A stretch of DNA of 50,797 nucleotides, taken from an uncultured Candidatus Saccharibacteria bacterium. Its GTDB lineage: Bacteria > Patescibacteriota > Minisyncoccia > UBA6257 > JAUSGH01. This document shows, one piece after another, positions 1 to 50,797 of this stretch. The DNA is taken from the NCBI GenBank assembly GCA_964360025.1, contig CAYHUD010000005.1, positions 1 to 50,797 on the forward strand, given 5' to 3'. Below the pieces are notes generated by a model that searched no databases, was not told where the DNA came from, and worked only from the letters and a program-made list of their open reading frames with translations. Within the stretch, counting starts at the first letter, position 1; the number at the start of each line of letters is the position of its first letter. A program made the position numbers and the translations under genes.

Positions 1-1
1 G

Positions 2-2002
2 CAGCCTAACTACGACGCCGTGCGTCTGGAGCCGAAGTATTTTCCGGCCAAGCTTCCCAACCTTCTTTTAAACGGCACCGTGGGTATCGCCGTCGGTATG
101 GCGACCAATATCCCGCCGCATAATTTGACGGAGGTGTCGGATGCCGCTTTGCATTTAATTGATAACCCGAAAGCTACTGCCGAGGATTTAACTGAGTTTA
201 TCAAGGGACCTGATTTTCCGACGGGCGGGGTTATTTTTGATAAAAAAGCGATTGTTAATGCCTACATTCAGGGCAAGGGTGCCATTACTATCCGCGCCAA
301 AGCGGAAATTAAAGAACGCAAGGGGGCGAAGGGCGAACAATACGATATTGTTATTACGGAAATCCCCTATCAGGTTAATAAAGCCGAATTGATTGTGAAG
401 ATCGCCGACCTAGTACAGGCAAAAAAGATTGAGGGTATTCGAGATCTTCGCGATGAGTCGGACAAAGAGGGCTTAACTATCGTTGTAGAGTTAAAAAACG
501 ACGTTCCGCCGCAGAAAATTTTAAACCAGCTTTATCAATATACTGATTTACAGAAAGATTTTCATATGAATATGTTGGCCTTGAAAAATGGGCTGGAACC
601 GCAAGTAATGTCAGTCAAAGATATTCTTGAGGCCTATATTGATCACCGGAAAATTATCGTCCGCCGCCGCGCTGAGTTTGACCTGAAACGCGCCGAAGAG
701 CGGGCGCATATTCTAACTGGGTTAGTAAAAGCGTTAGACAGCATTGATAAGATTATTACAACCATTCGTAAATCCTCCGATAAAGAAGACGCGCATAAAA
801 ATTTAGTTAAGAATTTCAAATTCACGGACATCCAGGCGACGGCTATTTTGGAAATGCGCTTGCAGACGCTCGCGGCTTTAGAAAAAGGAAAGCTGGAAGC
901 CGAACTTAAGGAGAAAAAAGCTTTGATAGAGGATTTACAGCTTCTTTTGAAGAGTCCGGCGAAGATTCTCGGTGTCATTAAAAAAGAACTGGGTGAGCTT
1001 AAAGAAAAATACGGCGATGAACGCCGCACGAAAGTCGTGGCCACGGGACTTAAGGAGTTCCACGAGGAAGATCTCGTGCCGCAGGAGGAGGTGATTATCA
1101 CTATTTCTCATGGCGGTTATATCAAGCGTTTGAAGCCCGAGACATTCAAGACCCAGCACAGAGGCGGCAAGGGACTGATCGGCTCGGATGTTGCCGAGGA
1201 AGATTTCTTGAAGCATTTCCTTTCCGCGGATACCCACGACAATATTCTTTTCTTCACCGATCGCGGACGCGTTTTCCAGACCAAAGTTTACGAAATACCG
1301 GAGGCTTCGCGCACATCCAAGGGTAAACTGGTGCATAATTTCCTGGAGGTTCCCACGGAAGAAAAGATCAGCGCGGTTATCGCCTATGGCAAAGATGACA
1401 AGGGTTATCTTGTGATGGTTACGAAACAGGGCGTCATCAAAAAGACCAAATTGGAAGATTTTGGCAATGTGCGTCGCACAGGCATCATCGCCATCGGGCT
1501 TAAGAAGGACGATCAGTTGAACTGGGCCGGTCTTTCATCGGGCGGGGACGATATCATTGTTACCACTGCGGGAGGGCAGGGTATTCGGTTTAAAGAATCG
1601 CAGATCCGCGCCATGGGCCGCACCGCCGCGGGCGTGCGTGCCATTCGTCTCAAGGGCGCGGATATTGTAAGTTCTATGGATTTGGTGAGCAAAGACAAAA
1701 AAGATGCTCGGCTTTTGACTGTGATGGCGAACGGTTACGGCAAGCAGACGAAAATATCCGAATATAGGACGCAGAACCGCGGCGGATCGGGTATCAAAGC
1801 CGCAAAAATTACTTCTAAGACCGGCCCCTTGATGTCCGCCTATCTTATTTCGGAAGAAACCGAGATCTTTGCTTTGTCGGAAAAGGGACAGATTATCCGC
1901 ACCGATTTGGCAAGCGTGCGTCTGGCAAGCCGCGCCACTCAAGGCGTGCGGATTATGAATTTGAACTCGGGAGATAAAGTTATTGGAATCATCTGTTTAT
2001 AA
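2..2002 (+). CDS. gyrA: DNA gyrase subunit A, 5' truncated by window edge
   Basis: PNLLLNGTVGIAVGMATNIPPHNL, GPDFPTGG, GyrA-box QHRGGKG and C-terminal pinwheel repeats (GRTAAGVRAI, QNRGGSG); frame is open from base 2. Confidence 0.97.
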   Translation, partial: QPNYDAVRLEPKYFPAKLPNLLLNGTVGIAVGMATNIPPHNLTEVSDAALHLIDNPKATAEDLTEFIKGPDFPTGGVIFDKKAIVNAYIQGKGAITIRAKAEIKERKGAKGEQYDIVITEIPYQVNKAELIVKIADLVQAKKIEGIRDLRDESDKEGLTIVVELKNDVPPQKILNQLYQYTDLQKDFHMNMLALKNGLEPQVMSVKDILEAYIDHRKIIVRRRAEFDLKRAEERAHILTGLVKALDSIDKIITTIRKSSDKEDAHKNLVKNFKFTDIQATAILEMRLQTLAALEKGKLEAELKEKKALIEDLQLLLKSPAKILGVIKKELGELKEKYGDERRTKVVATGLKEFHEEDLVPQEEVIITISHGGYIKRLKPETFKTQHRGGKGLIGSDVAEEDFLKHFLSADTHDNILFFTDRGRVFQTKVYEIPEASRTSKGKLVHNFLEVPTEEKISAVIAYGKDDKGYLVMVTKQGVIKKTKLEDFGNVRRTGIIAIGLKKDDQLNWAGLSSGGDDIIVTTAGGQGIRFKESQIRAMGRTAAGVRAIRLKGADIVSSMDLVSKDKKDARLLTVMANGYGKQTKISEYRTQNRGGSGIKAAKITSKTGPLMSAYLISEETEIFALSEKGQIIRTDLASVRLASRATQGVRIMNLNSGDKVIGIICL

Positions 2003-2006
2003 AAAA

Positions 2007-2049
2007 TACCCCCGCGCCATAACGAGCTTCTCGTTTGGTGCGGGGGGTG
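2007..2049. terminator. Hairpin between convergent genes, probable bidirectional terminator
   Basis: tacccccgcgcca...tggtgcggggggtg stem lying between the gyrA stop and the stop of 2056..3717. Confidence 0.6.
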
Positions 2050-2055
2050 TAGCTT

Positions 2056-3717
2056 CTATTTCACTCTTTTCAGAAGGACTTCTTCAGCATACTCTTTCAA
2101 CTTCTCATTTTTAGATCTTCTGATAATGACGATAAGGTCGGCGATTGTCAGTGACTGATGCTCAATCGCCGCTTTGAGGATTACCAGGGTTTCTTCGCTG
2201 ATATTGACCCGATCGGAATGAATCAGATCGGTAGTAATGAGGGTGCCCGTAAGCGAGCCTGTTCCCAAACATCGCAAGAATTCTTTCCACGCTAGCCGCT
2301 TAACTTGCGGTGATCGGGCTTCGTAAATGATACTTACGAGTTCTTCCGATTTCGTAAATTTCCCCGAATTCCACGCGGCCAGTACCACATTTTCCTGCAA
2401 CGCTTGGCAAGCGATTTCCAAATACATCGCCTGATTGAGTCCGGGTTTCTGAAGCTCCTCAAACACTCGCAGTGCCTTGTCCCAATCTAGCGTAGCGAGC
2501 CGGAACATAACAGGTATTCTGTTGCGTTCCAATATTCTCTCTAACATCAGCGCCCCGAGTTTTGTTGAGCCGGCTCGTATGACAAGCTCAACGAAGGCAT
2601 CAAGCTCGGCAATGGAAGGATCCTGGGCAAATACATTTGCCAATGCCTGAAGCGCTAGCTCCTCTGGAGCATAGTGCATTATCTGCAACGCTTCATAATT
2701 CCCTAAGTCGGCATCCGCAAGCCGCGCTTCGGCAATTTTCGTGGTGTATTCTTGGTTATGGATTCCCTGCAGAGCTTCGGTCGCTGTCATTCTCAAGCTC
2801 TCATTATTGCGGATCAAAGACATCATTTTCTCCTGGCAGGACGCGGGAAGTGCATTAAAGACAAACATTATCTCATCCGGGGAGAATTGATTCGGATATT
2901 CCGCAAGCTTACGCTCCATGAAGAAGTTGAAGGCCTGTTCCCGGTATGTCTCGGGCATTTCCGGATTCGTGATCAACGGTCTCAATTCAATATTCCAGTG
3001 CGATTTATTCACTATTTTAAACCACTCCAGCTTATCGCCAGCAAAGATACTCGGCGGCTCGTGAAACTTATGGTCCGCGTTGTTTCTCTTACAGATGAAT
3101 CTTTTAAACTCCCCATTGTTGGTAACCACGCCCAGATCTTGGGGAGTAAGATTCATCGGAGTTTTCCAGGTAAGATTTAGAAAGAAGAAAGGCAGAATTA
3201 TACTTGCAAAGACTAGATTTTTGATTGGCGCTTTTCTTTTATGAAGCTCTAAAACGGAGTAAGCCACTGTGTTGGCTAATATTACAAAAGCCAATGACAA
3301 GACGAGGTTCATCGCCAATCCGTAAAACATACTTTGGATAACAACTGTCGCCAATCCGCCCAGCCAGCTTGCTATGAAAATTCCTCGGGAATGCTCCTTG
3401 GCCCAGCTCCATGCCTTACCCGGCATGCTTGCCAGCGGCGCGAGACGCCACAGCATTTTTTGCCACGCGGTCGGACCCTCTTCCAGCGCCGCCAGACGGA
3501 TGTATTCACGATTTTCCACTTCCGCGGCCGGTTGTTTTTCATCCAGTTCGCGTTTTTGCGCTTCAGCTAGCTTCAAATGCATCACTTTCAATTCTTCATC
3601 GCGCGCGGCACCAGCCAGAAGCTGATTTCTTTCCCAGTCGGGTTTCTTCCGGTGTTCCGTGAAATCTTCCAGAGGAATTCCTTTTTTCGTTCGGCGAATC
3701 TCATCTCGTAGAGACAT
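2056..3717 (-). CDS. Hypothetical membrane protein (about 3 TM helices, helical C-terminal region)
   Basis: 553-aa ORF, hydrophobic segments near aa 110-185, GGAGG upstream of ATG; no family recognised. Confidence 0.75.
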   Translation of the reverse strand: MSLRDEIRRTKKGIPLEDFTEHRKKPDWERNQLLAGAARDEELKVMHLKLAEAQKRELDEKQPAAEVENREYIRLAALEEGPTAWQKMLWRLAPLASMPGKAWSWAKEHSRGIFIASWLGGLATVVIQSMFYGLAMNLVLSLAFVILANTVAYSVLELHKRKAPIKNLVFASIILPFFFLNLTWKTPMNLTPQDLGVVTNNGEFKRFICKRNNADHKFHEPPSIFAGDKLEWFKIVNKSHWNIELRPLITNPEMPETYREQAFNFFMERKLAEYPNQFSPDEIMFVFNALPASCQEKMMSLIRNNESLRMTATEALQGIHNQEYTTKIAEARLADADLGNYEALQIMHYAPEELALQALANVFAQDPSIAELDAFVELVIRAGSTKLGALMLERILERNRIPVMFRLATLDWDKALRVFEELQKPGLNQAMYLEIACQALQENVVLAAWNSGKFTKSEELVSIIYEARSPQVKRLAWKEFLRCLGTGSLTGTLITTDLIHSDRVNISEETLVILKAAIEHQSLTIADLIVIIRRSKNEKLKEYAEEVLLKRVK

Positions 3718-3833
3718 TGTCTATCCTCCGGCATAAAGAGATTGGCAAAGACCCGCAGATAGTTTACCAAAGACCGAGGAAAAATCAATCGTCTTGACTT
3801 CTGTTGGGACATTCTGCTATCATCTATAATTAC

Positions 3834-4073
3834 ATGAGCGATATATCTGCCGGTGGCAAAGCGCTTCATAAAACGTCTAAGATTGAGGGAAGAGTAGAGG
3901 AGGCTTTGCCGGGTACCACTTTCCGTGTCCGCCTTGACACAGGAGACGAGATTTTGGCACATCTTTCAGGCAAAATGCGCATGTATTATATCAAAATTTC
4001 TCCCGGTGACAGAGTCATCGTGGAGATGACCCCTTACGATAAAGACAGAGGAAGAATCATCAGAAGATTATAG
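3834..4073 (+). CDS. infA: Translation initiation factor IF-1
   Basis: [19 protein letters not shown]...AHLSGKMR...[13 protein letters not shown]...GRI; ATG at 3834 preferred over TTG at 3804. Confidence 0.96.
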
Positions 4074-4087
4074 CTCTAAGGTTATGA

Positions 4088-4206
4088 ATCCCGTTAGAAA
4101 TAGCGGACGCAAATAACACAACGTATATATGTCGAAAACAATATTATCAAAAGTAAAAAATCTGGAACGCAGGACCTTGACGTCCGCGTCCTATTTCTAA
4201 CGGGAT
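4088..4206. mobile_element. MITE-like element with ATCCCGTTAGAAATAG terminal inverted repeats at the rpmJ start codon
   Basis: Perfect 16-bp IR at 4088-4103 / 4191-4206; ATGAA occurs on both sides (4084-4088, 4205-4209). Confidence 0.75.
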
Positions 4207-4318
4207 GAAAGTTCGCGCTTCAGTTAAAAAAATTTGCAGCAATTGTAAAATGGTCAGGCGCAAAATGCGTTTGTATGTGAGTTGCAAGAATATCAAGCAT
4301 AAACAAAGACAAGGCTAA
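4205..4318 (+). CDS. rpmJ: 50S ribosomal protein L36 (below the ORF-track cut-off)
   Basis: Hand translation [37 protein letters not shown]; canonical position between infA and rpsM. Confidence 0.97.
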
Positions 4319-4322
4319 AAAT

Positions 4323-4706
4323 ATGCGTATTGCCGGTATCAACATTCCAGACAATAAGAAAATTGAATACTCCCTTCCATATATATACGGAATCGGGCAT
4401 ACTTTGGCCGTGAAGGTTCTGGCGGCTACGAAAATTGATCCGACGAAGCGTGCGAAAGATTTAACACAGGACGAAATCAGTAAAATCAAGGAATATATTG
4501 AAAAACATCACAAGATTGAGGGCGAGTTACGCACCCAAGTCAAGCAAAACATCCAGCTTTTGAAGGATATTCAGGCGTATCGCGGTAACCGTCACGCCCG
4601 TCATTTGCCGGTTCGCGGCCAGAGGACGAAAACTAATTCCCGCACGGTGCGCGGCAACGTTAGAAAAACAGCCGGCAGCGGTAAGAGAAAAACAGATTTG
4701 AAATAA
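4323..4706 (+). CDS. rpsM: 30S ribosomal protein S13
   Basis: RIAGINIP...YIYGIG...YRGNRH...LPVRGQRTKTNSRT. Confidence 0.98.
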   Translation: MRIAGINIPDNKKIEYSLPYIYGIGHTLAVKVLAATKIDPTKRAKDLTQDEISKIKEYIEKHHKIEGELRTQVKQNIQLLKDIQAYRGNRHARHLPVRGQRTKTNSRTVRGNVRKTAGSGKRKTDLK

Positions 4707-4709
4707 AAC

Positions 4710-5165
4710 ATGGGAAAGAAAAAAGTTACGACACAAACAACTGAGGAGGCGATCAAGTCCAGCGAAGCGATTGATGCCAAGGCCGCTAAAGTGGGTGGCA
4801 AAGCGGAGGCCAATAAAAAGATTGAGAAGGGCCGTGTTTATATTCACGCCTCTTACAATAACACTCTTATCAGTGTTACCGACGATAAGGGCAATATGGT
4901 TGCTTGGGGTTCGGCGGGATCTCTGGGTTTTGCCGGTCCGAAGAAGGCGACTCCGTTTGCCGCTTCTAAAGTTATCGCGGCTCTAGCGGAGAAACTGCGC
5001 CGTTCTGGTCCGGTAAATGTTGAGGTTTTTGTAAGCGGCGTGGGCGGAGGCCGCGATAGCGCTATCCGGTCGCTTGGCAATCAGGGTTTTAATGTTTTAT
5101 CTATCAAAGATACGACTCCCATTCCTCATAACGGTCCGCGTCCTAAAAAAGTAAGGAGAGTATAA
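4710..5165 (+). CDS. rpsK: 30S ribosomal protein S11
   Basis: IHASYNNT, KKATPFAA, DTTPIPHNGPRPKKVRRV. Confidence 0.98.
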   Translation: MGKKKVTTQTTEEAIKSSEAIDAKAAKVGGKAEANKKIEKGRVYIHASYNNTLISVTDDKGNMVAWGSAGSLGFAGPKKATPFAASKVIAALAEKLRRSGPVNVEVFVSGVGGGRDSAIRSLGNQGFNVLSIKDTTPIPHNGPRPKKVRRV

Positions 5166-5168
5166 AAT

Positions 5169-5783
5169 ATGTTTAATACCAGAGAAAGAAAAGAAAGATC
5201 GTTGGGCACGGGGCTTTTTCTTAAAGCTCATCGTTGCAGTTCCGCAAAATGCGCGGTAGTAAGAAATCCGTATGGCCCCGGAGCTCACGGTAAATCGCGC
5301 CGTCGCGCCCCCTCTGAGATGGGTCAACAGCTCGCAGAAAAGCAGAAGTTTAAGATTGCCTACGGCATTCGCGAGTCCGCCATGGAAAAGATTTTCAATA
5401 AAGCGTCTAAAAATCCGGGCATCACCGGAGGAATCATCGCGGAACTTCTGGAGCGCCGTCTGGATAACGTTGTGTATCGTTTGGGTTTCGCTCCATCCCG
5501 TTCCGTCGGCCGTCAGCTCGTTTCACACGGCCACATCATAGTCGGTAGACACAAAGTTACCATCCCTTCTTATTCTGTGCGTCCCGGCGAAGTGATTACT
5601 ATTCGCAAAGAGTCCAAAGAACATCCCGTTCTTCGCGATATTCCCGAGCGTTTGAAAAGCTATGAACCGCCGATTTGGCTTTCCGTGGATAAAGAAAAGC
5701 TGGAGGGCAAGGTGGTATCGTTGCCGAAAAATTTGGACATTCCGTTTGATGTCAACATGGTCGTAGATTATTATTCAAAATAA
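5169..5783 (+). CDS. rpsD: 30S ribosomal protein S4
   Basis: PGAHG, QLAEKQK, LERRLDNVVYRLGFA, RQLVSHGHI, VVDYYSK. Confidence 0.98.
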   Translation: MFNTRERKERSLGTGLFLKAHRCSSAKCAVVRNPYGPGAHGKSRRRAPSEMGQQLAEKQKFKIAYGIRESAMEKIFNKASKNPGITGGIIAELLERRLDNVVYRLGFAPSRSVGRQLVSHGHIIVGRHKVTIPSYSVRPGEVITIRKESKEHPVLRDIPERLKSYEPPIWLSVDKEKLEGKVVSLPKNLDIPFDVNMVVDYYSK

Positions 5784-5791
5784 AAACCAAC

Positions 5792-6550
5792 ATGCAATTT
5801 GCATATTTGAGCGAGTCGGTAAAAATTAAAACAGTCAGCGAGGAGGGGAATAAAGGTGTTTTTGAAATAGAGGGCCTTTATACTGGTTACGGACTTACGG
5901 TGGGTAACGCCCTGCGCCGCGTGCTTCTGTCGTCCATTCCGGGCGCCGCGATTACGCAGGTGAAAATCAAAGGAGTAGGCCATGAATTTACGACTATTCC
6001 TCATATTATTGAAGATGTTGTGGAAATCAGTTTGAATTTAAAAAAGATTCGTTTTCGCGTACATAATGATGAGCCGCAGATTTTGACTATCAAAGTAAAA
6101 GGAGAGGGCGTGGTTACCGCCGATGATATTGAAACCAATGCGGATGTGGAAGTTATCACCCCCGATGTCCATATTGCCACCATCTCCGCTAAAGGCGGCG
6201 AGTTTGAGGCGGAACTTACGGTGGAGCGCGGACTGGGTTATGTTCCCGTAGAGGCGCGCAAGATGGAAAAGCTCGCTATCGGAGTTATCGCTCTGGATGC
6301 TATTTTTACTCCTGTCACAAAAGTCAGTTTTTCCGTGGAGAACATGCGTGTCGGCGAGAGAACGGATTATAACCTTTTGCGTTTGGCGGTTGAAACCGAC
6401 GGATCGTTGACGCCGTCCGCCGCTTTGCGCAAGTCCTCCAATATTTTGCAGGATCATTTTGCGAAAATTTCCGCGGTGGAAGTCAAGGAATCCGAGCCGA
6501 TGGCTGAAGAAAAGAAAAAGAAAACCAAGAAGGCGAAAAGCGAAAAGTAA
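5792..6550 (+). CDS. rpoA: RNA polymerase alpha subunit (NTD only, no alpha-CTD)
   Basis: GYGLTVGNALRRVLLSSIPGAAIT, HEFTTIP, DAIFTPV, RVGERTDY; ends at 252 aa in a Lys-rich tail. Confidence 0.96.
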   Translation: MQFAYLSESVKIKTVSEEGNKGVFEIEGLYTGYGLTVGNALRRVLLSSIPGAAITQVKIKGVGHEFTTIPHIIEDVVEISLNLKKIRFRVHNDEPQILTIKVKGEGVVTADDIETNADVEVITPDVHIATISAKGGEFEAELTVERGLGYVPVEARKMEKLAIGVIALDAIFTPVTKVSFSVENMRVGERTDYNLLRLAVETDGSLTPSAALRKSSNILQDHFAKISAVEVKESEPMAEEKKKKTKKAKSEK

Positions 6551-6573
6551 TAAAACAGCAAGTACTATAAAGC

Positions 6574-6918
6574 ATGTTTTCAATCAAAAGAAAATTTCAT
6601 CTGAAGGCGGGCAAGAGGCGTAGTTTTGTGCGTATCTTGGCGAGTAATTTGGTTATGAAAGAACGCATTACGACAACCGATGCTCGCGCCCGGGAAATCC
6701 GTCCCATTGTGGAGAAGCTGGTTACTCTGGCAAAGGGTCAGAAGCTTGCCGATTTGCGTATTCTTTTGAGCCGGCTTCCGGAGCGCGCCGCGAACAAGCT
6801 TTACTATGAGCTTGGTCCCAAATATGCGGCTAGGAAGGGCGGATATTTGAGAATAGTTAAGGGGGGCGGGTTTAGGCGGCGTGATGGATCAAGAACCGCT
6901 ATTGTAGAATTTGTATAA
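6574..6918 (+). CDS. rplQ: 50S ribosomal protein L17
   Basis: ERITTTDARAREIRPIVEKLVTLAK, RKGGYLRI, RRRDG. Confidence 0.96.
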   Translation: MFSIKRKFHLKAGKRRSFVRILASNLVMKERITTTDARAREIRPIVEKLVTLAKGQKLADLRILLSRLPERAANKLYYELGPKYAARKGGYLRIVKGGGFRRRDGSRTAIVEFV

Positions 6919-6922
6919 ACAT

Positions 6923-7264
6923 ATGGATTATATTATTGACGCTAAAAATCAGAGATTGGGAAGAGTGGCGACAGAGATCGCGGCTATTTTACAGGGCAAG
7001 AAAACGCCCCGTTATTCCCCGCATCTTCGCGGCGAAGACAGAGTTATTGTTAAAAATGTCTCCGGTATCGCCGTAACCGCCGGCAAAGAAACCAAAAAGA
7101 TTTATTATCGCCACACCGGTTATATGGGTCATTTGAGGGAGTCAACCTATGCCCAGTCTTTTGCCAAATCGCCGGAGAAAGTTTTGCGCCATGCCGTAGA
7201 GCACATGTTGCCGAAAAATTTCCTGCGTGATAAAAGAATGAAGATGCTTAAAGTTGAAAAATAA
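6923..7264 (+). CDS. rplM: 50S ribosomal protein L13
   Basis: IDAKNQRLGRVATEIA...GKKTPRYSPH, YYRHTGYMG, MLPKN; ATG at 6923. Confidence 0.96.
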   Translation: MDYIIDAKNQRLGRVATEIAAILQGKKTPRYSPHLRGEDRVIVKNVSGIAVTAGKETKKIYYRHTGYMGHLRESTYAQSFAKSPEKVLRHAVEHMLPKNFLRDKRMKMLKVEK

Positions 7265-7269
7265 TAATT

Positions 7270-7704
7270 ATGGCACCAAAAGCTAAAAAAACCGCTGAAA
7301 AAACAGAAGCGGTCAAAGTAAAATATTTTGAGGGACGCGGCGGTCGCAAGTCGGCTGTGGCGAGGGTGCGTGTTTACGCACAGAAGGGCGATATTACGGT
7401 CAACGACAGGAAGCTGGATGTCTATTTCCCCAGTCCTAAGCACAGAGCATTAGCTGTGTCTCCTTTGGGCAAGATGAATCTTTCAGAAACGGTTTTTTTC
7501 ACGGCGAAAGTTTATGGCGGTGGCACGAGCTCCCAGGCGGAAGCTGTGCGCCACGGATTGTCTCAGGCGCTATTGAAGTTTGATGAAACATTAAGAGTAC
7601 AGTTAAGAAAAGCCGGTTTCCTTACTCGCGATTCCCGCGAAGTGGAACGCAAAAAGCCGGGTCTGAAGAAGGCCAGGAGAGCGCCTCAGTGGGCGAAACG
7701 CTAG
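7270..7704 (+). CDS. rpsI: 30S ribosomal protein S9
   Basis: GGRKSAVARV, GGGTSSQAEAVRHG, LTRDSREVERKKPGLKKARRAPQWAKR. Confidence 0.98.
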   Translation: MAPKAKKTAEKTEAVKVKYFEGRGGRKSAVARVRVYAQKGDITVNDRKLDVYFPSPKHRALAVSPLGKMNLSETVFFTAKVYGGGTSSQAEAVRHGLSQALLKFDETLRVQLRKAGFLTRDSREVERKKPGLKKARRAPQWAKR

Positions 7705-7735
7705 TTTCGCACAGTAAGGCGAGGGGGTGGGTCAG

Positions 7736-7760
7736 AGGGGGCGGCATTACCGCCCCCTTT
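7736..7760 (+). terminator. Probable intrinsic terminator after rpsI
   Basis: agggggcgg-catta-ccgccccct followed by Ts. Confidence 0.6.
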
Positions 7761-7822
7761 GTGTAGGAAAATATTAAAAACCGAGGGTTTTTAAGGAGCG
7801 AAGCGACGCCTCATTGGGCGAA

Positions 7823-7866
7823 GCGTTAAAAAATAAAACCACGGAAGGGGTTTTATTTTTTAACGC
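7823..7866. repeat. Perfect 18-bp inverted repeat
   Basis: gcgttaaaaaataaaacc / ggttttattttttaacgc with an 8-nt loop. Confidence 0.85.
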
Positions 7867-7879
7867 AGAATACAAGTCT

Positions 7880-8004
7880 TGACTCCGGCAGTGCTTTTGT
7901 AGAGACTAAAAGCGAAGCGCAGCCCTCGTTATACGTCGGAGACCTGCCTGCCGGTAGGCAGGCGCGAGGGCGAAACGGTCTCTACAAAAGCACTGCCGGA
8001 GTCA
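7880..8004. repeat. Palindromic element copy 1: conserved ~70-bp core with perfect 27-bp inverted arms
   Basis: Arms 7880-7906 / 7978-8004; core 7907-7977 closely matches 42933-43002 and contains cctgcctgccggtaggcagg. Confidence 0.85.
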
Positions 8005-8023
8005 TGGTTAATTTAATAATTTC

Positions 8024-9319
8024 ATGAAATTTATCATTAAAGGCGGGAAAAAACTTGAGGGCGAAATTACTTTATCGGGCGCGAAAAACGCGGCGACTAA
8101 AATGATGATCGCCTCGCTTCTCACCGAAGACGAGTGCGAGCTTTTTAATTTTCCGGGCATCGGCGACGCCGAGATTACAGCCGAGCTCTGCCGTTCTTTG
8201 GGGAGCATTATTCAGAAAGAGGGGAGTGTTTTGCGCATCAAAACTCCGGCGATCACTAATTTTAAAGTGACTTCGCTTTCGCGTAAAAATCGCATTCCAA
8301 TTTTGGCTTTAGGGCCCTTGCTTTTACGCGTCGGTGAGGCGGAGATTCCTTTTTTGGGCGGGGATAAAATCGGGGCGCGTCCGGTGGATATGCACCTTTT
8401 AGGACTCCGCGCTATGGGCGCCACGATTGAAGTAGTCGGCGACCGTTATGTAGCGAAGGCTCCCCAGGGCCTCCGTGGAGCGAGAATTACGCTTAAATTT
8501 CCCTCGGTTGGAGCTACAGAAAATATTATTTTGGCCGCGACTTTGGCCAAGGGGCGGACGATCATTAAAAATGCCGCTAAGGAGCCGGAGATTATTGATT
8601 TGATTAAAATGTTGCAAAAAATGGGTGCGATTATTGAAATCGGCGCGCACCGGACTATCTATATTGACGGAGTTCCGCGGCTCCACGGTTGCCGCCATGA
8701 AATGCTCCCCGACAGAAATGAGGCCGTTTCTTTCGCGTGCCTCGCGGTTGCGACCGGGGGCAATGTTCTTCTGCGCGGGGCCGTACAGGAACATCTTATT
8801 ACTTTTCTCTCGACTCTTCGGCGCATTGGCGGCGAGTATGAGGTAGAGTCGCGCGGCATCAGATTTTTTTCCCGCGGACCGCTCCGCGGCACCGAGCTGG
8901 AGACGGACACCCACCCGGGATTTATGACTGACTGGCAGCAGCCATTCATCGTGCTTTTGACGCAGGCGGAGGGGACGTCGGTGATTCACGAGACAATTTA
9001 CGAAGATCGCTTCGGCTACGCGGAGGATTTGAATAAAATGGGAGCGGATATTCATGTTTTTTCCAAGTGTTTGGGCGAGCTTCCCTGCCGCTTCAATAGC
9101 ATGCACTTCAAGCATAGCGCTGTGATTAACGGATCGCGGAAACTTCGCGGCACGAACCTTACCGTGCGCGATCTGCGGAGCGGCATGGCTCATATCATAG
9201 CGGCGCTTGTGGCGGAAGGCGAGACGACGATTGACGGCATAGAAGAAATTGACCGCGGCTACGAACGCTTAGACGAACGTCTCCGCGCTTTGGGGGCGGA
9301 TATTGCGAGAGTAGAATAA
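8024..9319 (+). CDS. murA: UDP-N-acetylglucosamine 1-carboxyvinyltransferase
   Basis: LSGAKNAA, GGDKIGARPVDMH (Asp at the usual Cys position), PSVGATEN, NAAKEPEI, PGFMTDWQ, IDRGYE. Confidence 0.96.
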   Translation: MKFIIKGGKKLEGEITLSGAKNAATKMMIASLLTEDECELFNFPGIGDAEITAELCRSLGSIIQKEGSVLRIKTPAITNFKVTSLSRKNRIPILALGPLLLRVGEAEIPFLGGDKIGARPVDMHLLGLRAMGATIEVVGDRYVAKAPQGLRGARITLKFPSVGATENIILAATLAKGRTIIKNAAKEPEIIDLIKMLQKMGAIIEIGAHRTIYIDGVPRLHGCRHEMLPDRNEAVSFACLAVATGGNVLLRGAVQEHLITFLSTLRRIGGEYEVESRGIRFFSRGPLRGTELETDTHPGFMTDWQQPFIVLLTQAEGTSVIHETIYEDRFGYAEDLNKMGADIHVFSKCLGELPCRFNSMHFKHSAVINGSRKLRGTNLTVRDLRSGMAHIIAALVAEGETTIDGIEEIDRGYERLDERLRALGADIARVE

Positions 9320-9333
9320 GTTGTTAATTTTTA

Positions 9334-9375
9334 AATGTCTACTAACGCGAACGATCGTTCGCGTTAGTAGACATT
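9334..9375. repeat. Perfect loopless 42-bp palindrome
   Basis: aatgtctactaacgcgaacga|tcgttcgcgttagtagacatt. Confidence 0.92.
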
Positions 9376-9401
9376 ATTAAACAGGTGTATATTGTATTGA
9401 T

Positions 9402-9980
9402 ATGCGAGGCGATATAACTTTATTTATTCTCAAGGCATTGCAAGAAGGCGTTTCGACAATGGGAGAAATCTCAGAGCTTCTTGATGATTGTAGTATACGC
9501 AACACCAACGCCAGATTTTGGGGTTTTTCAGTAAGACAATTCGTTAAACCACGACCTATTTTTGAAAATAAGATTGCTTCGCTTGAGAATCGAAAAAAAA
9601 TAACTAAAATAATAACGAAATTGAAATCTGACGGTCTCGTCATAAAAAATAACGAGGGATTTTTTCATATAACTAAGGTGGGTAATTTAAAACTAAATAA
9701 TTTGTTGATAGTAAAAAACAAACAGCCACACTACGAAACCGCCCAATCTAACGAGGTAAAAATAATCACCTTTGATATTCCCGAGAAGAAAAAAGCTTCT
9801 AGAAATTGGCTACGCCTAGCTTTAAAAGATATGGATTTTAATTTTTTGCAGAAAAGCGTTTGGGTGGGAACAGCGGCGCTTCCGGAAGAATTTTTAGATG
9901 ACCTGCGGCAACAAGAAATTTTTGATTTCGTAGAGATATTCGCGGTAACTAAAAAAGGTACACTTCGTCAGTTGCGATAA
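9402..9980 (+). CDS. PaaX-like protein (wHTH plus Cas2-like ferredoxin domain)
   Basis: ITKLKSDGLVIK...FHITKVG winged helix; IITFDIPEKKKASRNWLRLALKDMDFNFLQKSVWV is typical of the PaaX central/Cas2-like domain; visibly AT-richer than murA. Confidence 0.75.
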   Translation: MRGDITLFILKALQEGVSTMGEISELLDDCSIRNTNARFWGFSVRQFVKPRPIFENKIASLENRKKITKIITKLKSDGLVIKNNEGFFHITKVGNLKLNNLLIVKNKQPHYETAQSNEVKIITFDIPEKKKASRNWLRLALKDMDFNFLQKSVWVGTAALPEEFLDDLRQQEIFDFVEIFAVTKKGTLRQLR

Positions 9981-9988
9981 TATGTCAA

Positions 9989-10026
9989 TGTCTACTAACA
10001 CAAACGATCGTTTGTGTTAGTAGACA
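9989..10026. repeat. Perfect loopless 38-bp palindrome, second copy of 9334-9375
   Basis: tgtctactaacacaaacga|tcgtttgtgttagtagaca. Confidence 0.92.
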
Positions 10027-10194
10027 ATAGTGGCGAGTAGGTTGGGCGAGGTATTTACGAAGGTATTGATAAATTTGTATAAATTAGATAGAATATTGGT
10101 GGTTCTAAAACAACTTAGGCGGCCTTTAGGAACATGAGTTCCGGGCCGATACAATCGTGGCTTTTCCCGCGATGACCGGGAAAGGGTGGACGCA

Positions 10195-10923
10195 ATGTCA
10201 AACCCCAAAGAATCAATGATGCACCTCTGGGATCTAATTGCTACGATCTGGGACATGGTTCGTTCGGGGAAGCGCAGGGCCAAAGAGGTCGCGCGTTGGC
10301 TCCAGGTCGTGAAGGACGATCCGGAGTTCATGAAGCGGCCGAGAGGGATGTTGGTTCTTTTGACCAAGACCCAGCTTTCCCTCGCGGGGGCCACCATCTT
10401 CTACAAGAAGCATTTTGGTCTCACGAAGGACTTCTCGGATCTTGTAGTTCCTCGTAAGCCACGCGGCGCCTACTGGCTGCTTGTGGTGGCGAAAGGGCTG
10501 ACTCCTATGAAGGTCTTCGCGCGTTGCAAAGCGCTCGGTTGGAACTGCGTGAGTCCCGACAGAGATCTGGACGACACGATTCCTAGATCCGATCGTAAGG
10601 CGGATAAGGACTATGCTATCTGGGTCGAAGCGACTTTGGAGGCCGACGAGAACTTCGAGGACAAGTCCTACTGTGACCTGGAAGATCTCAAGATTCGTGG
10701 GATCACTCTTCTGGAGCGTCTTCTTCTGGGGCTCCAGTATAACGACGAGACGGACGGCCACCTGGACGGAGTTGGATCCACCCTCTGTTCCGGTTCGAAG
10801 TATGACGACGGCCAGGTCCCAATCGTGAGGGGATTTGCTCTGACCAGCTTCCTTGCTGTCACCGAGTGCGATTCTAGCAAGTCGGGTTACAAATTGCGTT
10901 CGCGCGCCGTAGTTGAGTCTTAA
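10195..10923 (+). CDS. Hypothetical protein resembling CPR DGR target (CLec-like C-terminus)
   Basis: GITLLERLLLGLQY..ET.GHLD...TLCSGS.Y.DG.VP.V...LRSRAVV C-terminus; own terminator; ATG at 10195 (GTG at 10186 is an alternative). Confidence 0.65.
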   Translation: MSNPKESMMHLWDLIATIWDMVRSGKRRAKEVARWLQVVKDDPEFMKRPRGMLVLLTKTQLSLAGATIFYKKHFGLTKDFSDLVVPRKPRGAYWLLVVAKGLTPMKVFARCKALGWNCVSPDRDLDDTIPRSDRKADKDYAIWVEATLEADENFEDKSYCDLEDLKIRGITLLERLLLGLQYNDETDGHLDGVGSTLCSGSKYDDGQVPIVRGFALTSFLAVTECDSSKSGYKLRSRAVVES

Positions 10924-10949
10924 TCTTGTACGTCCAATTTTGTACTCTT

Positions 10950-10988
10950 GAGCCCCCTTGGCAGCTTGCCGAGAGGGGCTTCTTTTTT
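10950..10988 (+). terminator. Intrinsic terminator
   Basis: gagccccc ttggcag...ttgccgag aggggctt followed by a T tract. Confidence 0.6.
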
Positions 10989-11056
10989 ATCTTTACATTC
11001 CTAATCTATATCTATAAGCTAAAAACTAGTAAGCTAATCTTTAATATCCCTATCTT

Positions 11057-12067
11057 ATGTTTACCCGCAAAATCGGCATAGATTTAGGCACGGTTAATAC
11101 CATCGTTTTTGTCCCCGGCGAGGGGTTTATTATCAACGAGCCGACGATCGTTGCTTTAAGTCATCCGGAAAATCAGGTTTTGGCCGTGGGACGCGAAGCG
11201 AAAGATATGATCGGGCGCGCTCCGGCGGATATCACCGCTTACCGTCCGCTAAAAGACGGCGTCGTAGCTGACTACTATATTACCCGCGCCATGCTCAAGT
11301 ATTTTATCAGTCGCGCGTGCGGTTCTTTTAACATCTTTAAACCGGAGGCGGTTATTTCCGTTCCGGCGGGGATTAGCACTGCCGAGCGGCGTGCGATTGT
11401 TTCGGCTGCAAAGGAAGCGGGAGCTAGGGAGGCCCATATTGTCCGCGAGCCGATACTTGCCGCGCTCGGCGCCGGTATTCCTATCAATCATCACTCGGGG
11501 AATATGATCATCAATATCGGCGGCGGCACGTCCGAGGTGGCCGTGGTTTCTCTGGGCAACATCGTCTCCTGGGACAGTTTGAAGGTTGCCGGCAATAAAT
11601 TTGATCAGGCGATCACGGACTATGTTAAAAAGAAATATTCGCTTGCCATCGGCGAGCAGACAGCGGAAAATCTGAAAATCGCCGTCGGTTCGGCGCTTCC
11701 CTCCAAAGAAAAATTAGAGTATCAGATTCGCGGCCGCGATTTGGTTTATGGTTTGCCGCGTGATATTTTGGTTAATTCCAACGAGGTCGCCGAGGCCTTA
11801 AATCCGCACCTCATGGAAATCGCCAATTCAGTGCAGAAAGTTTTTAACTCCACCCCGCCGGAGCTCGTCGCTGATATAATGGAAAAGGGTATCATCATTT
11901 CTGGCGGCGGGGCGCAGTTGCGAAGCATTGATGAGTTTTTTAAGCGTATGACGGGTGTGGAGGCCTATATTGCAGAGGATCCGCTGCTCTGCGTCGCCAA
12001 AGGCGCCGGACTTATTTTAAGCCATTTAGATGTCTATAAAAGAACACTTCTTAATAAAAGATTTTAA
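11057..12067 (+). CDS. mreB: Rod shape-determining protein MreB/Mbl paralog (stand-alone)
   Basis: IGIDLGTVNT, RPLKDGVVAD, INIGGGTSEVAV, ISGGGAQL, AEDPLLCVAKG. Confidence 0.93.
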   Translation: MFTRKIGIDLGTVNTIVFVPGEGFIINEPTIVALSHPENQVLAVGREAKDMIGRAPADITAYRPLKDGVVADYYITRAMLKYFISRACGSFNIFKPEAVISVPAGISTAERRAIVSAAKEAGAREAHIVREPILAALGAGIPINHHSGNMIINIGGGTSEVAVVSLGNIVSWDSLKVAGNKFDQAITDYVKKKYSLAIGEQTAENLKIAVGSALPSKEKLEYQIRGRDLVYGLPRDILVNSNEVAEALNPHLMEIANSVQKVFNSTPPELVADIMEKGIIISGGGAQLRSIDEFFKRMTGVEAYIAEDPLLCVAKGAGLILSHLDVYKRTLLNKRF

Positions 12068-12725
12068 GAGATTGTCGGATTCTGGGCAGATGTCTCACGC
12101 CTATCTTTTTTTCGGCGAATCGCGCGCGGCGGTTGATAGTTTGGGAGGGGACATTTTAAAATTTTTGGAAAAAGACACCCCCGGTATCCTACGGGACGGC
12201 ATATGCGTCGCGGGGGATGTGATCGGTATTGACGAGGTGCGCGGCGCGATTAATTTTCTTTGGCAAAAACCGGTTTTTTCGGAAAGAAGGACGGTCTTTG
12301 TCTCCGGCGCCGATCATCTGACGGCGCAGGCGCAGAACGCTTTTTTAAAAACAGTTGAAGAGCCGCCCGCGCATGGCCTGCTCCTCCTTGGCGCGCCCAA
12401 CGCCGAGTCGCTCCTCGTCCCGCTTGCCTCGCGTTTGCAGAAAATTTATATCAGCTCCAGCGTGGAGGCGTCCGATGAAGAAGCAAAAACTAGAGCCCTG
12501 AAGTTTATCAGCGCGGGACCGAAGGAAAGAAAAGACCTTATCGTTAAAATGCTGGAATTGGAATCGGATGATGTCATTCGCGCTTTTATTAAGGAAATAT
12601 TAAACGAATGCCGCAAAGATCCGCTTAAGAACCACGCTTTGATGAAAAACACCGTTCACCGTTGGGCGAAGATTTCGCAGTTTAATACCAACAAGAAACT
12701 GCAATTAGAGTCTTTACTGTGTTGA
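12030..12725 (+). CDS. DNA polymerase III delta-prime-like clamp loader subunit (degenerate P-loop)
   Basis: SHAYLFFG, IGIDEVR, AQNAFLKTVEEPP, LASR. Confidence 0.75.
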   Translation: MSIKEHFLIKDFKRLSDSGQMSHAYLFFGESRAAVDSLGGDILKFLEKDTPGILRDGICVAGDVIGIDEVRGAINFLWQKPVFSERRTVFVSGADHLTAQAQNAFLKTVEEPPAHGLLLLGAPNAESLLVPLASRLQKIYISSSVEASDEEAKTRALKFISAGPKERKDLIVKMLELESDDVIRAFIKEILNECRKDPLKNHALMKNTVHRWAKISQFNTNKKLQLESLLC

Positions 12726-12732
12726 CCGTAAG

Positions 12733-12838
12733 GCCACGGCCGTAGGGCCGTGGACGAAGGGCTTTTATAAATAGTCGGCGGAGCCGACACTCTGCACAGA
12801 AAAGCGCCCCGATGCCACGGGCATAAGCCCGTGGACGC
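12733..12838. repeat. Pair of related REP/IS200-IS605-end-like hairpins
   Basis: ccacggcc-gtag-ggccgtgg-acg (12734) and ccacgggc-ataa-gcccgtgg-acg (12815), with a small gtcggc/gccgac hairpin between. Confidence 0.65.
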
Positions 12839-12901
12839 TTTACTTTCTTAACAATTTATATTAAGATATAGCCAGTCCGTTGTATCTATGGAGGGTCGTT
12901 A

Positions 12902-13096
12902 ATGAGCCGAAGCTCTATGGACTTTGACTTTGCAGGTGCCGTGAAGCCTTGTGGTGGTCCCGCTCCCGACTTTTCCAGGCCCGACAAGGACAAGGGTTGT
13001 GTGGGTGTGGGGTGTTGGCTTTATGATCACTGTGATCTGAACGACAAGAAAAAACCCTGGAAAAGACCCGTTGTGGTCAGCCGGCTTCCGGCATAA
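12902..13096 (+). CDS. Small Cys-containing hypothetical protein
   Basis: 64-aa ORF with GGAGG upstream; four Cys. Confidence 0.5.
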   Translation: MSRSSMDFDFAGAVKPCGGPAPDFSRPDKDKGCVGVGCWLYDHCDLNDKKKPWKRPVVVSRLPA

Positions 13097-13108
13097 GGAG
13101 GATATGTT

Positions 13109-13528
13109 ATGAACGTCCATCCGGAGCGGGAGGCGCTTCTCGCGCTTGCCAGTCAAGGTCAAGAACGGTACGGGGGTATACCCCCAAGTATTAGTTCTGC
13201 CGATCTTTTCATTGGGCATCAGCAACTTCATATTTGGGGCGTTAGCATCTCCGATAGGTCGTTTCCTTTCGGTTTTGATCCTGATATCTTAATTCTTGGT
13301 GAAATGGCAGTTGCCTCGATTATCCCCGAAGGTCATGGACTGGAAGGATGCGGTTGCGCAGTTTCTATCCGAAGGGCTACGGAGGATGAGTGTCGGGTTT
13401 GGAATCCGACAGCGCCGTCAGAAAACACCGCGTTGTTTTGTTTCGAATCTTTGCGTGTGGCTGCCGCTACCGCAGGCACGATTTATTTCATCAAAACCGG
13501 CAACATAATTTTCTGCACAGTAGTTTAA
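13109..13528 (+). CDS. Hypothetical protein
   Basis: 139-aa ORF with AAGGAGG upstream. Confidence 0.6.
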   Translation: MNVHPEREALLALASQGQERYGGIPPSISSADLFIGHQQLHIWGVSISDRSFPFGFDPDILILGEMAVASIIPEGHGLEGCGCAVSIRRATEDECRVWNPTAPSENTALFCFESLRVAAATAGTIYFIKTGNIIFCTVV

Positions 13529-13533
13529 GCCAG

Positions 13534-13580
13534 TCCCGTTAGAAGTAGCTCCGCGTAGCGGAGTGTCGGTTCTAACGGGA
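13534..13580. mobile_element. Short member of the CCCGTTAGAA element family, positioned as a terminator
   Basis: tcccgttagaa ... ttctaacggga IR enclosing a ctccgc/gcggag hairpin, followed by a T tract. Confidence 0.65.
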
Positions 13581-13640
13581 TTGTTTTTTTATTAAAACCA
13601 TATTATCATCGTTTTAGTTAAAATAATTAAGAACAGTAAT

Positions 13641-14813
13641 ATGATATCCAATAAAGGCAAACAAATTATTACTTCCGAGTCGGTTACCGAGGGCCATCCC
13701 GATAAGATCGCCGATCAGATTTCCGATTCTATTCTAGACGCAGTTTTGCGCGAAGACCCTTATGGACGCGTTGCCGTGGAAAGTCTCCTTACGCGCGGTT
13801 TGATTGTTGTCGCCGGAGAGGTGACGACAACCGCTAGAATTGATGTTTCGAAAGTTGTAAGAAATCTCGTAAATGACATCGGCTATACCGACGCTTCTTA
13901 TGGTTTGGACGGCGCGACCTGCGGTTTACAAGTATCTCTTCAGGAACAGTCTCCGGATATTGCCTTGGGGGTTTCGGCTTATGGCAAGGAGAAACCAGAA
14001 ACAGTGGGTGCGGGTGATCAGGGTATTATGTATGGCTACGCCACCGATGAGACTGAGGAGTTGATGCCGCTACCGATAGTTTTGGCGCATAAATTGGTTA
14101 AGAAACTCGCCGAATTGCGCAAAAACGGAACTCTTAAATATCTCCGTCCCGACGGCAAATCGCAGGTTACTGTGGAGTATATGAATGGAGCGCCGGAGCG
14201 CATTCACACTGTTTTGATTTCCACCCAGCACTCTCCGGAGACTAAACTAGCGAAACTGGAGAAGGATATTATCACTAAAGTTATGCTTACGGTTCTGCCG
14301 AAAAAACTTCTGGATAAAAAAACCAGATTTCTTGTTAATCCCACGGGGCGGTTTGTCGTTGGCGGGCCGCAGGGGGATACGGGTCTTACGGGCAGGAAAA
14401 TCATTGTGGATACTTACGGCGGCGTGGCGCCTCACGGCGGCGGCGCGTTTTCCGGCAAGGACCCCACAAAAGTTGATCGCTCCGGCGCCTACGCCGCGCG
14501 TTATGTTGCGAAAAATATCGTAGCCGCGGGATTGGCTAAAAGAGTGGAGGTAAAAGTCGCTTATGCGATCGGCGTTCCCGAGCCCTTGGCTATCAACATC
14601 AATAGTCACGGCACGGGAATTGTTAATGATGAAAAATTAGCGGAAATTGTAACTAAAGTTTTTGATCTCCGTCCGGGTATGATCATTAAAAACTTGGATT
14701 TGCGCCGCCCTATTTATAAACAGACGGCGGCATACGGACACTTTGGCCGCACGGATTTGGATTTGCCTTGGGAAAAGACAGATAAAATTGAAGAACTTAA
14801 AAAGCTGGTTTAA
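13641..14813 (+). CDS. metK: S-adenosylmethionine synthetase
   Basis: [49 protein letters not shown]. Confidence 0.98.
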
Positions 14814-14833
14814 AAAACTCCCCGTGAAAGGAG

Positions 14834-15292
14834 TTAAAACCACCCGAGATAGTTATCTTCCAGTACGTGAGACATAACGGAGAGCGACAAGGAAAGTATC
14901 ATTATGAGGTTTGTTGCCCCGCGTTCTTTCTCGTGGCTGGGTCGGTCTAGCGCCTCAAACAGACATCCTAGAGAATAGCTTGTCAGGATTCCCGCCACCC
15001 AAAGGCAGGGCGTATGCAGGAACTTTCCGTCAGAAAATCCGAAAAAAAGAGCAAGATGGTCAATATCCACAAACACGTTGGCTACGCCGCCCCAGAGTCC
15101 TACATAAGCCGCCATCTGCGGCCACGGCGTGGCAAACAAGATCTTTTTCCCAAAGTACTTTACGATGATTGCGGCTACGGCGAATGCTATCCAGAACCCC
15201 AGCGTGAAGTGACAAAACGATCGGGTAATGACGAGCTCCAGCGTGATACCCTCTGGCCATCGCATCGCGTTCCGCCTCAAAGATGTTTGCAA
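14834..15292 (-). CDS. Membrane protein, possible metal-dependent hydrolase (YdjM/DUF457-like)
   Basis: Several TM helices with H, DIDH, LH and SHxxED motifs; start uncertain. Confidence 0.55.
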   Translation of the reverse strand: MQTSLRRNAMRWPEGITLELVITRSFCHFTLGFWIAFAVAAIIVKYFGKKILFATPWPQMAAYVGLWGGVANVFVDIDHLALFFGFSDGKFLHTPCLWVAGILTSYSLGCLFEALDRPSHEKERGATNLIMILSLSLSVMSHVLEDNYLGWF

Positions 15293-15352
15293 AGGTTCTG
15301 GTGAAATGATACCATTGGCCTAGGTTCTCTGCACCTTGAGTGAGGTCTCCGC

Positions 15353-15988
15353 ATGGATCAATTCAAGCCCCCATCGTGGTGGTCCGGATTTGCCGATCAA
15401 TGGAAGAAGCTTGAGTGGGCGGTTTGGAGCGCGTCCAATTTCCAGTTTATCGGAGGCGTAATCTTTTTGTTCTGCTGTTATTTCGCCGTAAGTCCGTCTT
15501 TTCTTGCAGTATTTCAGACTCCCAGGACGCAAACGGATCGCATGACATACATTGACCGCTCGGTATCTTTCAATCCCGAAATATTTTTTGGGTCCGAATG
15601 GAGAGTGGCAGAAGAAGATGCCCGTTATCATGAATTTGCGGCCATCAACTTTGGCAAGATGAAGCTTGCGACCTGTCTCAAAGAAGGCGAGTCGTGGATT
15701 ACAGGCGAAGAAAAGCTTAGGCGTCTCAAAAAAAGCGGCGACATTCGGCTCGGCGCCGATGTTTTCCTGGCTCTATGGAATGAAGAAGGGCAGAGGACGT
15801 TGGAATGGCTGCGCGAAAATCGCAGCGTTACTCGCCTGGATTTTTTTGGGACAATCCTGGAGAGTCCCAGCGGCAACCGATGCGTCTTCTGTCTTTACCG
15901 GGACGGCGATGCATGGGTTTGGGGTTGCCCTTGGCTTGATGGCGTCTGGTTTTCCAGCGGGCCTGCACCAGTTCTCTTGAATGATTAG
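15353..15988 (+). CDS. Hypothetical protein resembling CPR DGR target (CLec-like C-terminus)
   Basis: ITGEEKLRRLK...LDFFGTILESPSGNRCVFCLYRDGDAWVWGCPWLDGVW; C-terminus is collinear with that of 49416..50009; start uncertain. Confidence 0.65.
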   Translation: MDQFKPPSWWSGFADQWKKLEWAVWSASNFQFIGGVIFLFCCYFAVSPSFLAVFQTPRTQTDRMTYIDRSVSFNPEIFFGSEWRVAEEDARYHEFAAINFGKMKLATCLKEGESWITGEEKLRRLKKSGDIRLGADVFLALWNEEGQRTLEWLRENRSVTRLDFFGTILESPSGNRCVFCLYRDGDAWVWGCPWLDGVWFSSGPAPVLLND

Positions 15989-16003
15989 CGTTTTGGTGTT
16001 CTG

Positions 16004-16030
16004 TCCCCGAAGATGTCGGGGACTTTTTTG
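16004..16030 (+). terminator. Intrinsic terminator
   Basis: gtccccga-agatg-tcggggac followed by T6. Confidence 0.75.
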
Positions 16031-16069
16031 TTGTCAATCTGCATTTTTTGGGCTAATGTATTCTCATGG

Positions 16070-16192
16070 ATCCCGTTAGAAATGACGGACGCGTTTAAAA
16101 CCACTATGCTATCTATACTACAACTGAAATTATCAACTACTAACAACTTAGCGCGCGAATGTTTTAAATTCGCGCCCTATTTCTAACGGGAT
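16070..16192. mobile_element. CCCGTTAGAAAT element at the frr start codon
   Basis: 14-bp IR atcccgttagaaat 16070-16083 / 16179-16192; ATGG on both sides; shares the internal cggacgc with the rpmJ copy. Confidence 0.75.
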
Positions 16193-16736
16193 GGGTACCC
16201 AAGACTTAGAATCAAAACTAAAATCTGTCATTGAGGCCTTAAAACAGGAACTTTCCGGAATCAGGACCAACCGCCCTTCTTCGCGGATGATTGAAGATGT
16301 TAAAGTGGATTATTTTGGCGCGCCAACGCCTTTAAAACAACTCGGCTCTATTTCCGTCGTTCCTCCGCGCGAATTACAAATCTCCGTTTGGGATCAAAAC
16401 GCTCTCGCCCCGATCGCTAAAAGTATTGAAGCCGCTAATTTAGGCGTATCGGTTTCCGTGTCCGGAAATATAGTCCGGGTGACGCTTCCGGCTTTAAGCG
16501 ATGAGCGCCGCATGGAATTGATTAAGATCGTTAAGAATATGGTGGAAGAAACAAAAATTAAAGTCCGTTCTTCGCGCGACGACGCCAATAAAAAAACCGA
16601 CGGCGCCGAGAAAGCAAAAGAAATATCCGAAGATGAAAAGTTTAAGTTAAGAAAGAAAATACAGGAAGCAGTGGATAAAACGAATAAAGAAATAGAAGCC
16701 GCGCTTCTGGCCAAAATAAAGGAGATTCAAGAATAA
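16191..16736 (+). CDS. frr: Ribosome recycling factor
   Basis: IRTNRPS, VDYFGAPTPL, ISVWD, LPALSDERR, ISEDE. Confidence 0.96.
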   Translation: MGTQDLESKLKSVIEALKQELSGIRTNRPSSRMIEDVKVDYFGAPTPLKQLGSISVVPPRELQISVWDQNALAPIAKSIEAANLGVSVSVSGNIVRVTLPALSDERRMELIKIVKNMVEETKIKVRSSRDDANKKTDGAEKAKEISEDEKFKLRKKIQEAVDKTNKEIEAALLAKIKEIQE

Positions 16737-17746
16737 TGACCATTATTTTAGTTATTGTCGGTATTGCCACTCTCGTTCTCGTACACGAATTGGGACATTT
16801 TATCGCGGCCAAGCTGTTTGGAATGAAAGTTGATGAATTCGGTATCGGGTTCCCGCCCCGGATTCTTGGCCGCAAAATCGGCGAGACGGTTTATAGCATT
16901 AACGCCGTTCCTCTGGGCGGATTTGTAAAGCTTTACGGCGAGATTGCGGATGCGGAGAACGCGCGCGATCCGCGAAGTTTTTCCTTTGCCCCCGCGTGGA
17001 AAAGAGCGATTGTTATTGTTTCGGGCGTGGTTACCAATTTTTTAGTCGGTTGGATTATCGTCTCAGCAATATTTTTTATCGGCACCCCTTCCGGCGTCAT
17101 TATTGAGCGCGTTTTTCCAGGAACACCCGCGGAAGTAGCCGGTTTGAAAACTGGGGATTTTTTGCGTGATTTTTCCGGCGCCGAAGAGTTTCAAAAGTTT
17201 ATTAAAGAAAATGCCGAGAAAGAGTTTCAACTGCAGGTAACGCGAGCGTCGGGCGAAATTGCGGTGAGTGTTACTCCGCGCCTCATGGATGGCGTCGGGT
17301 CTTTGGGTGTGGGTATTGTTGACGCCGGCGTCGCTCCCCAGCCGTTTTTCACAAGTTTGAAAAAGGGTGCGGAGACATCTGCCGCGATCGTAGTCGGAGT
17401 CATAACCGGTCTCTGGAAAATAATTTTTACAATTTTAACACAGGGACAGCTCATGGAGGGATTTACGGGACCTGTCGGAGTTTTCGGTCTCGCGGCGGCG
17501 AGCGTCAAAAGCGGTCTGATTTTTTTCTTCCAGCTTCTAGGTATCATTTCCTTAAACCTTGGAGTTTTAAACATTTTGCCATTTCCGGCTCTAGACGGAG
17601 GCCGCCTGCTTTTCATTATCTTTGAAAAAATAAAAGGATCGCGGCTCACGCCGAGCTTTGAAATGATCGCGAATGGTATCGGATTTTTCGTTCTGATAGC
17701 GCTGATGGTCGCGATCACGGTGAGGGATGTCGCCAAATTATTTTAA
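16736..17746 (+). CDS. rseP: Site-2 intramembrane metalloprotease with PDZ domain
   Basis: HELGH, FGIGFPP, PLGGFV, NILPFPALDGG. Confidence 0.93.
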   Translation: MTIILVIVGIATLVLVHELGHFIAAKLFGMKVDEFGIGFPPRILGRKIGETVYSINAVPLGGFVKLYGEIADAENARDPRSFSFAPAWKRAIVIVSGVVTNFLVGWIIVSAIFFIGTPSGVIIERVFPGTPAEVAGLKTGDFLRDFSGAEEFQKFIKENAEKEFQLQVTRASGEIAVSVTPRLMDGVGSLGVGIVDAGVAPQPFFTSLKKGAETSAAIVVGVITGLWKIIFTILTQGQLMEGFTGPVGVFGLAAASVKSGLIFFFQLLGIISLNLGVLNILPFPALDGGRLLFIIFEKIKGSRLTPSFEMIANGIGFFVLIALMVAITVRDVAKLF

Positions 17747-17795
17747 AGCTTTTCTTTTAAGTAGAAAGATGATAGCTTATTAGGTGTTACGCGCC

Positions 17796-19028
17796 ATGCT
17801 TTTATCTCAACTATTTTCTAAAACCGAACGCGATTTTCCTAAGGACGAGGAAGCGATAAACGCTAAGTTTTTGATTCGCGGCGGATTCATCCGCAAAATG
17901 TCCGCAGGAGTTTTTACTTATTTGCCTCTGGCGCATTTGGTTTTAAATAAAATCAATCAGATTATCCGCGAGGAGATGGCGGCTATTGGCGGCGAGGAGA
18001 TGCTCATGCCTACGCTTATCGCCAAAGAGTATTGGGAGAAAGCCGGCCGCTGGGATGTGGATGTGATTTATAAATTGAAGACGCAAACAGGGGAGGAGTT
18101 CGGACTTGGCTGGACGCACGAGGATGTGATTACTTCCATTGCCGGGCATTTTATTCAGTCCTATAAAGACCTCCCTCGCGCCGTGTATCAGATTCAGACT
18201 AAATTTCGTCACGAGCCGCGCGCCAAAAACGGACTCTTGCGCGGACGGGAATTTCTGATGAAAGATTTGTATAGTTTTCACGCCGATGTCGCCGATTTGA
18301 ACGAATATTACGAGGATGTTAAAAAGGCCTATGCCAGAATTTTCAAAAGATTAGGATTGGATGCGATTGTAGCCGAGGCCTCGGGCGGCACTTTTACGAA
18401 AGAATATACCCACGAATTCCAAGTGTTCTCTCCGGCGGGAGAAGACGTTATCTTTTACTGCGAGAAGTGCCGCTATGCCCAAAATAAAGAAGTGGCGCGG
18501 ATGGAAGAGGGGGGTAAATGTCCCGAGTGCGGCGGCAAGGTTTTAACCGGCACCGCGATTGAGGTGGGTAATATTTTCCGTTTGGGTACGAAGTTTTCCG
18601 ATGCTTTTGATTTAAATTATCTAGACGAGCATGGCGCGAGTCGCAGAGTGGTTATGGGTTCATACGGTATCGGACCGACGAGAGTCTTGGCGACGCTTGT
18701 GGAGGTTCATCATGACGAGCGGGGTATTGTTTGGCCGCGGGCGGTTGCGCCTTTCGCGGTGCATCTCGTATCACTTGGCGAAGATAAAAAAGTTATCGCC
18801 TCCGCAAAAAAGATTTATCTGGAGTTAATGAAAAAAGGAGTGGAGATTCTTTGGGACGATCGCGAAATATCTCCCGGAGCCAAGTTCGCCGATGCGGATT
18901 TAATCGGCGCCCCTCTGCGGATTGTTGTGAGCGAGAAGACTCTTGCGGCGAAGAGGATAGAAGTGAAAGAGCGCGGCAAAGACAAGCCCCGCCTCGTCGC
19001 GGAAAAAGATTTGCTGAAGTTAGTTTGA
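17796..19028 (+). CDS. proS: Proline--tRNA ligase (short form lacking the INS editing domain)
   Basis: YKDLP, QIQTKFRHEPR, GLLRGREFLMKDLYSFH, IEVGNIFRLG, MGSYGIG, KFADADLIG; ATG at 17796. Confidence 0.95.
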   Translation: MLLSQLFSKTERDFPKDEEAINAKFLIRGGFIRKMSAGVFTYLPLAHLVLNKINQIIREEMAAIGGEEMLMPTLIAKEYWEKAGRWDVDVIYKLKTQTGEEFGLGWTHEDVITSIAGHFIQSYKDLPRAVYQIQTKFRHEPRAKNGLLRGREFLMKDLYSFHADVADLNEYYEDVKKAYARIFKRLGLDAIVAEASGGTFTKEYTHEFQVFSPAGEDVIFYCEKCRYAQNKEVARMEEGGKCPECGGKVLTGTAIEVGNIFRLGTKFSDAFDLNYLDEHGASRRVVMGSYGIGPTRVLATLVEVHHDERGIVWPRAVAPFAVHLVSLGEDKKVIASAKKIYLELMKKGVEILWDDREISPGAKFADADLIGAPLRIVVSEKTLAAKRIEVKERGKDKPRLVAEKDLLKLV

Positions 19029-19080
19029 TTTTTAGATCGAATTCCTTGATTCTTTATTCATTATTCACAATTCATTATCT

Positions 19081-20127
19081 ATGAAGTTTCTTGATTATTT
19101 TTCCAAAAGCATCGGCATAGACTTAGGCACCGCCAATTCTTTGATTTATGTAGCGGGAAGCGGTATTGCCATTAACAGCCCGTCTATTGTGGCGGTAAAC
19201 AGCAAGACTGGACAAGTTCTGGCTGTCGGCGACGCCGCCCGTAAAATGGTGGGCCGCACGCCGAATCACATCAACGTTGTTCGTCCGCTTGTAAACGGTA
19301 TTATTTCCGACTTTGATACGGCCCAGGAAATGCTGCGCTATTTTTTGCGGCAGATCGGTAAAACACAGACTATTTTGGGATGGAGGAGGGCTGTTATTGG
19401 AGTTCCCAGCAATCTTACCGAGGTGGAGCGGAAGTCCGTAGAGGACGCTGTCGCCGGAGCCGGTGTGGGCAAGGCGTATATTATTGAGGAGCCGGTCGCG
19501 GCGGCGCTGGGAGCGCGTCTTCCTATTGATGAGCCGACGGCTAATATGATCGTGGACATCGGCGGCGGTACGACGGAGATAGCTATCATTTCCATGGGCG
19601 GCACCGTGACTGCTAAAAGTTTAAAAATAGCCGGTGATAAATTAAACGAAGAAATTATGCGTTTTGTTAGGGAGGAATTCCGTTTGGCGATCGGCGAGCC
19701 GACGGCGGAAGAACTTAAAATGACTATCGGTTCGGCTGTGCAGATGGATGAGAAGTCAGAGATGACGATCAGGGGCCGAGATTTGGCAAGCGGTTTGCCT
19801 AAAGAAATGGTGATTAAGGATATGCAGGTGAGGTCAGCCATCGCCAAGCCTCTTAAAACTATCGCTGAGGCAGTGAAAGAAGTTATTGAATCGGCGCCTC
19901 CGGAACTTGCAGGAGATATTTTACAGAGAGGTATCTATCTTTGCGGCGGCGGTAGTTTATTGCGGGGCATAGACGTCTTGATTAGCAAAGAGTTGGCGGT
20001 TATGACGACTATCGTGGAGGATCCTCTGACTTGCGTCGTTCGCGGCACGGGTGTCGCCGTGGAAAACTTTAAGAAATATACGGCAATTTTGGACAATCCC
20101 TTTACTCCGCGTGATATAATATTGTGA
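19081..20127 (+). CDS. mreB: Rod shape-determining protein MreB
   Basis: IGIDLGTANS, EEPVAAALGA, DIGGGTTEIA; heads the mreBCD-mrdA cluster. Confidence 0.96.
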   Translation: MKFLDYFSKSIGIDLGTANSLIYVAGSGIAINSPSIVAVNSKTGQVLAVGDAARKMVGRTPNHINVVRPLVNGIISDFDTAQEMLRYFLRQIGKTQTILGWRRAVIGVPSNLTEVERKSVEDAVAGAGVGKAYIIEEPVAAALGARLPIDEPTANMIVDIGGGTTEIAIISMGGTVTAKSLKIAGDKLNEEIMRFVREEFRLAIGEPTAEELKMTIGSAVQMDEKSEMTIRGRDLASGLPKEMVIKDMQVRSAIAKPLKTIAEAVKEVIESAPPELAGDILQRGIYLCGGGSLLRGIDVLISKELAVMTTIVEDPLTCVVRGTGVAVENFKKYTAILDNPFTPRDIIL

Positions 20128-20136
20128 AACAATAAC

Positions 20137-20841
20137 ATGAAAGTTTTCGTCAAAGCCCTGCTTATTTTTCTGCTTCTGGGTATAATTTTTTATGACAATG
20201 CGTTTACCGCAGCATCGCTGGGATTTGCCGACCGGTTACGGGGCGCCTTTGCTTCGCCGGTTCTCCTCGTTCGTAATTTTTTCCGCAGCTCCTTTTTTGT
20301 AGAACAAATGGCTGAATTGCAAAGGGAAAATCAATCTTTGCAGGCGCAATTACTGCGTCAGACATTGGGCAGGGACAGCAACGATTATCTCTTGGCAGCC
20401 AAGGTGCACGCGATTTTCCCTTTTAGTAATAAGGGGGCTTTTACTGTAGATGTTGGTCTGTCCGAGGGAGTTTCCGAGGGCATGATAGTAGTTCTTAAGA
20501 AAGATGTTTTTGTGGGCCAGATTTCCAAGGTTGGGTTTGGCTGGAGCGAGGTCCGGACTATTTTTGATATCGGCTGGCAGATACCGGTGCGTGTCGGTTC
20601 CGAGAACACTCCGGCGCTTCTTTTGGCGGGAACTCCTCCGTTAGTTTCCATGATAGACAAGGCGCGTGTTCCTACGACGGGTGACGCTATTTTCACAGCC
20701 GGACGGGGAATCCCTTACGGATTGAAGGTTGGTAATTTAAAAAATATTCGCGAAACATCAGGTGGGACCTTTAAGGACGGTGACTTAGTTTTGCCCTATG
20801 TTTCGGGGGAATTAGAACAAGTTTTTGTAATCTTGCGATAA
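20137..20841 (+). CDS. mreC: Rod shape-determining protein MreC
   Basis: N-terminal TM, coiled coil LQRENQSL, DVGLSEGV..GM.V, GD.IFTAG..IPYGL.VG; synteny. Confidence 0.85.
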   Translation: MKVFVKALLIFLLLGIIFYDNAFTAASLGFADRLRGAFASPVLLVRNFFRSSFFVEQMAELQRENQSLQAQLLRQTLGRDSNDYLLAAKVHAIFPFSNKGAFTVDVGLSEGVSEGMIVVLKKDVFVGQISKVGFGWSEVRTIFDIGWQIPVRVGSENTPALLLAGTPPLVSMIDKARVPTTGDAIFTAGRGIPYGLKVGNLKNIRETSGGTFKDGDLVLPYVSGELEQVFVILR

Positions 20842-20842
20842 G

Positions 20843-21310
20843 ATGAATTATTCACAACTATCCCGGGGAATTATTCTGCCACTTTTAACGGCCCTCGTTC
20901 TGCCTCTTGTGCAAGGGTCGCAGATTTTGCGGTTTGAAGGCGTCAATCCTAATCTGGGAGTCATCGGCTTGATGATGCTCGCGGTTATGGTTGCCGGCTA
21001 TTTGCGATTTTTTATTTTTTCCGCCTTTCTAATTTTTCTTTTAAAAATAATTCCTGGTTTTGAACTGGAGTCGGCCGCGCTTCTGGGCGTCGCTCTTTTT
21101 ATGAAGCTGTTCCAGGGCGTAGCCCCATGGAGCTCGTTTGCGGCCCCGGCCTTTTCCGTAATTATGGGAACAACGATTTTCTACGCGATAGGTGATTATT
21201 CTTTCATCATCGGAGAGCCGGGATTTTTTCTTAAAGAATTATTGTACAATCTCATTTTGGGTGTTTTCGCTCATTTGGGATTATCTGTCATTTATGAAGA
21301 AGCAAGATGA
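20843..21310 (+). CDS. mreD: MreD-like membrane protein
   Basis: Polytopic; GVNPNL motif; lies between mreC and the PBP2 gene. Confidence 0.6.
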   Translation: MNYSQLSRGIILPLLTALVLPLVQGSQILRFEGVNPNLGVIGLMMLAVMVAGYLRFFIFSAFLIFLLKIIPGFELESAALLGVALFMKLFQGVAPWSSFAAPAFSVIMGTTIFYAIGDYSFIIGEPGFFLKELLYNLILGVFAHLGLSVIYEEAR

Positions 21311-23171
21311 AGATTTAAATTTTGAGGAGGCGGTTTTTGGCGCCGTTGGGGAAGATCCCGCGTATATTGAACTGCCTTTGCACAGACAGATTTTTTTCGT
21401 TATGGCGGGAGTAGCGGCTTTCTTGGTTTTTGCGGCGCTTTTTCGTCTGCTTTCTTTAAATGTCTTGAGGGGCGATTTCTATCGCGCGCGCGCTTTAGCC
21501 AACGTTAATCGGGAGACTGTTTTGCCGGCGAAGCGGGGAATTATTTTTGACGCTTATGGCGTGTCGCTTGTGAAAAATGAACCGGTATTCAGTGTTTTTT
21601 TAGATACGCGGGAGTTTTTAAGGAAAGACGATGACTCCAAAATCAAATTAATCGATGATCTTAGGGCGATATTTAAGGAAAACAATATCGGCTCCGAGGT
21701 TGATGCTGGAGCGGTTATTGCGGAAGCCGACTGGGAGAAAAGTCCCTCTATTGCTCTTTTGCGTGGCGTAACGACAGAATTAGCCATCGCCCTTAAGGGA
21801 TTGAACGACCCCTCGGTGAAGATTGAAGATGATTACAGGCGTTCTTACGAATACGGGCCTTCGTTAGCACACGTCCTTGGCTATACGGGTTTGCGTGATT
21901 TTGAGCGGACTATTGAGGGTAAAAGCGGATTAGAATCTTATTACGATATCAATTTGCGGGGCGCAGACGGCAAGTTTGTGGAGGGAAGAGATGTCTCCGG
22001 CAATATCCTTCACGGGAGAGTTCGGGAGGAGGCGGAATCCGGCAATAATCTTTATACGACAATCGACGTCCAGCTTCAGGAATATTTTTATGAGCGGATG
22101 CTCCAGGGCTTGGATGCTTTGGGGCGCACAGCCGGGGTCGGTATTATTTTAAATCCGCAAAATGGCGATGTTTTATCGCTGATTAATTTCCCGAGCTTTG
22201 ACAGTAATGTTTTTACCCTGCCTGATAAAACAGAGGAAAGAAAAAAACTGCTGCGCTCGCCGCAGAAGCCGCTTTTTAACCGGGCCATCTCCGGAGTTTA
22301 TAATCCGGGATCAACTATTAAACCGTTCATGGCGCTAGCCGCGCTTCGTGAGAAAATAATTGACCCCGTTTTCTCGGTTTTCTCCGACGGTATTATGGAG
22401 GTTCCTAACCCTTATAATCCCGCGGAGCCAAGTAAGTTTTTGGATTGGAAGGCTCACGGCTGGGTTAATTTGTATTCCGCGCTGGCGCGTTCTTCCAATA
22501 TTTATTTTTATGAGATCGGCGGAGGTTACGGGAATTTCAAGGGTTTGGGTATCAAGCGTATACAGGAATATTTCAAAAAGTTTGGTTTTGAAGATAAAAC
22601 GGGAATTGATACTGACGGCGAAGCCGTGGGGGAGTTGCTCGGTCCCGAACATAGGGAAAGCCAGGGGCGGATCTGGCGCGTCGGTGATACCTACAACGTA
22701 TCTATCGGCCAGGGAGATCTTGCCGTAGTTCCATTGCGGCTTATCAGTTTCATCGGATCTTTGGGCGTCGGCGGACATGTTTTCCAGCCGCATTTTCTAA
22801 AAGAGATCAGGGACACTAAAGGCAATCTCGTCGAGCAATTTCTACCCAGGACAACTTTTGACTATTCTGATTACGGCGCGGACATCGCGGAGGTGCGGAA
22901 GGGTTTGCGGGCCGCCGTTTCCACTCCGGATGGTACGGCGCATCTTTTAAACGATCTGCCAATGGAAGTATCCGGTAAAACAGGCAGCGCCCAGATTTTA
23001 AGCAACACGAAAGTTAACGCTTTCTTTGTGGGTTACGCGCCTTCAGAAAATCCCGAAATCGCCATTTTAGTTTTGGTTGAGGATGCCCGTGAGGGGAGTT
23101 TGAATACGGTTCCTATCGCGAAAGATGTTTTGCGCTGGTATTATGAGAACCGGATGAATAAAGATGAATAA
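21294..23171 (+). CDS. mrdA: Penicillin-binding protein 2
   Basis: RGIIFD, GKSGLE, PGSTIK (SxxK), SSN (SxN), KTGSAQ; ATG at 21294. Confidence 0.93.
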   Translation: MKKQDEDLNFEEAVFGAVGEDPAYIELPLHRQIFFVMAGVAAFLVFAALFRLLSLNVLRGDFYRARALANVNRETVLPAKRGIIFDAYGVSLVKNEPVFSVFLDTREFLRKDDDSKIKLIDDLRAIFKENNIGSEVDAGAVIAEADWEKSPSIALLRGVTTELAIALKGLNDPSVKIEDDYRRSYEYGPSLAHVLGYTGLRDFERTIEGKSGLESYYDINLRGADGKFVEGRDVSGNILHGRVREEAESGNNLYTTIDVQLQEYFYERMLQGLDALGRTAGVGIILNPQNGDVLSLINFPSFDSNVFTLPDKTEERKKLLRSPQKPLFNRAISGVYNPGSTIKPFMALAALREKIIDPVFSVFSDGIMEVPNPYNPAEPSKFLDWKAHGWVNLYSALARSSNIYFYEIGGGYGNFKGLGIKRIQEYFKKFGFEDKTGIDTDGEAVGELLGPEHRESQGRIWRVGDTYNVSIGQGDLAVVPLRLISFIGSLGVGGHVFQPHFLKEIRDTKGNLVEQFLPRTTFDYSDYGADIAEVRKGLRAAVSTPDGTAHLLNDLPMEVSGKTGSAQILSNTKVNAFFVGYAPSENPEIAILVLVEDAREGSLNTVPIAKDVLRWYYENRMNKDE

Positions 23172-23181
23172 AAAAACTCGC

Positions 23182-23508
23182 CTAACGAATGTGTCGGCGA
23201 GCGCGCGGAATTTCCGCGCAGAAAATCAAGAGCCAAACAAGCACAAGACCGGCGCCCAGCAGGAATTGGAAGCCGGCCTGGAGCCAACCTTCAAAACAGA
23301 GACCAGCTTCTATGAGGATCATAGCGGTAACAATATTTGCCGCTCCCGTTAGGGCATATGCCGGGAAACCCCAAAAGCGTCTGGCAAATCTTCTGATATC
23401 TTTCAACAAAACAGCATAAACCATAAAGAAGAGATACCCTGTAAAAAAAGAAGTGTTGGCTATGATGTTCAGCCAATTTGGCAGATCAGGCTCCTGGGGC
23501 ATAACCAT
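23182..23508 (-). CDS. Small membrane protein
   Basis: 108 aa, about 3 TM helices, AAGGAGG upstream. Confidence 0.6.
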   Translation of the reverse strand: MVMPQEPDLPNWLNIIANTSFFTGYLFFMVYAVLLKDIRRFARRFWGFPAYALTGAANIVTAMILIEAGLCFEGWLQAGFQFLLGAGLVLVWLLIFCAEIPRARRHIR

Positions 23509-23556
23509 CCTCCTTACAATTCACCACCGAACTACTGGCCATGTTATCATAAAAAT

Positions 23557-24318
23557 ATGAAAAAGTACATAGTCGCCAATTGGAAGATGAACCCAGTATC
23601 TTTAACGGAAGCAATAACGCTCGCGAAGGAGTCCGACGTGGATGGGCTTATTATTGCGCCGCCAACCATTTTTTTAGAAGAAGTTAAGAAGAATATTCAA
23701 AAAGCGGAGCTTGGCAGTCAGGATTTGTTCTGGGAAGAAAAAGGGGCTTTTACCGGAGAGGTTTCTGCTTCGGAATTAAAATCGCTAGGTGTCGGATATG
23801 CGATTATCGGCCACTCCGAACGGCGCAAACTGGGAGAAACTGATGAAATGGTTGCAAAAAAAATTAAAGCCGCGGCGGGTGCGGGCTTGACGCCTATTCT
23901 TTGTGTGGGCGAGTCCGCCGCGGAACGCGCGGCTGGTAAGACAGAGGAGGTTGTTGCGCGTGAATTAAAAATCAGCCTATCCTTAATTGGGAATTGGGAA
24001 CCCGCTTCGCCTCGGCGAATGCGAGGCGAGTTGGAAATTGGGAATTTAATTGTAGCATACGAGCCTATCTGGGCGATTGGCACCGGCACACCCGACACTC
24101 CGCAAGATATGATAAATATGGTAAAATATATAAAGAAGATACTGAAAGAATTTCCAATTTCCAATTTCCAATTTCCAATTATTTACGGAGGTTCGGTAAC
24201 CTCCCAAAATGCCCAAGATTTTCTGCAACACAAAGAGATTGAGGGAGTTTTAGTGGGTGGAGCCAGCTTGAAATCGGAAGAAATTAAAAAAATAGTCGCC
24301 ATAGCGCGAGAAAGATAA
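23557..24318 (+). CDS. tpiA: Triosephosphate isomerase with in-frame repeat insertions
   Basis: ANWKMN, GAFTGEVS, IGHSERR, AYEPIWAIGTG, YGGSV, LVGGASL. Confidence 0.97.
   Translation: MKKYIVANWKMNPVSLTEAITLAKESDVDGLIIAPPTIFLEEVKKNIQKAELGSQDLFWEEKGAFTGEVSASELKSLGVGYAIIGHSERRKLGETDEMVAKKIKAAAGAGLTPILCVGESAAERAAGKTEEVVARELKISLSLIGNWEPASPRRMRGELEIGNLIVAYEPIWAIGTGTPDTPQDMINMVKYIKKILKEFPISNFQFPIIYGGSVTSQNAQDFLQHKEIEGVLVGGASLKSEEIKKIVAIARER
23985..24051. repeat. AATTGGG/AATTGGA heptamer tract split by a 30-bp hairpin, in frame in tpiA
   Basis: aattggg aattggg aa[cccgcttcgcctcggcgaatgcgaggcgag]ttgga aattggg. Confidence 0.85.
24149..24180. repeat. (AATTTCC)x4 heptamer tract in frame in tpiA
   Basis: Four perfect copies plus aatt, encoding FPISNFQFPI. 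Confidence 0.9.
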
Positions 24319-24328
24319 AATTATTAAT

Positions 24329-25075
24329 ATGAAAGAAAAAAAGTTTCTTTTTATAACATCGGGAGTAGTGCTCATTCTAATCGGTTTGTTGTCTATTACA
24401 GCCACATGGTATCTCAAAAAGAGTGCCTGGGCCTTGAGCTCTAATCGCACGATCACCGTGGGTGCCGAGGGTAAGTCGCAACTAGCTCCGGATGTGGCGC
24501 GCGTGTCTTTTGCCGCTGTAACCGAGGGCGATGTCGCTTCTAAAATTCAGGAACAGAATGGCAAGATTATCGCCGCCGCCATTGAATACGTCAAGAAATT
24601 AGGAGTGGAAGCCAAGGATATTCAGACCACGGGCTATAATCTTTCCCCGCGGTATGAGTATGACGAGAAAAAGAGGAAAACTTTTATCTCCGGTTACACA
24701 ATAACAGAAACTGTTTCTCTGCGGTTAACTGATTTTACGAAGATTGGTACGCTTATTGGCGGACTTCCTTCGGTAGGTATTAACCAGATCAACTCCGTTA
24801 GTTTTGAGGTGTCTGACGCTGATAAAAATCTTGGATCGGCACGGGAAGAAGCATTTAAAAAGGCCTATGCCAAAGCCGCGGCTATGGCAAGGCAGAATAA
24901 GACCAGATTGGGACGGGTGGTTACCTTTTCCGAGAGCCAGGGCGGCGGTTTTACTCCTAGATATTTTGCGGCAGAAAGTCTCGGCAAGGGCGGAGCGGAT
25001 ATGATGGCGGCCGCAATTGAGCCGGGAAGCGAGGAGATTTCGGTAAGCGTCTCCGTCACTTACGAATTAAAATAG
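24329..25075 (+). CDS. SIMPL (DUF541) domain protein
   Basis: N-terminal TM, RTITVGAEG..APD.A, DIQT.GYNLSPRY, AR.EA...A..KA, IEPGS.EI.V.VSVTYEL. Confidence 0.88.
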   Translation: MKEKKFLFITSGVVLILIGLLSITATWYLKKSAWALSSNRTITVGAEGKSQLAPDVARVSFAAVTEGDVASKIQEQNGKIIAAAIEYVKKLGVEAKDIQTTGYNLSPRYEYDEKKRKTFISGYTITETVSLRLTDFTKIGTLIGGLPSVGINQINSVSFEVSDADKNLGSAREEAFKKAYAKAAAMARQNKTRLGRVVTFSESQGGGFTPRYFAAESLGKGGADMMAAAIEPGSEEISVSVSVTYELK

Positions 25076-25164
25076 TTTAATAAAAAATCAACCCGCTCTA
25101 CGAGGTTGATTTTTTATTATGGTTGTGTTATTTTCTAAGTCGTCCCCTAGAGAGGAGGGTCTAT

Positions 25165-25827
25165 ATGATCGTTGAAATGCCCGCGGGAACGGAAGTAAAT
25201 ACAAGAGCAGAATGTTGGACCGAGTTTTTGAAGGATAATTTTGATATCGTGGTGCCCCTACCTCCCGAGTGTCATGCTCGATCTGGTCATTGGCTCATTT
25301 GTGAGCCATCGCAGTTGCGGATGGAGACAATCGTTTGCGCTCTGGAGAAGCTGGGCGTGAAGGTGGCTCAATCGTGGTCAGATCTGGATAAGATGGATAA
25401 AGTAGTTTCACTCCCGTCATGGTTGGTGACGAACAAAGAAGCCATGGGGATAAGAGATGTTCTGCGCGAGGATGAGGCGCGAACAGAAGTTTGCGATTGG
25501 TACGAAGTAGAAGCATTGACGGATGCAACGGAGAGTAAAGATGAGGTGTTGCGGCGGAAATCCGCTTCCGATTTGAGGCGGTTCGCTGTTCCTTGCCTCA
25601 ATCTGAGGGGATATCTTCTACTCTGGCTTTTCATGCGCCGGATGCATCTGGCGCATCTGGACGGAGTTAGCGAGACGCTCTGTGTCGCGCCGCAAGACCA
25701 TTTTGGTTTTTGCGCCGCCGTGGGATGGCATCATGCGTTCCTCGAAAGCCAGCTCCGAATTCGTCGTTTTCATTACCTCCAACCCGATGGTCGAGTCCGC
25801 GCCCGCCGGATTTTTCTTCATCGTTAG
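25165..25827 (+). CDS. Hypothetical protein, divergent paralog of 10195..10923 (DGR-target-like)
   Basis: Shared pattern KS..DL.....L.L...LLL.L......HLDGV..TLC...RAR; GGAGG upstream of ATG 25165. Confidence 0.55.
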   Translation: MIVEMPAGTEVNTRAECWTEFLKDNFDIVVPLPPECHARSGHWLICEPSQLRMETIVCALEKLGVKVAQSWSDLDKMDKVVSLPSWLVTNKEAMGIRDVLREDEARTEVCDWYEVEALTDATESKDEVLRRKSASDLRRFAVPCLNLRGYLLLWLFMRRMHLAHLDGVSETLCVAPQDHFGFCAAVGWHHAFLESQLRIRRFHYLQPDGRVRARRIFLHR

Positions 25828-25999
25828 TTTGACAGGTTTCCGTCGCCTCGCGCGACGGTTTTTTATTGGAACAGGAAGATGAGTTTGGTCGTCAGTTTGA
25901 CGATTGCTTATGCTCCGGATGGTAGACGTGCACTTTAGGGGATTTTTAAATATACTATAATTATTACCAACTAAATTTATTATTAAATAAATTACAACC

Positions 26000-27523
26000 A
26001 TGTCCCAAGAGTCGTATAAGAAAATATTGGAAATCAGTTTTGTGCTCTTTGTCGGTGTAATCGTCGGAGCGCAAATATTATCAAACTCCGGCACCGTGAA
26101 CGCCATTACGCCCATACCCCTCCCATACTCGGAAGATTATGAATCTACCGCTACGGGTTCGTTGCCGAGTTCCCATGAACTTATTTCCGGCACCGCCTCG
26201 GTTGAGACGGGGACCCAGGCCAATGGCACGCCCGGGAAGATGATTAAGGCCTTGAGCGGCAGCTTGATCCGTCTTACCGGATTAGGAGATGTTGCCGATC
26301 TTAGTATGAGTTTTGACGTTAATGATGAGTACGAGAGCGCTATTTTTGGCGTTCGTATGTCGCCCAACGGCGACAATGGTTACTTGTATTATTACGAACC
26401 TTATTCAGCAGTTATCGTCATTTATCGCGTAGATGCCGGAACAAGGACTGAATTAACTAGAACCCAAGTTAGAAGCGGAGGAATTTGGTTCAGGCCGATT
26501 TTTGAAGTTCGAGGGAACGAGCTTCGGGCGGCAATTGTAGCTCATAATGGTATTGTTGGCGGTGAAGCAATTATTAAAGACGATACCTATATGACAGGGA
26601 GTATCTTCATGGGTAAAGATATCGGGCGCGGCGGAAAGGCGGCTCATATAGACAATCTTTTAATAGAGATTCCGTCTCCGCTCGTCGTCCAACCGGTTGC
26701 GTCAACGCCATTTTTCGCAACTCTTGAATCAACTGAGCTCGCGGTCATCGATGGTATCACACAGCATCCTAACCTGGACTTGGTAAGTGGCGGGAGTAAT
26801 ATTTTTACTACTACCCAGAAAGATGGTTTGTTGGGAAACACATTGTCGGTAGGCGGCGGTTCTCGCGAGGCGGTTAGAATATCTGCTCCGGCTGATGTCG
26901 TAGCATCTGCTGATATATACGACGGTTCGCAGGGCGGTATGATTGGAGTCAGACTCTCGCCTGATGGGAAAAACGGTTATGGTGTTTTCTATCACACATC
27001 ATTCCCGGCTCTCCAGATAGTGAAGTTAACCGACGGGGTGCGAACAGTTTTGGGTCAAGCGCCATTTGTCGTGCCGGCTAATGGTTGGAATAGAATCACG
27101 ATAATTGCGCAGGGATCTTCTCTCACCGCTAAGACCGAAGATGGTGCCGAGGTTTCGGCAATTGATAGCTCATATACGGATGGAGGTATCGCTTTAATGA
27201 AAGAGTCGGGGTGGGGCAGCGACGTGGCGCGTTTTGATAATATTTCTATTCAAGAATTTGACAACGATAATGATGGCGTAGCCGATTCGGCGGATAGCTG
27301 CCCGAATACTTTAGTGGATGTCGATCCGGAGGTGAATCATTATGGTTGGGTTGGCGGAGCATATTTTAAGACCCGTAATTCTAAAACTAAGCTCTTGGTT
27401 GATAGCAGCTATTCAATGATCGCGACAAGGGGCTGTTCATGTGCTCAAATTATGACATTAAAATCAGGAGGAGATTCGAGTGGGGGCTGCAGCAAGGGGA
27501 CGATGGATAACTTCGTTAATTAG
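26000..27523 (+). CDS. Exported protein with two ConA/lectin-like beta domains and a TSP3-type Ca-binding motif
   Basis: N-terminal TM; internal duplication GVRMSPNGDNGY / GVRLSPDGKNGY; DNDNDGVADSADSCPNT. Confidence 0.75.
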   Translation: MSQESYKKILEISFVLFVGVIVGAQILSNSGTVNAITPIPLPYSEDYESTATGSLPSSHELISGTASVETGTQANGTPGKMIKALSGSLIRLTGLGDVADLSMSFDVNDEYESAIFGVRMSPNGDNGYLYYYEPYSAVIVIYRVDAGTRTELTRTQVRSGGIWFRPIFEVRGNELRAAIVAHNGIVGGEAIIKDDTYMTGSIFMGKDIGRGGKAAHIDNLLIEIPSPLVVQPVASTPFFATLESTELAVIDGITQHPNLDLVSGGSNIFTTTQKDGLLGNTLSVGGGSREAVRISAPADVVASADIYDGSQGGMIGVRLSPDGKNGYGVFYHTSFPALQIVKLTDGVRTVLGQAPFVVPANGWNRITIIAQGSSLTAKTEDGAEVSAIDSSYTDGGIALMKESGWGSDVARFDNISIQEFDNDNDGVADSADSCPNTLVDVDPEVNHYGWVGGAYFKTRNSKTKLLVDSSYSMIATRGCSCAQIMTLKSGGDSSGGCSKGTMDNFVN

Positions 27524-27569
27524 CCCCTCCTTGATTTATTAATGGTAGTATGCTATTCTGAATTCAGAA

Positions 27570-27662
27570 TGAGTGCAGTATTCCCGAGCGGCAACGTTTA
27601 GGAATGCCACGACTTACTTCTATTTGTGGCTAAATCCCTCGCTTTGCGGGGGATTTGGTTTT
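27570..27662 (+). other. Possible small non-coding transcription unit
   Basis: TGnTATTCT extended -10-like site upstream, gtattcc/ggaatgc stem, terminal aaatccctcgc/gcgggggattt hairpin with Ts; only a 10-codon ORF. Confidence 0.3.
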
Positions 27663-27700
27663 TAAGTTGCCGAAAAAAATAGAAGCATTATACTTATTGC

Positions 27701-27876
27701 ATAACCGCTTTCTTGGTTTCAGAATTGGCCGCGAGTAAGCACTTCGAATAAGCTATAGATTTTTTTGTGGGTTGTAAGGAGAGCACTCGTTTAACACAAA
27801 TAGAAAAGGAGGTCACCACTTACAACCCACAAAGAAATTTATCTGCGGCCAATTTTGTAGCCGAGGAAGCGGTTTT
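27701..27876 (+). ncRNA. Candidate ~175-nt rod-shaped structured RNA (6S-like size)
   Basis: ttgccg-16nt-tatact promoter just upstream; ~30-bp closing stem with G-U pairs; second ~24-bp stem; ends in Ts. Confidence 0.45.
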
Positions 27877-27886
27877 GCCGGTTAAC

Positions 27887-28846
27887 ATGCTACAATCCAA
27901 TGTTAAATTAAGCCAATTCAGTAATTATAAAATCGGAGGCAATGCCGGATATTTTTTTGAGGCGAAGAATACAGAAGAGATTATCAGCGCCCTCGCTTAT
28001 TGGCGGTCAAAATCTTTAGCTGGGTTTGGTAAGCGCGTTTCTTCAAAAAACCTTTTTATTCTCGGAGGTGGCACAAATATCTTAGTTGATGACAAGGGAT
28101 TTAATGGCTTAGTTCTTAAGCCCGGGCTTGTTTCTCTATCGGCGGAAGATTGTTTGATAAAGGCGGGATCCGGCGTAGCGATGAAAGACCTCCTTGATTT
28201 CGCAGCGGAGCGCGGGCTTTCCGGACTGGAATGGGCGGGCGGATTACCCGGAACTTTAGGGGGTGCGATTCGCGGCAACGCCGGGGCTTTCAGTGGGGAG
28301 ATTAAAGATTCTGTTTTTGAGGTAACAAGCTTGGATATCTCCCGAAAAACACCTAGGGTTATCGAAAGATTGGCCAATGAATGCGGATTTGGTTATAGAA
28401 CCAGCATTTTTAAAGAACACAACGGGAAAGAAATAATTTTGGAGGCATCGTTGGCTCTGAAAAAAGGCGATCCCAAAGTCATTAAGGCAGCGGCTGATGA
28501 AAAAATAGCTTTTCGCAACGCCCGTCATCCTATGGATTACCCCAGCATCGGCAGTATTTTTAAAAATGTTGATTTGCGGCTTATTCCGAAACGCCGACAT
28601 AAAGAATTTGAGGATAAGGTGAAGGCAGACCCTTTTCCGGTCGTTCCCGTCGCCTATCTTTTAGCTGAGTCGGGTCTTAGAGGTGTAAGCTTCGGAGGAG
28701 CGATGATTTCACCCAAGCACCCCAACTTTATTGTGAATGTTCTCGCGGCTTCTTCAAATGACGTCAAGGCGCTGATTAAATTAGCTAAAGCTACCATTAA
28801 AGAAAGGTTTGATATAGGATTAGAAGAAGAAATAATATACTTGTAA
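27887..28846 (+). CDS. murB: UDP-N-acetylmuramate dehydrogenase
   Basis: YKIGGNA, LGGGTNIL, GLEWAGGLPGTLGGAIRGNAGA, FGYRTSIF, PSIGSIFKN, HPNFIVN; true start likely ATG 27887. Confidence 0.95.
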   Translation: MLQSNVKLSQFSNYKIGGNAGYFFEAKNTEEIISALAYWRSKSLAGFGKRVSSKNLFILGGGTNILVDDKGFNGLVLKPGLVSLSAEDCLIKAGSGVAMKDLLDFAAERGLSGLEWAGGLPGTLGGAIRGNAGAFSGEIKDSVFEVTSLDISRKTPRVIERLANECGFGYRTSIFKEHNGKEIILEASLALKKGDPKVIKAAADEKIAFRNARHPMDYPSIGSIFKNVDLRLIPKRRHKEFEDKVKADPFPVVPVAYLLAESGLRGVSFGGAMISPKHPNFIVNVLAASSNDVKALIKLAKATIKERFDIGLEEEIIYL

Positions 28847-28847
28847 T

Positions 28848-29210
28848 ATGCGCACAAACATTAAATACACTAATTTAGACTCTACGCCCGCGATGGAGGA
28901 GTATGTAATGATGAAAATCGGTTCTCTGGATAAGTTTATCGGATCAATGCACGGAGCCGAGGCCTTAGAGGCATATGTGGAGATAGCGAGAACTAGCAAG
29001 CATCATCAAAAAGGTGATGTTTTTCGTGCCGAGTGTAATTTAGAGCTTCCCGGAAAACTTTTGCGCGCGGAGTATGAGGACTGGGATGCGCGTCGGGCGG
29101 TAGATGAGGTGCGGAAAATTATGGAAATGGAAATTAGGAAATATAAGGAAATTGTGCGAGCGCAGGACTCCGGTGGCGCAAAAGAAGCGCGCGAATTGCG
29201 TGGGAAGTAG
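28848..29210 (+). CDS. hpf: Ribosome hibernation factor HPF/RaiA (short form)
   Basis: TPAMEEYV..KI..L.KF, HHQKGDVFRAE.NL.LPGK.LRAE; upstream of secA. Confidence 0.88.
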   Translation: MRTNIKYTNLDSTPAMEEYVMMKIGSLDKFIGSMHGAEALEAYVEIARTSKHHQKGDVFRAECNLELPGKLLRAEYEDWDARRAVDEVRKIMEMEIRKYKEIVRAQDSGGAKEARELRGK

Positions 29211-29233
29211 CGCGGTGGTAGAATATAGCCACT

Positions 29234-31615
29234 ATGAACTTATTTGGCTTTTTCGGGCCGGAAAGGAAATTAAGAAAAATCGTTGCCGGTATCAACGCCC
29301 TAGAGGGGGAAATTTCCGCGCTTGGCGACGAGTTTTTGCTGAACGAAAGCCGTAAACTTCAAGAACGCGCCAAATCCGGCGAGGATTTGAACGTTCTTCT
29401 AGCGCGCGCTTTTGCGCTTATCCGCGAGGCGGCAAAGCGTCGCCTCGGACAGCGTCATTACGACGAACAGCTGATGGGGGGTATTGCCCTTGCGAATGGC
29501 AAGATAGCGGAAATGCGCACCGGAGAGGGAAAGACACTGGCGGCAACCGCCCCGGTTTATTTAAATGCTCTGCATAAAAAGGGCGCGCATGTTGTAACGG
29601 TTAACGAATATTTGGCAAAACGCGATGCGGTGTGGATGGGGCAGATTTACCACGCGCTGGGTATGAGAGTTGCTTGTTTGGTTCATGAGGGCGCGCTTCT
29701 TTATGACCCCGATTTTTATCCCGTGAAAGATCCACAAGCCGAGTCAGCGCTTCTGGATAAAGAACGCGATACTACCGGAAGTTTCGTCGTGCAGGAGGCG
29801 TATCTTCGTCCCATCTCGCGGCGCGAGGCATATATGGCGGATATTACCTATGGCACCAATCATGAGTTTGGCTTTGATTATTTACGGGATAATTTGGCGT
29901 ATAAGCCGGAAGATCAAGTCCAGCGGGGATGGAGCTATGCCTTGATCGACGAAGTGGACAGTATTTTAATTGATGAAGCGCGTACGCCGCTTATTATTTC
30001 CGCGCCCGATGCCGAGTCCAGCGATTTTTATAAAACTTTCGCGCGTATCGCTTCTCGTTTGGAAAAAGGAGCGGATTATATTGTAGATGAAAAACGTCAC
30101 TCGGCGGATATTACGGATGGGGGCATCACGAAAGTGGAGAGGGAATTGAATCTTAAAAATCTTTATGGTCCGGAGAACAGCCGTCTTACCCACTATCTTC
30201 AGGAGTCGCTTAAGGCATATGGATTATACGCAAAGGACAAGGATTATGTGGTTAAGGACGGCGAGATTATTATTGTTGATCAGTTCACGGGGCGGTTGAT
30301 GCACGGGCGGCGCTACTCCGGCGGTCTGCATCAGGCGATAGAAGCGAAGGAGGGCGTGGCGGTGCAGAAAGAATCGCGGACATACGCGCAGATTTCTATT
30401 CAAAACTATTTCCGGCTTTATAAAAAACTAGGGGGCATGACCGGCACGGCGCAAACATCAGCCGAGGAGTTTGATAAGGTTTATAAACTTGATGTCGTTA
30501 CCATTCCCACGCATAGTCCGATGGTACGCAAAGACGCGCCGGATTTGATCTATAAAACCGCGGCGGCAAAATACATAGCGATAGCGGAGGATATTAAAGA
30601 AAGGCATAAAAAAGGCCAGCCGGTTTTGCTCGGCACCGTATCTATTGAAAAAAACGAACTGGTTTCCAAGCTTTTGCGGCAAGCCGGTGTGCCGCACGAA
30701 ATGCTTAATGCAAAAAATCACGAACGCGAGGGCGCGATCATTGCCCAAGCCGGAAAACCAGGCGCAGTGACGGTCGCGACCAACATGGCTGGTCGTGGTG
30801 TAGATATTATTTTAGGCGGCAATCCACCAAATAAAGCGGAAAGCGAAAAGGTGAAAGCGACGGGGGGACTGCATGTCATCGGCACGGAGCGGCACGAAGC
30901 GCGCCGCATTGATAACCAGCTAAGAGGCCGCGCGGGACGTCAGGGAGACATGGGCTCTTCCCAGTTTTTTCTTTCGGTGGAGGATGATTTGATGCGTGTT
31001 TTCGGCGGAGATCGTCTAAAAAACCTAATGGCACGGCTGGATGTGCCCGAAGATATGCCGATTAGTTCGCGTATAGTTTCTCGCGCCATCAGCGAGGCGC
31101 AGAGCCGGGTGGAGGGCTTTCATTTTGACGCTAGAAAACATTTACTGGAATATGACGATGTTTTAAATCGCCAGCGTTTGACTATTTATAAAAAACGCCA
31201 GGAACTTCTCGCGTCCTTAGCACACCCCCAGATTTTAGCCTTCTTAGATATGTTGTGGATGAATCATTTGACTGATATGGAGGCGCTCTCTGACGCCGTG
31301 CGGCTTCGCGCCTACGGCCAGCATGATCCGCTTGCCGAATATAAACGGGAGGGTCACCAGATGTTTCAGGCGCTTCTCGCCAGTTTTGAGCAATGGTATA
31401 CGGAGAATAAAGACAAATTTGCCGTCAGTCATCCTGAGCGCGGCGAAGGATCTCGTTCCGCTATTACCAACGGAAACCCAAATTCCAAAATTAGAAATTT
31501 GAAATTGGATATTGGAAATTCCCAACCAAAGGTTGGCCGTAACGACCCGTGTCCGTGCGGAGCGAAAAAGGAAGACGGAACGCCGGTAAAGTATAAACAT
31601 TGTCATGGGAAATAA
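29234..31615 (+). CDS. secA: Preprotein translocase ATPase SecA
   Basis: EMRTGEGKT, VVTVNEYLAKRD, DEVDSILIDEARTPLIIS, ATNMAGRGVDI, RIDNQLRGRAGRQGD, GRNDPCPCG SEC-C motif. Confidence 0.98.
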   Translation: MNLFGFFGPERKLRKIVAGINALEGEISALGDEFLLNESRKLQERAKSGEDLNVLLARAFALIREAAKRRLGQRHYDEQLMGGIALANGKIAEMRTGEGKTLAATAPVYLNALHKKGAHVVTVNEYLAKRDAVWMGQIYHALGMRVACLVHEGALLYDPDFYPVKDPQAESALLDKERDTTGSFVVQEAYLRPISRREAYMADITYGTNHEFGFDYLRDNLAYKPEDQVQRGWSYALIDEVDSILIDEARTPLIISAPDAESSDFYKTFARIASRLEKGADYIVDEKRHSADITDGGITKVERELNLKNLYGPENSRLTHYLQESLKAYGLYAKDKDYVVKDGEIIIVDQFTGRLMHGRRYSGGLHQAIEAKEGVAVQKESRTYAQISIQNYFRLYKKLGGMTGTAQTSAEEFDKVYKLDVVTIPTHSPMVRKDAPDLIYKTAAAKYIAIAEDIKERHKKGQPVLLGTVSIEKNELVSKLLRQAGVPHEMLNAKNHEREGAIIAQAGKPGAVTVATNMAGRGVDIILGGNPPNKAESEKVKATGGLHVIGTERHEARRIDNQLRGRAGRQGDMGSSQFFLSVEDDLMRVFGGDRLKNLMARLDVPEDMPISSRIVSRAISEAQSRVEGFHFDARKHLLEYDDVLNRQRLTIYKKRQELLASLAHPQILAFLDMLWMNHLTDMEALSDAVRLRAYGQHDPLAEYKREGHQMFQALLASFEQWYTENKDKFAVSHPERGEGSRSAITNGNPNSKIRNLKLDIGNSQPKVGRNDPCPCGAKKEDGTPVKYKHCHGK
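31428..31522. repeat. REP half-element plus heptamer tract inside the secA C-terminal linker
   Basis: gtcatcctgagcgcggcgaaggatctc is 25/27 identical to 45452-45478; followed by aaatttg aaattgg atattgg aaattcc. Confidence 0.8.
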
Positions 31616-31618
31616 ATT

Positions 31619-31795
31619 ATGATCGGAGAAATAAAACACACACCGGAAAATAGATTGACTCCCGAGGATTTGAAGAAATTGCGGGCGACGTCGGAAGTCC
31701 ATCCGGTTAGCGATGTGAAAGAAGCGCAAAAACTCAAGAAAGTTAAAGATCGTAAAGAAGAAGGCAAGGGGGATATTATTGATATTCAAGCCTAA
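31619..31795 (+). CDS. Small hypothetical protein (58 aa, below track cut-off)
   Basis: MIGEIKHTPENRLTPEDLKKL...DIQA*, starts 3 nt after the secA stop. Confidence 0.5.
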   Translation: MIGEIKHTPENRLTPEDLKKLRATSEVHPVSDVKEAQKLKKVKDRKEEGKGDIIDIQA

Positions 31796-31811
31796 ACCGG
31801 CACGCTTCTTT

Positions 31812-32006
31812 ATGAGACCAATCTATTGGGGAATTATATTTTTTATAATCGGAGCTCTGGGATGGGTTACATCCGTCGTGTTTGCCGTGGTCACACTTGG
31901 TAAATTTAAATTACTGGCTAATATCTTTGGCTACATATTCTTAACCAGTTTGCCCGCGGCTTTGTTGGGGGAGCTTGTGGGGTGGATAGCAAAGAGGAGG
32001 AAATAA
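31812..32006 (+). CDS. Small two-TM membrane protein
   Basis: MRPIYWGIIFF...; two hydrophobic helices and a basic tail. Confidence 0.6.
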   Translation: MRPIYWGIIFFIIGALGWVTSVVFAVVTLGKFKLLANIFGYIFLTSLPAALLGELVGWIAKRRK

Positions 32007-32087
32007 AAAAGCTGTAAGTGCCAAGATGATAGAGAACTATAAGAAAAAAATATTTTATATATAATGGCATTTTTTAATGCAAGCGAT

Positions 32088-32136
32088 ATTTAAAAAATTT
32101 AAATCTCTAGACATTTAAATATTTAAAGATTTAAAT
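32088..32136. repeat. Degenerate 8-mer (ATTTAAAT) tandem tract upstream of the four-helix-bundle gene
   Basis: atttaaat atttaaag atttaaat etc.; the same motif recurs inside the gene at about 32410-32437. Confidence 0.6.
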
Positions 32137-32143
32137 ACAGGAT

Positions 32144-32611
32144 ATGGCCACCGTCGAAAAATTTGAAGATTTATTTTGCTGGCAGAGAGCCAGAGAGCTC
32201 ACTAAGTATGTATATCAGGCATTTAGAAGTTGCGGAGATCCCGGTTTCAAGGATCAGATTCAGCGCGCCTCCGTATCTGTAATGAGTAATATCGCGGAGG
32301 GTTTTGAGCGCGGCACGCAGGCCGAATTTGTTAATTATCTTTTTATTGCCAAGGGTTCGGCGGGGGAGGTGCGTTCGCAATTATATGCCGCTTTTGATAT
32401 AAATTACTTAAATATTGAAAGATTTAAATATTTAAATAATCTTGCGGTTGAATGTTCTCGCCTCATTCAGAGTTTTGCAACTAAACTAAAAATGGAAGAC
32501 AGGCGCGGTTCGCAGTTTAAAAAAGTTTATAAAAAAGAAGAAACACCGGAAGAATTTCTGAAAAAATACGCCCCCGAACATTACGAAAAGATTTATGGCG
32601 GTAAAGTTTAA
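32144..32611 (+). CDS. Four-helix-bundle protein (23S rRNA IVP / Avd-like family)
   Basis: FEDL.CWQRA, KDQIQRASVSVMSNIAEGFER, YL.IAKGSAGEVRSQL. Confidence 0.92.
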   Translation: MATVEKFEDLFCWQRARELTKYVYQAFRSCGDPGFKDQIQRASVSVMSNIAEGFERGTQAEFVNYLFIAKGSAGEVRSQLYAAFDINYLNIERFKYLNNLAVECSRLIQSFATKLKMEDRRGSQFKKVYKKEETPEEFLKKYAPEHYEKIYGGKV

Positions 32612-32615
32612 CAAC

Positions 32616-32831
32616 ATGCTTAAACCGGGAAAATACAGGCATTACAAAGGCAAGGAATACGAAGTGATCGGCACCGCAAAGCACAGCGAAACCCTGGAAG
32701 AAATGGTGGTTTATAAAGCTCTTTATGGCGAGGGACAAATTTGGGTGCGGCCGGCCGCGATGTTTCTTGAAGAAGTTCAGAAGGACGGTTATCGCGGCCC
32801 GAGATTTATTTGGATAGGGGACGGGGAATAA
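32616..32831 (+). CDS. DUF1653 domain protein
   Basis: GKYRHYKGKEYEV, HSETLEEMVVY.ALYG, WVRP..MF. Confidence 0.9.
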   Translation: MLKPGKYRHYKGKEYEVIGTAKHSETLEEMVVYKALYGEGQIWVRPAAMFLEEVQKDGYRGPRFIWIGDGE

Positions 32832-32843
32832 TAATTTACAACT

Positions 32844-33466
32844 ATGGCTCAGAATTTCGAAAAAAAGATCCATCAGCAAATCGCTAATTTCGTATACGAA
32901 ACAAGCATTCACAGCAAAACACCGCGTTCCGGATTTTGGTTTTTAGGAAGCGGAGAGCAATCGGTGGCGGAGCATTTGTTCCACACGGCGATGATTGCCT
33001 ATGCTCTTGCATATCTAGAGCCGAAAGCGGATAAGCATAAAGTGATACTTATGGCTCTCGTTCACGACTTGGGCGAGGGTAGAACCTCCGATCATAATTA
33101 TGTCCATCAGCGTTATGGCCGCCTGGCCGAAAGTGAAGCAGTGGCGGATATTTCCCGGAGTGTTCCTTTTGGCACGGAAATATTGGAGCTTTTCAAGGAG
33201 GAGCAGGAGCGTAAGACGCTGGAAGCGATGCTTGTTAAGGACGCCGATCAGCTGGAGTGGCTAGTTTCTTTGCGTGGCGAGGAGGAGAAGGGTAACACCA
33301 AGGCCGACGGGTGGATAAAGACAGCCGCGAAACGGTTAAAGACAAAAGCTGGAAAAAATTGGCTCAAGTTTTGATAAAAACGCCGGTTGATGCCTGGTGG
33401 TGCAACTTGAAAGATCCGTGGTTTGTGAGCAGAAAAGAAAAAGACCGGAAGTGGGAAAAGAAATAA
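32844..33466 (+). pseudogene. HD-domain hydrolase with frameshift near the C-terminus
   Basis: RSGFWFLG, QSVAEH, VHD, DADQLE; adding one A to the A6 run at 33353-33358 gives GKKLAQVLIKTPVDAWW... to a stop at 33466 (as read, it stops at 33374). Confidence 0.7.
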
Positions 33467-33494
33467 AAAAAGTCGCTCGTTGTGAGCGACGGGG

Positions 33495-33719
33495 CTAGGT
33501 TTTTGGTTTCCAGAGGGCGCAGCGCGTGATCATCATGGCGATATTGTCACGAACGCAAAGAGGATAGAGAATAGAGGCAATCTGACAGTTAGTTACCTCT
33601 CCGGGTTTGAGATTGTTGCAATTCGTACAAAGACATTCTTCGCGGCGCATGGGCTCCATAGTCGGATTTACCCAAACATCAACACCGTAGTGTTCCTCCT
33701 GTTTCGGACTTTCTTTCAT
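33495..33719 (-). CDS. Small Cys-rich hypothetical protein
   Basis: MKESPKQEEHYG...CLCTNC...C...C...C; purine-rich RBS before ATG 33719. Confidence 0.6.
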   Translation of the reverse strand: MKESPKQEEHYGVDVWVNPTMEPMRREECLCTNCNNLKPGEVTNCQIASILYPLCVRDNIAMMITRCALWKPKT

Positions 33720-33730
33720 ACAGCCCCTCT

Positions 33731-34330
33731 CTAGTAGGGTTTGGGATTTCCATCGGCGTCGCGGATCATATCTGTGGTCTCCGCGACGTTTAGGATATTC
33801 CACCACGTGAAGTTATATACCGGAGCGATCAGCCCCTCCGGCGATATCTGCCAGATGGGGGCGTTGCGCTCGGCGAGCTTCCTCGCTTCTTGAAATGTTC
33901 CCGCGCCCCAAGATCCCGAGCGGAAGGGGAGGAATATGCCGCCATTGCAATATGGCAGAACCTTCTCGTAAAAGTATTGCATGCCGTTGCCGTATTCCTT
34001 TTTATATCGAGCGTATCCTCCGGCGTGATCTTCTTGATTCGGATTTTCTATGATAGAACCAAGAAAAGACTCGGTGATTTTTTTGAGCAGGAACTGCTCC
34101 AGATCCGTATTGTAAGTATTCACAGGATGGCCAAAGTAGATGCGCGAAAGAATCACGGGGTAATCTTTTCTTCTAAGGGTGACGCAGTCGTAATATCCAC
34201 CATCAGCGCCCTCTTTGGGTTCAACTACGGCAATAACCTCCGTTATCAGTTGATTATTGTTATAAATCTTTACCCCAGCGGGTTCTCTGCAACATCCCGA
34301 TTCCGACTTGATTTCTATTCGGATTGCCAT
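33731..34330 (-). CDS. Hypothetical protein (C-terminal part resembles a nucleoside deoxyribosyltransferase/TIR-like fold)
   Basis: IYFGHP..TY, IENPN, C.G.IFL, G.GT..EA pattern; RBS present. Confidence 0.55.
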   Translation of the reverse strand: MAIRIEIKSESGCCREPAGVKIYNNNQLITEVIAVVEPKEGADGGYYDCVTLRRKDYPVILSRIYFGHPVNTYNTDLEQFLLKKITESFLGSIIENPNQEDHAGGYARYKKEYGNGMQYFYEKVLPYCNGGIFLPFRSGSWGAGTFQEARKLAERNAPIWQISPEGLIAPVYNFTWWNILNVAETTDMIRDADGNPKPY

Positions 34331-34450
34331 AGACCCCCCTTAGTTTGGACTGGTAGGAACTACGACCATTATGTCAGATGCTTTAACCAGAGTCAACGGA
34401 CGTCGTCAAGTGTGGAAAAATAATTATAAGATGTTAATATTTTGATATAT

Positions 34451-34825
34451 ATGAAACGGATATTGATTGCCGAGGATGAAAGTTTTTTAGCCAAGGCTCT
34501 TAAGGACAATTTGAAAGCGGAGGGTTATGCCGTAGATATTGTTCCTGACGGTGATGGGGCGATAAATTATTTACGTACAAAAAAAGTGGATATTATTTTG
34601 CTTGATTTGTTAATGCCCAAAAGGGACGGATTTTTTGTTTTGGAAGAGATTAAAAAGAATCCCGAATGTAGGAATATCCCCGTTATCGTGCTCTCTAATC
34701 TGGGAGGGGATACGGAAATTAAGCGCGCGTTGGAGATGGGCGCGGTGGAATATTTTGTGAAATCACAGCACCCCATTAGCGAAGTAGTGGAGAAGGTTAA
34801 GAAAATCAGCGAAGGGCTCCGATAA
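34451..34825 (+). CDS. Stand-alone response regulator receiver
   Basis: ILIAEDE, DIILLDLLMPKRDG, PVIVLSNL, GAVEYFVK. Confidence 0.92.
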   Translation: MKRILIAEDESFLAKALKDNLKAEGYAVDIVPDGDGAINYLRTKKVDIILLDLLMPKRDGFFVLEEIKKNPECRNIPVIVLSNLGGDTEIKRALEMGAVEYFVKSQHPISEVVEKVKKISEGLR

Positions 34826-34937
34826 ATTTTGGGAATAGTTATGCACAGATGCGGTCATTGCGTGTTTAAAGCATAAGCGTAAAATTATAAATATATAAAA
34901 GTCATTTTAATAAAATAATAAAAATTAAATATAAATC

Positions 34938-36707
34938 ATGAACGGAGGAATGTGGGAAGCAAAAAAACTTTTTTCGCCGGTTGTTGTAGTGGCGGTTCTT
35001 TTTTTGGCGATAGTTTATTTGTCGGCCAATTTTTTAACCCCCGGCAAGGCCGCGGCCATTACTGACTTTGATTACACGCCACCGACTGCTGTCGTTGGTA
35101 CTTTTGTTACCGGCACAAACACTAAGATAGCTACATTTACCGCTATCACCGAGATTACAGAAGCTAGTACAATTATCCTCACTCTTCCTTTGAATACGAC
35201 TCTGGCTGGTATTGTGAATACCGACTTCGCTATCGTTCAGGCGACGACTACGACGGGTGTCGCCGGCGCTACTACGAGTCCTACCGCCATCGCTTTCAAT
35301 GACAGTAACGACTCCATCACTTTCACGGTCGCTTCCTCTACCCGTGCCAACGGCGGCACTGGCAACGGCAAGGGTCTTGTTACGATCGTGCTTACGTCCA
35401 CCGCTGCTGGCACCGAAATCCGACACCCGACGACAGCAACGACGACCGCTACCTCCAGCGTTGTTACTTCCGTTGGTGACTCGGCGACACAGACAGGCCT
35501 TTCTTTTACGCACGATGTCGCTAATCAATTTGTTATCACTAACCCGACCGATGGCACAGTGGATGCGGCTGTTACGGTAACAGTCCAGCTTTTAGATCAG
35601 TTCCTCAACCGTATCACAAGCGGAGCCGATATGAGCAAGGATGTCGCTATTGTGGCGAGTGGTTCGACTACCGGAGAGGGAACTGTTGATATCGTCGCCG
35701 GTGTGGGTACAAAAGCTCTCTCCGATCGTGTAGCAGAAACCGTAGATCTTACCCTTGACGACGTTGATGATAACGCTTTTGCGACTACCAGCGTTCAGAA
35801 TCTTATCTTTGCTCATGGTGTATCTACTGATATTGCGGTAGTCACCCAGCCGTCGGAAACTCTTCCGTCTACATCTATGTCCCCGAGTGTCGTTTTGAGA
35901 ATTACTGATCAATACCTGAATACTAATACCGACGAAGTAAGTAACGTTACTGTTGTTATCGGCACCAACCCCGCAGGCGGAGCTTTGACAGGTACTTTAA
36001 CGCGTGCAGCGGTAGCCGGTGTGGCAACATTTAACGATTTGAAGGTAGATACTGCAGGTACGGGATACACATTTGTCGGTTCCGCTACGGGAGTTACGAG
36101 TACGACAACGTCCGCGTTCAATATCTCAGCTACTGCGAGCGGCGCCACATATTCAAGAAGCAGCGCTCCTCTGGCTAGCCCCGAGCTTTTAGTGGTTCCT
36201 TCGGAGTTTGTAGAGGCCACAACAACAGCCACAACAACGGCTACGACGGCGGCTACACCGGAACCCCCCGCGGTGGTAGTGGGAGGAACATCCCCGGAGA
36301 CTCCTGCCAGCAAAGTAATGGAGGTTGTAGGAAGTAAAATTTTAGTTGCCGGTTGGACTGCCGACGATACACTAGAGGCATCACGGGAATTGATCGCTTT
36401 CTTGCAAAGCACTGATGGTCTTAATACCCTTATTGATTCCCAGATTGATTTTGGGAACTACGATTCTGCTTATGATCTTTCATATGGTGATAGCGGAGAA
36501 AGAGTTAAGGAATTACAGGCATTCTTAATTTCTTATAACTCCGGTCCAGAGGCGATGACGCTTAAAGCCGTTGGCCCCACAGGATACTTTGGTCCTTTGA
36601 CTAGAGCTGCGCTTGCTGAATATCAGCTGAAGAATAAGATATATCCGGCCGCTGGCTATCTTGGTCCAAAGACGATGAGGCAACTGAAAATCTGGTTAGG
36701 TAGGTAA
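34938..36707 (+). CDS. Large Thr-rich surface protein with Ig-like domains and C-terminal peptidoglycan-binding domain
   Basis: Signal/TM segment, Thr/Val-rich beta repeats, AVAGVATFNDL, LSYGDSGERVKELQ.FL...TGYFGPLTRAAL.EYQ...GYLGPKT. Confidence 0.82.
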   Translation: MNGGMWEAKKLFSPVVVVAVLFLAIVYLSANFLTPGKAAAITDFDYTPPTAVVGTFVTGTNTKIATFTAITEITEASTIILTLPLNTTLAGIVNTDFAIVQATTTTGVAGATTSPTAIAFNDSNDSITFTVASSTRANGGTGNGKGLVTIVLTSTAAGTEIRHPTTATTTATSSVVTSVGDSATQTGLSFTHDVANQFVITNPTDGTVDAAVTVTVQLLDQFLNRITSGADMSKDVAIVASGSTTGEGTVDIVAGVGTKALSDRVAETVDLTLDDVDDNAFATTSVQNLIFAHGVSTDIAVVTQPSETLPSTSMSPSVVLRITDQYLNTNTDEVSNVTVVIGTNPAGGALTGTLTRAAVAGVATFNDLKVDTAGTGYTFVGSATGVTSTTTSAFNISATASGATYSRSSAPLASPELLVVPSEFVEATTTATTTATTAATPEPPAVVVGGTSPETPASKVMEVVGSKILVAGWTADDTLEASRELIAFLQSTDGLNTLIDSQIDFGNYDSAYDLSYGDSGERVKELQAFLISYNSGPEAMTLKAVGPTGYFGPLTRAALAEYQLKNKIYPAAGYLGPKTMRQLKIWLGR

Positions 36708-36800
36708 GATGCACAAAACCACCTCGCTTAGGGGTGGTTTTGTCATTTGCGCCTAAGAAGGGGTTTTAATTGGGGCGAATCTGGCTTAGAATAGTTGTAT

Positions 36801-38258
36801 ATGAAATTAAAAGTTCCCGCGGAAATAGAAGAGATAGCCGAGAAACTGCAAAAGCAAGGTTATTCGGCTTATCTTGTGGGCGGTTGTATCCGCGATCTTT
36901 TGTTAAAGAATGAACCGAAAGATTGGGATATTACTACTGACGCGCGTCCGGAGGAAATCCAAAAACTTTTCCCCGAGAGTGTTTATGAAAATGATTTCGG
37001 CACAGTGGGAGTTAAAACGGGATCAGAAACGCCGTCTCTCCGGATTGTGGAGATAACAACTTTCCGATTGGAGGGGAGGTATACCGACAAGAGGCATCCT
37101 GACGAAATAAAATTTGCAAAAACCGTGGAAGAGGACCTGTCGCGCCGTGATTTTACGGTAAACGCGCTGGCCTTTGATCTGAATAAAGAAATAATCATTG
37201 ATCCTTTTTCAGGAAAGGAAGATTTAGAAAATAAAATTATTCGCGCGGTGGGAGACCCCGTTACCCGTTTTAATGAAGACGCTCTGCGCCTGCTCCGCGC
37301 CGTGCGTTTTTCAGCACAGCTTGGTTTTAAGGTGGAGGATAATACCGCGGAAGCATTAAAACGCGGGGCGCATCTTTTGGAGATCGTTTCCAACGAGCGG
37401 ATTCGCGATGAGTTTATGAAACTAATTATGACACCGCGGGCGGCGGAGGGGATAGAGGCATTAGTGGGTACAGGACTTATGAGGTTTATCGTGCCGGAGA
37501 TTTTAGAGGGTGTGGGTATCGCTCAAAACAAGCACCATATTTACACGGTTTACGAGCATAATCTTAAAGCTTTGGAATACGCTGTTAAGAAAAATTACTC
37601 TTTAGGGGTGCGCTTGGCCTCTTTTTTCCACGATGTAGGGAAGCCGCGCACGAAACGTGGCGAGGGCCCCGACGCAACTTTCCATGGGCACGAGGTGGTG
37701 GGCGCCAAGATGGTTTTGAAAATTATGGATAAGCTGCGCTTTCCGAAAGAAGTTATTGAATATGTCGCGCATCTGGTGCGCTGGCATATGTTTTATTACA
37801 ATGTCGGCGAGGTAAGCGAGGCGGGGGTGCGCCGGTTTTTGCGTCGCATCGGGACCGAGTGTCTGGACGATCTTTTGAGAGTTCGCGAGGCGGATCGCAT
37901 CGGAAGTGGCGTTCCCAAAGCCGTGCCTTACAAACTGCGCCACCTGATGTTTATGATAGATAAAGTTAAGCGCGACCCGATCAGCCCTAAAGCGCTAAAG
38001 ATTGACGGAAATGAAGTTATGAAAATATTGGGCGTGGAACCCGGGCCGCGGATCGGGCATATTTTGGCGTTGCTTTTAGAGGAGGTTATCGAAAAACCAG
38101 AGTTAAACGACAGAGAAATTTTAATTACTCGCTTGCAGGAATTAAATAAGATGACGGACGCCGAACTTGCGGGACTGCGTAAAAAAGCCGAGGCGGTGAA
38201 AGACGAATTTGAAGCGGCGGCAGAGAAGGAGATAAAAAGGAAACACAAGGTTCAGTAG
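36801..38258 (+). CDS. cca: CCA tRNA nucleotidyltransferase with HD domain
   Basis: YLVGGCIRD, DWDITTDA, EITTFR, DLSRRDFTVNA, RFNEDALRLLRAVRF, SNERIRDE, HDVGKP. Confidence 0.92.
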   Translation: MKLKVPAEIEEIAEKLQKQGYSAYLVGGCIRDLLLKNEPKDWDITTDARPEEIQKLFPESVYENDFGTVGVKTGSETPSLRIVEITTFRLEGRYTDKRHPDEIKFAKTVEEDLSRRDFTVNALAFDLNKEIIIDPFSGKEDLENKIIRAVGDPVTRFNEDALRLLRAVRFSAQLGFKVEDNTAEALKRGAHLLEIVSNERIRDEFMKLIMTPRAAEGIEALVGTGLMRFIVPEILEGVGIAQNKHHIYTVYEHNLKALEYAVKKNYSLGVRLASFFHDVGKPRTKRGEGPDATFHGHEVVGAKMVLKIMDKLRFPKEVIEYVAHLVRWHMFYYNVGEVSEAGVRRFLRRIGTECLDDLLRVREADRIGSGVPKAVPYKLRHLMFMIDKVKRDPISPKALKIDGNEVMKILGVEPGPRIGHILALLLEEVIEKPELNDREILITRLQELNKMTDAELAGLRKKAEAVKDEFEAAAEKEIKRKHKVQ

Positions 38259-38326
38259 AGTTGAGATTTTATGGTGATTCTTCTATTATAACTATCAATC
38301 TTTGAAAATCTAGGCGGGAGGCGGGT

Positions 38327-39487
38327 ATGGCTGAAGATTGGGCGGTAAATCCGGTAGAAGAACCGATTCGCCTGCCTGGTAGTCCCTTTTGGAATGTCTT
38401 CAGGCGTTTCGGCCGTGACGAAACGATAGCTCTCGTTATCAATGTCTGCGGTACCGCCGTCATGAGCTGTTTCACAACGTCCATTTTTTTACTTTCCATC
38501 GCCGGCCCCATCGTGGAGAAGATTGGTTTTTTTCCGGCGCACTTTTACGAGGCGTTTACTGTCTACAAGACAACTCCCCGGGAGCGGAGAAAAAAACTTC
38601 GGATTTATTTTGGGAAGGCCTGCAAAAACGGAGCGGTAAGTCTCACGGAAGATATCTTAATTCACGATCCTCTTTACGTTTTACTCTTTGCGCTTGTTTT
38701 GGCCTACCCGGGCGTGCCGCCTTGGCTTCTCGCAGGCTTCAGTTTTGTTGTTGCCATGGTTGCCGTGACTTTTTTGGAGGTCGCCTTTGTTGAAGCGGGA
38801 TACCGATTTTTCCAAAGACGTTTGCGGAGATGTGGTTTTGAATTGGAGTCCTATTATGAATCGCGTTTTTTGGTGAAGGCGGATAACGAAGAAATGGGGC
38901 GGCTGGTGCAGAAATTGAGCGCTGAATTTCATTTAAGCTTTATCGAAGACAAGTCTTACCAAGATTTGTATTTTGAGCATAAGCTTATTGGTTATTCCGG
39001 GCGCCGTCCGGTTCTACGTTTGCGAGAGAGGACTTTGGGGCCGTCTGATGTAAGGTGGATCAATAGTCATCCCGAGAGAGACGCGGAACAGTTCCTGCGT
39101 ACGGCACAGATTGTTTATAGCCGCGCCAACGAAGCGAACAGAAATCATTTGGATCAGTATCGATTTTTCGTGATTCGCAAGGAGAAGTTCTATCTTTTAC
39201 TTAATGCGCCGATGCCGGACGCGATTGAGGGCGTTAGCGGTTGCGACTTGAGGAAAGTAGCACGAAGCGGTACGGCAATTAAGGAGGTGCGCTTTCGAAG
39301 AACTGTTTTGAAAAACGGGGAAGTGGATCTGGTTGTGGCGATAGATCGTTCGCGGAAAAACAATTTTTGCCTCGTAGAGCTTAAGACATTTAAAGACATC
39401 ACCCTGCTTTTGAGGGTCATGCGACTGATTATGTTGGAGTCTTCGGCTGTGCAGATGACCGCGCAGAAACTGGATTGGGATTTTTAG
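38327..39487 (+). CDS. Hypothetical membrane protein with CYTH-like C-terminal domain
   Basis: N-terminal TMs; YESRF, YQDLYF, LRLRER, RFRR, VELK pattern. Confidence 0.6.
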   Translation: MAEDWAVNPVEEPIRLPGSPFWNVFRRFGRDETIALVINVCGTAVMSCFTTSIFLLSIAGPIVEKIGFFPAHFYEAFTVYKTTPRERRKKLRIYFGKACKNGAVSLTEDILIHDPLYVLLFALVLAYPGVPPWLLAGFSFVVAMVAVTFLEVAFVEAGYRFFQRRLRRCGFELESYYESRFLVKADNEEMGRLVQKLSAEFHLSFIEDKSYQDLYFEHKLIGYSGRRPVLRLRERTLGPSDVRWINSHPERDAEQFLRTAQIVYSRANEANRNHLDQYRFFVIRKEKFYLLLNAPMPDAIEGVSGCDLRKVARSGTAIKEVRFRRTVLKNGEVDLVVAIDRSRKNNFCLVELKTFKDITLLLRVMRLIMLESSAVQMTAQKLDWDF

Positions 39488-39521
39488 AGTTTAGGAATTA
39501 CAAAAGAGGTGGGGAGATAAC

Positions 39522-39719
39522 ATGAAGATCAACAGGGAGGCGGCTTGGGTTGGTATGGTTTTGAGATGTGACTGTGGATGCGAATTTCAACTGGAAAAGG
39601 AAGACAGAAGGAGAATCCGTCATTATTGGCATCCCGGACAAACAAATGAGGGGTATTATTATGTAGGGTGCCCGCAATGCAGGAAAAGAGTTAAGCTCGA
39701 GGGCATAAGAGCAATCTGA
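39522..39719 (+). CDS. Small zinc-ribbon protein
   Basis: CDCGC...CPQC; RBS upstream and terminator downstream. Confidence 0.65.
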   Translation: MKINREAAWVGMVLRCDCGCEFQLEKEDRRRIRHYWHPGQTNEGYYYVGCPQCRKRVKLEGIRAI

Positions 39720-39787
39720 AAATCTCCCGCCACGGCAATGGCGGGCTTTCTTTTTCTCATAAATTACCCTATATTTAAGTGGTCTTA

Positions 39788-39840
39788 CGGGGAGTAGTAT
39801 ACTCGCCTCGCTGAAGCTTGAGCGAAGCGGGTCGGCAGTA
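39788..39840 (+). pseudogene. 5' fragment of a tRNA-Pro with a 30-bp hairpin inserted in the D-loop
   Basis: cggggagtagtata[ctcgcctcgctgaagcttgagcgaagcggg]tcggcagta matches the 5' end of the adjacent tRNA-Pro; ends at tcccgttagagat. Confidence 0.7.
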
Positions 39841-39857
39841 TCCCGTTAGAGATATTC

Positions 39858-39928
39858 CGGGCTGTAGTATATCGGCAGTACACACGCTTCGGGTGCGTGA
39901 AGGCTGGGTTCGATTCCCAGCAGCCCGA
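39858..39928 (+). tRNA. tRNA-Pro(CGG)
   Basis: Acceptor cgggctg/cagcccg, anticodon arm cacgc-ttCGGgt-gcgtg, T arm ctggg-ttcgatt-cccag; CCA not encoded. Confidence 0.93.
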
Positions 39929-39963
39929 CAATTAATGTGAAGCGTTATTATATTTGACTATAT

Positions 39964-40683
39964 ATGCATCATTTTTTTATACCGCCTCAAGATATCCAGG
40001 GACGCATTGCAAAAATATCCGATCTTGAAACTATCAAGCAAATTTCCCGGGTCCTTCGGCTTGTTTCCGGCGAGGAGATTTTGCTTTTAGACGGCGATGG
40101 CTTGGAGTACGTCTCCCGTATTATTAAAGTCAACAGCCGTGAATGTTCTGCTGAGATTTTAAAACGTCAGATGAATATGAACGAGCCGGAACTAAAAATC
40201 GCCATTTTTCAGGCGTTGATCAAGAAAGATAATATGGAGTGGGTTGTGCAGAAGGGGACGGAAGTGGGCGCTTCGGTTTTTGTGCCGGTTCTGGCTGAAC
40301 GGAGTGAAAAAAAAGGTTTTAACCCGGAGCGCGCGCAAAAGATTTTAAAGGAAGCTTCAGAGCAGTCCCATCGCGGTATTATTCCATCGCTTTCCGAGCC
40401 GCAGGACTTCTTGCATATTTTAAAAGCGGTTGCCACAAGCGATATCCCGACGATGTTTCTGCATACCGAGGGCGAACCGATTAAGAATTTTTCTTCCAAT
40501 AAGCATCTTTATGCTCTGAATATATTTGTGGGTCCCGAGGGTGGGTGGAGTGAGGCCGAACTGGAGGCGGTTCGTTTGGCGATCCGCTCGGGCGCGCCTA
40601 TTGAGATGGTCAATCTGGGTTCGCGCGTCCTGCGCGCCGAGACGGCGGGGCTTCTTGCGGCGGGAATAATGTTGAATAGGTAA
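39964..40683 (+). CDS. rsmE: 16S rRNA m3U1498 methyltransferase
   Basis: RVLRL, VQKGTEVG, EASEQSHRG, FVGPEGGWS, LGSRVLRAETA. Confidence 0.95.
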   Translation: MHHFFIPPQDIQGRIAKISDLETIKQISRVLRLVSGEEILLLDGDGLEYVSRIIKVNSRECSAEILKRQMNMNEPELKIAIFQALIKKDNMEWVVQKGTEVGASVFVPVLAERSEKKGFNPERAQKILKEASEQSHRGIIPSLSEPQDFLHILKAVATSDIPTMFLHTEGEPIKNFSSNKHLYALNIFVGPEGGWSEAELEAVRLAIRSGAPIEMVNLGSRVLRAETAGLLAAGIMLNR

Positions 40684-40698
40684 GTAAAAAATCCCCGA

Positions 40699-41637
40699 CT
40701 AGGCTTTGTCGGGGTTCAGGGCATCAAGTACCTCTATTTTGTCATTATCAGAACCGGTGAGGACTATAACCTTGTGGGGTATTTCGGGGGGCAACCAGAA
40801 ATTTTTTTGGCTGGCCATAATCGCTTCGTGTTCGTCGCGAGTGATATCGCCTCGTTTGCTGATGTTTTGTGCGAGAAGCGCTTCCGAGGCATGCATGACG
40901 ATAAAGCGCAGGTTTATCTCATGGCGACACTCGGCATAAAGCGTCAGCGCGCCCGCGGGCGTGAGAGCTATGATTCCGCTTTGGTTTTTCAAGACAGCCT
41001 TGATCTCGTCAAGCGAACAGCCCCAATAGAAGCCGTTATGGTGTTCGTGCTCCAGGAAGAAGAAATTTGCCAGCCCTTCGCGGAATTCCTCGTCGCTCAA
41101 GAAGAAGTAGGATTCCACGTCGGCGGAATTTCTCTGCATGCGCGTGGTAAAAGTTTTGACGCGATGGATACGTCCCTGATAATAGTTAAGAGCTTTTTGA
41201 GACCAGTGTGTTTTACCGACTCCCTTTGGTCCCACAAAGACATAAAGCTTATGGGCTCCCCGGATTTCCGCGAGCACATCGCCGAACTCATCCTTTAGAT
41301 TGTCGTAGTATTTTTCCCATTCCGGATCAAAATCCACAAAGACGCGGAATTCTCCCTCCCTGTCTAGCCAGTGGCGCGTCTCTTTCATCACGCCCTCGGC
41401 AATGCCGAGAATTCCCATGTCATCGCAGCTGTCTAGGATGCCGATGTCAAATTTGAGAGTGCGTGCGCGGCCGATACGCGGGTTACCCTCGGAGTCTTCA
41501 TAACCCAGAGCGTCAAAAGGAACTGTGGGAGCGTATCCCTTCTTTCTCATCAGGACCTTTGCTTCCTCCCCGCGCTTTCTAAGACGCGTAGGCAGGGCGC
41601 AATAGATGATTTTTCCACGACTGCCGAAGTTCATCAC
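40699..41637 (-). CDS. Fusion of a DUF4406/NDT-like N-terminal domain and a guanylate-kinase-like domain
   Basis: C-terminal VGPKGVGKT, TFTTR, YFFLS.EEF, FLE, YWG; N-terminal IIYC...CDDM.I.G...G...E. Confidence 0.7.
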   Translation of the reverse strand: MMNFGSRGKIIYCALPTRLRKRGEEAKVLMRKKGYAPTVPFDALGYEDSEGNPRIGRARTLKFDIGILDSCDDMGILGIAEGVMKETRHWLDREGEFRVFVDFDPEWEKYYDNLKDEFGDVLAEIRGAHKLYVFVGPKGVGKTHWSQKALNYYQGRIHRVKTFTTRMQRNSADVESYFFLSDEEFREGLANFFFLEHEHHNGFYWGCSLDEIKAVLKNQSGIIALTPAGALTLYAECRHEINLRFIVMHASEALLAQNISKRGDITRDEHEAIMASQKNFWLPPEIPHKVIVLTGSDNDKIEVLDALNPDKA

Positions 41638-41791
41638 CCTCCCCCCAAATCAAAGAGCTTTGAAGTTAGATTATCAGATTATTCATTTATAGCCAACGGT
41701 TTTATCCTTTGTTTGACATCGTTAAGTAAAAGTATTATTTTTCAAGGGGTTCATCGCCACCATTAGTTTAGTCGGGAGGTGTTGTGTGGGC

Positions 41792-42850
41792 ATGAAGGAA
41801 AATTATGGTATTCATCGCGTCATTGCGCCATACGGTTCCGTGCCCCAGGCGGCGAGATTGTTGAATAACGCCCCCCGTCTTTTGAATCAGAAGGAAGTTT
41901 TGATTGATGTTCATACGCTCCAGCTGGACTCCACGAGCATGCGTGATCTGCGGACATATCGCGGCTATGATGACGGTGTGCGAGATGAGATTTTGAAGAT
42001 AGTGGAAAAAAGCGGGAAGATGCAGAATCCCCGCACCGGATCGGGCGGGGTGTTTGTGGGGAAAGTAAGGGAGATTGGTAGCGAACGCGCTGATTTCCCA
42101 CATCGAGTCGGCGACGAAGTCATCTCTCTTGTCTCTCTGACCGCGGTGCCTTTGCATCTGGAGTCGGTCGGAGAAATTCACGGGGATCAGGTTGCGGTTC
42201 GCGGCACGGCTGTATTTTTCCCTTGCTATCATTTGGCGAAAGTTCCGGATGATTTCTCGGCAAGTGTTGCACTCGCGGCGCTGGATATTTCTTCTCTTGT
42301 GCCACAAGTGGAACGCATCATGGATTTTCCCGACGGTAGTTATTGTTTTCAAAAGTTTTTTATCATCGGTTGCGGCAAGGCGGGAGTGACTGCGGCGGCG
42401 CTTCTACGCGATCGCGGCGGTTGTCCCACGACGATCGCGGCGGTTGATTTCTCGGAAAATCAGCTTGCAACTATGAAAGAGCTGGGATATGTCGGCGACG
42501 TGTTTAACCGGAATCTTCTGGGTCAACTGGATGCTACAGATGCCGGTAAGATGCTGGAGTTCGCTCATGGGGTAGTGGGGGAATTCGGTTTTGATGTGGT
42601 CATCAATTGCGTCAATGTTCCTGGGACAGAGGCCGCGAGCGTCATCGCGGCAAGGCCTGGCGGCACAGTCATTTTCTTTTCCATGGCCACGAACTTTCAG
42701 AGAGCGGTTCTCTCGACGGACGCCATAGGCAAGGATGTTCGTCTGCTCATGGGCGCGGGGATAGCCAAAGATCAGGACAGGGCAATGCTGGATCTTTTGC
42801 GCAAAGACAAAAAACTCCGTAGTTATTTTGAGGCACTGTGTAAGAGATAG
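41792..42850 (+). CDS. kdd: L-erythro-3,5-diaminohexanoate dehydrogenase-like protein
   Basis: YGIHRVI.P.GSVPQAA..L.N, EVLIDV..LQLDSTS, GKMQNP.TGSGG, SLVSLT..PL, NCVNVPGTE, FFSMATNF. Confidence 0.8.
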   Translation: MKENYGIHRVIAPYGSVPQAARLLNNAPRLLNQKEVLIDVHTLQLDSTSMRDLRTYRGYDDGVRDEILKIVEKSGKMQNPRTGSGGVFVGKVREIGSERADFPHRVGDEVISLVSLTAVPLHLESVGEIHGDQVAVRGTAVFFPCYHLAKVPDDFSASVALAALDISSLVPQVERIMDFPDGSYCFQKFFIIGCGKAGVTAAALLRDRGGCPTTIAAVDFSENQLATMKELGYVGDVFNRNLLGQLDATDAGKMLEFAHGVVGEFGFDVVINCVNVPGTEAASVIAARPGGTVIFFSMATNFQRAVLSTDAIGKDVRLLMGAGIAKDQDRAMLDLLRKDKKLRSYFEALCKR

Positions 42851-42898
42851 TCTTAGCCGTCGCAAGTACCGTTATTCGGTGTCTACGGCGGTTTTTTT

Positions 42899-43033
42899 AT
42901 AAAACAGCATACCCCCCCACTTTTTAGGAGACTAAAAGCGAAGTGCAGCCCTCGTTATAGCCAGAGGCCTGCCTGCCTGTAGGCAGGCACGAGGGCAAAA
43001 CGGTCTCCTAAAAAGTGGGGGTATGCTGTTTAT
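42899..43033. repeat. Palindromic element copy 2: same core as 7907-7977, different inverted arms
   Basis: aaacagcata(c)n actttttaggagac ... gtctcctaaaaagt(g)n tatgctgttt; arms differ only in homopolymer lengths. Confidence 0.85.
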
Positions 43034-43048
43034 GGTAGAATTAAGGTG

Positions 43049-44065
43049 ATGCAGAAAATCATTTCTTTTGTTCTTTCAGAGGCGCCACGGCTCAAGGGCG
43101 GCGAGGCGTTGGCCGTATCGCGGAGCGAAAGCGCCCCGCACTATTTCGGCGCATCCGTGCCCAAGCAGATTCTTTTAGATAAGGAACAGCACGATGTAGG
43201 CGGCAATAAAGTCCAGTTTCTGGTTAAAGCATATCTGCCTGATATTTTGGTAGTGGAGGCGGCCCTGGAAGTGGATGATATTTTTTCTGATAAGGCGTTT
43301 GAACTGCGAGATGCGATGGTTGATAAGTGTCATGCGGTTGTAAAACGCCGTGGCGGAAAGTTTGATTTTAGCGAAGAATATTCAGTAGCGATTGTTTCGG
43401 AGTATGTTGGCGGTCCGGAGCAGTTTTTTGAGTACGGGTCTCGTATCGCTAGCTTTTTAAAATCTGAAAAATTACCCCTTGATGAAAAGGAAGTGGAGTA
43501 TACTCTCGCTTCGCAGATTAAATACGGCAAGGATGATTTAGTCGTTGCCGACTGGGATGGCGCTTTTATCTTTGATCCGCACGGAGAATATCAATCCATC
43601 GTAGAACTGTTCCAGGTAGCTAATCTTCAGCTTCTGCGGTATCGCGTGCTGGATTATGAACTGGACGACCGCTTGAAAAAGGTTAATAAAACTTTGCAAG
43701 GGACTAGCAAGAAACTCACTTTTTTTAAGGATAAGGAATTAGGCGACGCTTTCCGCGATGCCATTGCCACTCGTTCGCGTTCCATTGCCGAGTTTGAAGC
43801 TATGGACCGGGAAATAAAACTAATCGGCGACTGGTACTACGCCCGTCTTTACGAACTAGTCGGGAAAAAAATGAAGCTGGATACCTGGAAAAACTCTATT
43901 AAAGAAAAATTAGATTCCCTGGAAGATGTTTATTCTATTGTTGCCGAAAATTTTAGTATCTCCCGCACGCACTTTTTGGAGTTGATTCAGATTATTCTAT
44001 TCTTTATTCTTCAGGCTGGTTGGTTCGTCTTAATTATTTTGGAGTTTATTTATTTCACGAGATAA
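43049..44065 (+). CDS. Hypothetical protein with C-terminal TM (RMD1/DUF155-like)
   Basis: YGKDDLVVADWDGA, ANLQLL..R.LD, IGDWYYARLY, LELIQIIL. Confidence 0.65.
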   Translation: MQKIISFVLSEAPRLKGGEALAVSRSESAPHYFGASVPKQILLDKEQHDVGGNKVQFLVKAYLPDILVVEAALEVDDIFSDKAFELRDAMVDKCHAVVKRRGGKFDFSEEYSVAIVSEYVGGPEQFFEYGSRIASFLKSEKLPLDEKEVEYTLASQIKYGKDDLVVADWDGAFIFDPHGEYQSIVELFQVANLQLLRYRVLDYELDDRLKKVNKTLQGTSKKLTFFKDKELGDAFRDAIATRSRSIAEFEAMDREIKLIGDWYYARLYELVGKKMKLDTWKNSIKEKLDSLEDVYSIVAENFSISRTHFLELIQIILFFILQAGWFVLIILEFIYFTR

Positions 44066-44070
44066 GGATT

Positions 44071-44565
44071 CTATAATTCCAACGCTTTTTTAACCGCCCC
44101 CAGAGTATCGGGGAATACGGCTAATATTTTCGGCGGGACGCCTGATTTAAATTTGCTTAAGTCTTGGGAGTCTTTAAGGTCCGCGGCGGTTACGAGACGG
44201 ATGCCGCCCGAGTCTGGTCCCAGTCTAATTTTTTCAAGAAAAGAGCTATTTATTTTGACGGCATAAATCTCTCCCCGTTCATTTTTACGTTTGAATTCAG
44301 CAACTTTAATTAACTTTTGCGGACGTAAGATTTTTGCAACCTCCGCGCCCAACTCTTCTTTAGTTTCTCTAAACAGCGCCTCTAAGATCGATTCATTGGG
44401 ATTGATGCCACCATAGACTGTCACCTGGCATCCGCCGGCGTAGTATTGCGGACGATTTTCTTCATGATTAAAAAGCCCCCGTGTTTGGAGCGCCACCACC
44501 TTCCCGCGTTTTGGTATTTCTGTGACAACTAAGAGACCGACTCCTTGACGAATTTCTTTTGACAT
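44071..44565 (-). CDS. NUDIX-fold hydrolase
   Basis: GGINPNESILEALFRETKEELG Nudix box. Confidence 0.8.
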   Translation of the reverse strand: MSKEIRQGVGLLVVTEIPKRGKVVALQTRGLFNHEENRPQYYAGGCQVTVYGGINPNESILEALFRETKEELGAEVAKILRPQKLIKVAEFKRKNERGEIYAVKINSSFLEKIRLGPDSGGIRLVTAADLKDSQDLSKFKSGVPPKILAVFPDTLGAVKKALEL

Positions 44566-44598
44566 AAGAGTTATTCAACTTCTTCGGCAAATCAAATT

Positions 44599-44672
44599 TG
44601 GTGGACCCAGCGAGAATCGAACTCGCGCCTCGGCAATGCGAATGCCGCGTAATACCACTTTACTATGGGCCC
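44599..44672 (-). tRNA. tRNA-Ala(CGC)
   Basis: gggccca/tgggtcc acceptor with G3-U70, cggca-ttCGCat-tgccg, gcgag-ttcgatt-ctcgc, encoded CCA. Confidence 0.95.
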
Positions 44673-44693
44673 TTATTAGTATTTCTAACGGGG

Positions 44694-44787
44694 TGAGAAG
44701 TGCCGCATCATACCAAGCCGACGCTTCGGTCGGCTCCCCGACTTCTTTTATAATTTAAAATGTGCGTCGGGGCTGAACCATAGGCCC
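44694..44787 (-). pseudogene. 5' half of a tRNA-Ala-like gene with two hairpins inserted in the D-loop
   Basis: gggcctatggttcag[57 nt]tggtatgatgcggca aligns gap-free with gggcccatagtaaagtggtattacgcggca; ends at ccccgttagaaat. Confidence 0.65.
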
Positions 44788-44891
44788 CTCTGCGGATTAG
44801 TTTATATCAAAATAGCGAGAAATACCAGCAAAAATAAATATTCTACCAAGTCCACTTTGATTTTTTGAGATTTTCATTATAAGATAAAGTA

Positions 44892-45446
44892 ATGAAAAAG
44901 ACACTACTTATCATATTAGCAACCGTTGTTTTTGCGGGTGTTTTGACTTGGGGTTATTACAATAAGTTTGTTAGCGCGAGTGAGGGCGTGGACAGTCTCT
45001 GGGCGCAGGTAGAAACGCAATATCAGAGGCGTTTTGATTTGATTCCGAATTTGGTTAGTTCGGTAAAAGGTATTTTTGAACAAGAAAAGGAAGTGTTTGG
45101 AAAATTGGCTGATGCACGTACGAAATATGGCGCGGCGGGAAATGTTCCCGAAAAGGTAGCGGCGGCAAATGAAGTAGAGGGAGCTTTGGCGCGCTTGCTT
45201 GTGGTCTTGGAAAATTATCCGCAGCTGCGTTCCAGCGAGGCGGTCACGAGTTTGATGGTGCAACTGGAAGGCACGGAAAATCGTATCAGCGTAGAGCGCA
45301 AAAGATTTAATGATGGCGTAAGGGACTACAATCTGACGGTTAAAACATTCCCTGGAAAGTTTTTCGCCGCGATTTTCGGTTTTGGTGAAAAGGAATATTT
45401 TGAAAGCGTAGAGGGCTCCGAAGTGGCTCCGAAGGTAGAGTTTTAG
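44892..45446 (+). CDS. lemA: LemA family protein
   Basis: WAQVETQYQRRFDLIPNLV, ENYPQL, LEGTENRISVERKRFN. Confidence 0.95.
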   Translation: MKKTLLIILATVVFAGVLTWGYYNKFVSASEGVDSLWAQVETQYQRRFDLIPNLVSSVKGIFEQEKEVFGKLADARTKYGAAGNVPEKVAAANEVEGALARLLVVLENYPQLRSSEAVTSLMVQLEGTENRISVERKRFNDGVRDYNLTVKTFPGKFFAAIFGFGEKEYFESVEGSEVAPKVEF

Positions 45447-45451
45447 CAATC

Positions 45452-45517
45452 GTCATCCTGAGCGGAGCGAAGGATCTCCGGAGATTCTTCGTTTCGCTTC
45501 GCTACACTCAGAATGAC
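45452..45517. repeat. REP-like element GTCATCCTGAGC...CTCAGAATGAC
   Basis: Imperfect IR gtcatcctgag...gcgaaggatctc / gagattcttcg...ctcagaatgac; its right end overlaps the ATG of the next ORF. Confidence 0.8.
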
Positions 45518-46364
45518 AAAAATATACTCCCTGTTTTTATTATTATTCACGCCTATTATTGCTTTTGCTCAAGCCCCTAATCTTGATAAGCCACTGGGTT
45601 TCTTTAACGATTACGTGGACGTAATGTCGTCGGCGCAAAAGGTGGATATAGAAGATAAACTAGTCGGTTTCGCGAAAGAGACCGGCCATGAGATTGTCGT
45701 CGCGGTCGTGCCGGATCTGGGAGGGGATACTATTGAGAATTTTGCTGTTAAACTTTTTGAGAAATGGGGCATTGGCAAAAAAGGAGCTGACAACGGGGTT
45801 TTAATTTTGGTTGCGATGGCGGAGCGCGAAATGCGCATAGAAGTTGGATACGGCCTGGAGGGCGCGTTGACTGATATCCAAAGCAATCAGATTATTAATA
45901 ATATAATGAAGCCGGCGTTTGCTACGGGGGATTTCTACGGTGGTATTAAAGGTGGGACGGAAGCTGTGATGTCTGCTTTTCGCGGTGAAGCAATTATTTA
46001 TGAAAATCAGGCATCATTTTCGGAGATGTCTAGATTCTACGCACCGATTTTTTTCTTTTTGCTCTTTTGGTTGGCCAGTATTTTGGGAGCCAGCAAGTCC
46101 TGGTGGGCGGGTGGAGTTCTCGGTGGCGTCATCGGTATTATTGTGGGTATTATCTACGGCTTTGTCTTCACCGGACTTTTTGCTACGGGCATTTTAATTA
46201 TTTTGGGCCTACTTTTTGATTTTGTAGTATCGCGGATGTTTGAGGGAAGAGCTCATAGCAGGCACGGCGGTTTTTGGGGTGGCGGAGGATTTGGAGGTGG
46301 TGGTGGCTTCGGCGGCTTCGGCGGAGGATCATCCGGTGGAGGCGGTTCCAGCGGAAGGTGGTAG
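45513..46364 (+). CDS. TPM-domain (YgcG-like) membrane protein
   Basis: LFEKWGIGKKGADNGVLILVA, RIEVGYGLEGALTD, Gly-rich tail GGFGGGSSGGGGSSGRW; next to lemA. Confidence 0.92.
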   Translation: MTKIYSLFLLLFTPIIAFAQAPNLDKPLGFFNDYVDVMSSAQKVDIEDKLVGFAKETGHEIVVAVVPDLGGDTIENFAVKLFEKWGIGKKGADNGVLILVAMAEREMRIEVGYGLEGALTDIQSNQIINNIMKPAFATGDFYGGIKGGTEAVMSAFRGEAIIYENQASFSEMSRFYAPIFFFLLFWLASILGASKSWWAGGVLGGVIGIIVGIIYGFVFTGLFATGILIILGLLFDFVVSRMFEGRAHSRHGGFWGGGGFGGGGGFGGFGGGSSGGGGSSGRW

Positions 46365-46403
46365 TTTTTTGTAAAAGAAAACCCCGTGGATTGGGGTAAT
46401 TTT

Positions 46404-47228
46404 CTATAGGGCGGCAGGTTCTGTTGATGTCGGCTTTGGAGAAAAGAGTTCTACAGTTTTTTGTAGATAGAACTCGGAGGCGACAACGTCTAGGGTGTCT
46501 AGCGCATCGCGTAGTCTTTCTTCGGCATCAGTGGAAAGATCGGGATACTTGAGCGCAAGCGGCCCGACGAGGGATTTCACGGAAAGCTCCGAGAGCCCTC
46601 CGGCGACAACGAGACCCATCTCTAGATTCCTCGCCTGGATTGCTTGCAGGTAGGTTTCTGTTTCTTGCGGGTTCATGAATTCACCCCTGCCTCCGGAGGG
46701 GTCCAGAAGGACGTAATCCACGAGGCCCACGTACTCGGAAACTTTGGTGGCAACTTTTTCGGGAGAGTTTTCTGTCATTTCCATAGCGCGACGCCCTACC
46801 TGAAGGACAAGCGTGGGGCTCCAGCTTTCCCCGGAGAGTACTGCAACCGTAAGGAATTTGTCTATTTGTTCGCGATTCGGCCAGGCGATATTCAATTGGA
46901 AACCATTGAGGACGCCCGGGGTTGCATCAGAAAGCTTGAGTAATTGGTCGCATAGCGTCTCCGGTTCTTTTGTCGCATAATGGATGAGATTCAAAGCCAA
47001 ATCATGTTTTACAAAGATATCTTTGATGTTCTGCAGAGGGGGGTAGTGTTGAGGTTTCCCATGGCTTTTCCCGTGCAGAGTTTTCAAACTGGCGAGGACG
47101 CCGATCATGATTTGTCGGTTGAATCCCGAGGGGAAAGCCTTTTCGGCGCTTTTGAGTAGCGCCTCGGTCTCCGATCTGCGAGTCACTCCCGTGACTCCGA
47201 TATAGGACAGTCTTTGCCGGAGAGACAT
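46404..47228 (-). CDS. TIM-barrel protein distantly related to TrpF
   Basis: YIGVTG, FQLN, YVLLDPSGGRG, VAGGL, STDAE; strong RBS. Confidence 0.65.
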   Translation of the reverse strand: MSLRQRLSYIGVTGVTRRSETEALLKSAEKAFPSGFNRQIMIGVLASLKTLHGKSHGKPQHYPPLQNIKDIFVKHDLALNLIHYATKEPETLCDQLLKLSDATPGVLNGFQLNIAWPNREQIDKFLTVAVLSGESWSPTLVLQVGRRAMEMTENSPEKVATKVSEYVGLVDYVLLDPSGGRGEFMNPQETETYLQAIQARNLEMGLVVAGGLSELSVKSLVGPLALKYPDLSTDAEERLRDALDTLDVVASEFYLQKTVELFSPKPTSTEPAAL

Positions 47229-47388
47229 AATCCCTCCTTTATATACAAAAAGGAAAGAACGACTGCGTTAACCATAAAACTTTTTTATAGATGTGTAAAG
47301 CGTCATTGTGGCGGTCTGGTGGAATTTTCGTTCCCTATTTATAGTGTAAATAGCTTATTCCAAAGATAATTGAGAATGAGGTGCCGCC

Positions 47389-47921
47389 GTGAAGAAGATC
47401 ATAGATTGGTTCTATGAGCCCTTCCCTGATTTGGAACGAATTCTTCGTTTTGTAGTCGTCGTAGTCGCGGTTATGCACATTGAAGTATCAATCGCGATCG
47501 TGTGTCTGGGTTCTTTCGGGGTAGAACTTGCGAGTCTTCTTTTATCATCCTATGGCAAGATTTCTTCCAGCGATATCATTATCTGGGCGGCATTTGAAGA
47601 ATTTATTTATCGTTTTTTGCCTCTCACGGTTTATATAGAGATCGCCCCTATAAGCTCTGTCCTTCGCTCACCCCCGAGAGATTTTTTCGCTGCTTGGTAA
47701 TCCTCTGTATTATTGGTTCCATCGTTTTCGGAGTTATGCACGGGGCATTTTATAAAATAGCCATGCAGGGCTTCGTGGGTTTGATGTGTTGTGTGGTATT
47801 TCTGAAATGTGGAGGAATACGCAAAGACTATTTTACCGGTCTTCTGTGGAGCACGATAGCGCACGTTCTTTATAACAGCAATCTTTACGTAGTAGATTAT
47901 TTTCACGCGCACTTGCGTTGA
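47389..47921 (+). pseudogene. CPBP (CAAX/Abi) intramembrane protease split by a frameshift
   Basis: EEFIYR in ORF 47389..47700; FGVMH and AHVLYN in overlapping ORF 47694..47921. Confidence 0.7.
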
Positions 47922-48085
47922 TCCGATCCCGTCTTTTAGGGCGGGATTTTTTTAACGAACTTGGCTTATCCACAGATGACAAAAATCCGATTATATTTTG
48001 TTGTTATAATTAAGTAGCAGACAGGAAAAGGTCGAAGCCCGCCGTTATTGAAGAAAGTGGCGGGGTTAATAAAGTAAATAAATTT

Positions 48086-48772
48086 ATGGTAGTACAAGAT
48101 TGGTTGAATGTAGTAACGATTTCGCTGCAGAACTTGTGGCAGCTCGTCATCAGTTTTTTGCCAGCTCTTTTAGGGGCTTTGGTGATTCTCATAGTCGGGC
48201 TTATTGTTGCCTCCGGCTTGGAAAGACTGGTGGAGCGCCTCGTTTTCTATTTAAAAATAGACGCGATGCTTCGCAAGTTGGGTGTAGAATCGTTTTTAGG
48301 AAGGGCTAGTGTGGCGCTTAACTCCGGACGCTTTATGGGGAAAATTGTCTATTGGTTTATTCTGGTGGCATTCTTTCTTGCCGCATCTGATGTTCTGGGC
48401 TTCGCCGCTCTTTCTGGTTTCTTAAACGATGTTCTCCTTTATATCCCGAATGTTCTGGTCGCCGCGTTGATTGTCATCGCCGCGGTAGTTGTGGCCAACT
48501 TCGTGAGGGGACTGGTTGCCGCTTCTGTCATGGGAGCAAGACTGCATGCCGCTAAGTTTTTAGGCACTGTGGCCTGGTGGGTCATCATGGTCTTCGGACT
48601 TTTGACCTCCGCCGTCCAGCTGAATATCGCCGTTTCTATTATTAACACGGTTATCACGGGTTTGATCGCTATGTTGGCTTTAGCCGGAGGCCTGGCCTTT
48701 GGTTTGGGCGGACGCGATGCCGCGATGAGATGGGTTAATAAGATGGAAGACGAGATGTTGCATAGAGGTTAA
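48086..48772 (+). CDS. TM-helix repeat protein (CmpX/MscS N-terminal-like)
   Basis: FLPALLGALVILIVG and YIPNVLVAALI repeats; ALAGGLAFGLGGRD. Confidence 0.85.
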   Translation: MVVQDWLNVVTISLQNLWQLVISFLPALLGALVILIVGLIVASGLERLVERLVFYLKIDAMLRKLGVESFLGRASVALNSGRFMGKIVYWFILVAFFLAASDVLGFAALSGFLNDVLLYIPNVLVAALIVIAAVVVANFVRGLVAASVMGARLHAAKFLGTVAWWVIMVFGLLTSAVQLNIAVSIINTVITGLIAMLALAGGLAFGLGGRDAAMRWVNKMEDEMLHRG

Positions 48773-48884
48773 AATTGTTCGCGGTCTGCATGGGATTGCG
48801 CAATAAACAAAAACATCCTGTAAAGCAGGATGTTTTTGTTTTATAAAAAAGAAAACCCCTCGTTGCGCCTGCAACGAAGGGGGA

Positions 48885-48958
48885 TGCGCCCAGCTGGATT
48901 CGAACCAGCATCTTACGGATTATGAGTCCGCCGCTCTGACCAATTGAGCTATGGGCGC
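48885..48958 (-). tRNA. tRNA with CAT anticodon (Ile2 or elongator Met)
   Basis: gcgccca/tgggcgc acceptor, gcgga-ctCATaa-tccgt, gctgg-ttcgaat-ccagc; paired 1-72, so not an initiator. Confidence 0.92.
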
Positions 48959-48973
48959 GAACTTTTTCCGGAA

Positions 48974-49113
48974 TGCATCGAGCAGGACTTGTCACCCTAC
49001 GGGTGATCTCCCGTAGGGAGAAACCCGCAACCACCGGTTTACAAAACCGGAGCTCTACCCGCCTCGACTCGCGTAACTCGTCGACGCGAGGCGGGCCGTT
49101 GAGCTACGCTAGC
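48974..49113 (-). pseudogene. tRNA-Thr(TGT) interrupted by hairpin insertions in the D-loop and T-loop
   Basis: Removing 49058-49095 and 48992-49021 restores gctc-aacggta-gagc, ccggt-ttTGTaa-accgg and gcggg-ttcaagt-cctgc; the 3' acceptor strand is mismatched. Confidence 0.8.
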
Positions 49114-49197
49114 AAGAAGCCCCCCTCAATCAAACTAGGGTATCTGGTCAGAGTCCAGATGTCATTCGAGGGGGGGCCAGATCGAAAATTGGCGAAA

Positions 49198-49270
49198 TAC
49201 GCCGGGGAGGGATCGAACCTCCAACCGCAGGATTAGAAATCCCGTGCTCTTCCGGTTGAGCTACCGGCGC
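49198..49270 (-). tRNA. tRNA-Arg(TCT)
   Basis: gcgccgg/ccggcgt acceptor, cggga-ttTCTaa-tcctg, ggagg-ttcgatc-cctcc. Confidence 0.93.
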
Positions 49271-49415
49271 GATGAGAAAATTAAGTTGCTGCTACACATT
49301 ATAGCAGATATATTACGTTTGTCAATGGCAAGGCATTGACAGTAATCGATAAATTTGATATACTACACTCGTTCGTTAACAATAAATCCCAGAGTTCTTT
49401 TTGAGGGTATAAACC

Positions 49416-50009
49416 ATGACGCAGGTTTCCCAACTCATCGCCGCAGTGGTGAAAATGATTCATTCCCTCACGCCGGAGCGCGTGAAGTATTGGATGGAAA
49501 ATTTGAAACAACTCAAAGAAATTCTAGTCGGAGGGGTGAGTCGGATAGCGGGGGCGGCGAAAAACGTCTTCGTTGTCAACTTCTCCCTCCCTCGCGCATC
49601 CGCCCTCGCTTTGGGGAAGTTCAAATGGGTGGCTCCTTCCCTCGCAGACGGTCCCTTTCCTCTTGGCGAAGGCGAGGGTCAGAAGACTCTCGTCCCCGAT
49701 CTCGTCGGTGGTCTGGGCTACTGCAAAAATACGGCAGAAGCCCAAGAGAAACTTGCAGCAAAGCTCCGGGAGCGTGGTCTCGGCGAAAAGCCGATGACTC
49801 CCAGAGAGTTTGCGGCTTTCGCTGGAGCTTATCCCGAGCTTTGTCAAGGCAAGTGGATCGGCATTCTTGGCTCTGTCGGCTGGGGCGCGGGCGGGCGCCA
49901 GTGTGTGGCGTATTTCGGCGGCACGTCTGGCCGCTGGGGCCTCGGTCTTATCTTGGTCGAGGACGATTGGAACGACGACTGGGTCTTCGCTGTTTCTCGC
50001 GAGTTGTAA
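49416..50009 (+). CDS. DGR target protein with C-terminal variable region
   Basis: Last 44 codons before ELstop are the VR; ORF is intact despite 20 substitutions relative to TR. Confidence 0.92.
   Translation: MTQVSQLIAAVVKMIHSLTPERVKYWMENLKQLKEILVGGVSRIAGAAKNVFVVNFSLPRASALALGKFKWVAPSLADGPFPLGEGEGQKTLVPDLVGGLGYCKNTAEAQEKLAAKLRERGLGEKPMTPREFAAFAGAYPELCQGKWIGILGSVGWGAGGRQCVAYFGGTSGRWGLGLILVEDDWNDDWVFAVSREL
49869..50000 (+). repeat. DGR variable repeat (VR)
   Basis: 132-bp ungapped match to 50309-50440 with 20 mismatches, all opposite TR adenines. Confidence 0.96.
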
Positions 50010-50051
50010 CTTGGATTTTGTTGGGCCCCTTGGCCCTTGGTCTTGTTCGTC

Positions 50052-50093
50052 GGCTGAAGCTGTACCAACAGTTTCAGCCTACGGACTTTTTTT
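50052..50093 (+). terminator. Hairpin downstream of the target gene (terminator and/or DGR homing hairpin)
   Basis: ggctgaagctgt-acca-acagtttcagcc, then a T tract. Confidence 0.6.
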
Positions 50094-50308
50094 ATATAAT
50101 AAATATCGGATAGTAAATGACAAGCTCGTGGTTACGCTGAGAGGCAAGCTTCGGGCGATTGAACTCCGGAATATCGCGTGATTTTAGCGATATTGTCATA
50201 AAAATGAAGAAACTCGGCGCAACCCACTAGGGGATTAACGATCTCGAATACGATACAACCCCGAGAGTATTCAAGGGGTGGTGGCTTGGGCGGTGGGTTG
50301 CGCACAGC

Positions 50309-50440
50309 GGCTCTGTCGGCAAGAACGCGGACAGGCGCCAGTGTGTGGCGTATTTCAACGGCACGAATGGCAACTGGAACCTCAATCTTAACTTGGTCAA
50401 GAACGATTGGAACGACAACTGGGTCTTCGCTGTTTCTCGC
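50309..50440 (+). repeat. DGR template repeat (TR)
   Basis: A-rich copy of VR; in the VR frame it reads GSVGKNADRRQCVAYFNGTNGNWNLNLNLVKNDWNDNWVFAVSR with 10 AAY codons. Confidence 0.96.
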
Positions 50441-50453
50441 TAGTAGCTTCATT

Positions 50454-50471
50454 CTCCCCCATTTGGGGGAG
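50454..50471. terminator. Hairpin between the TR 3' end and the avd stop
   Basis: ctccccc-attt-gggggag. Confidence 0.55.
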
Positions 50472-50472
50472 T

Positions 50473-50796
50473 TTATATTAACTTCTTTTTCCAACCGCCA
50501 AGCATCTTTCCGATTTCAACAAGGGGTTGTGATAAGGCGATATATTTATTTTTATCAATAGCATTTATTTCCCAAGCGATTTGTAGAAAGAATTTTAACA
50601 TGCCTAGATTTATGTCAGCGTTAATAATAGCGTGTAGTTTTTGTAATTGGGTATGATAACCAGCAGAAAGAATATCCGATATAAGATTTGTGAATAATTT
50701 GTCTATTTTCTCTCCGAGTGTGTAGCGCGATAATCGTGGAAAGTGCGGAAAGAAATTATGCCAAAGTTTGTATACAAAAATTAACTTCTGTAAAAT
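50473..50796 (-). CDS. avd: DGR accessory variability determinant Avd, 5' truncated by window edge (absent from the ORF track)
   Basis: Hand translation ILQKLIFVYKLWHNFFPHFPRLSRYTLGEKID...LKFFLQIAWE...YIALSQPLVEIGKMLGGWKKKLI*; FP+..RY.LG and EIG+MLGGW are Avd signatures; adjacent to TR. Confidence 0.88.
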   Translation of the reverse strand: MLQKLIFVYKLWHNFFPHFPRLSRYTLGEKIDKLFTNLISDILSAGYHTQLQKLHAIINADINLGMLKFFLQIAWEINAIDKNKYIALSQPLVEIGKMLGGWKKKLI

Positions 50797-50797
50797 T

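Follow-up and report, generated by a model that had tools for sequence, protein, structure and literature searches.

Two copies of one sequence in the genome of an uncultured Saccharibacteria bacterium sit on long inverted arms that seem to belong to the site rather than to the sequence, raising the question of what kind of element this is and how it comes by its arms. Here, the window means the whole stretch of 50,797 nucleotides that was analysed; the genome to which it belongs, G000, comprises 682 kb in 25 contigs (labelled C1, C4 and so on). An initial annotation, made from the letters alone, had delimited both copies correctly (Table 1) and had described a common core between arms that are perfect in copy 1, carry only homopolymer slips in copy 2 and are unrelated between the two. 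Measurement bears this out. In copy 1, 27 perfect Watson-Crick pairs connect 7880–7906 with 7978–8004 around an interior of 71 nt, and 22 bp of this arm lie outside GAGAC/GTCTC. The arms of copy 2 (42902–42932 with 43003–43031, or 42899–43033 when the outermost A/T pairs are included) form 29 pairs with two gap positions, located in a C/G homopolymer. The cores, 7902–7982 and 42928–43007, are 90.1% identical over 81 columns (7 mismatches, 1 gap), and a 32-mer common to both occurs twice in the window and not once in 100 shuffles. Beyond ∼8 nt from the GAGAC/GTCTC helix (P1), the similarity between the arms of copies 1 and 2 is at background. Single-strand folding of the + strands gave −84.7 kcal/mol for copy 1 (z −12.8) and −79.8 kcal/mol for copy 2 (z −11.2); none of 200 shuffles folded as well, and the covariance model scores the two copies at 91.6 and 94.6 bits, respectively.

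Copy 1 is flanked by genes for ribosomal proteins L13 and S9 on one side and by a MurA-type gene (Pfam EPSP_synthase) on the other, whose ATG at 8024 follows the end of the hairpin after 19 nt. Copy 2, which has a dehydrogenase-like gene and a gene without a Pfam family as neighbours, ends 15 nt before an ATG at 43049, so that the annotated distance of less than 20 nt to a start codon holds for both. When the flanks were read by eye, no direct target duplication was found adjoining the arms of copy 1, copy 2 or a third copy on C4, in agreement with the annotation, which had contrasted the copies with ordinary MITEs and their direct duplications. Among contigs of four public metagenome runs from three studies, copy 1 including its arms is identical in contigs from two studies. 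Thirteen nucleotides upstream of copy 1, positions 7823–7866 hold an 18-bp perfect stem, preceded by an A-run and followed by a T-run, that has the shape of a bidirectional terminator. Another intergenic segment, after the S9 gene (7723–7816), reaches a summed contig depth of up to 165 in four metagenome runs, against 3–5 nearby; several contigs of relatives carry parts of it, Rfam holds no match, and it is apparently a conserved motif or a widespread repeat.

Table 1. Features of the two window copies and of the adjoining promoter-like box. Positions are those of the window.
Feature	Position	Strand	Basis or remark
Copy 1, entire hairpin, 125 nt	7880..8004	+	perfect inverted repeat, fold, covariance-model match
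Copy 1, outer 5' arm, locus-specific	7880..7894	+	pairs with 7990-8004; no second match in genome
Copy 1, start of conserved unit: T-run, 3-nt linker, P1 5' strand GAGAC	7895..7906	+	pairs with 7978-7989
Copy 1, internal-loop 5' side, 15 nt, TAAAAGCGAAGCGCA, near-invariant	7907..7921	+	alignment columns
Copy 1, P2 helix around small P3 hairpin and nested mini-palindrome	7922..7971	+	P2 is 7922-7928 with 7965-7971
Copy 1, nested 20-nt GCCTGCC-type mini-palindrome, in P3	7943..7962	.	separate repeat family
Copy 1, internal-loop 3' side, 6 nt, GAAACG	7972..7977	+	conserved columns
Copy 2, entire hairpin, 135 nt	42899..43033	+	arms, fold, covariance-model match
Copy 2, P1 to P1	42928..43007	+	P1 is 42928-42932 with 43003-43007
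Copy 2, loop sides	42933-42947 and 42997-43002	+	read from sequence
Copy 2, P2	42948-42954 with 42990-42996	+	read from sequence
Copy 2, nested mini-palindrome	42968..42987	.	same position as in copy 1
Extended -10-like box TGGTAGAAT of downstream gene	43033..43041	+	first base is last base of copy 2 3' arm

The anatomy of the conserved unit, hereafter the head, was derived from an alignment of seven copies and a covariance model. From its 5' end the element runs through the outer arm, a T-run, a linker of 2–4 nt, P1, a 15-nt loop side, P2 and a loop with P3, and returns through the 6-nt loop side GAAACG, P1, the linker and an A-run to the other outer arm. P1 (GAGAC/GTCTC) has 5 bp and P2 (GCCCTCG/CGAGGGC) 6–7 bp; the internal loop between them is asymmetric, 15 nt against 6 nt, and its 5' side, which reads TAAAAGCGAAGYGCA across copies, is near-invariant. 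This unpaired sequence hardly differs between genomes of two families, and the first 8 nt outside P1 are also common to the copies. Bounded by the T-run and the A-run, the head measures ∼75 nt and is carried on a stem of ∼31 bp in total, giving small, non-coding hairpins of ∼105–135 bp.

The helices of the head covary. In an alignment of 28 rows, which was fitted to the covariance model and thus somewhat favours structure, and in which one row is a weak reverse-strand match, standard pairs fill 92.6% of pair cells, compared with 71.7% in shuffles and ∼43% with slid partners. Both-sided changes occur at 19 of its 24 pairs, including four of the seven in P2, where 97.9% of cells are paired, and P1 pairs covary among copies as well. 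Over the arms of 27 copies we counted 757 Watson-Crick pairs, 19 G-T, 9 A-C, 38 other mismatches and 25 gap positions; tandem G-A mismatches were seen by eye next to P1 in several linkers from several lineages. The excess of G-T over A-C (19 to 9), together with the tandem G-A mismatches, hints that folding takes place on the strand shown, and would fit either single-stranded DNA or RNA. No family of Rfam 15, which includes the twister, hammerhead, pistol and hatchet ribozymes, matches the element: four tRNAs were the only gathering-score matches in the window, and the best match at E up to 10 was MIR820, a generic long hairpin, with 24.9 bits against a gathering score of 196. A terminator scan called no intrinsic terminator for the whole hairpin, whose T-run is part of the stem, 5' of the head.

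In all, ∼28 copies are full, two are mini variants that lack P2 and one is truncated, and the distribution of the family is patchy. Seven of 81 related genomes searched, all Saccharibacteria-like, carry the element. The covariance-model search found three full copies (the third on C4) and a truncated one in G000 itself; the latter lies on C10 beside DNA ligase and pilin-like genes, with nothing mobile next to it. Among 61 related genomes seven matched, six of them convincingly, which amounts to four of the five other genomes of the window's family and G059 from another family. The loop motif is missing from both weak matches in G013 (E 4e-4 and 3e-3), A+T-rich hairpins that were treated as false. 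Within the family of G059, two of 21 genomes matched, both of one genus (g51); these congeners, G059 with three copies and G070 with five, have no flanks in common, so that the element occupies different sites in each. None of 80 metagenomic MurA loci contained it, the closest of these loci being 72% identical in protein, and of 17 pattern matches in viral contigs none was convincing by the model (best 15.5 bits). All copies lie between ORFs except one in G003 (G003:C32), where the upstream ORF reads into the 5' arm. Relative to flanking genes, as judged from crude ORF calls of 100 aa or more, 13 of 26 copies are in sense orientation, 11 in antisense and two between convergent or divergent genes. 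A possible G000 orthologue of the copy in G001 would lie at the end of contig C2, 67 nt before the gene.

If the head is shared, what of the arms? Including P1, the outer stem has a median length of 31 bp and measures 25–37 bp in 24 of 27 copies, a constancy compatible with descent from a single hairpin design. The sequence of the stem is another matter. Between copies of the same genome, arm identity is high for the 8 nt outside P1 and falls to background (∼0.25–0.3) beyond 8–12 nt, as seen in G000, G002, G003 and three copies of G004; for copy 1, identity to the other copies reaches background over the same interval. Shared sequence gives way abruptly to unshared sequence at the end of the T-run and the A-run, and the outer 15–20 bp are unrelated among copies in four genomes, their pairing being kept and their sequence not. 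The case is clearest in G003, where the cores are 92–98% identical, loosely constrained loops included, and identity between outer arms is 0.44–0.67 (shuffles, 0.52 ± 0.08). Since near-identical cores stand on random arms there, plain divergence is insufficient, and either the heads have been homogenised or the arms have truly been replaced. In genus g51, by contrast, arms are homologous among copies, with identity declining gradually from 0.86 to background over ∼20 nt. The annotated uniqueness of the arms thus stands for G000 and three related genomes but fails for seven copies in G004 and for genus g51, and recurrence of arms among copies is what the annotation itself had named as counting against its model.

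Two copies depart from the common pattern of arms. A local duplicate of arm sequence of at least 12 nt was found for only one of 27 copies, G003:C32, in which the 5' arm includes 16 nt that directly repeat gene sequence found 69 nt upstream, and has overwritten that gene's stop codon. At this locus (L053, element at reverse-strand 936–1018), a glycosyltransferase-like ORF runs through the 5' arm and stops at a TAA in the head; the resulting tail of ∼12 residues is missing in the G005 orthologue. The second case is G059:C2, which has a stem of only 15 bp and no outer arms, and whose 3' flank is homologous in two species without the head. This flank is either native or the remnant of an older copy; in g51 genomes, its motif showed no enrichment over a control pattern, and the arm motif of G070:C33 yielded no further clear copy.

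Sites without the element bear directly on the origin of the arms. The annotation had proposed that one flank is duplicated in inverted orientation upon insertion, and therefore expected one ancestral arm at empty sites in relatives. At the site of G059:C5, conserved anchors are separated by 25 nt in the sister species G069, and by 19 nt, a 115-nt hairpin and 10 nt in G059. At the site of G070:C45, G069 has a bidirectional terminator only, and G070 has 33 nt, the hairpin and 14 nt, such that the insertion exceeds the hairpin by these 33 and 14 nt. G069 lacks both arms at these two orthologous sites, a comparison made, like the others of this kind, in draft assemblies and across species (flanking genes ∼77–89% identical) or genera. 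The spacing at copy 2 tells the same story: in three other genera, the orthologous region consists of a terminator stem, 11–13 nt and then a −10 box (TGGTAGAAT or TGGTATAAT), and in the window this spacer would shrink to 8 nt without the whole hairpin, to ∼34 nt without the head and one arm and to ∼60 nt without the head alone. This fits insertion of the whole hairpin and not of a core plus one arm. Together with the recurring arms, these comparisons leave the inverted copying of a flank unsupported wherever it could be tested.

Other sites are less direct. The G070 site orthologous to G059:C5 contains a stretch resembling the 3' arm of another G070 copy, a resemblance that suggests decay of older copies. 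For copy 1, the same-genus genome G001 has a MurA gene only ∼70% identical and a spacer with two small ORFs instead, and MurA upstream regions are not alignable among genera. No joint across the element, as an empty allele of copy 1 would give, was found in contigs of the four public runs from three studies, and neither G001 nor the metagenomic MurA loci nor the public-run contigs provided an empty allele of the window copies from a close relative.

One subfamily differs from the window copies. In G004, the seven copies with common arms lie inside a frame of ∼170 bp with the inverted repeat GTAACCCCTCACRCT at its ends, and this repeat occurs at 53 sites in the genome, compared with eight for the reversed control pattern. 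By eye, at least seven of 12 frames are flanked by direct repeats of 7–8 nt. With these terminal repeats and target duplications (direct, 7–8 bp), the G004 subfamily qualifies as a classical MITE. A search of G004 for the frame without its head gave no match. Within the arms, a block of 4–5 positions varies between copies, and in five of the seven the changes on the two arms match; one copy is apparently a recombinant between arm types. A further copy, G004:C12b, has terminal repeats like those of the main frame but unrelated inner arms, and G004 heads are interrupted by other small inverted-repeat elements. Arms are therefore inherited from copy to copy in two lineages, G004 and genus g51.

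We compared the family with known systems. REP/REPIN elements are short intergenic palindromes that are thought to be recognised as folded single strands and are often nested or clustered. The present hairpins likewise are short intergenic palindromes, nested and defined by their fold, but REPs are shorter, and in them the stem sequence itself is what is conserved; moreover, unlike REP/REPIN elements with their RAYT, three of the seven element-bearing genomes lack a Y1 transposase gene. A Y1 transposase was rejected as partner enzyme since it does not consistently co-occur: in the seven element-bearing genomes, all incomplete drafts, PF01797 (the sole transposase family searched) was found in G001–G004 and not in G000, G059 or G070. 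Conservation in the attC sites of integrons falls on the hairpin fold and a small number of unpaired bases instead of the stem sequence, arm sequences differ from site to site, and an asymmetry marks one strand. Our elements share these three properties. However, attC has its conserved boxes at the base of the stem and a variable tip, the reverse of the arrangement seen here, and no cassette arrays accompany the element. Neisseria Correia elements and the RIP/BIME elements of E. coli are small intergenic inverted repeats with a central protein-binding motif that alter expression. They too are small inverted repeats between genes with a functional central motif, but their inverted ends are conserved family-wide, and the central motif is an ordinary double-strand site and not a structured asymmetric loop.

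Among known elements, prokaryotic MITEs come nearest to the family; their defining features were taken from PMC10969869. Like the MITEs described there, the elements are small, non-coding, intergenic and multi-copy, form a stable stem-loop and are patchily distributed among relatives. Their length of 105–135 bp is well below the limit of ∼500 bp, and they occupy several sites with presence/absence variation among relatives. Terminal inverted repeats common to the family are found in G004 and in part in genus g51 but not in G000, G002 or G003, and direct target duplications, seen by eye in the majority of G004 frames counted above, are absent from the three G000 copies. The G000 copies thus fail two features of the class, shared terminal repeats and direct target duplication. 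In contrast to MITEs, moreover, the conserved part is the centre of the hairpin and not its ends, which differ from copy to copy in four genomes. Small mobile repeats usually have conserved ends and a middle that is free to vary; this family reverses the rule, and a conserved middle with variable ends points to a folded single strand that would be recognised through unpaired bases. We conclude that the copies belong to an undescribed family of small hairpin repeats in Saccharibacteria-like genomes; neither the family nor MITEs in Patescibacteria are described in the literature at the level of titles and abstracts.

How, then, does the element come to stand on different arms? Our preferred reading, offered tentatively as one that may well hold, is a foldback, MITE-like DNA element that inserts as a whole hairpin, with a selected head and self-correcting arms of fast turnover. 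It draws on the patchy distribution, the different sites in congeners, the empty sites that lack both arms, the inherited arms of two lineages, the transposon marks of the G004 subfamily and the constancy of stem length. The inserted unit would be the complete hairpin including its arms. The head would be the selected part, most likely as a folded single strand recognised via its unpaired bases by a mobilising protein. The outer arms would need only to pair, and might be kept perfect by template switching within the hairpin (quasi-palindrome correction) or by selection, either of which could change both arms together. If only pairing is needed, similarity between the arms of different copies would be lost much faster than that between heads, which within one genome would be conserved or perhaps homogenised. 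Template switching has been argued (PMC5941160) to be the force that keeps inverted repeats perfect, and it accounts for perfect arms and paired changes on two arms; being a mutational process and not an element, it leaves the conserved head and the new sites unexplained on its own. Paired arm change has a parallel in the window, where the palindromes 9334–9375 and 9989–10026 behave like the variable arm block of G004. Several results sit badly with insertion of a whole hairpin: the random arms on near-identical cores in G003, the sharp boundary (which also fits a smaller, head-only mobile unit), the absence of a common terminal repeat or direct duplication from the three G000 copies, and G059:C2, whose head could have arrived without arms. 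The search among Y1 transposases yielded no mobilising enzyme, and the empty-site comparisons are weakened by their distance across species or genera and by the insertion at G070:C45 that is larger than the hairpin.

Some of these results lend weight to the idea that the head alone is mobile and gains a new stem of ∼17–20 bp with each move, by fold-back synthesis or from the tips of existing palindromes, which we consider improbable overall. In one form of it, the head, from T-run to A-run, inserts at the dyad centre of a palindrome that was there before and that then supplies the arms. The sharp end of similarity at the T-run and A-run and the G003 arms are as this form predicts, and suitable targets abound, since G000 has 98 perfect inverted repeats (arms of at least 14 bp within 150 nt) where ∼0.4 are expected in random sequence by our arithmetic, many of them loop-free, 40–48 bp long and grouped in families. 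Nesting of palindromic elements is also abundant, as illustrated by the mini-palindrome, which occupies P3 in the two window copies and the 5' loop in G004:C2b, by the elements that interrupt heads in G004, and by the like terminal repeats around unrelated inner arms in G004:C12b and the main frame. However, the compared empty sites contain no palindrome, the headless frame has no match in G004, and the head-bearing arms of G000 fall outside the repeated palindrome families and do not look terminator-like by eye, these being the kinds to which most G000 palindromes belong. The narrow range of stem lengths would moreover demand a special class of targets, and we regard insertion at palindrome centres as unlikely. 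The other form is that of the annotation, in which the head inserts beside ordinary DNA and fold-back priming or template switching makes an inverted copy of one flank, so that a newly made arm faces one of ancestral target DNA. Neither arm being present at the two sister-species sites, the spacing at copy 2, the recurring arms of G004 and genus g51 and the single local arm duplicate among 27 copies all argue against it, even though the duplicate itself, in G003:C32 with its overwritten stop codon, counts in its favour. It would further account for the sharp boundary, for the armless G059:C2 with a 3' flank homologous in two headless species and for the perfect arms of copy 1 (27 of 27 pairs) next to the mismatched arms of other copies, and inverted repeats are known to undergo template switching (PMC5941160); we nevertheless consider this form distinctly unlikely.

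The last alternative dispenses with mobility. The head might be a structured non-coding or cis-regulatory RNA, the stem its closing or processing helix and the copies paralogous genes. Strong covariation, conserved unpaired bases and a constant stem length are what such an RNA would show, the + strand favours G-T over A-C mismatches, and the tandem G-A pairs next to P1 (by eye, in several lineages) are stable only on the + strand; a second head family of ∼110 nt in G000 likewise combines a unique arm, a T-run and a head. But orientation to neighbouring genes is mixed, no promoter-like site lies beside the window copies, and self-cleaving ribozymes are among the Rfam families that fail to match. 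Positions differ even between congeneric genomes, the distribution is patchy, and the G004 subfamily has the terminal repeats and target duplications of a transposon, all of which make an RNA function of the family very unlikely.

Should arms indeed be made anew at each insertion, this would be a new insertion mechanism. Head-only mobility, if true, would mean a mode of insertion that yields inverted and not direct target repeats, which to our knowledge has not been described for bacterial elements, and the second head family with the same layout would then make it a general mechanism in these bacteria. More broadly, nested palindromic elements offer a natural system for studying how hairpins arise, stay perfect and move.

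Returning to whole hairpins in short intergenic spacers, we considered what the window copies may do to their neighbours. Genomes of Saccharibacteria and similar bacteria are very small and have short intergenic spacers, so that a hairpin of 100–130 bp comes to sit on promoters, terminators and gene ends, and copies landing there are able to displace or abut promoters and stop codons. Copy 2 abuts a −10 box that recurs in three other genera, and a relative's copy has replaced a stop codon. The box TGGTAGAAT precedes the orthologous gene in G003 and G005 and has the variant TGGTATAAT in G004; its function is predicted from the consensus, and a simple promoter scan made no call at its position. 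The scan likewise found no sigma-70-type promoter beside either window copy. An effect of the window copies on expression is plausible from their placement.

The head is one of several palindromic repeats in this genome. The inner CCTGCCTGCCKGTAGGCAGG of both window copies is an independent 20-nt palindromic repeat, outside the conserved core proper: it stands alone at no fewer than nine other places in G000 (C1 at 12463, 12577, 49412, 49577 and 49986, C8:795, C14:16952, C15:12939 and C19:5248) and is missing from the third full copy on C4, and in G004:C2b a mini-palindrome of this type occupies a different place in the head, the 5' loop. Since it has the same position in copies 1 and 2, these are sister copies. 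The mini-palindrome often lies within a longer frame, gagattcttcgc...ctcagaatgac, and one is located just upstream of an ORF whose start looks GIY-YIG nuclease-like by eye.

The second head of ∼110 nt forms a three-way junction with YAGCGAC hairpin loops and covarying stems and has no Rfam match. It occurs in G000 at C4:55044–55193, C10:26642–26797, C15:13745–13891 and C21:267–414, each of these four copies on its own perfect arms of 15–22 bp beside a T-run, and also at L177 (G004:C18). Loop-free perfect palindromes of 38–44 bp follow directly on stop codons at 9334–9375, 9989–10026 and C1:46811 of G000; the family that they form reads AATGTCTACTA...AACGA|TCGTT..., with an inner block that differs per copy and is changed on both arms. 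At 4088–4206, 16070–16192 and ∼20 more places in G000 are elements of ∼120 bp bounded by the inverted repeat ATCCCGTTAGA(n)4-5, whose interiors are A+T-rich and which look like another MITE-like family. Yet another family of perfect palindromes consists of GGATACGCCACTTCCRAAG, a T-run, an A-run and the complement, with arms of 19–25 bp and loops of 0–9 nt, and was found in G000 at C6:448, C4:26588, C7:12120, C10:5418, C1:15307, C14:17025 and C4:25458. One relative of this family, on C15, is interrupted by the mini-palindrome.

Follow-up and report, generated by a model that had tools for sequence, protein, structure and literature searches.

Probable Russian-doll replacement of tRNA genes by hairpin-ended cassettes, widespread in ultra-small (CPR) bacteria

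The window analysed here, a 50,797-nucleotide stretch of an uncultured Candidatus Saccharibacteria genome (G000), contains two sites at which the 5' part of a tRNA gene breaks off at the word CCCGTTAGA and is followed by an intact gene for a similar tRNA. This raises the question of how a dead tRNA half, a short repeated word and an intact tRNA gene came to lie side by side twice. The arrangement, pointed out in a preliminary description of the sequence, is real in both units, as is evident from ARAGORN and Rfam predictions, base matches and the related genome G001 (Table 1). Examination of the Pro unit reveals that the start of its fragment (39788-39801) is identical to tRNA positions 1-14 at 12 of 14 bases, that a 30-nt hairpin at 39802-39831 then splits it, and that the next stretch, 39832-39840, matches the following 9 nt throughout (9/9). 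The motif itself is present as described and occupies 39842-39850; the start originally given, 39841, is the preceding T. The dead 5' part lacks the anticodon-stem strand found in G103, and its CGGGGAG allele recurs in relatives, as the outer gene of nested units (G103, G034) or as an intact tRNA (G033). Both the right arm and the old 3' half are deleted here, and GTGAAG at 39937-39942 recurs behind the right arm in G103, G034 and G070. A one-mismatch right-arm word overlaps the start of the dead half (Table 1); in G101 the exact word stands at the same place, before the outer tRNA-Pro.

In the Ala unit, on the reverse strand, CCCGTTAGA lies at 44692-44684, the D loop of the fragment holds two hairpin inserts (44772-44736 and 44735-44716), and a 15-nt stretch beyond them, within 44715-44693, shares 13 of its bases with the intact tRNA. 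This fragment is weak taken alone and is confirmed by sequence comparison with G001, where the same 5' half, free of hairpins, runs into the same junction. What is left of the old 3' half ends before the start of a NUDIX gene at 44565. G116, which belongs to another family, carries both hairpins in its Ala 5' half, the second identical to that of G000 at 20/20 positions. Its outer half and arm share 78 of 107 alignment columns with G000 as against 44 of 107 for G001, and its cargo 64 of 71 as against 60 of 71; by sequence, the Ala unit of G000 is thus nearer to that of G116 than to that of G001, a member of its own genus.

Table 1. Features of the two nested units and of related arm-bounded elements in the window
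Feature	Position	Strand	Remarks
Cargo-less element, same arms, flanked by ATGAA repeats	4090..4204		Ends exactly at rpmJ (L36) start codon
Palindromic arm-family member, 45 nt, intergenic	13535..13579
Cargo-less element, same arms	16072..16190		Ends exactly at frr (RRF) start codon
TCTTACGGG, right-arm word with one mismatch	39783..39791	-	Overlaps first 4 nt of dead tRNA-Pro half
Older tRNA-Pro, dead 5' part (allele starting CGGGGAG)	39788..39841	+	39788-39801 plus 39832-39841, GC-rich 30-nt insert between
Pro cassette left arm (CCCGTTAGAGAT) and 4-nt leader ATTC	39842..39857	+	Compare G103: CCCGTTAGATAT and ATTC before inner tRNA-Pro
Pro cargo, intact tRNA-Pro(CGG)	39858..39929	+	ARAGORN; Rfam RF00005, 56.0 bits
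Pro trailer and right-junction relic	39930..39944	+	By eye; MAFFT alignment not clean here
Degenerate right arm and first bases of old Ala 3' half (ATTT...AAGTTG)	44576..44598	-	Alignment A2
Ala cargo, intact tRNA-Ala(CGC)	44599..44672	-	ARAGORN; Rfam RF00005, 66.6 bits
Ala cassette left arm (CCCGTTAGAAAT) and 8-nt leader	44673..44692	-	Both homologous in G001
Older tRNA-Ala, dead 5' half (allele GGGCCTATGGTTCAG...)	44693..44787	-	Through first loop bases

Metagenome assembly copes poorly with repeats and tRNAs, and none of the Logan contigs listed bridges the Ala junction, but the chance that the units are assembly artefacts is negligible: the Pro junction, from fragment through motif to tRNA-Pro, is bridged with zero differences by Logan contigs of two studies (X1 record 1, covering 39537-39893 and possibly from the source sample, and X5 record 18, covering 39691-39893), and the same junctions are seen again in independent assemblies, that of the Ala unit in G001, G116 and G006.

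The window contains 8 exact copies of the 9-mer CCCGTTAGA where 0.28 are expected, a count of 8 being reached in 0 of 100 shuffles, and the 682-kb genome contains 52 where base-composition arithmetic gives about 5; with one mismatch allowed the 9-mer is not enriched in the window (13 versus 10.3 expected). Because these copies form a genome-wide family, the two element ends are not the lone ends they had been taken for. Among the matches listed, the only exact copies in G000 lying more than about 120 nt apart as a pair are those at 39842 and 44692, which enclose no transposase; no autonomous partner of these elements turned up in G000. The same arms also bound 26 cargo-less elements in G000, of which 18 abut start codons; the adjoining rpmJ and frr are Pfam-confirmed, and other ORFs with such a copy at the start codon begin like dnaA, ruvB, clpB and gatA (named by eye). 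Cargo-less copies in G000 carry 5-7 nt direct repeats, and the rpmJ site, occupied in G000, is empty (ATGAAAGT or ATGAAGGT) in G002-G005. Its arm sequence is wholly different in G000 and G001. Both orientation classes represent one asymmetric element, with TTCAY before the first arm and RCAAG after the second.

Complete nested units, in which neither an arm nor a half of the old gene is missing, are found for tRNA-Ala in G001 and for tRNA-Pro in G103. The former runs from the old 5' half through an arm, an 8-nt leader, a tRNA-Ala with CCA and a second arm to the old 3' half, the cassette measuring 106 nt with its own right arm and the old halves accumulating mismatches. The latter shares its outer allele and leader with G000, and its arm sequence is wholly different from that at the same nested site in G034. 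In G006 the outer gene is perfect except for the insert, and folding its RNA gives an outer cloverleaf whose anticodon arm is extended (z = -6.57). Units are stacked in G017, to three levels, and in G277, and the outer alleles of one genome are the inner alleles of another. Many relatives have plain, un-nested genes for the same tRNAs, and the tRNA-Pro(CGG) of G001 is without a fragment. The right-arm relics of G000 were identified partly by eye.

Among 301 genomes of the order, a strict search pattern for such cassettes gave 13 matches, spread over 12 genomes and all lying between tRNA halves; its reversed control gave none. In genomes of named species it gave at least 109 sites, mostly in CPR. 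Of the sites listed, 98 carry a tRNA, with 18 anticodon kinds represented. The flanks best match a tRNA of the cargo's amino acid in 82 of 95 units, the 13 not classed with their own cargo having mostly decayed flanks or belonging to single-member kinds. When the flanks are joined, 48 of 98 cargo units yield a cloverleaf spanning the joint, as against 0 of 11 cargo-less ones; no outer cloverleaf is left in 50 of the 98. Where the outer anticodon survives it equals that of the cargo in 7 of 8 units, and most Ala and Val outer genes are without anticodon bases. Terminal inverted repeats are present: in 95 cargo units the arms form 10-20 contiguous base pairs. Direct repeats are lacking between the two flanks of cargo units (on average 0.96 identical positions in 6), which speaks against a target-site duplication, and none of the 98 lies clearly outside a tRNA. 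Nesting of hairpin-ended tRNA cassettes in tRNA genes is widespread in these ultra-small bacteria.

Comparison of these genomes demonstrates the architecture and its recurrence, the stacking, the same-kind nesting, the wide distribution and a decay series leading from G006 through G001 to G000. We propose, with a probability of roughly 0.75, that each unit in the window is the scar left when one tRNA gene replaced another by nesting. The incoming cassette, some 105 nt long, with arms CCCGTTAGA...TCTAACGGG and a complete tRNA inside, would have settled within a loop of an older tRNA gene of the same kind. This is most often the anticodon loop, at times the D, variable or T loop. Such a cassette would consist of a 5-nt end word, CCCGTTAGA with 1-11 more pairing bases, a short leader and the complete tRNA gene, and on the 3' side of a short trailer, the complementary arm ending in TCTAACGGG and its own end word, making it a short, non-autonomous element. 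Insertion would split and inactivate the resident gene, and the cargo tRNA would assume its function, presumably transcribed from the upstream side of the old gene; shared use of the old promoter is assumed here, as a scan for promoters gave no convincing one. The old halves would decay afterwards. In G000 this decay appears advanced, the right arms and old 3' halves having probably been deleted down to a few bases, while the old 5' halves probably survive as leaders, later colonised by small GC-rich hairpin repeats. The preliminary description had entertained incoming alleles that replaced damaged genes in place, with CCCGTTAGA as the junction. The in-place replacement is borne out by the complete nested units of relatives; the supposition that hairpins damaged the old gene first fails, because the old Ala 5' halves of G001 and G006 are free of hairpins, which places the hairpins later than the cassette.

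The same description had offered a second reading, in which the 4.85 kb from 39842 to 44692 are mobile as a single composite unit, either side having its tRNA and inverted end. The relative polarity of the arms (+ then -) is indeed as in small elements. Nevertheless, this reading is contradicted by the complete 106-nt Ala cassette of G001, which is inverted relative to the shared genes rsmE and RMD1-like, the tRNA-Pro(CGG) lying on another contig; in the window each tRNA has its own right-junction relic just past it, the flanking 5' halves belong to two tRNAs that differ in identity and in strand, and the five ORFs between the tRNAs encode domains of a housekeeping kind (RsmE, guanylate kinase, a Zn-dehydrogenase, NUDIX) or no domain, and no transposase or integrase. 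We consider it barely credible. That the outer halves are retained as a scaffold on which the inner tRNA is expressed or processed is very improbable, given that in G000 the 3' halves are gone, that mismatches build up in G001, that the halves are invaded by hairpin repeats and that many relatives make do with un-nested genes, although a perfect outer cloverleaf persists in many units and the survival of 5' over 3' halves in G000 would be expected if the 5' side served as promoter and leader.

A further alternative is that the cassettes are intron-like and removed from the RNA, leaving functional outer tRNAs and start-codon mRNAs, with the cargo as a bonus. The inserts do lie in loops and extend them as helices, excision would restore a perfect 7-nt anticodon loop in the tRNA-Leu units of G047 and the tRNA-Pro unit of G101, the outer anticodon is intact with D-loop inserts, and the start-codon copies (rpmJ, frr, dnaA-, ruvB-, clpB- and gatA-like) would be harmless if removed. 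Against this, none of 41 genomes has a match to the splicing endonuclease (PF01974), which was detected in 4 archaeal controls; RtcB, present in 11 of the 41, is absent from G000 and its family; there is no bulge-helix-bulge shape; positions 39000-45500 give no Rfam intron match (RF00028 none at E up to 10); and the missing anticodon bases of most Ala and Val outer genes and the decay of outer genes, in G001 and then in G000, speak the same way. This we regard as rather improbable. Ordinary cut-and-paste or rolling-circle transposition into a short target word, with same-kind nesting reflecting survivors of selection, is unlikely as well: neutral intergenic landings should survive but no cargo unit lies clearly outside a tRNA, cargo units are without direct repeats, and Y2_Tnp occurs in 0 of 41 genomes, with a silent control. 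Consistent with it are the direct repeats and one verified empty site of the cargo-less copies and the single asymmetric element behind both orientations. The end words CAAG and GAAC are also the target words given for the rolling-circle elements IS801 and IS91 in PMC3189936, elements that likewise make no target duplication and can carry neighbouring DNA; according to that paper IS91 lacks proper inverted repeats, unlike the cassettes with their paired arms.

How nested replacement spreads is a separate matter. Homing-like gene conversion is a possibility that we hold tentatively: a tRNA gene, still uninterrupted, would be cut in its loop and repaired from incoming DNA carrying a nested unit, the two old halves acting as homology arms. 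Such a route would account for nesting being strictly same-kind and for the missing target duplication. As for the hairpin arms, they would derive from a transposing family that is also the source of the 26 cargo-less copies. Nuclease genes do occur in sister units. In G000:C8 a dead tRNA-Leu 5' half is followed by a GIY-YIG ORF (64 bits) and an intact tRNA-Leu(CAA), a layout repeated in G020 with tRNA-Ala(GGC) (GIY-YIG, 49.3 bits), and in G000:C6 a dead tRNA-Asn 5' half precedes a tRNA-Asn holding a group I intron (RF00028, 51.2 bits) with an HNH ORF. These are units other than CCCGTTAGA cassettes; the inserted DNA of the two window units is free of nuclease genes, and nothing links an enzyme to the cassettes. 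Homing does not explain why the same arms surround tRNAs of 18 anticodon kinds, nor the wholly different arms at one site (G103 versus G034; rpmJ in G000 versus G001). Less likely than not is a CPR-wide selfish tRNA-replacement system, in which a dedicated mechanism would drive each hairpin-armed cassette to a loop in a tRNA gene of its own kind: either a nuclease would act in trans, guided home by the cargo or the old halves, or insertion would take place at the single-strand or RNA level in exposed loops and start-codon regions.

We found no earlier description of such nested replacement in the literature, in keeping with the initial remark that no named system resembles these units. MITEs, REPINs and mobile insertion cassettes are non-autonomous inverted-repeat elements, some with passenger genes. 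The elements described here are similarly short, lack an enzyme gene of their own, have complementary ends and many dispersed copies, and include cargo-less copies with short direct repeats; they differ in that the cargo is a whole tRNA gene, that cargo copies lack a direct repeat and are found only inside a same-kind tRNA gene, and that the 9-nt arm core recurs over many CPR lineages. Unlike in REPIN/RAYT systems, the Y1 HUH transposase gene is neither flanked by the motif nor co-occurs with it: Y1_Tnp (PF01797), present in 16 of 41 genomes, is absent from G000 despite its 52 copies, 12 of the genes have no motif nearby, and presence is unrelated to motif copy number. Phages and islands that integrate into tRNA genes bring a copy of the tRNA 3' part; the cassettes share the targeting of tRNA loops and the restoration of tRNA function by incoming DNA, but carry a complete tRNA in about 105 nt, with both old halves adjoining and no distal 3' fragment, and no integrase domain is found in the nine ORFs around and between the window units. 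Homing endonuclease genes and intron-less or collaborative homing, as of the T4 seg genes, resemble them in allele replacement at one fixed site, in immunity of the interrupted site and in the GIY-YIG and HNH genes of the sister units, the CCCGTTAGA cassettes differing in having no nuclease gene. Nested or transposed introns are known among archaeal bulge-helix-bulge tRNA introns, and tRNA introns, bacterial group I as well as archaeal, match the cassettes in nesting and in anticodon-, D- or T-loop position, but not in ribozyme, bulge-helix-bulge or splicing endonuclease, and the outer anticodon is often missing.

Usually, tRNA genes are viewed as stable anchors beside which mobile DNA lands. 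Here the tRNA gene is the cargo and its own kind the target, and therefore tRNA alleles in very small genomes would be renewed by horizontal turnover, and the layers left behind would be datable. Nesting accounts for tRNA pseudo-fragments in CPR assemblies, and carries a warning for annotation, as tRNA finders miss or mislabel nested loci. The linked hairpin family, placed exactly at start codons of essential genes, poses a testable question about translation initiation. If the process is nuclease-driven, it would offer a compact natural model of sequence-specific gene replacement; if a selfish system underlies it, there would be continual allele turnover producing Russian-doll genes, a hairpin family silent at essential-gene start codons and a new class of mobile element.

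Examination of relatives of the genome that carries the window (G000) reveals complete counterparts of its tRNA-Pro and tRNA-Ala units, in which a cassette of about 105 nt, made of hairpin arms and a complete tRNA gene (the cargo), lies inside a loop of an older, outer tRNA gene. In alignments A1 (Pro) and A2 (Ala) both units of the window map onto such complete units, and the preliminary description of each as a tRNA fragment, a motif and an intact tRNA was right to within one base (table). In the same-genus relative G001 an older, hairpin-free tRNA-Ala 5' half is followed in turn by CCCGTTAGAAAT, a leader of 8 nt, a CCA-bearing complete tRNA-Ala(CGC), the arm ATTTCTAACGGG and the older 3' half. 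This 3' half retains its anticodon-stem strand, its T arm and its acceptor strand, three of the pairs being weakened. The outer gene of G006, another relative, is perfect except for the insert, and in its predicted RNA fold the cassette arms lengthen the anticodon arm of an outer cloverleaf (z = -6.57). A full tRNA-Pro unit with its right arm and an intact older 3' half is seen in G103, which has the outer allele (CGGGGAG start) and the ATTC leader in common with the window. Furthermore, G017 contains three layers, allele within allele within allele, with one arm pair per layer, and G277 shows similarly stacked layers on the right side.

Coordinates of tRNA genes, older tRNA pieces and associated features (window positions unless a genome and contig are named)
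Feature	Position	Strand	Remark
Intact tRNA-Pro(CGG)	39858-39929	+	ARAGORN and Rfam
Older tRNA-Pro piece	39788-39801	+	12/14 identity to intact tRNA positions 1-14
GC-rich hairpin in older tRNA-Pro half, 30 nt	39802-39831	+	
Older tRNA-Pro, second piece	39832-39840	+	exact repeat of next 9 nt of tRNA
CCCGTTAGA of Pro unit	from 39842	+	arm of 12 nt; tRNA-Pro begins 4 nt past arm
Right-side relic of Pro unit, GTGAAG	39937-39942	+	alignment to complete units (A1)
Intact tRNA-Ala(CGC)	44672-44599	-	ARAGORN and Rfam
tRNA-like 5' end of older tRNA-Ala	from 44787	-	
Two hairpins in older tRNA-Ala half	44772-44736 and 44735-44716	-	
Older tRNA-Ala, 15-nt stretch 3' of both hairpins		-	13/15 identity to intact tRNA-Ala
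CCCGTTAGA of Ala unit	44692-44684	-	8-nt leader follows
Right-side relic of Ala unit, ATTT...AAGTTG	44598-44576	-	alignment to complete units (A2)
Dead tRNA-Leu 5' half (CTGCC...GGCAGG-type hairpin insert), 97-codon GIY-YIG ORF, intact tRNA-Leu(CAA)	G000:C8:770-1156		ORF 64 bits; intact tRNA a different allele
tRNA-Asn(GTT), anticodon loop split by group I intron with HNH ORF	G000:C6:27862-28650 (L036 463-1250)		RF00028, 51.2 bits
GIY-YIG layout again, at tRNA-Ala(GGC)	G020:C15 (L029 1900-2320)		

The Pro junction is spanned with zero differences by contigs from two studies. The Ala junction is spanned by none of the contigs listed, and its support is the same junction in independent assemblies; 44748-44938 is without contig cover. 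The older tRNA-Pro 5' end is overlapped by a right-arm-like word both in the window and in G101. Local alignment of 40 tRNAs against their own flanks scored 18 for Pro and 21 for Ala (null mean about 15), a score made uninformative by the long hairpin gaps. As for split tRNAs, matching 3' acceptor strands were sought beside T loops and none fitted.

The preliminary description had left two readings: replacement of hairpin-damaged tRNAs by incoming alleles, or a single composite unit of about 4.85 kb with a tRNA at each end. The latter is contradicted by synteny with G001 and by the ORF content. rsmE and the RMD1-like gene keep their order in G001, where the Ala unit is complete within 106 nt and points the other way; tRNA-Pro(CGG) of G001 is on a separate contig with no fragment beside it. 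The ORFs between the window's tRNAs encode no mobility domain, only RsmE, guanylate-kinase, Zn-dehydrogenase and NUDIX domains or no domain. For replacement in place, the order of events has to be reversed: the hairpins postdate the interruption, because they are absent from the older Ala 5' halves of G001 and G006. The inserted hairpins form a repeat family separate from the arms, with copies elsewhere in G000 and in relatives. The two of the Ala half occupy an identical D-loop site in other tRNA pieces: the outer Ala half of G116, a fragment upstream of tRNA-Ala(GGC) in G020 and, on contig C6 of G000, a dead tRNA-Asn half. Small GC-rich hairpin families of this kind occur at 39802-39831 and 44772-44716 in the window and at G000:C7:26634-26663, C1:54418-54433 and C6:329-342; a palindrome of the CCTGCCTGCCGGCAGGCAGG type is found in D or T loops of dead halves in many CPR loci of the listed prokaryote-wide matches.

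The nested arrangement recurs in many other genomes. A strict pattern (arm, 50-80 nt, T-loop word, 12-40 nt, arm) gave 13 matches in 12 of 301 genomes of the order, versus none for the reversed pattern, and all 13 lie between halves of a same-kind tRNA (12 in the anticodon loop, one in the D arm). A prokaryote-wide scan, with one genome per species, yielded at least 109 loci; most of those listed are in CPR/Patescibacteria records, among them Saccharibacteria and a large number of Parcubacteria lineages, and a few in MAGs labelled as other phyla. Among the matches listed, ARAGORN detects a cargo tRNA in 98 of 109 (Ala-CGC 25, Pro-CGG 11, Thr-TGT 10, Val-CAC 8, Thr-CGT 7 and 13 other kinds), and the joined flanks make a cloverleaf that spans the joint for 48/98 cargo units versus 0/11 cargo-less ones. 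In these 48 listed units the joint falls at positions 27-40 in 38, at 12-17 in six and elsewhere in four. Where, in the same matches, it is far from the anticodon arm (12-17, 21-26 or 43-48), cargo and outer gene have the same anticodon in 7/8 units. Also among the listed matches, the flanks find their best match among other units' cargo tRNAs in one of the same amino acid in 82/95 cases, and the outer allele is often nearer to another genome's cargo than to its own, which agrees with a prediction of allele turnover.

The cassette ends belong to a single asymmetric element able to carry its cargo in either direction, as the two most frequent end pairs (CTTGC...GTGAA and TTCAC...GCAAG, with 13 occurrences apiece) are mutual reverse complements. 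In the listed cargo units the two flanks do not form direct repeats (mean identity 0.96 of 6), and their first bases are complementary to each other in 92/95. The apparent G.U / A.C covariation beside the arms was rejected as RNA evidence, since it reflects one asymmetric element read on opposite strands. PMC3189936 gives CAAG and GAAC as IS801 target words, equal to the cassette end words; it describes IS91 as being without proper inverted repeats, unlike the armed cassettes.

The arms themselves are not confined to tRNA genes. The motif CCCGTTAGA, previously taken as a lone junction mark, is enriched genome-wide: the window holds 8 exact copies of the 9-mer where 0.28 would be expected (0/100 shuffles reach 8), and the 682-kb genome holds 52, against about 5 expected from base composition. 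Nearly all genomic copies form inverted pairs, + then -, 36-119 nt apart, with 26 pairs in G000 when one mismatch is allowed. The bases immediately inside the 9-mer vary among copies and are complementary within every listed copy; direct repeats of 5-7 nt border many copies in G000. In 18 of the 26 an outward-reading ATG lies exactly at the element end; of these ATGs, Pfam confirms two as the starts of L36 (rpmJ) and ribosome recycling factor (frr). At rpmJ, G000 has ATGAA, T, the element and then ATGAA AGT; in G002-G005, which represent the remaining four genera of the family, the site is empty (ATGAAAGT or ATGAAGGT). The arm sequence differs wholly at one site between related genomes, as at rpmJ in G000 versus G001 and in G103 versus G034. 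No Shine-Dalgarno-like sequence precedes rpmJ in relatives, and a consensus scan for the motif as promoter did no better than shuffles.

Several further arrangements were observed. The cargo-less elements at start codons measure about 95-119 nt (window 4090-4204 and 16072-16190; others across G000 contigs C1-C16), with candidate neighbours, named by eye from N-termini alone, including dnaA, ruvB, fmt, clpB, gatA, grpE, rplC and pilus genes. The rpmJ element of G001 (L176, G001:C45 about 615-735) has junction letters identical to those of G000 (ATGAAT, CCCG...CGGG, ATGAAAGT) and arms wholly different from those at window 4090-4204, namely CCCGCACTCAACGAC, a word found 7 times in G001 with one mismatch allowed. 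Nested tRNA-Pro units with other inverted repeats instead of CCCGTTAGA arms (CCCCCACACCAATT; TGGTGATATCCTTTGGT) occur in L006 (G034) 690-830 and, on the reverse complement, in L010 (G019) 1300-1800; the CCCCCACACCAATT repeat is also present on contigs of other organisms in groundwater runs. A second kind of nesting is seen in L027 (G004:C9:12098-12376, minus strand), where a tRNA-Ala(CGC) is split at 37/38 by about 210 nt containing another complete tRNA-Ala(CGC), with insert ends that are not CCCGTTAGA. At positions 393-740 of L028 (G032:C21), a tRNA-Ala and an old 3' half carry elements of roughly 100 nt with CCCGTTAGA-family arms at their 3' ends, inserted between GTCCAC and CA; GTCCAC flanks these elements on both sides as a repeat.

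In the literature searched (subscription journals lay outside its scope) we found no description of bacterial tRNA genes lying one inside another, nor of bacterial inverted-repeat elements that carry a tRNA; in the passages searched of a paper on CPR rRNA insertions (PMC11270868), neither tRNA nor inverted repeat occurs.

The cassettes encode no enzyme, and of the candidates considered (EndA, RtcB, Y1_Tnp and Y2_Tnp) none could be tied to the element. The archaeal splicing endonuclease EndA was not found in 41 genomes, and RtcB is absent from G000 and its family. The Y1 HUH (Y1_Tnp) family is present in 16/41 relatives and not in G000, with no motif beside its genes and no relation to motif copy number; Y2_Tnp gave no match, but its positive control was silent as well. 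The weak Y1_Tnp matches are conserved proteins of about 225-247 aa with an N-terminus like IYHVLNRGVDKRKIF, in single or double copy with no CCCGTTAGA nearby (L165-L172; G001, G002, G003, G006, G015, G031, G035 and G037; absent from G000). A second small GIY-YIG ORF (G000:C1:49300-50250) lies among repeats starting GTCATTCTGAGC, with a CCTGCC...GGCAGG palindrome and no tRNA near. At about G000:C9 9480-9580 the word GTTCGATTC resembles a T loop and has a stem beside it; ARAGORN calls no tRNA there, and the site may hold one that is atypical or interrupted.

The best lead on cassette movement comes from two more units of G000 in which a dead 5' half precedes an intact tRNA of the same kind, both with homing-type nuclease genes. 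One is at tRNA-Leu; at the other, the intron-split tRNA-Asn, which ARAGORN misses, is directly preceded by a dead tRNA-Asn 5' half into which three hairpins have inserted and by a repeat of the tRNA's upstream sequence of about 18 nt. In light of these nuclease genes, we favour the inference that cassettes move by homing-like repair, in which a tRNA gene would be cut and then repaired from incoming nested DNA, with the old tRNA halves perhaps serving as homology arms.

Follow-up and report, generated by a model that had tools for sequence, protein, structure and literature searches.

A conserved structured leader precedes the TR of a Saccharibacteria DGR and may carry a circularly permuted BPP-1-like priming module

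The TR of the DGR at the end of the window, by which we mean the whole stretch of 50,797 nt analysed here from a contig of an uncultured Candidatus Saccharibacteria bacterium, is preceded by a genuine conserved RNA. This leader folds into a three-way junction whose helices covary among relatives, and the box at its 5′ side is complementary to the 3′ end of the TR and, more perfectly, to the IMH of the VR. We consider it probable that the TR belongs to a self-contained RNA in which an Sp-like priming module has been moved to the 5′ side, in the manner of a circular permutation; with such a module, readthrough into the antisense avd would not be needed. The features on which the argument draws are the following.

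49416–50009, + strand: target gene, an ORF of 197 aa with a C-terminal VR (49869–50006) and an IMH core CGAGTT (50000–50005)
50023–50036, + strand: GC-rich inverted repeat GGGCCCCTTGGCCC, 14 nt past the target stop codon, its stem found in a hairpin scan
50095–50100, + strand: predicted −10 box TATAAT of the TR RNA, from an aligned column and an upstream hexamer count
50107–50197, + strand: distal leader, including a variable hairpin (50170–50194), with conserved blocks in the alignment
50198–50216, + strand: 5′ box, proposed primer strand, from its complementarity to the TR 3′ end and the VR IMH
50217–50303, + strand: three-way-junction core of the leader, from RNAalifold, covariance model R1 and covariation
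50217–50228/50292–50303, + strand: P1 of the leader core
50231–50236/50240–50245, + strand: P2 of the leader core
50246–50253, + strand: J2/3 of the leader core
50254–50261/50276–50283, + strand: P3 of the leader core
50284–50291, + strand: J3/1 of the leader core
50309–50446, + strand: TR, 138 nt, from the TR/VR alignment
50454–50479, + strand: terminator-like post-TR hairpin (50454–50471, CTCCCCC/ATTT/GGGGGAG, 7 bp) with a T-rich tail
50473–50796, − strand: avd (accessory variability determinant), Pfam PF22296 bAvd, its 5′ end cut by the contig end

The end of the window is a DGR of the published CPR type, Architecture B3, in which target/VR, TR, reversed avd and RT follow one another. According to the text available to us of Wu et al. 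(2018, NAR 46:11, PMC5758913), this TR-(avd)-RT architecture makes up 90% of their CPR set. The preliminary description of this DNA had treated the layout as an unusual inversion; it is an ordinary one, already in print. The orientations given there are confirmed by the ORFs, the TR/VR alignment and the bAvd match: the target gene lies on the + strand, on which VR and TR form direct repeats, and avd lies on the − strand, convergent on the TR. The short distance from the TR to the avd stop codon also stands, but the figure of 33 nt does not: the stop codon (50473–50475) begins 26–28 nt past the end of TR homology, depending on the TR end chosen, and across 13 loci this gap ranges from −6 to 49 nt. 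The 7-bp hairpin described between the two is present. The avd product matches bAvd with E = 5e-18 and 66 bits (cut-off 40) over profile positions 5–106 of 107, as expected of a DGR Avd.

Likeness to Architecture B3, as set out in the accessible part of Wu et al. (2018), extends from the order of target/VR, TR and reverse-strand avd to the small groundwater genome (here 682 kb, scored 100% complete) and to the next gene, which in relatives is an RT on the TR strand. Gene layout reveals no difference; the RT is absent here, the contig ending inside avd, and the placement of avd between TR and RT is therefore judged on its RT side from relatives, the window itself having avd on the − strand directly after the TR. 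A search with PF00078 gave no match in the 25-contig assembly, and no other contig end of the assembly overlaps this one. In relatives, the RT starts about 40–90 nt beyond the avd start, a position of which our contig end falls some 50–60 nt short, and a contig from a public run extends 669 nt further than the window. The RT probably lies just past the contig end. Homologues of avd occur in 16 of 61 related genomes, and in this first set of 16 avd loci 14 adjacent ORFs were RVT_1. Since the RT directly follows avd in relatives, the idea that this avd might serve a second TR further to the right falls away. Wu et al. (2018) describe the gene order and, in the text we had, no leader RNA.

The TR/VR pair has the properties of a DGR. 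Twenty-one of the 22 differences in the alignment fall on TR adenines, the last of them in GACAACTGGG, about 22 nt before G50439. The TR ends in CGCTAGTAG (50438–50446), its IMH*, where the VR carries CGCGAGTTG, and a GC-rich inverted repeat follows the VR. The latter resembles the inverted repeat downstream of the IMH in known DGRs, its putative role being taken from the accessible parts of Wu et al. (2018) and Naorem et al. (2017). Similar repeats trail VR-like copies on two other contigs (C18 and C21). The VR on C18, the second in this assembly, differs from the TR at 22 adenines and 15 other bases over the whole alignment; by eye, the non-adenine differences cluster in its 5′ flank. No Pfam family matched the target gene product in a Pfam search. 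Among 12 public sequencing runs found to carry this DNA, none is recorded as RNA. We saw no VR differences between the four public DNA runs compared; contigs were broken up around the VR in three of them, which is at most a hint of heterogeneity. In the same public runs, the leader core sequence 50246–50292 is common to many foreign contigs.

Several lines of evidence establish the leader as a conserved RNA. Folding of 50160–50310 gave z = −3.07, with 3 of 200 shuffles folding equally well, and RNAalifold called 25 consensus pairs in the leaders of 10 loci. Covariance model R1 matched 40 of 151 genomes of the order (55 matches) and 24 of 151 genomes sampled across the phylum. In the aligned R1 matches, 93.9% of pair cells are paired, as against 31–52% when the partners are slid; 21 of the 25 pairs have changed on both sides, and none of 500 shuffles reached the observed values. 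The outer stem and the two inner helices all covary in the 55 homologues. The preliminary description had credited the TR with its own structured leader, to be discarded if neither conservation nor covariation were seen; both are present. Its perfect 11-bp stem (50217–50227/50293–50303) is exact in the sequence, a U.G pair (50228:50292) extending P1 to 12, and its aatatcgc/gcgatatt hairpin is present at 50170–77/50187–94. The gaatac/gtattc stem that it placed inside P1 (50246–51/50267–72) can also be read in the sequence, but is not a conserved helix: 67% of its cells are paired, a value reached by 378 of 500 shuffles, with no covariation, and the consensus structure has P2 and P3 in its place. 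Further upstream, the alignment of the distal leader shows a conserved GGATAGTA stretch, a hairpin whose loop resembles CGGYTACGGCTT, and GAAYTCCRG; a stem-loop domain that varies in size comes next. An Rfam search of 48700–50797 (E up to 1) returned nothing on 50107–50480, only two tRNAs and chance matches.

The leader travels with the DGR. A TR/VR pair with adenine-specific differences follows it in 45 of the 55 loci, TR homology mostly starting −4 to +2 nt from the end of the leader model. A full antisense avd lies 100–260 nt past the leader in 45 of the 55 matches, and in 38 it is joined by a complete RT encoded on the TR strand; five more are cut by contig ends, our window included. Antisense avd accompanies the leader in 50 of 55. 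This association weighs against a regulatory or processing role, in which the three-way junction at the 5′ side would sense a ligand or protein, stabilise the TR RNA or offer an RNase site and would not be a primer module, priming then being target-primed or supplied in trans. A structured 5′ leader with a promoter and a downstream terminator is typical of cis-regulators, and the unpaired stretches GAAUACGAUAC and GGUGGC are highly conserved. However, the motif stands beside a TR in 45 of the 55 matches and with antisense avd in 50, its 5′ box favours IMH over IMH* in a way specific to DGR primers, and the terminator comes after the TR and not between leader and TR, which leaves no expression platform for the TR. 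We therefore give a purely regulatory leader very little credence, and favour the priming module.

The signature of a primer strand resides in the 5′ box. In the window, 50203–50209 can pair with 50447–50453, 50212–50214 with 50442–50444 and G50216 with C50440, whereas 50211–50216 (AACTCG), in the 3′ half of the box, is a perfect complement of the VR IMH (50000–50005). Across 40 loci, box position 16 pairs with the VR in 38 and with the TR in 13, and position 14 in 35 and 12 respectively; the mean contiguous run from position 19 is 7.0 with the VR and 2.5 with the TR, being longer with the VR in 34 loci, equal in three and shorter in three. These counts leave out 7 of 47 rows in which the ungapped extension was out of register (L046, L055, L056, L057, L080, L086 and L089). 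In 11 of the 40 loci an exact complement of an IMH 8-mer is present at box position 12, and the 33,414 nt of sense strand (−130 to +600) contain no other. As a control, Sp47–56 of BPP-1 gave ||.|||:|.. against TR118–127 and |||||||||: against VR118–127. The same BPP-1 pairing, perfect to IMH and imperfect to IMH*, is given in the Discussion of Naorem et al. (2017, PMC5703328), which we could consult in part.

Pairing of the box with the block after the TR forms a long-range helix, P0, in which 68.9% of cells are paired compared with 36–49% in slid registers; several of its pairs covary (for example 13:9, AT in 17, CG in 15 and TA in 8). P0 is weak in the window, with 7, 3 and 1 bp separated by mismatches, and family-wide it has two conserved mismatches. 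The MFE fold of 50107–50480 keeps P1–P3 and the terminal hairpin but, in place of P0, joins the TR 3′ end to the distant 5′ part of the leader; P0 was retained on comparative evidence only. At its end, G(20) stands opposite G(2) in 52 of 53 sequences. Because G(20) at the same time opens P1 (as a GC pair in 45 of 54), there is no 2-nt spacer between primer and stop duplex, unlike in BPP-1. An adenine difference between TR and VR lies 3′ of G(2) in 15 of 45 loci, which counts against a clear cDNA start; by eye, those in positions 3 and 6 of the block seem to be fixed differences between IMH and IMH*, the VR usually having C and G there.

Both ends of a TR transcript can be predicted. Of 54 loci, 44 have in the corresponding upstream zone a hexamer with at least five of six matches to the −10 box (20.7 expected by shuffling), 25 of them with TGn, and transcription is expected to start near 50107. 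A consensus promoter scan did not call the TATAAT at 50095–50100, because there is no −35 box. After the TR, a terminator-like hairpin, defined as one of −7 kcal/mol or stronger with at least five T in the next 9 nt, is found in 37 of the 55 loci and is absent by the same criteria from 18. The T-run overlaps the avd stop codon and the last, Lys-rich codons of avd, so that coding may partly explain it. The predicted promoter and this hairpin fit the separate non-coding TR transcript that the preliminary description had offered as one option.

Its other option, a transcript that reads into avd, corresponds to a BPP-1-like arrangement: the TR RNA would run through the hairpin into antisense avd and perhaps the RT, priming and RT-binding elements would lie downstream, and the leader would serve as the upstream strand of the stop duplex or for stability only. 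We regard this as unlikely, although it has precedent. As far as Handa et al. (bioRxiv 10.1101/2023.10.23.563531) was accessible to us, all Sp elements of BPP-1 are downstream of the TR, and putative downstream Avd-binding stem-loops and upstream/downstream duplexes are reported in 207 of 278 Avd-type DGRs, CPR included. The 18 loci devoid of a terminator-like hairpin are also in its favour, and the RT starts so close behind avd that little room is left for a promoter of its own; some readthrough from the TR promoter may thus be needed for RT expression. Within the window, CCAACCGCCAAGC (50497–50509) can pair by eye with GCTTGGGCGGTGG of the leader, but relatives do not retain this pairing, by eye, and its downstream half is antisense to the conserved MLGGW codons at the Avd C-terminus. 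The pairing of leader GCTTGGGCGG with downstream CCGCCAAGC was discarded on the same two grounds, again by eye as regards relatives. For the same 10 loci, RNAalifold found no consensus pair from the TR end to +155, a weak test given that the hairpin was missed as well. Between −130 and +600 the sense strand complements the VR IMH exactly at one place only, the upstream box, and P1 pairs two strands that are both upstream of the TR, so that no downstream partner is needed.

Convergence of the TR RNA with avd, over the small gaps noted above, could also mean antisense control, the TR RNA lowering Avd by transcriptional interference or by forming an RNA duplex and so tuning DGR activity. The U-tail is on the TR strand only, so avd transcripts may enter the TR, and terminators leak. 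Such control could coexist with the self-contained TR RNA that we favour, but nothing in the sequence demands it, and the strong terminator-like hairpin that 37 of 55 loci have ahead of avd speaks for little readthrough. The preliminary description had raised this control, for which we found no support in the sequence; we hold it to be quite improbable.

Our preferred explanation, towards which we lean by somewhat more than an even chance, is that the RNA of B3-type CPR DGRs is a circular permutation of the BPP-1 RNA. Primer strand, stop duplex and RT-binding elements would stand 5′ of the TR, the end hairpin would be both Avd handle and terminator, and a 5′ leader fragment would stay on the cDNA, its box docking on the target IMH. 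The anatomy of the sequence, its conservation and covariation, the order of the genes and the IMH/IMH* signature are observed; where the transcript ends, what binds, where priming starts and which element corresponds to which are inferred. The TR would sit inside its own small non-coding RNA gene, made up of a −10 box (near 50095), roughly 200 nt of leader, the 138-nt TR and a hairpin with a U-rich tail (50454–50479) that probably stops most transcripts short of avd. We take the 111 nt of leader nearest the TR, comprising the 5′ box and the three-way junction, as the functional equivalent of the BPP-1 Sp RNA. Judged by order, size and position, and not by sequence homology, the box would correspond to the primer strand (Sp47–56), with an imperfect match to IMH* at the TR 3′ end and a full match to the VR IMH; P1, abutting the TR 5′ edge, to the stop duplex; P2, the A-rich joiner and P3 to the short stem-loop, the thumb ring and the RT-binding stem-loop; and the post-TR hairpin to the Avd-binding stem-loop, for which it is a candidate equivalent of Sp3–33 (after the accessible text of Handa et al.). 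Cis-priming of the cDNA would take place at about G50216, G50439 being copied first, and synthesis would halt before P1; through the RNA box still joined to it, the cDNA would then be led to the target gene's IMH. A different priming, as put forward in the preliminary description, is not needed, since the leader strand has the primer signature of BPP-1 Sp47–56; the chemistry is probably that of BPP-1, the module alone being placed elsewhere.

Few natural systems diversify proteins as strongly as DGRs, most known cases of which come from CPR bacteria. To our knowledge, all mechanistic work on DGRs concerns the element of phage BPP-1, whose RNA layout is inapplicable where a reversed avd sits right behind the TR. 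A leader motif with a testable primer strand provides a concrete RNA construct for reconstituting a CPR DGR, and as an annotation tool the motif can locate TRs with no VR required for the search. If the permutation is real, these DGRs use a compact, self-contained template RNA of about 370 nt, and the DGR ribonucleoprotein tolerates a rewired RNA topology. The leader box also lends independent comparative support to the IMH as a landing site for the primer RNA, as we understand that role from the portion of Naorem et al. (2017, PMC5703328) at hand. A full-text literature search, with the supplements of Handa et al. and Paul et al. (2017) outside its reach, turned up no paper on an upstream leader or permuted RNA in CPR DGRs. 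The survey of Handa et al. (bioRxiv 10.1101/2023.10.23.563531), in the version available to us, took only 40 nt upstream and 100 nt downstream of the TR, a span that omits the 5′ box, the 5′ arm of P1, P2 and part of P3 (about −111 to −41).

Compared with BPP-1, as far as the consulted parts of Naorem et al. (2017, PMC5703328) and Handa et al. (bioRxiv 10.1101/2023.10.23.563531) describe it, the likenesses are those of anatomy. In both RNAs the known or proposed primer strand is a perfect complement of the VR IMH and an imperfect one of the TR 3′ end (Naorem et al., 2017, for BPP-1), and a duplex of about 12 bp abuts the TR 5′ edge (Handa et al.). On the primer-strand side of this duplex follow a short stem-loop, an A-rich single strand and a longer interrupted stem-loop; another stem-loop stands directly 3′ of the TR, and a G faces a G at the start site (Sp G57 and TR G117 in BPP-1; Handa et al.). 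The two RNAs have no detectable sequence similarity, and their equivalence is proposed on this anatomy. In the BPP-1 RNA the order is avd 3′ end, TR, Sp, whereas here the whole module is 5′ of the TR, on one covalent chain with the upstream arm of the stop duplex, which places the permutation break between the post-TR stem-loop and the primer strand. Here, too, the post-TR hairpin has a terminator-like U-tail and avd is reversed. RNAs of the BPP-1 type are further characterised by RT and Avd binding to their elements and by cis-priming from a 2′-OH or a nicked 3′-OH. A 3′ Sp of about 140 nt on the TR strand, as in BPP-1-type RNAs, has no place in the 26–28 nt before the avd stop codon, with a terminator-like hairpin between, but the preference of the primer strand for the VR IMH over the TR IMH*, another mark of that type, is displayed by the upstream box, with longer runs to the VR in 34 of 40 loci. 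We thus do not class this RNA as BPP-1-type, yet it probably works like one.

The window comprises the whole of contig C5, from a genome of 682 kb in 25 contigs (completeness score 100%), and the DNA runs containing this stretch are labelled as groundwater metagenomes; from genome size and habitat, the organism would be a CPR/Patescibacteria bacterium. Its diversity-generating retroelement (DGR) includes a target gene with a variable repeat (VR), a structured leader RNA with helices P1 to P3, a template repeat (TR) and the accessory gene avd.

Features of the DGR (forward-strand coordinates)
49416-50009, + strand: target ORF, 197 aa, no Pfam family
49869-50006, + strand: VR, C-terminal in the target ORF, from the TR/VR alignment
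50095-50100, + strand: predicted -10 element TATAAT, directly after the terminator-like hairpin and T-run of the target gene
50198-50216, + strand: conserved 5' box, positions 1-19 of the leader model R1, complementary to a conserved block at and just past the TR 3' end
50217-50228/50292-50303, + strand: P1
50231-50236/50240-50245, + strand: P2
50254-50261/50276-50283, + strand: P3
50309-50446, + strand: TR, whose adenines are the site of 21 of the 22 TR/VR differences
50454-50471, + strand: post-TR hairpin, classed as terminator-like
50796-50473, - strand: avd, incomplete at the contig end; bAvd family, Pfam 5e-18

A PF00078 search found no reverse transcriptase (RT) gene anywhere in the 25-contig assembly, and none of its contig ends overlaps the end of C5. 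A 1309-nt contig from a public groundwater run spans 50158-50797 and extends 669 nt beyond the window end, into the region where relatives carry the RT. The same genome holds more VR-like copies of the window TR, at C18:10721-10838 (+), C10:1-79 (-) and C21:1-60 (+), all followed 3' by a GC-rich inverted repeat, and the assembly breaks in or near these repeats. The C18 copy differs from TR at 22 adenines, its IMH (the VR 3' element) resembles that of the C5 VR, and it seems to belong to a second target. The remaining paralogue, a third one, is more diverged and divided between the starts of C10 and C21; many of its differences are not at adenines, although several AAC codons are still as in TR. 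Upstream of the target gene, ~240 nt (48959-49197) between tRNA-Met (48885-48958, -) and tRNA-Arg (49198-49270, -) contain long GC-rich inverted repeats; segments of the - strand look tRNA-like by eye, with no ARAGORN gene and no Rfam match at E up to 1.

The convergence of TR and avd, which the preliminary description had presented as an inverted layout, is real in the window and in its relatives, but it is not new. An Avd search of 61 related genomes matched 16, from which 16 loci were retrieved; the TR strand, deduced from adenine-specific mismatches, converges on avd in most of them, and in the 14 ORFs tested the reading frame beyond avd, on the TR strand, is an RVT_1 RT. This position of the RT disposes of the possibility that avd is tied to a second TR further right. 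The layout of the window is Architecture B3, already known and defined as "TR-(avd)-RT" by Wu et al. 2018 (PMC5758913). The avd stop, formerly placed 33 nt after TR, lies 26-28 nt past the end of TR/VR homology.

Every hairpin previously drawn around TR was found in place, and the region 50160-50310 folds with z = -3.07; the inner gaatac/gtattc stem gained no support when tested across homologues. Ten homologous leaders could be aligned, with variable insertions, and their RNAalifold consensus is a three-way junction made up of P1, P2 and P3; compensatory changes occur in 18 of its 25 pairs. The covariance model R1 matched 40 of 151 genomes in an order sample (55 hits) and 24 of 151 in a phylum-wide sample. 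Across the 55 aligned hits, standard pairs fill 93.9% of pair cells versus 31-52% with slid partners, and none of 500 shuffles reached the observed values, the slid controls being the fairer comparison since this alignment was fitted to R1. Both sides change in 21 of the 25 pairs, which bears out the leader conservation and covariation by which the preliminary description had proposed to judge its own reading. No family in Rfam release 15 matches the leader, and a non-exhaustive literature search found no description of it. We conclude that B3 DGRs across the phylum have in this leader a genuine RNA motif.

Four groundwater DNA runs covering window positions 50246-50292 and 50528-50621 reach a summed contig depth of 105-216 over the leader core versus ~5 nearby, and each run contains five to eight foreign contigs that match the core only. 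Many other organisms of the same habitats carry the motif.

The leader belongs to the DGR. A full antisense avd lies 100-260 nt 3' of it at 45 of 55 hits, and at 38 of these the TR strand carries a full RT as well. Contig ends cut five hits (the window, L061, L062, L068 and L075), and the remaining ones are partial, decayed or without avd/RT genes, one being the upstream member of two leader-TR units in tandem. An adenine-specific TR/VR pair was found at 45 of the 55 loci, and TR homology mostly starts -4 to +2 nt from the R1 3' end, a few nucleotides past P1. At locus L070 (G138:C10:28219-31348), two leader-TR units with identical scores stand in tandem, 481 nt apart, with one antisense avd and one RT downstream of both; the TR of the downstream unit differs from the upstream unit at adenines only (10/10), so that one copy may serve as a VR-like or spare template.

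The 5' box and the block at and just past the TR 3' end would form a long-range helix, P0, in whose fixed register 68.9% of cells pair versus 36-49% in slid registers. Covariation is clear (e.g. 13:9 is AT 17, CG 15, TA 8); P0 also has two conserved mismatches and, where it meets P1, an almost invariant G facing G (52/53). When TR ends are compared with their VRs, the IMH usually reads CG followed by CAAGTAGC, and its TR counterpart, IMH*, differs at fixed positions. At 40 loci (47 rows less 7 out-of-register rows), box position 16 pairs with VR in 38 and with TR in 13, and position 14 in 35 and 12, respectively; positions 5-13 favour the TR flank, with pairing at 23-34 of 40 loci versus 10-27 of 40 for the VR flank. 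The mean contiguous run from position 19 is 2.5 against TR and 7.0 against VR, the VR run being longer at 34 loci, equal at 3 and shorter at 3. In 11 of 40 loci the box contains the exact complement of the IMH 8-mer, which has no other occurrence on the sense strand between -130 and +600 (33,414 nt). The window box includes AACTCG (50211-50216), perfectly complementary to VR CGAGTT (50000-50005) but with two mismatches to TR.

Upstream of the leader loci, the alignment has a conserved -10 column, often TGnTATAAT; a -10-like hexamer (at least 5 of 6 positions) occurs at 44 of 54 loci versus 20.7 expected from shuffles, with TGn in 25. Directly 3' of TR, 37 of 55 loci have a terminator-like hairpin (-7 kcal/mol or stronger, 5 or more T among the following 9 nt, no matching A-run before), the other 18 failing these thresholds, and the TR end lies -6 to 49 nt from the avd stop (13 loci). 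Taken together, promoter, terminator and spacing suggest a predicted TR RNA of ~370 nt (about 50107-50480), ending before avd. The T-run of the predicted terminator overlaps the avd stop and last codons, and the RT, starting close behind avd, may depend on some readthrough. A low-power test found no structure antisense to avd.

Several observations weigh against likening this leader to a permuted form of Sp, the spacer RNA 3' of TR in the reference DGR of Bordetella phage BPP-1. P0 is absent from the minimum free energy (MFE) fold of the predicted transcript and weak in the window, G(20) pairs inside P1 too, and at 15 of 45 loci TR and VR differ at an adenine that lies 3' of the proposed cDNA start; those differences, at block positions 3 and 6, look by eye like fixed IMH/IMH* differences. 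In the same MFE fold, the TR 3' end (50436-50453) pairs with 50116-50132, a second box-like sequence near the RNA 5' end (AAATGACAAGCTCG), and not with the proximal box; relatives have at this site a conserved GGATAGTAGG in the same sense as the IMH. This may be an alternative, resting pairing.

In BPP-1 (AY029185), Sp47-56 forms nine Watson-Crick pairs and one G.U with VR118-127, and has three non-standard positions with TR118-127. Naorem et al. 2017 (PMC5703328) state that pairing of the RNA primer is more extensive with the IMH of VR than with the IMH* of TR, and propose this bias as the reason for homing direction. The primer signature is already known for BPP-1 from that text; the addition made here is that in B3 its strand sits upstream of TR. 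According to Handa et al. (bioRxiv 10.1101/2023.10.23.563531), the Avd-binding stem-loop Sp3-33 directly follows TR, then comes the primer strand Sp47-56; G57 occupies the nucleotide site and faces G117, the template base that is copied first. Sp59-70 pairs with the sequence immediately 5' of TR in a 12-bp stop duplex, and after it come a short stem-loop, unpaired adenosines, the thumb ring, which is single-stranded, and an RT-binding stem-loop that is long and interrupted. In the CPR leader the elements stand in the same order: box, P1 5' arm, P2, an A-rich joiner (GAAUACGA), P3 with its variable insertions, and the P1 3' arm, which ends a few nucleotides short of TR; a stem-loop follows TR as the Avd-binding one does in that account of BPP-1. 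From this mapping, based on order, size and position only, we infer that the CPR arrangement is a circular permutation of the BPP-1 one, with its opening 3' of the post-TR stem-loop and 5' of the primer strand. The survey by Handa et al. used only 40 nt upstream of TR, so that the box and most of the junction would be missed. On balance, the most likely reading, held with moderate confidence, is that the leader, upstream of TR and in permuted form, takes the role of the BPP-1 spacer RNA.
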